Source: a plasmid
Reading direction: 5' to 3' (one strand)
DNA: 6,677 nucleotides
Sequence record: NZ_CP071298.1
Within the stretch, counting starts at the first letter, position 1. Every line of letters begins with the position of its first letter. The notes beneath the pieces are model-generated. The model did not search any database. It had not been told where the DNA came from and worked only from the letters and a program-made list of their open reading frames with translations. The position numbers were made by a program, and so were the translations under genes. Positions 1 through 6,677 of the stretch are shown here, one piece after another.

Positions 1-397
1 TTTTGAAAGCCATGCGTCTGACATCTATCTGATTGTTGAAGAAGGATTCTACAAGCGTACCTTGGATATTCACCGAACACTAGGGTTGCTCTTGCACACT
101 CAAGTCTCGATTCAGCAATTGCTTAAGCTGCCAGCGGAATGCTTTCATCCTAAACCAAAAGTAAACAGTGTCTTAATAAAACTTACCCGCCATACCACAG
201 ATGTTCCAGATAAATATTGGAAGCTATATACGTACTTTGTTTCAAAATGGGTCAATCGAGAATATCGTCAACTGTTTACTAAAAATCAGTTTCATCAAGC
301 AATGAAACACGCCAAAGTAAACAATTTAAGTACCGTTACTTATGAGCAAGTATTGTCTATTTTTAATAGTTATCTATTATTTAACGGGAGGAAATAA
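1..397 (+). CDS. ermB: Erm(B) rRNA methyltransferase, 3' part (continuation of 6337..6677); stop TAA at 395-397
   Basis: Frame 2 translation [131 protein letters not shown] is the Erm(B) C-terminus. Combined with 6337..6677 the length is 738 nt, i.e. 245 aa plus stop, which is the canonical Erm(B) length. Confidence 0.95.
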
Positions 398-401
398 TTC
401 T

Positions 402-533
402 ATGAGTCGCTTTTGTAAATTTGGAAAGTTACACGTTACTAAAGGGAATGTAGATAAATTATTAGGTATACTACTGACAGCTTCCAAGGAGCTAAAGAGG
501 TCCCTAGCGCCTACGGGGAATTTGTATCGATAA
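402..533 (+). CDS. Small conserved ORF downstream of erm(B) (Tn917-type ORF3, 43 aa) MSRFCKFGKLHVTKGNVDKLLGILLTASKELKRSLAPTGNLYR
   Basis: ATG at 402 with GGGAGG (386-391) 10 nt upstream; the RBS overlaps the ermB stop. Its 3' end lies inside the internal direct repeat. The longer call in the ORF track (342..533) would overlap ermB. Confidence 0.5.
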   Translation: MSRFCKFGKLHVTKGNVDKLLGILLTASKELKRSLAPTGNLYR

Positions 534-569
534 GGAATAGATTTAAAAATTTCGCTGTTATTTTGTACA
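499..569 (+). repeat. Internal direct repeat, a copy of the Tn917-like left-end sequence (DR-A)
   Basis: ggtccctagcgcctacggggaatttgtatcgataaggaatagatttaaaaatttcgctgttattttgtaca aligns with 5715-5785 with about 5 differences or indels over roughly 71 bp. Confidence 0.85.
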
Positions 570-584
570 ATAAGGATAAATTTG

Positions 585-618
585 AATGGTACCATAAACG
601 ACCGTTTATGGTACCATT
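585..618. repeat. Perfect 34-bp palindrome aatggtaccataaacg-ac-cgtttatggtaccatt; candidate resolvase crossover subsite and/or bidirectional terminator
   Basis: Arms of 16 bp around a 2-nt centre, followed by a T-rich tract (ttcattttcc). The motif TTATGGTAC recurs at 712-722 just upstream of the resolvase start. Confidence 0.55.
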
Positions 619-751
619 TCATTTTCCTGCTTTTTCTAAATGTTTTTTAAGTAAATCAAGTACCAAAATCCGTTCCTTTTTCATAGTTCCTATATAGTTA
701 TACTTAATGAGTTATGGTACATTTAAATTATAAAATTAAGGAGGTTTTTTT

Positions 752-838
752 ATGATTTTTGGCTATGCTCGAGTGAGTACGGATGATCAAAATCTTAGTT
801 TACAAATTGATGCACTTACTCATTATGGAAATGTTTAG
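752..838 (+). pseudogene. tnpR: Truncated serine resolvase (tnpR/beta-recombinase family), only 28 codons: MIFGYARVSTDDQNLSLQIDALTHYGNV*
   Basis: Strong RBS AAGGAGG at 738-744 and ATG at 752. The N-terminus YARVSTDDQ carries the serine-recombinase catalytic Ser motif. There is a premature stop after 28 aa, so the catalytic domain is incomplete. Confidence 0.8.
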
Positions 839-843
839 AACTT

Positions 844-874
844 AGTAGTCGTCCAAAAACGACTACTTTTTTTG
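844..874 (+). terminator. Rho-independent terminator (agtagtcgt-ccaaaa-acgactact + T7)
   Basis: Perfect 9-bp stem, 6-nt loop, then a run of 7 T. Confidence 0.75.
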
Positions 875-876
875 TT

Positions 877-896
877 GAATCGTCCGAGGACGATTC
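877..896. repeat. Inverted repeat gaatcgtc-cgag-gacgattc
   Basis: 8-bp perfect stem. The arms AATCGTC/GACGATT recur with swapped order at 1020-1046. Confidence 0.4.
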
Positions 897-1014
897 GATG
901 CTTTTGACTTGTAAGAACAGGATTGAATGAAGCCATACTGTTCGCATATTTTTAGTGGATGAACAAACAAAATACGAGAGATTTTTTGTTCGTTTATCCA
1001 TGGTTTTAGAAAAA

Positions 1015-1055
1015 AGAGGGACGATTTCGGAAGAAGAAAATCGTCTCTTTTTTTC
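1015..1055 (+). terminator. Stem-loop agagggacgattt...aaatcgtctct followed by T7; terminator-like
   Basis: Stem of about 11 bp with a 2-nt bulge, a 10-nt loop, and a T-run at 1048-1055. Confidence 0.45.
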
Positions 1056-1088
1056 TTCTTTTTGTATGACAAAAAGAAAGATCTTTTG

Positions 1089-1112
1089 CCCATTTTATAA
1101 AAATAAAATGGG
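1089..1112. repeat. Hairpin cccatttta-taaaaa-taaaatggg
   Basis: 9-bp perfect stem. Confidence 0.4.
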
Positions 1113-1191
1113 TAGGTGGCGTTTGCGTAAAGCAAATCGACACAATCCAAAGGGAATAAAAGGGGAAAGTGAAACTTCCCCCTTTTCAAGC

Positions 1192-1233
1192 CACATTGTA
1201 ATACAAGAACGAAGTGCTTTGTATTACAATGTG
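1192..1233. repeat. Long inverted repeat cacattgtaatacaa-(12 nt)-ttgtattacaatgtg
   Basis: 15-bp perfect stem with a 12-nt loop (gaacgaagtgct), in a non-coding region. Confidence 0.6.
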
Positions 1234-1512
1234 ATAGCTTGCAGTATTTGTGGTATTATATTCTCTATTTTGTTAGGGGGATTGCAACCGCATAGGGCGC
1301 AATCCTTATTACAAAATCAATGACAAAGGGCGATTGAGGAATGAGCGCTGAGGCATTTTATTTTTAAAAAAAACTATTTATAAGTTCGAAATATGTATCA
1401 CAACTTTAATACGTGCTATCCAACTTTAAGAGAAGGACATTGATTCTTAGAACTATTCTCTTTTTGGTTATTGCTGAAAGCAATTTCTGATACCTATTTT
1501 TTGAGCAAATTA

Positions 1513-1550
1513 ACACCACTTTTTAGAGTGGTGTGTAAGTGCGCATTGTC
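1513..1550 (+). other. Candidate origin of transfer, MOBQ/RSF1010-like: inverted repeat acaccact-ttttag-agtggtgt immediately followed by GTAAGTGCGCATT
   Basis: The arrangement of an inverted repeat followed by a TAAGTGCGC core resembles the nick region of IncQ-type oriTs (TAAGTGCGCCCT). No relaxase gene is present in the window. Confidence 0.5.
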
Positions 1551-1736
1551 CTTATTTCATTCGGACTTCTGAATTTTAAAAATAAAGATTTTATTTCTTA
1601 ACTTCTCAATGCAGATATTAAATTATTTTATAAATTTGAGCGTACTTTTTGGAACTTCATTGTTTTTAAAAGCCTTTTGTATTTTAGATGGGCTTTTTGA
1701 CGCTTTACAGACCTTTTAAGGAGTTTTAAAACGAAT

Positions 1737-1815
1737 CAGGTAAACTTATTAGGGCTAACACTTAAAAGGGCTTAGAAAGCAAAATATGAGCTTTTAGAAT
1801 ATCTCTTACTTTTAT
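1737..1815 (+). repeat. Degenerate direct repeat copy 1 (caggtaaacttattagggct...gcttagaaagc...acttttatc)
   Basis: About 75% identical to 1936-2010. The shared blocks are caggtaa, gcttagaaagc and acttttat. Confidence 0.45.
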
Positions 1816-1935
1816 CTTTAAATAATCATTTTGCTATCCAGCGATAAAGATCAGCAAGTTCTATCAAAAGTTCTAATCGATTTTTTTATACCCTAGATAG
1901 CCATATAAGACTTTCTAGGGCATTTTAATTTATTT

Positions 1936-2010
1936 CAGGTAACTTAATTATGGGTATTGATAAAAAGTGCTTAGAAAGCGAATTAGGTCATTCTGTACTT
2001 TTATGGTTTT
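1936..2010 (+). repeat. Degenerate direct repeat copy 2
   Basis: Aligns with 1737-1815. The flanking motif cttttgac(n)ttaca also recurs, at 1694-1709 and 2014-2034. Confidence 0.45.
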
Positions 2011-2062
2011 AATCTTTTGACTTTTGCCTTACATTTTTAAAAAAATAAAAAAAGGCGAAGCC

Positions 2063-2089
2063 TTATATATATTTATCTTATATATTTTA
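2063..2089 (+). repeat. AT-rich tandem 12-13 bp repeats (ttatatatattta / tcttatatatttta) upstream of the iterons; origin AT-rich region
   Basis: Typical for the AT-rich half of iteron-type theta origins. A small hairpin aaggc-gaa-gcctt precedes it at 2052-2064. Confidence 0.4.
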
Positions 2090-2149
2090 ATCTTTTGTTC
2101 TTTTGCGTGCTAAAAAAATTAGTGTTTATAGGGTTTTACAGAATTTAAT

Positions 2150-2232
2150 GTGGGCAAAAAACTGTGTATACGTGGGCAAAAAACTGTGTATACGTGGGCA
2201 AAAAACTGTGTATACGTGGGCAAAAAACTGTA
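2150..2232 (+). repeat. Origin iterons: 22-bp direct repeat GTGGGCAAAAAACTGTGTATAC, three full copies plus one partial
   Basis: Perfect copies at 2150-2171, 2172-2193 and 2194-2215, and a 17-bp partial at 2216-2232. They lie directly upstream of the rep promoter, the classic arrangement of Rep_3 theta replicons of lactic acid bacteria. Confidence 0.88.
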
Positions 2233-2247
2233 CAAAGTCCACATATA

Positions 2248-2299
2248 TGTTATAATAAAAGCATAGAGAAAATTCAGCGCGAAATGACTTTCTCTATGC
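2248..2299 (+). promoter_or_regulatory. rep promoter (extended -10 TGtTATAAT at 2248-2256) with an 11-bp perfect inverted repeat operator gcatagagaaa...tttctctatgc (2261-2299)
   Basis: Extended -10 with a weak -35. The IR lies between the -10 and the RBS AAGGAG (2320-2325) and is a likely Rep autoregulation site. Confidence 0.55.
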
Positions 2300-2333
2300 C
2301 ACCTTAAAATCACTCACAAAGGAGTAACTTACT

Positions 2334-3494
2334 ATGCCTATTATACCAGAAAATCAAAACAAACAAAAGCAGGTGCTAACCTTGAATGACCTTGAAAAAC
2401 GCAAAGTAGTGGAGCATAACAGCCTCATTACCTCAATAGCCAAAATGGATAAAACGCCCTTGAAAATGTTTGAATTGGCGGTGTCTTGCATTGATACGGA
2501 AAAACAACTGGAAGATAATACGGTTTATCTTTCTAAAAGAGACCTTTTCGCTTTCTTTAAGGTGTCTGATAATGACAAACACAGTCGTTTTAAAGAAGCG
2601 GTTGAGAAAATGCAGAAACAAGCCTTTTTCAAAATCAAAGAAAAAAAAGATAAAGGTTTTGAGTTTGAAAATATTGTGCCGATTCCTTACGTCAAGTGGA
2701 CAGATTATAACGATGAAGTGTTAATCCGTTTCAGTCCTGAAATTATCCCCTACTTAGTCAATCTCAAAAAAAATTTCACGCAACATGCCTTATCTGACCT
2801 TGCTGAACTCAATAGCAAGTACAGTATTATCTTATATCGTTGGTTATCCATGAATTATAACCAATATGAGCATTACAGTTTCAAGGGCGGACGGAGAGAA
2901 GAACAAGTGGAAAGCTACCGCAATCCAACTATTTCTATAAAAGAGTTACGTACCATGACGGATACCGTAAAGTTATATAAAGAATTTAGAGATTTAGATA
3001 AAAGAGTTTTAAAAGAATCGTTGGAAGAAATCAACACTCACACCTCTTTTAACGTGTCTTATGACAAAGTGAAAAAAGGGCGAAGCATTGATTCTATTGT
3101 CTTTCACATCACGAAGAAACACCGAGCAGACGATAACAGCTACAAACTAGAGGACAAAACGTATCAAGAAGCGAAAGCCCAAAAAGAAGAATCTGAAAAG
3201 GACTTAGTCTTTAAAGCAATGGAAAGCAAATATACTAAATTGCTTATTGAAAATTTCCTTTTATCGCCCTATGAAATGACTGATACAGCACTTATGGCAG
3301 GTTTGCAAAAAAATGTTTATCCAAAGTATGACGAACTCAAAACATTACGAGGACTTGAGGGGGTCAAGAAGCACCTCTCATACGTTCGTGAGAAGCAAGA
3401 ACCTTATTCAAAAGGGAACATTGCAAAGTATCTTAAAAAGGCAATTGAACAGTACCTACCAACGGTTAAAAGGCAGGACATAGAAAATGAATGA
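2334..3494 (+). CDS. repB: Theta-type plasmid replication initiator, Rep_3 family (RepB-like), 386 aa
   Basis: RBS AAGGAG 8 nt upstream of the ATG. Sits immediately downstream of the iterons. Size and N-terminal winged-helix-like region are typical of iteron-binding Rep_3 initiators. The charged C-terminal half is typical too. Confidence 0.85.
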   Translation: MPIIPENQNKQKQVLTLNDLEKRKVVEHNSLITSIAKMDKTPLKMFELAVSCIDTEKQLEDNTVYLSKRDLFAFFKVSDNDKHSRFKEAVEKMQKQAFFKIKEKKDKGFEFENIVPIPYVKWTDYNDEVLIRFSPEIIPYLVNLKKNFTQHALSDLAELNSKYSIILYRWLSMNYNQYEHYSFKGGRREEQVESYRNPTISIKELRTMTDTVKLYKEFRDLDKRVLKESLEEINTHTSFNVSYDKVKKGRSIDSIVFHITKKHRADDNSYKLEDKTYQEAKAQKEESEKDLVFKAMESKYTKLLIENFLLSPYEMTDTALMAGLQKNVYPKYDELKTLRGLEGVKKHLSYVREKQEPYSKGNIAKYLKKAIEQYLPTVKRQDIENE

Positions 3495-4074
3495 AAACTA
3501 CAAAACCATAAAGGAACTTGCGGATGAGTTAGGTGTGAGTAAATCATATATTGATAAAATAATACGCATACTGAAATTGCATACTAAATTAGATAAAGTA
3601 GGTAATAAGTATGTGATTTCTAAAACACAAGAGAAGTCTATAAAAAATAGGCTTCTTTCGTCTGAATCAACAACTAAATCACACACTAAATCGACAACTA
3701 AAACGCATACTGAAGTTGATTTTGAAGTCGATTTTTTGAAAGAAGAAATCTTATATCTTAGAAAGAGTCACGATAAACAATTGACCAACAAAGATAAGCA
3801 GATAGAAACTTTAAGTAATCTTTTAGATCAACAACAACGACTAGCCTTACAAGATAAAAAGTTGTTAGAAGAATACAAAGCAGAAAATGACAGCTTAAAA
3901 GCTCTTAAAATGCCTACACAGGAAACAGAATTCAAACACTTAGACAATCAATATAAAGATGAAGTGAACGCTCTTAAAGAGAAGTTGGAAAATTTGCAGG
4001 AACAACTCAAAGTTCAAAAAAGGATAGAAGAACAAGAAAAACCAAGAAAGTGGTGGGGACTATGGCGAAAATAG
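3487..4074 (+). CDS. Replication-associated HTH/coiled-coil protein (OrfX-like), 195 aa
   Basis: Start overlaps the rep stop by 8 nt. The N-terminus TIKELADELGVSKSYIDKIIRIL is HTH-like. Residues from about 90 onward are heptad-rich coiled coil (LKEEILYLRKSHDKQL...LKEKLENLQEQLKVQKRIEEQ). This is the usual position of orfX in lactococcal-type theta replicons. Confidence 0.7.
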   Translation: MNENYKTIKELADELGVSKSYIDKIIRILKLHTKLDKVGNKYVISKTQEKSIKNRLLSSESTTKSHTKSTTKTHTEVDFEVDFLKEEILYLRKSHDKQLTNKDKQIETLSNLLDQQQRLALQDKKLLEEYKAENDSLKALKMPTQETEFKHLDNQYKDEVNALKEKLENLQEQLKVQKRIEEQEKPRKWWGLWRK

Positions 4075-5303
4075 ATGATTCAGTTAAAAAGAAAGTTCCT
4101 GAATTGCGATTTGCGGGGTTTGCTGACGATTGGGAAGAGCGTAATCTTGGTGAGTGGTCCGATGTTCGTGATGGAACACACGCTTCACCGAAGTATATTA
4201 AGCAAGGTCACCCAATGGTTACATCTAAAAATCTAACCGATTCTGGTTTAGACATGTCCGATGTTTCTTATTTAACTGATGAAGATTTTAATGAAATTAA
4301 CCAGCGATCAAAGGTTGATATCGGAGACATATTATTCGGAATGATTGGAACAATCGGAAAACCTGTAATCGTTGATAGAGATGACTTTGCAATCAAAAAT
4401 GTTGCATTGATTAAAGAGAAAACATCGCCAGAAATTATCAATACCTGGCTAATTCAATATTTAAAGTCGCCCTCATTTGAACGCTTTATCCAAAAGGAAA
4501 ATGCCGGTGGGACCCAAAAGTTTATTGCTTTGGGTTTGATTCGTGATATGAAGCTGATGACACCTAGTGTTCAGGAACAGGCCCGCATTGGTGAACTGTT
4601 AAATCATCTGGACAACCTTATCGTTGCTAACCAGCATAAGTTAGATTTATTGAAAGAGCAGAAAAAAGGATACTTACAAAAAATGTTCCCTAAAAATGGG
4701 GCTAAAGTTCCTGAATTGAGATTTGCGGGGTTTGCTGACGATTGGGAAGAGCGTAAGTTAGGTCAATATACTAAGTTAATTACTAAAGGAACGACGCCTA
4801 AGGATAAAACAGGTATTGGTGATGTTAATTTTGTTAAAGTTGAAAATATAACCAATGGTAAAATTTATCCTATTAATAAAATAAAACAAAATGAACATGA
4901 CAATTATTTAAAAAGATCTCGATTAGAAGAAAAAGATATTCTATTTTCAATAGCAGGTACATTAGGTAGAACAGCAATTGTAAATAAATCAATATTACCA
5001 GCTAATACTAATCAAGCTCTAGCGATAATAAGAGGGTATGATTTTGATACCAATTTTCTTATTACATCGTTATCTGGAAACGTCGTAAAGGAATATATTC
5101 GACGTAATCCAACAGTTGGTGCGCAACCTAATCTTTCTCTTGAACAAGTAGGTAATTTATTAGTTAATACACCAAATGCTGAAGAACAACAAAAAATCGG
5201 TTCATTCTTTAAACAATTAGATGACACTATCGCTCTTCATCAACGTAAGTTAGATTTATTGAAAGAACAGAAAAAAGGCTTTTTACAAAAGATATTTGTT
5301 TAG
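4062..5303 (+). CDS. hsdS: Type I restriction-modification specificity subunit HsdS (two target-recognition domains), orphan
   Basis: Conserved blocks are duplicated around two variable domains: KKVPELRFAGFADDWEER (twice) and HxxKLDLLKEQKKGxLQKxF (twice). This is the circularly symmetric HsdS architecture. ATG at 4062, or the alternative in-frame GTG at 4050, overlaps the end of orfX. No hsdM or hsdR is present in the window. Confidence 0.9.
   Translation: MAKIDDSVKKKVPELRFAGFADDWEERNLGEWSDVRDGTHASPKYIKQGHPMVTSKNLTDSGLDMSDVSYLTDEDFNEINQRSKVDIGDILFGMIGTIGKPVIVDRDDFAIKNVALIKEKTSPEIINTWLIQYLKSPSFERFIQKENAGGTQKFIALGLIRDMKLMTPSVQEQARIGELLNHLDNLIVANQHKLDLLKEQKKGYLQKMFPKNGAKVPELRFAGFADDWEERKLGQYTKLITKGTTPKDKTGIGDVNFVKVENITNGKIYPINKIKQNEHDNYLKRSRLEEKDILFSIAGTLGRTAIVNKSILPANTNQALAIIRGYDFDTNFLITSLSGNVVKEYIRRNPTVGAQPNLSLEQVGNLLVNTPNAEEQQKIGSFFKQLDDTIALHQRKLDLLKEQKKGFLQKIFV
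4092..4144 (+). repeat. hsdS intragenic direct repeat 1a (53 bp, N-terminal conserved region)
   Basis: aaagttcctgaattgcgatttgcggggtttgctgacgattgggaagagcgtaa is identical to 4704-4756 except for one base. Confidence 0.9.
4637..4670 (+). repeat. hsdS intragenic direct repeat 2a (34 bp, central conserved region)
   Basis: taagttagatttattgaaagagcagaaaaaagg matches 5246-5279 with one mismatch. Confidence 0.9.
4704..4756 (+). repeat. hsdS intragenic direct repeat 1b (central conserved region)
   Basis: Partner of 4092-4144, with 52 of 53 bases identical. Confidence 0.9.
5246..5279 (+). repeat. hsdS intragenic direct repeat 2b (C-terminal conserved region)
   Basis: Partner of 4637-4670. Confidence 0.9.
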
Positions 5304-5341
5304 GGTCTATAATTAGATAATAACCCCTAAGAAATTAAGCA

Positions 5342-5388
5342 AAAACAGCCCTTATACTTATAAGATATAATTATAGGGGCTGTTTTTT
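5342..5388 (+). terminator. Rho-independent terminator after hsdS (aaaacagcccttata...tataggggctgtttttt)
   Basis: Stem of about 15 bp with one mismatch, a 15-nt loop, and a T6 run. A/T runs on both sides make it potentially bidirectional. Confidence 0.7.
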
Positions 5389-5405
5389 ACAAATTTATAA
5401 AAAAT

Positions 5406-5434
5406 AAAGCATTTATATAAATGCTTTTCTTTTT
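5406..5434. terminator. Perfect 22-bp palindrome aaagcatttat|ataaatgcttt followed by tcttttt; bidirectional terminator candidate
   Basis: Perfect hairpin with a T-rich 3' flank on the plus strand. It lies about 85 bp downstream of the minus-strand small ORF (5647..5519). Confidence 0.5.
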
Positions 5435-5518
5435 GAAATATAACAGAATTTGTAGTTTTAAGATAACTTATCTATCTCAGCTATCTGTATTTTTTCTTCA
5501 ATTTAAACTAAAATAGAC

Positions 5519-5647
5519 TTATTGGAAAACTTTGCAACAGAACCACAAATCTATCCAAAAGGATTGACTATCCTGTCGCTCATTTCCTCTATTTTCCCAT
5601 CTTTTAATAAAATCTTTGGCTTGTTTTTTTTGTTCTCGAACGTCCAT
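5519..5647 (-). pseudogene. Short ORF (42 aa) MDVREQKKQAKDFIKRWENRGNERQDSQSFWIDLWFCCKVFQ; likely N-terminal remnant of an MmeI-family (type IIG/type ISP-like) restriction-modification enzyme
   Basis: The motif A.DFIKRWE......SQ.F.IDL..VF resembles the first 35 residues or so of MmeI-family enzymes, which I recall as AIEFSKRWEDASDENSQAKPFLIDFFEVFG. The ORF stops where the nuclease domain would begin. It has a GGTGA RBS and its own promoter and terminator. Confidence 0.35.
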
Positions 5648-5675
5648 TATGTCACCATTTTTCTTTTAATACTTA

Positions 5676-5704
5676 ATTATAGCATAGGCTTTCTTCCTTG
5701 ATAA
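5676..5704 (-). promoter_or_regulatory. Minus-strand promoter (extended -10 TGcTATAAT at 5684..5676; -35-like TTATCA at 5704..5699, 17-bp spacer) driving the 42-aa ORF
   Basis: Read on the reverse complement: ttatcaaggaagaaagcctaTGcTATAAT. It sits 9 bp outside the Tn917-like terminal repeat. Confidence 0.4.
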
Positions 5705-5712
5705 CCTCTATA

Positions 5713-5785
5713 GGGGTCCCGAGCGCCTACGAGAAATTTGTATCGATAAGAAATAGATTTAAAAATTTCGCTGTTATTTTGTACA
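5713..5785 (+). repeat. Tn917/Tn3-family-like terminal inverted repeat (GGGGTCCCGAGCGCCTACGAGAAATTTGTATCGATAAG) plus adjacent sequence; direct-repeat partner of 499-569 (DR-B)
   Basis: Starts with GGGG at 5713 as Tn3-family IRs do. From memory the sequence matches the Tn917 left terminus. Near-identical in direct orientation to 499-569. Confidence 0.7.
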
Positions 5786-6038
5786 TTTAACTTGACGGTG
5801 ACATCTCTCTATTGTGAGTTATTAGTGGTACAGTTTTCAACCGTTTTAATTATAAAAAAGTGGTGCATTTTTAAATTGGCACAAACAGGTAACGGTTATT
5901 GCAGGTGTATTTCTTATCTATGGGTTTAACATGGATTTTATCATTAAAATCATGAGTATTGTCCGAGAGTGATTGGTCTTGCGTATGGTTAACCCTAAAG
6001 TTATGGAAATAAGACTTAGAAGCAAACTTAAGAGTGTG

Positions 6039-6071
6039 TTGATAGTGCATTATCTTAAAATTTTGTATAAT
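6039..6071 (+). promoter_or_regulatory. Probable erm(B) promoter (TTGATA ... TGTATAAT)
   Basis: TTGATA at 6039-6044 and TGTATAAT at 6064-6071, upstream of ermBL. Spacing between the hexamers is long at 21 bp, so the exact -35 is uncertain. Confidence 0.4.
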
Positions 6072-6128
6072 AGGAATTGAAGTTAAATTAGATGCTAAAA
6101 ATTTGTAATTAAGAAGGAGGGATTCGTC

Positions 6129-6212
6129 ATGTTGGTATTCCAAATGCGTAATGTAGATAAAACATCTACTGTTTTGAAACAGACTAAAAACAGTGATTAC
6201 GCAGATAAATAA
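6129..6212 (+). CDS. ermBL: erm(B) leader peptide (27 aa) MLVFQMRNVDKTSTVLKQTKNSDYADK
   Basis: Short ORF with a strong RBS AAGGAGGG at 6114-6121. The peptide sequence is the known ErmBL stalling/attenuation leader of erm(B). Confidence 0.88.
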   Translation: MLVFQMRNVDKTSTVLKQTKNSDYADK

Positions 6213-6336
6213 ATACGTTAGATTAATTCCTACCAGTGACTAATCTTATGACTTTTTAAACAGATAACTAAAATTACAAACAAATCGTTTAACTTCTGTA
6301 TTTATTTATAGATGTAATCACTTCAGGAGTGATTAA
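6190..6336 (+). promoter_or_regulatory. erm(B) translational attenuator (leader-ermB intergenic inverted repeats sequestering the ermB SD)
   Basis: GTGATTAC at 6194-6201 is complementary to GTAATCAC at 6313-6320. TAATCACT at 6314-6321 is complementary to AGTGATTA at 6326-6333, which flanks the ermB SD AGGAG (6325-6329). This is the classical alternative-pairing arrangement of erm attenuators. Confidence 0.6.
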
Positions 6337-6677
6337 ATGAACAAAAATATAAAATATTCTCAAAACTTTTTAACGAGTGAAAAAGTACTCAACCAAATAA
6401 TAAAACAATTGAATTTAAAAGAAACCGATACCGTTTACGAAATTGGAACAGGTAAAGGGCATTTAACGACGAAACTGGCTAAAATAAGTAAACAGGTAAC
6501 GTCTATTGAATTAGACAGTCATCTATTCAACTTATCGTCAGAAAAATTAAAACTGAATACTCGTGTCACTTTAATTCACCAAGATATTCTACAGTTTCAA
6601 TTCCCTAACAAACAGAGGTATAAAATTGTTGGGAATATTCCTTACCATTTAAGCACACAAATTATTAAAAAAGTGGT
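6337..6677 (+). CDS. ermB: 23S rRNA (adenine-N6)-dimethyltransferase Erm(B), 5' part (codons 1-113 plus 2 nt); continues at position 1 across the circular junction
   Basis: ATG at 6337 preceded by AGGAG at 6325-6329 with a 7-nt spacer. Translation [114 protein letters not shown] matches the Erm(B) N-terminus as I recall it. The frame runs off the window end and resumes in-frame at position 1 (gt+t = Val). Confidence 0.95.

Follow-up and report, generated by a model that had tools for sequence, protein, structure and literature searches.

An erm(B) plasmid of the lactococcal theta type carries a candidate orphan origin of transfer related to that of pMRC01

The window, i.e., the whole 6,677-bp stretch of DNA analyzed here, is a circular lactococcal theta-type plasmid. 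We propose, with a probability of roughly 70%, that its region 1470-1572 (core 1513-1547) is an orphan origin of transfer (oriT) belonging to the pMRC01 branch of the MOBQ (RSF1010/pIP501) family. This reading is based on homology, architecture, covariation, the absence of a relaxase and the natural occurrence of a helper and a homologous plasmid in the same strain; from these, we infer nicking of the site, the position of the nick, the relaxase that would act on it and mobilization of the window plasmid. The oriT family itself, its prototype on pMRC01 (a plasmid reportedly described by Dougherty in 1998) and mobilization by a relaxase supplied in trans are known already.

Results

Parts of the site

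An initial annotation of the sequence had described an 8-bp inverted repeat with a 6-nt loop followed by a nick core at 1513-1550, and both the sequence and a repeat finder agree with this description (Table 1). The 9-mer TAAGTGCGC has a single occurrence in the window, on the + strand at 1536-1544 (9/9), where it starts 1 nt after the 8-bp stem. The right arm of this inverted repeat, IR-1, is probably the relaxase recognition arm. Farther upstream, a second inverted repeat, IR-2, has a stem that is kept across relatives, and the box that separates it from IR-1 takes the form CTTCT[G/A]ATAC in almost every member of the family. The block downstream of the nick region aligns with GTCCTCGCTTCGCTCGGTCTGCTGA in pMRC01 and with GACCTCGTTTCACTCGGTCTGCTGA in Lactiplantibacillus plasmids.

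With up to one mismatch, 0.81 occurrences of the 9-mer are expected by chance in the window, and perfect 8-bp inverted repeats with loops of 3 to 10 nt number 20 (at approximately 11 separate places) versus 2.1 in shuffled sequences. The inverted repeat alone or the 9-mer alone is unremarkable; their combination is not due to chance, a significance that comes from the comparison with other sequences described below. Folded as single-stranded DNA, the segment 1500-1560 reaches -10.6 kcal/mol (z = -4.55), a stability equaled by 0 of 200 shuffled sequences. Other identities considered for the hairpin were rejected: it is neither terminator-like (a GC-rich stem followed by a T-run) nor promoter-like, and it does not belong to a known RNA family, the antisense RNA ctRNA_pND324 being the only Rfam match in the window.

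Nicking is predicted between G1543 and C1544 of the + strand, in line with the nic position of RSF1010. The placement also relies on a review of pIP501, which gives the nic site as 5'-GpC-3'. The window departs from the complete MOBQ consensus, ...TAAGTGCGCCCTY (Francia 2004, quoted in PMC3832669): it has TAAGTGCGCATTG, with GCGCATT for GCGCCCT. CATT in place of CCCT is common to pMRC01 and most members from lactic acid bacteria (LAB). Relaxase-linked members carry GCGCATT, GCGCCTTT or GCGCCCTT 3' of the nick core (KMGR2-43 unnamed5 and pAF22, upstream of mobQ). Thus, unlike the CCCT of the MOBQ consensus, the bases that follow the nick are not fixed in this branch.

Table 1 Features of the window and of related loci
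Molecule	Feature	Position	Strand	Remarks
Window	erm(B) cassette with leader peptide	spans the window ends		between 78-bp direct repeats 492-569 and 5708-5785
Window	Perfect inverted repeats of the 840-1110 cluster	844-873, 877-896, 1020-1045, 1033-1058, 1056-1078, 1089-1112		
Window	Second orphan oriT-like element, pNZ4000/pCD4 type	1192-1243	+	290 bp upstream of the MOBQ-type site, unrelated to it
Window	15-bp perfect inverted repeat of this element	1192-1206/1219-1233	+	12-nt loop; followed by ATA and GCTTGCA (1237-1243)
Window	IR-2, distal inverted repeat, ATTGCT-GAA-AGCAAT	1470-1484	+	
Window	Conserved box TTCTGATAC	1485-1493	+	between IR-2 and IR-1
Window	IR-1 left (distal) arm ACACCACT	1513-1520	+	repeat finder; pairs with 1527-1534 in the DNA fold
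Window	IR-1 loop TTTTAG	1521-1526	+	
Window	IR-1 right (nick-proximal) arm AGTGGTGT	1527-1534	+	repeat finder; GTGGTGT is the same in pMRC01
Window	Nick region GTAAGTGCGCATT	1535-1547	+	directly 3' of IR-1
Window	Downstream conserved block GTCCTTATTTCATTCGGACTTCTGA	1548-1572	+	
Window	Iterons, 22 bp, three full units and a partial fourth	2150-2231		just upstream of repB
Window	ctRNA_pND324 antisense RNA	2248-2334	-	Rfam, 86.4 bits
Window	repB	2334-3494		
Window	orfX, HTH/DUF536	3487-4074		
Window	hsdS	4050/4062-5303		
pUC08E	MOBQ-type site, pUC11B type	~3711	-	
pUC08E	MOBQ-type site, ACATCAA stem	~4031	+	
pUC08E	MOBQ-type site, window type	~7012	+	102 nt identical to the window
L085	Orphan-site pair	438/502	+/-	
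L085	Orphan-site pair	846/933	+/-	
L116	Orphan-site pair	1512/1575	+/-	
L006	Orphan-site pair	4017/4115	+/-	

Homology to characterized origins of transfer

A 66-nt query around the site matched 1,376 plasmid records, chiefly from LAB. The match is intergenic and adjoins a MobQ-family relaxase gene in pMRC01, pS127 and Lactiplantibacillus plasmids; in pMRC01, the strand opposite traA reads ...CTTCTGATACCATTTTTTCGAGCAATTACACCACCCAATTTTGGAGTGGTGTGTAAGTGCGCATTGTCCTCGCTTCGCTCGGTCTGCTGA... Compared with pMRC01, the window is identical at 26/26 positions of 1527-1552, at 13/13 of 1536-1548 and at 33/38 of 1513-1550. The alignment with the region upstream of traA extends over 1478-1573, with 76/97 identical positions, and the remainder of this block outside the 26/26 stretch is ~70% identical. 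Similarity to an oriT nic region beyond the 9-mer had been set beforehand as a test of the candidate site, and the 26/26 stretch and the 78% identity over 97 nt provide it. Hickey et al. (2001, cited in PMC11097999) reported that the oriT of pMRC01, when cloned in a vector, is mobilized by pMRC01.

Ortiz Charneco et al. (2024, PMC11097999) delineated a minimal oriT in pUC11B, a pMRC01-like plasmid. Its 39 nt, from -120 to -82 relative to trsA, contain an inverted repeat of 10 bases and a nick region of 13 nt. At these coordinates, the pUC11B record reads TTATACCATGATTTTTCATGGTATATAAGTGCGCCCTT, which is equivalent, position for position, to 1512-1550 of the window.

The site had initially been likened to the nick regions of RSF1010 and the IncQ family. 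That comparison holds for the architecture; the closest kin, by contrast, are found in the pMRC01/LAB MobQ oriT family. As a query, an RSF1010 oriT sequence gave 100% matches to IncQ-type plasmids, and the papers retrieved for GTAAGTGCGC were all unrelated.

Covariation within the family

The position of the site relative to the relaxase gene is regular. In 25 loci found by tblastn with TraA of pMRC01, a TraA-like MobQ start codon lies 108 to 111 bp from the T of TAAGTGCGC, with the gene reading away from the site; the distance is 124 bp in pRE25. The site occurs with no relaxase nearby in the window, pCIS2, pNZ4000, pUC08E and several others.

For an analysis of covariation, we assembled all TAAGTGCGC sites in the fetched loci, including 120 loci from a genome-wide GTAAGTGCGCATTG scan. 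This set comprises 42 unique family sequences with 17 different 7-nt proximal arms, e.g., GTGGTGT, GTGATGT, GTTGTGT, GTGGGGT, TCTATGT, ATGACGT, CAAGGGT, TTGGAGT and ATGGTAT, and TAAGTGCGC is invariant across all aligned members. Because their loops vary in length, the 48-nt cores could not be brought into register at the 5' arms with MAFFT, and we looked instead for the complement of each 7-nt proximal arm independently of alignment register. An exact complement was present 4 to 12 nt upstream in 33/42 sequences. Such a stem was found in 0/87 chance GTAAGTGCGCATTG 14-mer matches in unrelated genomes, mostly Pseudomonas and metagenome-assembled genomes, which served as the negative control, and swapping of arms between members yielded a mean of 0.07 perfect stems, with a maximum of 2. 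IR-2 also displays paired changes, with GTTGCC/GGCAAC in pMRC01, GTCGCC/GGCGAC in lactobacilli, GTTGCT/AGCAAC in L006, and GTCGG/CCGAC. These compensated IR-1 and IR-2 stems indicate that the hairpins are structurally constrained while their sequences drift. Together with the homology to pMRC01 and the equivalence to the minimal oriT of pUC11B, the covariation in 42 sequences upholds the initial proposal of a MOBQ-type oriT candidate.

In MOBQ systems, relaxase specificity is set by the stem, whereas catalysis is directed at the core. The combination of an invariant core and a drifting stem would be expected if the same division of roles applied here. TraA of pIP501 binds inverted-repeat half-sites, according to the review of that plasmid.

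Several orphan MOBQ-type sites with different stems can be present on one small plasmid or contig, often as head-to-head pairs 60 to 100 bp apart (Table 1). Such pairs may represent oriT stacking or be products of relaxase-mediated recombination.

Absence of a relaxase and range of helpers

The initial annotation had stated that no relaxase or mobilization protein is encoded on the plasmid, and our searches bear this out. Pfam analyses of the window proteins identified RepB, HTH/DUF536, HsdS and Erm only, with no Mob domain, and with three MobQ relaxases and MobA/MobB/MobC as tblastn queries, the circularized window gave nothing below E = 2.8. In the window, then, no cognate MobQ gene adjoins the site. 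As the window has no relaxase or Mob gene, the site is classed as an orphan oriT, and the plasmid is probably transferable only by a co-resident helper plasmid.

Published deletion data bear on the identity of the helper. We used the record of pUC08E (7,809 bp) as a proxy for pUC11E, because it has the same length and begins at repB, as do the coordinates of the paper. pUC08E harbors three MOBQ-type sites (Table 1). The pUC11E derivatives F3 and F2, which lack 3579-3773 and 3579-3935, respectively, were not mobilized by pUC11B (<1e-5 %; PMC11097999, Table S5); if the proxy holds, both retain the sites at 4031 and 7012. Derivative R1 of pUC11E(e), which lacks 6393-7320, an interval that spans the window-type site, was recovered in the donor and was still mobilized (PMC11097999, Table S5), indicating that it replicates without that site. 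pNP40 mobilized none of the pUC11E constructs (PMC11097999). With pUC08E as the proxy, these observations indicate that transfer by pUC11B or pNP40 neither requires the window-type site nor can be supported by this site alone, and its non-use by these two helpers argues for a narrow helper specificity.

The ability of R1 to replicate also bears on the idea that the hairpin serves the theta replicon as a signal for replication or transcription, e.g., as a terminator, a regulatory RNA or a single-strand initiation site. Its location is compatible with such a role, as it lies inside the conserved backbone, ~600 bp upstream of the iterons and ~800 bp upstream of repB. However, a pUC11E derivative devoid of the region still replicates, and in conjugative plasmids the homologous element keeps a constant spacing to a relaxase gene rather than accompanying a replicon. 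We regard a replicon signal as very improbable.

The deletion data can also be read as those of an inactive relic, a pMRC01-like oriT fragment left by past recombination and passively carried with a widespread oriT-ori-repB backbone. This reading accounts for the lack of an adjacent relaxase and for the failure of the window-type site to support mobilization of the pUC11E derivatives by pUC11B and pNP40, if pUC08E is a valid proxy. It is also compatible with the 98 to 99% identity among lactococcal copies of the site region, in that conservation alone is no proof of selection and may reflect recent spread of the backbone. A relic would not, however, be expected to match pMRC01 at 26/26 positions in the proximal arm and nick region while the remaining part of the 97-nt block is ~70% identical, nor to have IR-1 and IR-2 sequences that differ from those of pMRC01 and yet form perfect stems through paired changes. 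In addition, orphan copies with varied stems recur across many plasmids, often several per plasmid, which fits capture and retention. On balance, we consider the relic unlikely and favor an oriT that depends on a specific helper.

Judging from the sequences, the most likely helper would be a plasmid that encodes a pMRC01-type TraA; the site that belongs to this relaxase agrees with that of the window in both the proximal arm and the nick region. A near-identical stem adjoins the MobQ gene of KMGR2-43 unnamed5. The blood isolate Lactococcus garvieae L2 contains a 33.6-kb conjugative MOBQ plasmid, unnamed1, with a pMRC01-type site and a traA-oriT region that shares 98% identity with its pMRC01 counterpart, and a 16.4-kb plasmid, unnamed3, whose window-type site is embedded in sequence that matches the window at 99.1% identity. 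Thus, for a homolog of the window plasmid, natural co-residence with a candidate helper is documented. pMRC01-like relaxase regions with at least 96% identity occur on >20 Lactococcus plasmids, including plasmids of L. garvieae. In PLSDB, the relaxase-less carriers pUC08E and L2 unnamed3 are typed as "mobilizable," which suggests that some oriT database already matches the backbone.

A second oriT-like element

An element of another oriT family, pNZ4000/pCD4, precedes the MOBQ-type site in tandem and in the same + strand orientation (Table 1). It folds as single-stranded DNA at -16.3 kcal/mol (z = -5.81), and it has the traits of its type: a long inverted repeat, a CTTGCA hexamer and a location upstream of mobC-mobA in relaxase-bearing relatives. 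In p002F, the same type of element lies ~140 bp upstream of mobC-mobA-mobB, and the relaxase next to it is typed as MOBP by MOB-suite. tblastn against the circularized window detected no mobC, mobA or mobB. In published annotations of pGL3/pGL4, pIL1/pIL7, pCD4 and pNZ4000, the CTTGCA-type element is the oriT, with CTTGCA as the nick hexamer, and oriT1 of pNZ4000 is reported to be functional.

The presence of this element qualifies the initial claim that the plasmid could be mobilized only in trans by a MOBQ-like relaxase: the lack of a relaxase of its own stands, whereas the restriction to MOBQ does not. It also raises the alternative that mobilization proceeds through 1192-1243 with a cognate MobA and MobC/MobB, the MOBQ-like site being redundant or unused. 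The strongly structured 15-bp inverted repeat with its CTTGCA element, the arrangement in p002F, the reported activity of pNZ4000 oriT1 and the choice of the CTTGCA-type element as the sole oriT in annotations of related plasmids all speak for this route. It is not exclusive, however, as both sites are on the + strand, point in the same direction and could serve different helpers; moreover, the pUC11E constructs that keep the element were not mobilized by pUC11B or pNP40 either. We consider mobilization through this element, with a redundant or unused MOBQ-like site, quite improbable, and the orphan MOBQ-type oriT remains our preferred reading.

An open reading frame at 955-1323 (+) overlaps the hairpin of the CTTGCA-type element. 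Its RefSeq homologs in pUC08E, pNZ4000 and pCIS2 are named "cytochrome B" or hypothetical protein, and Pfam gave no match; the reading frame is probably not a true gene but an artifact of annotation across structured, noncoding oriT DNA. Short perfect inverted repeats crowd 840-1110, upstream of the element.

Plasmid backbone

Iterons of 22 bp and ctRNA_pND324 upstream of repB make up the usual control region of lactococcal theta replicons. The identical RepB is found on at least 23 contigs that differ in hsdS alleles and cargo, with an erm gene nearby in one, and this 386-aa protein is linked to at least five HsdS lengths (209 to 426 aa) and varied cargo (contigs L136 to L141). The pattern fits shuffling of hsdS on a constant oriT-ori-repB-orfX backbone. 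In 6/6 contigs shown with an identical RepB, the MOBQ-type site is 757 to 797 bp upstream of repB. At least 80% of 1330-1760 is covered in 23 plasmid records, and 39 records match this interval at ≥95% identity.

The whole plasmid had 0 records with ≥80% coverage in PLSDB, and an exact look-up of the HsdS protein gave no match. The direct repeats that flank erm(B) are 92% identical. At one end of the cassette, a resolvase gene is truncated after ~28 codons (region 753-838), and homology to the lactococcal backbone picks up again at ~830. The cassette looks like an erm(B) segment of the Inc18/pRE25 type that was inserted by natural recombination.

Discussion

If the site is a functional orphan oriT, its use can be envisioned as follows. 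In a donor cell that also harbors a pMRC01-type conjugative plasmid, TraA (MobQ) of this helper would bind the + strand at the IR-1 hairpin or at the arm next to the nick site, cut at 5'-GTAAGTGCG/CATT-3' (G1543/C1544) and remain on the 5' end. The + strand, piloted by TraA, would then pass 5' to 3' through the coupling protein and type IV secretion system of the helper, so that the replication origin and repB side would enter first and IR-1 last. Once the hairpin and nick site were reconstituted, TraA would re-join the strand, and RepB would re-establish the plasmid in the recipient.

In the literature that we examined, the pMRC01-like site of small repB/hsdS plasmids was not found named as an oriT. 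One paper judged the related L. garvieae plasmids pGL3 and pGL4 to be nonmobilizable for want of mob genes, and its oriT annotation is the CTTGCA element only. Plasmids of this backbone are usually scored from their genes, yet the backbone has a close copy of the pMRC01 oriT, and in clinical L. garvieae it is found together with pMRC01-type helpers. Given this close copy and the co-occurrence of helpers, relaxase-less erm(B)/hsdS plasmids may move between lactococci of food, animals and humans, which suggests a need for oriT-aware mobility typing of LAB plasmids.

More tentatively, and with slightly less than an even chance of being right, we suggest that LAB MobQ plasmids use a modular oriT code, in which an invariant TAAGTGCGC is combined with a freely evolving hairpin (at least 17 stem types) that sets relaxase specificity, and that relaxase-less plasmids collect several orphan sites. 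If so, orphan sites, some of them head-to-head, together with oriTs of other MOB families would let small plasmids ride any helper present, in a LAB-wide, lactococcal counterpart of the staphylococcal network of oriT mimics. The tandem pair 1192-1243 (MOBP-typed) and 1513-1547 (MOBQ-type) would then be a dual-helper mobilization cassette built into the commonest lactococcal theta-replicon backbone, here with erm(B).

Among known systems, the oriT of pMRC01 is the closest. The two sites have an identical proximal arm GTGGTGT with GTAAGTGCGCATTGTCCT (26/26), and each also has the box TTCTGATAC, an IR-2 and the conserved block downstream. They differ in that the window has no adjacent traA, its site being upstream of a repB theta replicon, and in their stems. 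IR-1 is a perfect 8-bp stem with a 6-nt loop in the window; in pMRC01, it reads ACACCACCCA/TGGaGTGGTGT, a longer stem of ~10 bp with a one-base bulge, whose distal half differs from that of the window. The IR-2 stem is GTTGCC/GGCAAC in pMRC01 and ATTGCT/AGCAAT in the window. The oriT of pUC11B likewise consists of an inverted repeat, one spacer base and TAAGTGCGC, and its spacing from the MobQ gene equals that in pMRC01, but its stem is TATACCATGA, its 3' side is CCCTT, and TrsA is only 36% identical to TraA of pMRC01.

The oriTs of RSF1010/R1162 and pIP501/pRE25 also place an inverted repeat directly 5' of TAAGTGCGC, with the same strand logic. Similarity to these does not extend beyond the 9- to 10-mer, the stems are unrelated, and GCGC is followed by CCCT rather than by the CATT of the window. 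The core of pRE25 (pIP501 type) is identical to that of the window at 15/40 positions, and RSF1010 has only the architecture of an inverted repeat plus GTAAGTGCGC in common with it.

A parallel at the level of plasmid biology is offered by the staphylococcal oriT mimics of the pWBG749 family (PMC8136818), in which relaxase-less, nonconjugative resistance plasmids carry copies of the oriT of a conjugative plasmid. Their subtypes differ in specificity-determining repeats, and several mimics can be present per plasmid, as in pUC08E with its three MOBQ-type sites. The systems differ in that the mimics belong to another relaxase/oriT family, whereas the hosts here are Lactococcus and other LAB and the window variant is a predicted oriT.

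What the first reader, a model, noticed from the sequence alone, without database searches (positions are those of the whole stretch)
4050..5303. Orphan type I HsdS translationally coupled to the replication operon, on an erm(B) plasmid
A full-length two-TRD HsdS is encoded with its start overlapping the orfX stop, and there is no hsdM or hsdR anywhere on the replicon. Plasmid-borne solitary hsdS genes co-transcribed with repB-orfX are an established way for lactococci to swap the specificity of a chromosomal type I (IC family) R-M system. In this plasmid that specificity cassette is physically linked to macrolide resistance. Erythromycin selection would therefore co-select a change in the host restriction/methylation target, and the reverse also holds. 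The entire defence function depends on a compatible host HsdM/HsdR.
Basis: partly seen in the sequence, partly recalled or inferred. Interest (0 to 1): 0.7.

Follow-up and report, generated by a model that had tools for sequence, protein, structure and literature searches.

The report
Orphan HsdS cassette on erm(B) plasmid
A small erythromycin-resistance plasmid from a human-gut Lactococcus carries an intact but partner-less DNA-recognition subunit of a type I restriction system as the last gene of its replication operon, which is a well-documented lactococcal arrangement and so an ordinary new example rather than a new kind of system.

Summary
The window is the complete 6,677-bp circular plasmid of Lactococcus sp. 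LG1267 (L. garvieae group, human faeces). It carries one operon: iterons, promoter, repB, orfX, hsdS, terminator. The genes overlap by 8 and 13 nt. It also carries an intact inducible erm(B). The HsdS is full length, with two recognition domains (TRDs) and two long helices. Its likely start is ATG 4062, not GTG 4050. No hsdM or hsdR lies on this plasmid or on the strain's two other plasmids. The chromosome could not be reached.

The gene is a mosaic. TRD1 is 100% identical to that of a sibling plasmid. TRD2 is 99% identical to that of the HsdS in pAH82's complete hsdRMS operon. Contigs encoding an identical RepB carry at least six different hsdS alleles. One, from L. formosensis, shares the same erm(B) backbone (98.7-99.9%) but has unrelated TRDs. 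The specificity cassette therefore turns over faster than the resistance backbone.

The repB-orfX-hsdS orphan arrangement is long established in L. lactis and L. garvieae. About 43% of such orphans are methylation-silent. This is a new member of a known kind. Activity in this host is untested. Interest is low to moderate.

The parts
2150..2231 (.). Replication origin iterons: 3.7 perfect copies of a 22-bp unit (GTGGGCAAAAAACTGTGTATAC), preceded by an AT-rich stretch (2062-2094)
   Evidence: Tandem Repeats Finder, 100% matches. The layout matches the lactococcal theta-replicon origin described in PMC3138775.
2229..2256 (+). repB promoter-like site (TGTACA, 16 nt, TATAAT, with a TG extended -10), overlapping the last partial iteron
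   Evidence: Consensus scan, 10 of 12 matches. It is the only good + strand promoter match upstream of the three genes. Function is inferred.
2334..3494 (+). repB, theta-replication initiator (386 aa)
   Evidence: Pfam Rep3_N 8e-35, Rep3_C 4e-20, L_lactis_RepB_C 1.5e-58. The identical protein is encoded on at least 23 other contigs.
3487..4074 (+). orfX, replication-associated protein (195 aa, N-terminal helix-turn-helix). Overlaps repB by 8 nt.
   Evidence: ORF list. Weak HTH_ParB and DUF536 hits. The overlap ATGAATGA is read directly.
4062..5303 (+). hsdS, orphan type I specificity subunit (413 aa; an alternative in-frame GTG at 4050 gives 417 aa). Overlaps the orfX stop by 13 nt.
   Evidence: Pfam Methylase_S twice. 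PADLOC Specificity_I full length, 1.1e-109. AlphaFold2 pLDDT 80 with two globular domains and helices at residues 170-208 and 373-411. The Foldseek top 10 are type I S subunits. Shine-Dalgarno pairing -11.9 kcal/mol.
4146..4580 (+). TRD1 (aa 29-173), 37.9% G+C
   Evidence: 100% aa identity to TRD1 of the L096 sibling HsdS. Close (clearly homologous across its length) to the C-terminal TRD of a chromosomal HsdS in L011 (alignment). G+C.
4581..4757 (+). Central conserved region (aa 174-232): long helix plus linker
   Evidence: From KLDLLKEQKK to the end of the linker it is identical to pAH82 HsdS apart from one residue (A/E). 98% identical to L096. Helix 170-208 in the model.
4758..5189 (+). TRD2 (aa 233-376), 29.1% G+C
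   Evidence: One substitution relative to TRD2 of the HsdS in pAH82's complete hsdR-hsdM-hsdS operon. 98% DNA identity to L. garvieae plasmid NZ_CP065690.1.
4092..4144 (+). Internal direct repeat, copy 1 (N-terminal conserved segment). Copy 2 is at 4704-4756, 98% identical.
   Evidence: Self-blastn. Sibling alignments break at 4144 and about 4759, so the repeats mark the recombination boundaries.
4637..4681 (+). Internal direct repeat, copy 1 (helix segment). Copy 2 is at 5246-5290, 91% identical.
   Evidence: Self-blastn.
5303..5331 (+). Conserved 29-nt hairpin motif GGGTCTATAATTAGATAATAACCCCTAAG, abutting the hsdS stop. It is the right-hand boundary of the swapped cassette.
   Evidence: An exact copy follows hsdS alleles in 12 fetched loci, and in L091 it follows an extra DUF5067 gene.
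5341..5393 (+). Intrinsic terminator of the repB-orfX-hsdS unit (16-bp stem plus U-run)
   Evidence: RNA fold -31.4 kcal/mol, z -5.8. Inverted repeat 5341-5387. No terminator-like site between 2256 and 5303 on the + strand.
5391..5707 (.). Non-coding segment that normally follows lactococcal hsdS genes
   Evidence: 100% identical to the DNA downstream of a complete hsdRMS operon on L. raffinolactis pLraf_19_5_1.
5708..5785 (+). Left copy of the 78-bp direct repeat bracketing erm(B) (right copy 492-569, 92% identical). Left edge of the erm(B) module.
   Evidence: Self-blastn. erm(B)-plasmid matches start at about 5691-5709.
6129..6212 (+). erm(B) leader peptide (27 aa) of the translational attenuator
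   Evidence: Translation MLVFQMRNVDKTSTVLKQTKNSDYADK. Annotated as the attenuation leader in matching records.
6337..6677 (+). erm(B), 5' part (continues at position 1 of the circular plasmid)
   Evidence: Translation across the junction gives an intact 245-aa ErmB. 99.9% DNA identity to erm(B) regions of staphylococcal and enterococcal plasmids.
1..397 (+). erm(B), 3' part
   Evidence: Pfam RrnaAD 7e-28. Translation.
752..838 (+). Remnant of a serine-recombinase (resolvase) gene: the first 28 codons, then a stop. Right junction of the erm(B) module with the lactococcal backbone.
   Evidence: Translation MIFGYARVSTDDQNLSLQIDALTHYGNV*. erm(B)-side matches run to about 833, and backbone matches start at 754 or 830.

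Best explanation
The ORF is an intact, solitary specificity (S) subunit of the lactococcal EcoR124-like type I restriction-modification family. It is the last gene of the plasmid's replication operon (repB-orfX-hsdS).

Proposed mechanism. The repB promoter next to the iterons transcribes all three genes up to the strong terminator at 5341-5393 (inferred from the anatomy and from the literature on sister plasmids). Ribosomes finishing orfX meet the hsdS Shine-Dalgarno and ATG 4062, which lie inside the last 13 nt of orfX, so HsdS output follows the replication genes (inferred). HsdS has no catalytic activity. Its two TRDs each read one half of a bipartite target. Its two long conserved helices dock two HsdM, and then HsdR, supplied in trans from a chromosome or another plasmid. 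The cell thereby gains an extra m6A methylation and restriction specificity (established for this family in L. lactis; not tested for this allele).

The repeated conserved segments flanking each TRD serve as homologous-recombination substrates. Through them TRDs and whole hsdS cassettes are exchanged. This allele is a TRD1(L096-type) + TRD2(pAH82-type) mosaic. The same erm(B) backbone in L. formosensis carries a different cassette.

Because erm(B) is on the same 6.7-kb replicon, macrolide selection maintains whichever specificity cassette is present. That only has a phenotype in hosts that supply a compatible HsdM/HsdR.
For: Identity.
- Methylase_S twice; full-length Specificity_I, 1e-109.
- AlphaFold2 model with two TRDs and two 39-residue helices (170-208 and 373-411), pLDDT 80.
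- The Foldseek top 10 hits are full-length type I S subunits with probability 1.0.

Operon.
- Iterons and promoter.
- 8-nt and 13-nt gene overlaps.
- Strong Shine-Dalgarno at ATG 4062.
- No internal terminator and a strong terminal one.
- The same junction sequence is conserved in 14 other loci.

Orphan status. tblastn with HsdM and HsdR finds nothing in the window, in both other LG1267 plasmids, or in the sibling loci.

Compatibility.
- The central conserved region is virtually identical to that of the HsdS in pAH82's complete hsdRMS operon, and TRD2 differs from it by one residue.
- The DNA after hsdS equals that after a complete hsdRMS operon.
- pAH82-type HsdM and HsdR belong to clusters (90% identity or more) that span Lactococcus, Enterococcus, Streptococcus and Carnobacterium.
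- These partners are EcoR124-like.

Shuffling.
- Internal repeats.
- An identical RepB sits next to at least six different hsdS alleles.
- The L. formosensis sibling has the same erm(B) backbone with unrelated TRDs.

Literature. Trans-complementation by plasmid HsdS and repB-orfX-hsdS as one transcription unit are described in PMC3138775, PMC12418389, PMC3387028 and PMC4420470.
Against: - No HsdM or HsdR was found anywhere that could be examined in strain LG1267.
- No L. garvieae, L. petauri or L. formosensis reference genome was among the 80 best hsdS loci of the species-representative scan. The exact pAH82 HsdM occurs only on contigs under 200 kb. In this species group the partner may therefore be an accessory gene that is often absent.
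- 43% of intact lactococcal orphan S genes gave no methylation signal (PMC12418389).
- In L. garvieae IPLA 31405 the plasmid type I system gave no protection against the L. lactis phages tested (PMC4420470).
- Transcription and coupling were not measured, and the recognition sequence is unknown.
Confidence: 0.8

Rival explanations
1. Silent cargo in this host. The gene is intact, but LG1267 has no compatible HsdM/HsdR, so it contributes neither methylation nor restriction there. It rides along only because it is hard-wired into the replication operon.
For: - No HsdM or HsdR on any of the three LG1267 plasmids.
- L. garvieae-group reference genomes are absent from the 80 best hsdS loci.
- The exact pAH82 HsdM is found only on plasmid-sized contigs.
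- 43% of lactococcal orphan S genes are silent (PMC12418389).
- In L. garvieae IPLA 31405 the compatible hsdR and hsdM were on a second plasmid (pLG42), not guaranteed by the chromosome.
Against: - The reading frame is fully intact. TRD1 is 100% and TRD2 99% identical to copies elsewhere, which indicates recent purifying maintenance.
- That chromosome was reported to carry type I components: two hsdR and one hsdM (PMC4420470).
- The LG1267 chromosome was not examined.
Confidence: 0.4
2. Recombination reservoir. The main evolutionary role of the cassette is as a donor and acceptor of TRDs for other hsdS genes in the cell, via the repeated conserved segments, rather than as a working subunit in its own right.
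For: - Repeats of 53 nt (98%) and 45 nt (91%) flank the TRDs.
- The gene has a mosaic origin.
- A TRD1 homologue occupies the TRD2 position in a chromosomal HsdS.
- An identical replicon carries many alleles, including truncated 207-209-aa ones.
- Domain shuffling between lactococcal hsdS genes is cited in PMC3138775 and PMC12418389.
Against: This does not exclude the gene also being functional. No second hsdS was found on the other LG1267 plasmids to recombine with.
Confidence: 0.25
3. Methylation-only role. HsdS pairs with HsdM alone (M2S) and acts as an epigenetic modifier, or as self-protection that lets the plasmid enter restricting kin, without contributing to restriction.
For: It is general knowledge of type I systems that M2S1 is an active methyltransferase. 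No HsdR was detected near the gene.
Against: In the complete lactococcal loci found here, hsdR, hsdM and hsdS lie together. The literature reports restriction phenotypes for plasmid HsdS.
Confidence: 0.1
4. Assembly chimera or engineered vector. On this view the erm(B)-hsdS linkage is not natural.
For: No PLSDB record spans either erm(B)/backbone junction. erm(B) cassettes are common in laboratory vectors.
Against: - An independent L. formosensis assembly has the same hsdS-downstream-to-erm(B) junction, contiguous at 98.7-99.9%.
- A Lactococcus sp. bn62 plasmid spans window 754-1365, the backbone side of the other junction.
- The source is a complete genome of a human faecal isolate that carries other resistance plasmids.
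Confidence: 0.02

Closest known systems
Plasmid-borne orphan HsdS of Lactococcus lactis in repB-orfX-hsdS units (pIL2614, pCIS3, pIL7 and pIL2; surveyed in 43 strains in PMC12418389)
   Same: The same gene order on a theta replicon with 22-bp iterons, overlapping reading frames, no hsdM or hsdR in cis, and the same conserved N-terminal, central and C-terminal HsdS segments.
   Different: The host belongs to the L. garvieae group and comes from the human gut rather than from dairy L. lactis. The replicon also carries erm(B). This TRD1+TRD2 pairing has no identical copy elsewhere in the collection searched; the closest full-length relatives are about 91% identical.
pAH82 HsdS and the pAH82/pAH33 domain-shuffling system (O'Sullivan et al. 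2000, as cited)
   Same: TRD2, the central region and the C-terminal region are 99-100% identical at the protein level. The repeated flanks that allow TRD exchange are the same.
   Different: pAH82 encodes hsdR and hsdM between orfX and hsdS; the window has neither. TRD1 is unrelated.
L. garvieae plasmids pGL3, pGL4 and pLG9 (repB-repX-hsdS)
   Same: The same module in the same species group. The authors likewise proposed cooperation with HsdM/HsdR encoded elsewhere.
   Different: The passages read here describe no antibiotic-resistance gene on those plasmids. Their HsdS alleles differ.
L. formosensis contig JAKTAW010000015.1 (GCA_022427225.1; locus L091)
   Same: Identical RepB. The same backbone at 98.9%. 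The same post-hsdS segment and the same erm(B) module at 98.7-99.9%.
   Different: Unrelated TRDs (411-aa HsdS). An extra DUF5067 lipoprotein gene after hsdS. A 57-nt deletion in the erm(B) attenuator. The contig is larger (13.9 kb) with further cargo.
EcoR124I (prototype type IC system)
   Same: The lactococcal HsdR and HsdM that partner this HsdS family are clear EcoR124I/II relatives (HsdR 1e-70; HsdM 5e-101, against 3e-11 for EcoKI). The S-subunit fold is the same.
   Different: There is no detectable sequence similarity between this HsdS and the EcoR124I HsdS. There is no tandem tetra-amino-acid repeat in the central region. EcoR124I is a complete three-gene system.

Membership tests
Type I R-M specificity subunit (HsdS, Pfam Methylase_S) | Two target-recognition domains of the Methylase_S type in one polypeptide | tested here: met
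   Two Methylase_S stretches, E 3.4e-31. Full-length match to PADLOC Specificity_I, positions 2-419 of 419, E 1.1e-109.
Type I R-M specificity subunit (HsdS, Pfam Methylase_S) | Each TRD is followed by a long conserved helix; the two helices form the coiled-coil spacer | tested here: met
   The AlphaFold2 model (pLDDT 80) has helices at 170-208 and 373-411 after each globular domain. The Foldseek top 10 are S subunits aligned over 404-428 columns, probability 1.0.
Type I R-M specificity subunit (HsdS, Pfam Methylase_S) | Directs HsdM/HsdR to a bipartite DNA target | not testable with these tools
   Needs methylome or restriction assays. The recognition sequence is unknown.
Lactococcal plasmid orphan-hsdS cassette (repB-orfX-hsdS) | hsdS lies immediately downstream of repB and orfX on a theta replicon with 22-bp iterons, on the same strand, with overlapping frames | tested here: met
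   The same junction sequence is present in 14 related loci.
Lactococcal plasmid orphan-hsdS cassette (repB-orfX-hsdS) | No hsdM or hsdR on the replicon | tested here: met
   tblastn with pAH82 and chromosomal HsdM/HsdR gave no hit at E 1e-3 on the whole circular sequence.
Lactococcal plasmid orphan-hsdS cassette (repB-orfX-hsdS) | Conserved (HsdM-docking) regions shared with the HsdS of complete lactococcal hsdRMS operons | tested here: met
   The central region is virtually identical, and the C-terminal region nearly identical, to pAH82 HsdS. C-terminal region 89% identical and central region 78% identical to the HsdS of the L. raffinolactis hsdRMS operon.
Lactococcal plasmid orphan-hsdS cassette (repB-orfX-hsdS) | Co-transcription with repB-orfX | not testable with these tools
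   The anatomy is consistent: one promoter, no internal terminator, one strong terminal terminator. No transcript data.
Lactococcal plasmid orphan-hsdS cassette (repB-orfX-hsdS) | Confers a new R-M specificity with HsdM/HsdR supplied in trans by the host | not testable with these tools
   The LG1267 chromosome is not in any searchable collection. The strain's other two plasmids lack the genes.
Type IC family (EcoR124I, EcoDXXI, EcoprrI) | HsdR and HsdM closely related in sequence to those of EcoR124I | tested here: inconclusive
   Met for the presumed partners from pAH82 (HsdR hits only EcoR124I/II, 1e-70; HsdM 5e-101). Those genes are not in the window, and the actual partner in LG1267 is unknown.
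Type IC family (EcoR124I, EcoDXXI, EcoprrI) | HsdS conserved regions similar to those of type IC HsdS, including the tandem tetra-amino-acid repeat in the central region | tested here: not met
   phmmer finds no EcoR124I HsdS even at E up to 10. The central region (…HKLDLLKEQKKGYLQKMFPKNGAKVPELRF…) contains no tandem 4-aa repeat, by direct reading. The fold match to the EcoR124I S subunit is generic: rank 10, E 1.7e-12.
Type IC family (EcoR124I, EcoDXXI, EcoprrI) | Genetic complementation between subunits of family members | not testable with these tools
   This is an experimental criterion.

The most novel reading that the evidence does not exclude
A small erm(B) plasmid lineage circulates in the L. 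garvieae group (LG1267, L. formosensis). It uses its replication-operon hsdS slot as a hot-swappable cassette. The cognate HsdM and HsdR belong to protein clusters (90% identity or more) that span Lactococcus, Enterococcus, Streptococcus and Carnobacterium. Macrolide selection in gut or animal settings could therefore reprogram the restriction and methylation barriers, and so the horizontal-transfer networks, of several lactic-acid-bacterial genera. On this reading the cassette turns over so that the plasmid can match, or fence off, particular host populations.
Probability: 0.12. Interest if true: 0.5.

Novelty: new member of a known kind. Interest (0 to 1): 0.25.

Why it matters
The arrangement itself teaches nothing new. 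Orphan plasmid HsdS genes in the repB-orfX-hsdS unit have been known in lactococci since the late 1990s and were surveyed at scale in 2025.

The modest added value is twofold. First, this is a clean natural example in which a clinically relevant resistance gene and a restriction-specificity cassette share one 6.7-kb replicon, in a human-gut isolate that also carries optrA. Second, the comparison with the L. formosensis sibling shows that the specificity cassette has been exchanged while the erm(B) backbone stayed 98.7-99.9% identical.

If the HsdS is active in its hosts, antibiotic selection would incidentally fix a particular methylation and restriction pattern, and so influence which phages and plasmids those cells accept. 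That is testable with one methylome experiment.

Tried and rejected
1. The exact-sequence look-up of the 413-aa HsdS returned nothing, although the protein is in the collection. I used homology search instead.

2. I tried to reach the host genome. Accession guesses without the NZ_ prefix failed. NZ_CP071298, presumably this plasmid, is not in PLSDB. Only the two other LG1267 plasmids could be read. Looking up the exact pAH82 HsdM gave only plasmid-sized contigs from other samples. The presence of a host HsdM/HsdR therefore stays open.

3. The single genome-contig scan returned no L. garvieae-group reference genome among the best 80 loci. This is weak negative evidence only.

4. I tried to predict the recognition motif from the 2025 lactococcal methylome paper, but no supplementary tables are held.

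5. I tested type IC membership through HsdS sequence. There was no EcoR124I HsdS hit even at E 10. I did not file the protein as a demonstrated type IC member.

6. I considered whether the 29-nt hairpin after the hsdS stop is an integron-like attachment site of a cassette array. It occurs once per locus, directly after hsdS. In L091 only an 11-nt partial copy lies upstream of the inserted DUF5067 gene. Homologous recombination through the conserved flanks explains the data without invoking a site-specific system.

7. I considered a laboratory-vector origin. I rejected it because of the independent L. formosensis sibling and the strain's provenance.

8. The small ORFs at 5519-5647(-), 955-1323(+) and 863-1189(-) have no Pfam hits. 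I did not treat them as genes.

9. A literature search for erm plus hsdS linkage found no relevant precedent.
Full report
WHAT THE WINDOW IS
The 6,677 bases are a complete circular plasmid. erm(B) starts at 6337, runs off the right end and continues at position 1 to 397, giving an intact 245-aa ErmB. Its 27-aa leader peptide lies at 6129-6212. The HsdS protein is identical to WP_206921872.1/QSR05173.1 of Lactococcus sp. LG1267, recorded on a 6,677-bp contig. LG1267 is a human faecal isolate from Hangzhou. It belongs to the L. garvieae group and also carries the 71.9-kb pLG1267-optrA and a 10.1-kb plasmid. The plasmid itself is not in PLSDB: no record covers 80% or more of it.

CHECKING THE OBSERVATION
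An ORF runs from 4050 to 5303 on the + strand.
- It matches Pfam Methylase_S twice (E 3.4e-31).
- It matches a PADLOC type I specificity model over its whole length (positions 2-419 of 419, E 1.1e-109).
- An AlphaFold2 model (mean pLDDT 80.3) shows two globular domains, each followed by a long helix of 39 residues (170-208 and 373-411).
- Its ten best Foldseek matches in the PDB are all full-length type I S subunits: PacII, M. jannaschii, EcoKI, M. genitalium, T. tengcongensis and EcoR124I.

The orfX stop codon is TAG 4072-4074, so the hsdS start overlaps it. Relatives have ATG at that position and a second ATG at the position of 4062. In the window, ATG 4062 has a strong Shine-Dalgarno pairing (-11.9 kcal/mol), whereas GTG 4050 has almost none (-2.5). 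NCBI annotates the 413-aa form. I therefore take 4062-5303 as the gene, with a 13-nt overlap. The A-to-G change at 4050 is synonymous in orfX.

tblastn with lactococcal HsdM and HsdR finds nothing on the plasmid.

ANATOMY OF THE OPERON
In order along the + strand:
- an AT-rich stretch, then 3.7 perfect 22-bp iterons (2150-2231);
- a promoter-like site with an extended -10 that overlaps the last partial iteron (2229-2256);
- repB (2334-3494), with the Rep3_N, Rep3_C and L_lactis_RepB_C domains;
- orfX (3487-4074), overlapping repB by 8 nt;
- hsdS, overlapping orfX by 13 nt.

No terminator-like site lies between the promoter and the hsdS stop. A strong hairpin followed by a U-run comes directly after hsdS at 5341-5393 (-31.4 kcal/mol, z -5.8). 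[quoted passage not shown] Co-transcription and translational coupling here are inferences from this anatomy.

THE hsdS GENE IS A MOSAIC
Each half of the protein begins with KVPELRFAGFADDWEER and ends with KLDLLKEQKKG(Y/F)LQK. At the DNA level these segments are direct repeats: 4092-4144 equals 4704-4756 (98%), and 4637-4681 equals 5246-5290 (91%).

TRD1 has 37.9% G+C and TRD2 has 29.1%.
- TRD1 with the central region is 100% and 98% identical to those of an HsdS on a sibling plasmid (L096), which has a different TRD2.
- TRD2 with the C-terminal region differs by one or two residues from the HsdS of pAH82, where hsdS follows hsdR and hsdM.
- A close relative of TRD1 occupies the C-terminal TRD position of a chromosomal HsdS in a complete hsdR-hsdM-hsdS locus (L011).
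- The same TRD1+TRD2 pairing exists at about 91% identity in L. lactis, Leuconostoc citreum and E. faecalis, for example in pIBB417_PrSa_4, which has the same junction sequence with orfX and the same 13-nt overlap as annotated.

CASSETTE TURNOVER ON ONE REPLICON
The identical RepB protein is encoded on at least 23 contigs. In the nine loci that extend past orfX, repB is followed by a 195-aa OrfX and then an hsdS. Those hsdS genes differ: 402, 408, 411 and 426 aa, or truncated forms of 207-209 aa. DNA identity to the window is 98-99% up to position 4144, which is the end of the N-terminal conserved segment. It then collapses and resumes in the conserved C-terminal and downstream region.

The most telling sibling is an L. 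formosensis contig (L091).
- Window 1022-4144 matches it at 98.9%.
- Window 5302-6232 matches at 98.7%.
- Window 6290-6677 plus 1-762, i.e. erm(B), matches at 99.7-99.9%.
- The TRDs are unrelated, and an extra DUF5067 gene follows its hsdS.

The erm(B)-hsdS linkage is therefore not unique to this plasmid, and the specificity cassette has been replaced within one erm(B) backbone. The right-hand breakpoint falls exactly at the hsdS stop. There a 29-nt hairpin motif, conserved in 13 of the fetched loci, begins.

THE PARTNER QUESTION
The conserved HsdM-docking regions match those of HsdS proteins that sit next to pAH82-type HsdM and HsdR. The 530 bp after the conserved C-terminus are 98% identical to the DNA after a complete hsdRMS operon on an L. 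raffinolactis plasmid.

pAH82-type HsdM and HsdR belong to clusters (90% identity or more) with thousands of members from Lactococcus, Enterococcus, Streptococcus and Carnobacterium. In the species-representative scan they appear at 97-100% identity both on plasmid-like contigs and on a Lactococcus chromosome.

They are EcoR124-like. The only PDB relatives of HsdR are EcoR124I/II (about 1e-70). HsdM matches EcoR124II M at 5e-101, against 3e-11 for EcoKI M.

None of this is encoded on the window, on the other two LG1267 plasmids, or on the sibling loci. I could not read the LG1267 chromosome. Three indirect signs suggest the partner is accessory in this species group:
- no L. garvieae-group reference genome is among the 80 best hsdS loci;
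- the exact pAH82 HsdM occurs only on contigs under 200 kb;
- in L. garvieae IPLA 31405 the compatible hsdR-hsdM lay on a second plasmid.

A survey of 43 dairy lactococci found 47% of S genes orphan, 81% of those plasmid-borne, and 43% of the reservoir methylation-silent (PMC12418389). I put the chance that this HsdS is active in LG1267 at roughly one half.

MOST LIKELY MECHANISM
1. One transcript from the repB promoter covers repB, orfX and hsdS (inferred).
2. hsdS translation starts at ATG 4062, inside the end of orfX (inferred).
3. HsdS docks two HsdM, and then HsdR, supplied in trans, and adds a bipartite m6A and restriction specificity. This is established for the family in L. lactis and shown by experiment in PMC12418389. 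It is untested for this allele.
4. The repeated flanks allow TRD and cassette exchange by homologous recombination. The mosaic and the sibling comparisons show the outcome directly.
5. erm(B) on the same replicon means macrolide selection maintains the cassette. This follows logically, but a phenotype depends on step 3.

COMPARISON WITH KNOWN SYSTEMS
This is a member of the lactococcal repB-orfX-hsdS orphan-S class. All sequence-level defining features were met. The functional ones cannot be tested here.

I do not file the HsdS itself as a demonstrated type IC member. It has no detectable sequence similarity to the EcoR124I HsdS, and it lacks the tandem tetra-amino-acid repeat of type IC central regions. 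It most likely works with type IC-like partners.

THE erm(B) MODULE
The module spans about 5708 through the window end to about 833. It is 99.7-99.9% identical to erm(B) regions of staphylococcal and enterococcal plasmids. It is bracketed by a 78-bp direct repeat (5708-5785 and 492-569). It ends in a 28-codon remnant of a resolvase gene (752-838), and the lactococcal backbone resumes within that remnant (matches start at 754 or 830).

VERDICT
The arrangement is already well documented, so this is a new member of a known kind. The added points of interest are the erm(B) linkage, which recurs in L. formosensis, and the clear evidence of cassette swapping on one resistance backbone. Interest 0.25.

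Noticed in passing
L020-L027, L074, L085 (Streptomyces, Nonomuraea, Actinoplanes, Amycolatopsis and Dactylosporangium NPDC assemblies); L024 and L062 (Proteus sp. FME41); L038 and L041 (Pseudomonadota and Alphaproteobacteria MAGs): Short contigs carrying a lactococcal repB-orfX-hsdS plasmid appear in genome assemblies of unrelated phyla. In L062 and L038 the lactococcal hsdM (with hsdR in L062) lies upstream of hsdS instead of orfX. RepB is about 80% identical to the window's, and the HsdS matches look alike in most of them. This is most likely laboratory or reagent contamination of those assemblies with Lactococcus plasmid DNA.
   Followed up: no
window 6233-6289, compared with L091 6223-6224: The L. 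formosensis sibling lacks 57 nt of the erm(B) attenuator between the leader peptide and the erm(B) ribosome-binding site. The window keeps the full regulatory region. Such deletions usually make erm(B) constitutive, so the two sibling plasmids may differ in inducibility.
   Followed up: partly
window 492-569 and 5708-5785: 78-bp direct repeats (92% identical) bracket erm(B). They could mediate excision or loss of the resistance gene by homologous recombination, which would leave a plain repB-orfX-hsdS plasmid.
   Followed up: partly
window 752-838: A serine-recombinase (resolvase) gene is cut off after 28 codons (MIFGYARVSTDDQNLSLQIDALTHYGNV*). The matches from erm(B)-type plasmids and from the lactococcal backbone overlap at about 754-833, so the module was probably joined at or near a resolvase gene or res site.
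   Followed up: partly
window 585-618: A 34-nt near-perfect palindrome (GAATGGTACCATAAACG/CGTTTATGGTACCATT) sits just after the right-hand direct repeat. The scan scored it as terminator-like. Its function is unknown.
   Followed up: no
window 5303-5331; L091 4500-4510 and 5294-5322: A 29-nt hairpin motif abuts the hsdS stop codon. An exact copy is present in 13 fetched loci; in those checked it directly follows the hsdS stop, and the alleles are not all the same. In L091 the full motif lies after an inserted DUF5067 gene, and an 11-nt partial copy (GGGTCTATAAT) lies 225 nt downstream of hsdS. This suggests the motif marks a recurrent recombination or insertion point.
   Followed up: partly
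L011 10625-11221, compared with window 4146-4580: A close homologue of the window's N-terminal TRD occupies the C-terminal TRD position of a chromosomal HsdS. TRDs therefore move between the two positions as well as between genes, as expected from the duplicated flanks.
   Followed up: partly
window 5391-5710 (including the minus-strand 42-aa ORF at 5519-5647): This segment is 100% identical to the DNA downstream of a complete hsdRMS operon on L. raffinolactis pLraf_19_5_1. Its first 155 bp recur in many Lactococcus plasmids. The small ORF has no Pfam hit. It may be a gene remnant, or a conserved non-coding element that travels with hsdS.
   Followed up: partly
L093 7699-8328 and L095 2171-2794: Sibling plasmids with the identical RepB carry single-TRD hsdS genes of 207-209 aa. 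PMC12418389 shows that such half-subunits can dimerise and specify palindromic targets, so they need not be dead genes.
   Followed up: no
window 4581-4650 (aa 174-196): The first half of the central helix (VQEQARIGELLNHLDNLIVANQHK) departs from the usual lactococcal consensus (EEQQKIGSFFKQLDDTIALHQRK) but has the same length. It travels with TRD1, since it is shared with L096. Whether it affects pairing with the C-terminal helix or HsdM docking is unknown.
   Followed up: no

Follow-up and report, generated by a model that had tools for sequence, protein, structure and literature searches.

A plasmid hsdS gene as a mosaic of two recognition modules joined inside repeated conserved segments

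Introduction

The hsdS gene of a small Lactococcus plasmid raises a question of origin. Its two TRDs are unlike each other in composition, and the conserved segments beside them are repeated almost perfectly at the DNA level. How did two such modules come to lie in one gene, and why are the segments between them so alike? A preliminary description proposed that the TRDs have different evolutionary origins and were "joined or homogenised" through the repeats. The analysis covers the window, meaning the whole stretch of 6,677 nucleotides from sequence record NZ_CP071298.1.

The gene and its plasmid

On this theta replicon hsdS is the third gene in the order repB-orfX-hsdS. The features of the region are the following.

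2150-2231: iterons, 5' of repB
2248-2334, minus strand: ctRNA_pND324
2334..3494, plus strand: repB, theta-replicon initiator (Pfam Rep3_N, Rep3_C, L_lactis_RepB_C)
3487..4074, plus strand: orfX, replication-associated HTH protein (ORF list, Pfam; PMC3138775)
4062..5303, plus strand: hsdS, type I R-M specificity subunit, 413 aa from the ATG at 4062, intact, with two TRDs (ORF list)
5341..5387, plus strand: hairpin followed by a U-run, 3' of hsdS (inverted repeat, RNA folding)

The 5' end of hsdS overlaps the 3' end of orfX by 13 nt, and an in-frame GTG lies at 4050, 5' of the ATG. The product matches Pfam PF01420 Methylase_S in two stretches (E=3.4e-31) and is 100% identical to a database protein (P0001), annotated as the restriction endonuclease subunit S of a 6677-bp plasmid of Lactococcus sp. 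LG1267. The family-specific HsdS motifs LRFxGFxDxWE and KLDLLKEQKKG are each present in two copies in the family order, a layout shared by 96 of 120 homologues. It is an intact orphan hsdS of the pAH82-type family of type I systems on lactococcal plasmids. Its layout is x-TRD1-y-x-TRD2-y, where x and y denote the repeated conserved segments.

Neither hsdM nor hsdR was found on the window, on pLG1267-optrA or on the LG1267 plasmid 'unnamed1', and the latter two plasmids have no hsdS. The other LG1267 replicons covered have the accessions CP071296 and CP071297. Across the family a pAH82-type hsdM stands directly upstream of hsdS in 52 of the 80 genome loci kept from a genome-contig scan, a set without any L. 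garvieae-group representative. Judging by the family, HsdS would join two HsdM and HsdR supplied in trans, and its two TRDs would set a bipartite target. The system on pLG42, a plasmid of L. garvieae, is identical to the one on pAH82 (PMC4420470).

The plasmid also carries erm(B), and its host is a human faecal strain of the L. garvieae group. A cloning-vector origin was considered for the combination of erm(B) with a lactococcal replicon and was rejected, since the sequence belongs to a natural plasmid of strain LG1267.

The hairpin downstream of hsdS folds at -23.9 kcal/mol (z=-5.45), and none of 200 shuffles was equally stable. It is a probable intrinsic terminator of the repB-orfX-hsdS unit. 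A simple consensus terminator scan missed it, the inner loop being larger than the scan allows.

The repeated conserved segments

Two pairs of direct repeats, all on the plus strand, frame the TRDs.

4092..4144: x, N-terminal copy (KVPELRFAGFADDWEERN), of the "central" sequence type
4704..4756: x, central copy (KVPELRFAGFADDWEERK), with a private synonymous A at 4719
4637..4669: y, central copy (KLDLLKEQKKG), 33 nt, one mismatch to 5246-5278
5246..5278: y, C-terminal copy, paired with 4637..4669

As the preliminary description had stated, the x copies differ at only one of 53 nt (C at 4107, A at 4719). The perfect blocks on either side of it are 15 and 37 nt long. Its second repeat, given as 34 bp with one mismatch, is real and has the stated number of mismatches, but it is 33 nt long, as position 5279 is itself mismatched. 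The mismatch in y falls at 4658, leaving perfect blocks of 21 and 11 nt, and y is nested in a longer repeat of 101 nt at 73% identity (4587-4687 and 5196-5296). Measured from start to start, the x copies are 612 nt apart and the y copies 609 nt, and each spacing keeps the reading frame. Shuffling the gene 30 times gave longest direct repeats (up to one mismatch allowed) of 13 nt on average and 16 nt at most, against the 53 nt observed.

One explanation for the repeats is selection on the protein. According to this model, x and y are structural conserved regions of every HsdS, kept alike by protein selection with no recent recombination, and the GC contrast between the TRDs follows from their amino-acid content. 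Such segments are indeed present in all HsdS of the family, and the repeats encode the parts of the protein that contact HsdM and form the coiled coil (PMC3874165). A simulation of the codons argues against it. When the same 17 amino acids of x were encoded twice, each codon being drawn independently according to the usage of the plasmid itself, the expected number of matching nucleotides was 41.2 +/- 2.2, against the 50 of 51 observed, a value reached in 0 of 20,000 trials. For y the excess is smaller (33 of 36 matches against 27.1 +/- 2.1 expected, p=0.004).

The relatives speak against protein selection as well. In typical relatives the N-terminal and central copies of x share only about 80% DNA identity, and their proteins differ too. 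At the level of loci, the two copies are the same in 3 of 39 genes. The near-perfect 53-nt repeat is atypical of the family, and long-term homogenisation is not its main cause.

The N-terminal copy is itself of the central type. The central copies of pAH82, pIBB417_4 and pPUL105_3 match it at 100% identity, and the core LRFAGFADDWE is found centrally in 83 of 95 relatives and N-terminally in five of the 95.

Composition of the TRDs

The two TRDs, both on the plus strand, have the following extents.

4145..4630: TRD1, position 1, 38.5% GC; GC at third codon positions (GC3) 0.34, or 0.322 for the motif-bounded core
4757..5230: TRD2, position 2, 28.9% GC; GC3 0.106; pAH82 TRD2 type

The difference in GC between 4145-4630 and 4760-5230 is significant (Fisher p=0.002), and it is sharper at third codon positions, where 55 of 161 in TRD1 (34%) and 17 of 156 in TRD2 (11%) are G or C (Fisher p=9e-7). 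This placement of the contrast is a further point against an amino-acid explanation. In windows of 150 nt, TRD1 ranges from 33 to 45% GC and TRD2 from 21 to 35%. The marked difference noticed earlier thus stands and composition is not uniform, but the 42-48% once given for TRD1 describes the upper end of these windows, not the average.

For reference, 78 TRDs from 39 hsdS genes of the same layout have a GC3 of 0.226 +/- 0.064 (range 0.106-0.393). TRD2 is the minimum of this set and TRD1 lies at about the 94th percentile. The gap of 0.216 within the gene is the largest in the 39 genes, equalled only by a circularly permuted relative (L005). Compared with repB, the GC3 of TRD2 is deviant (p=4e-11) and that of TRD1 is not (p=0.38). 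TRD2 is a compositional outlier against the plasmid backbone.

Relatives of the two modules

Different origins for the TRDs are most directly seen by searching for the relatives of each separately. For TRD1, the close matches are a plasmid gene of L. garvieae FDAARGOS_893, at 99.6-99.7%, and a sister plasmid (L006); everything else in PLSDB is at 77% or below. For TRD2, the closest DNA is that of Leuconostoc citreum pPUL105_3 (98%), followed by pAH82 and pIBB417_4 (about 96-97%), all in position 2. The different closest relatives, together with the uneven composition, bear out the proposal of two origins. They also count against protein selection, since each half has a relative at 98-100% identity and these relatives are different genes. 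Taken with the codon simulation, this makes protein selection a very unlikely explanation of the repeats.

The match to the FDAARGOS_893 plasmid (L001) does more than identify a relative. It extends beyond the TRD to a larger module.

4091..4687, plus strand: TRD1 module, consisting of x, TRD1 and the first half of the central conserved region, 38.5% GC

Over 596 nt, 4092-4687 of the window is 99.66% identical to 2948-3543 of L001, which lies inside a CDS at 2381-3550. The matching DNA is a position-2 module there, in the C-terminal half of the CDS. The same stretch matches position-2 modules of two further relatives at 98.2% (L005) and 98.8% (L007). Among relatives, the TRD1 type (at least 95% amino-acid identity) stands in the N position in five cases and in the C position in 23. 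The residue after WEER, which is N and not K, goes with the TRD1 type in position-2 alleles.

The most likely reading of the 53-nt x repeat is that it marks a position-2 module which was moved, central-type x included, into position 1. Such a move would account for why the two copies of x are nearly identical here and only about 80% identical in typical relatives.

Junctions

Evidence for a transplanted module can be sought at its edges. Aligned in the position-2 register with L001, the window has no mismatch from 4091 to 4635, and the rest as far as 4687 shows two differences, at 4636 and 4670. The N-terminal register gives identity over 4059-4099 and diverges from 4100 onward, and in the C-terminal register divergence begins at 4688. 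The left junction therefore lies at about 4091-4099, within x, and the right junction within about 4636-4687, in the extended y, which includes KLDLLKEQKKGYLQKMF at about 4677-4687. The exchange junctions of hsdS fall inside the flanking repeats and conserved regions.

An alternative is intragenic gene conversion, in which the gene's own central x overwrote the N-terminal x and no TRD ever changed position. Homogenisation had been suggested in the preliminary description, and bases 4100 and 4114 differ from those of the sister plasmid in the direction expected of a short patch converted to the central type. However, the position-2 identity to L001 is continuous over 4091-4687, taking in x, the entire TRD and y, and it crosses the boundary of x and TRD without interruption. 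The N after WEER, which accompanies this TRD in position-2 alleles, also argues against a patch limited to x. Nor is the gene's own central copy the exact donor, since its A at 4719 corresponds to a C in the N-terminal copy. We regard conversion as unlikely, though less so than protein selection.

The gene is thus confirmed as a real mosaic of two recognition modules of different origin, joined inside repeated conserved segments. It was very probably assembled by at least two homologous exchanges with junctions in x and y. In the earlier phrase "joined or homogenised", the joining stands and homogenisation as the main cause does not.

A proposed history

Comparison with relatives shows a module of central-type x, TRD and y in position 2 of L. 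garvieae/L. petauri plasmid hsdS genes. This module was very probably placed into position 1 of a repB-orfX-hsdS plasmid. The left crossover would have occurred in the short stretch common to the N-terminal and central x copies (about 4091-4099), and the right one in y, within KLDLLKEQKKGYLQKMF. Such a step would correspond to what Furuta et al. 2011 call domain movement (DoMo). Position 2 holds, as comparison again shows, a widely circulating and very AT-rich TRD of the pAH82 TRD2 type.

The sister plasmid (L006, GCA_041907945.1) helps to place these steps. It shares the backbone over 976-3546 at 98.7% and has the same TRD1 in position 1, with another TRD2. The window, L006 and L001 are identical over 4115-4635, and the window and L006 diverge from 4760. 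What separates L006 from the plasmid studied here is therefore an ordinary exchange at the same position, made through the conserved regions in the centre and at the C terminus.

The events may also have come in another number or order. The move from position 2 to position 1 may predate the split from L006 or may have been independent, because L006 has N-type bases at 4100 and 4114, where the window is of the central type. We infer the direction of movement only from the "flavour" of the conserved regions and the 23:5 count of positions. Exchange between plasmids is at least as likely as movement within a single locus, since the alleles compared are on different plasmids in different hosts. 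The mosaic origin itself is read from sequences, and the recombination is a reconstruction.

The donor of TRD2 lies outside current sampling. In the central conserved region (4636-4759), bases 4636, 4670, 4700, 4703 and 4719 are matched by no compared relative, and a search of PLSDB for a donor of this region with TRD2 gave a best match of 96.5%. On both counts the actual donor is unsampled.

The repeats would still be substrates for exchange with other hsdS alleles. An in-frame deletion of 612 or 609 nt would leave a single-TRD subunit of 209 or 210 aa, and these predicted products retain one x, one TRD and one y.

Mobility across the family

A circular permutation of the gene is found in Leuconostoc mesenteroides. 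Its protein (P0002) has both TRDs at 99% amino-acid identity in reverse order. At the DNA level the identities are 98.2% and 95.8%, and it is the closest relative of neither TRD. The TRD2 type likewise takes both places among relatives, with 33 cases in the N position and 50 in the C position. The family also includes three-TRD alleles, such as unequal exchange would be expected to produce. The particular TRD combination of the window is a singleton in the protein database.

These observations point to a pool of hsdS genes on plasmids of lactic acid bacteria in which TRDs are cassettes that work in either position, with routine moves between positions 1 and 2 across plasmids and genera giving rise to permuted pairs and three-TRD alleles. 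We consider this general model slightly better than an even bet. The direction of each move would be readable from sequence, given that in this family the conserved segments at the N terminus and in the centre are normally unlike.

Frequent reassortment might also come about through programmed, site-specific shuffling for phase variation, like that at the ivr/tvr loci of pneumococci or in Mycoplasma pulmonis. TRD reassortment is very frequent in the family, and some related plasmids carry genes for site-specific integrases or recombinases. This plasmid, by contrast, has one hsdS, without a second or partial copy and without a recombinase ORF. Its repeats are direct, and the inverted repeats within hsdS are weak (14-25 nt, 80-86%). 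Nor do the other LG1267 plasmids, pLG1267-optrA and 'unnamed1', contain an hsdS. An inverton or other phase-variable reading was accordingly rejected, and programmed shuffling is the least probable of the explanations considered, with very little chance of being correct.

Relation to known systems

Plasmid hsdS domain shuffling in Lactococcus lactis was reportedly described by O'Sullivan et al. 2000, Schouler et al. 1998 and Seegers et al. 2000. According to several papers, recombination in the conserved regions of lactococcal plasmid hsdS genes leads to new specificities, as the preliminary description held, and hsdS genes of half the usual size occur and can be active (PMC3077401 citing O'Sullivan 2000; PMC6098607; PMC3138775; PMC12418389). 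Orphan or truncated S subunits have lactococcal precedent in the last three of these (PMC6098607, PMC3138775, PMC12418389).

The orphan hsdS genes of L. lactis theta plasmids (pAH33/pAH82, pIL2614/pIL7/pIL103, pCIS3 and the pLd plasmids) resemble the present one in the order repB-orfX-hsdS, in the same conserved regions with two variable TRDs, and in the lack of plasmid hsdM and hsdR. The TRD2 of pAH82 has 96-97% DNA identity to TRD2 here, and alleles with one TRD in common and the other differing are known from L. lactis plasmids (PMC6098607; PMC3138775; PMC12418389). Those reports, however, concern reassortment in the same position only, whereas here one module changed position; in the searchable literature on plasmids of lactococci and other lactic acid bacteria, no description of position-changing moves was found, only same-position shuffling. 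The setting differs too, being a human faecal L. garvieae-group strain and a plasmid with erm(B).

Precedent for a change of position comes from DoMo, described for specificity genes of types I and IIG in Helicobacter pylori, Streptococcus pyogenes and Mycoplasma agalactiae, a model that also admits movement between loci (Furuta et al. 2011, PMC3077401). Common to both are the x-(TRD1)-y-x-(TRD2)-y layout with repeats of 20-55 nt, one TRD sequence in position 1 of one allele and position 2 of another (here the window and L001), the proposed double crossover, in which right x recombines with left x and right y with left y, and one-TRD and three-TRD alleles within the same family. The present alleles differ in that they do not share one chromosomal locus but are carried on different mobile plasmids, whose host genera include Lactococcus, Leuconostoc and Enterococcus. 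Moreover, the N-terminal and central x are normally distinguishable here and serve as a marker of direction, which the repeats of H. pylori do not provide.

Engineered circular permutations and half-subunits of HsdS reportedly include EcoAI (Janscak & Bickle 1998) and truncations of EcoDXXI/EcoR124I. HsdS is pseudo-symmetric, and permuted or single-TRD forms can be active (PMC3874165; PMC12418389), truncated S.Lcr subunits being one case (PMC12418389). The window protein and P0002 form a natural permuted pair, although here the permutation concerns the order of TRDs between alleles and not a moved terminus in one protein.

Significance

The gene is a new allele, and its mosaicism is the normal, already described mode of evolution of this gene family. 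Mosaic hsdS genes, exchange through the conserved repeats, half-subunits and domain movement were all known already, and the understanding of type I systems is unchanged. What the locus adds is a 6.7-kb erm(B) mini-replicon that also carries a predicted, probably functional restriction-specificity cassette. Its modules circulate among lactic acid bacteria from dairy, plant-fermentation and animal sources, which is modest evidence for connected gene pools.

With many near-identical TRDs in both positions, permuted pairs and three-TRD alleles, the family would be a convenient natural set for relating TRDs to half-sites and for counting recombination events. If TRDs do act as cassettes, the window gene and P0002 would provide a natural test of how TRD order affects target or activity.

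The plasmid and its host

The window is a complete circular plasmid of 6677 bp opened within erm(B); joining its ends restores a single erm(B) gene together with its leader. Apart from erm(B), the plasmid is a classic lactococcal theta replicon. Its features are as follows.

Features of the plasmid
6337-6677 and 1-397: erm(B) coding sequence
about 5692-6677 and 1-833: erm(B) cassette, about 1.8 kb
2150-2231: iterons, 22 nt, 3.7 copies, 100% matches
2248-2334, minus strand: antisense ctRNA_pND324 (86 bits), abutting the start of repB
2334-3494: repB
3487-4074: orfX
4062-5303: hsdS
5341-5387: stable hairpin with a U-run

The erm(B) cassette, including the leader, is 99-100% identical to erm(B) of enterococcal and staphylococcal plasmids. 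It is flanked by the terminator region of hsdS on one side and by the repB upstream region on the other, and no IS or transposase ORF adjoins it in the window. A stretch of some 1.2 kb ahead of the origin (834-2060) is about 90% conserved in many lactococcal plasmids; its sole long ORF encodes 122 aa (955-1323), and in relatives a small ORF of this region is annotated "cytochrome B".

HsdS matches, at 100% identity, a protein from a 6677-bp contig that is annotated as a plasmid of Lactococcus sp. LG1267. This is an L. garvieae-group isolate from human faeces in Hangzhou that also carries pLG1267-optrA.

Conserved repeats and composition of hsdS

The gene has the layout x-TRD1-y-x-TRD2-y, where x and y are conserved repeats and the TRDs are target recognition domains. 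The two copies of x (4092-4144 and 4704-4756) are 53 nt long with one mismatch, as a preliminary description of this DNA had found. The copies of y (4637-4669 and 5246-5278) also differ at one position; this repeat had been put at 34 bp and is 33 nt long. Shuffled versions of hsdS contain repeats of at most 16 nt, compared with 53 nt in the real gene. The DNA of the two x copies is more alike than identical protein sequence demands: 50 of 51 nt match, against an expected 41.2 +/- 2.2 for the same protein with independent codon choice, and none of 20,000 trials reached 50.

The TRDs differ in composition, TRD1 being more GC-rich than TRD2 on proper calculation (38.5% vs 28.9% GC; GC3 34% vs 11%, Fisher p=9e-7). 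The earlier estimate of 42-48% for TRD1 describes the upper end of local windows rather than the mean. Compared with the plasmid's own repB, the outlier is TRD2. Among 78 TRDs from 39 hsdS genes of the same layout, TRD2 ranks lowest and TRD1 near the top, and the gap within the window's gene is the largest of the 39.

Evidence for a change of position

Following a suggestion in the preliminary description, each TRD was searched separately in PLSDB. TRD1 is 99.6% identical to NZ_CP065690, a plasmid of L. garvieae FDAARGOS_893, with all other matches at or below 77%. TRD2 is closest to Leuconostoc citreum pPUL105_3 (98%), followed by pAH82, pIBB417_4 and others (about 96-97%). These different closest relatives agree with the proposal that the TRDs have different origins.

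Window 4092-4687, which runs from the N-terminal x across TRD1 and halfway into the central conserved region, is 99.66% identical to 2948-3543 of the L. garvieae gene (CDS 2381-3550). There, the match corresponds to the central x, TRD2 and the C-terminal conserved region. Because the alignment is to the second half of the L. garvieae hsdS, the same module occupies position 2 in that gene and position 1 here.

The junctions can be located by mapping mismatches in three registers. In the position-2 register there are none from 4091 to 4635, and up to 4687 just 4636 and 4670 differ. In the N-terminal register of relatives, the sequence is identical over 4059-4099 and divergent from 4100; in the C-terminal register, divergence appears at 4688. 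Both junctions therefore fall inside conserved segments, as expected if the TRDs were joined through the conserved repeats. The proposed first step is that a position-2 module (x, TRD1, y) would have been transferred to position 1 via these segments.

N-terminal and central x are normally distinguishable in this family. The central core reads LRFAGFADDWE in 83 of 95 relatives. At the N-terminus most have LRF[K/P/E]GFTD[D/E]WE, and only 5 of 95 have LRFAGFADDWE. Counted by locus, the N-terminal and central cores agree in 3 of 39 genes, and in the FDAARGOS_893 plasmid and pIBB417_4 the two x copies are about 80% identical in DNA. The window's N-terminal x is 100% identical to the central x of pAH82, pIBB417_4 and pPUL105_3, and is followed by Asn, the residue that accompanies the TRD1 type in position-2 alleles.

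The preliminary description had suggested that the TRDs were "joined or homogenised" through the repeats. Joining is supported, as is its interpretation overall. Slow homogenisation fits less well, since the N-terminal x matches central copies and is followed by the accompanying Asn. Going beyond that description, TRD1 is best read as derived from position 2, and the 53-nt repeat as the scar of its relocation to position 1.

History of the allele

A sister plasmid (GCA_041907945.1), whose backbone is 98.7% identical over window 976-3546, already has the TRD1 type in position 1. It, the window and the FDAARGOS_893 plasmid are identical across 4115-4635, and the sister departs from the window at 4760, leading into a different TRD2. 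From these three sequences, a minimum of two exchanges follows: TRD1 changed its position in one, and TRD2 was swapped within its own position in the other. The latter would be what separates the window from its sister. At 4100 and 4114 the sister has N-type bases and the window central-type bases. The difference may have arisen through independent events that crossed over at different points, or the window may have undergone one more short patch of conversion.

The central conserved region (4636-4759) contains five bases without a match in any compared relative, and its best PLSDB match is 96.5%. The TRD2 donor allele thus appears to be absent from the sampled sequences.

Mobility of TRDs in the family

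TRD positions were counted in the 120 best homologues, with a TRD type defined by at least 95% aa identity. For the TRD1 type there are 5 occurrences in the N position against 23 in the C position; for TRD2 the counts are 33 and 50.

An example of a reversed order is the homologue P0002 from Leuconostoc mesenteroides, whose position 1 holds TRD2 and whose position 2 holds TRD1, each at 99% aa identity (DNA identity 95.8% and 98.2%, respectively). Judged by its sequence, it is a natural circular permutation of the window's HsdS. Another homologue, P0003 (L007 1961-3214), has TRD1-lineage domains at both positions (85% and 100% aa), a pair for which a near-palindromic target is predicted. In the L. 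garvieae LG728 plasmid (hsdS 4119-5387), the N-terminal x is likewise central-type.

Four homologues of 588-616 aa (P0022, P0023, P0025 and P0045) contain three x motifs and represent three-TRD alleles. P0023 and P0045 have three y motifs and P0022 two; P0025 carries a TRD2-like domain twice, as its second and third TRDs. Half-size hsdS genes have been reported from L. lactis plasmids (PMC6098607, PMC3138775), in line with the earlier suggestion that intragenic deletion could yield a half-HsdS, and truncated single-TRD subunits have been shown to be active (PMC12418389). Active recombination at x and y would be expected to generate all these forms. For the window's gene, x-by-x or y-by-y exchange is predicted to leave the reading frame intact and to shorten the protein to 209 or 210 aa, with a single copy each of x, TRD and y.

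Full-length lactococcal-type HsdS also occurs on small contigs of other assemblies, which look like contamination by lactic-acid-bacterial plasmid DNA.

Assemblies with lactococcal-type HsdS
Actinomycete "NPDC" assemblies (Streptomyces, Nonomuraea, Actinoplanes, Amycolatopsis, Dactylosporangium): L026-L033, L080, L091
Proteus sp. FME41 contigs: L030, L068 (HsdM of L068 98.7% identical to that of pAH82)

Relation to known systems

It is established that hsdS genes on lactococcal plasmids can be mosaic and gain new specificities when they recombine in their conserved regions (O'Sullivan 2000 and Schouler 1998, as cited in PMC3077401, PMC6098607 and PMC12418389), as the preliminary description had held. 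The window's hsdS is a new allele of this well-known kind of gene. In domain movement (DoMo; Furuta et al. 2011), described in H. pylori, S. pyogenes and M. agalactiae, exchange at x/y repeats carries a TRD from one of the two positions to the other (PMC3077401). The window's gene shows the defining features of DoMo apart from movement provably within one locus: the alleles compared are on different plasmids, and exchange between plasmids is at least as likely.

No description of position changes or natural permuted pairs in hsdS of lactococcal or other LAB plasmids was found in the searchable literature; key subscription papers lie outside that search, so novelty is unproven. On its own the allele is of modest interest; it gains somewhat as a starting point for surveying TRD position changes across the family.

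Partners and expression

In type I systems, HsdS attaches two HsdM subunits via its conserved regions; each TRD recognises half of a bipartite target, and HsdR joins for restriction (PMC3874165, PMC12418389). The window plasmid has no hsdM or hsdR. Neither these genes nor hsdS gave a tblastn match on two co-resident LG1267 plasmids, pLG1267-optrA (71.9 kb) and unnamed1 (10.1 kb), which carry optrA, erm(A), tet(S), tet(L) and several IS6 elements. A partner would therefore need to be chromosomal or on an unsampled replicon. Elsewhere in the family, hsdM lies immediately upstream of hsdS at 52 of 80 genome loci, and several of the linked HsdM proteins share about 98% identity with that of pAH82. 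The L. garvieae plasmid pLG42 has a restriction system identical to that of pAH82 (PMC4420470).

Expression of hsdS is probably coupled to repB-orfX, given that stop and start codons overlap, that no strong internal promoter was matched and that a probable terminator follows hsdS. The middle of orfX (3547-3823) does not align to the sister plasmid, though both flanks are 97-99% identical, and 12-nt tandem repeats occur at 3665-3702 and 3711-3735; orfX thus also appears to be mosaic or repeat-variable.
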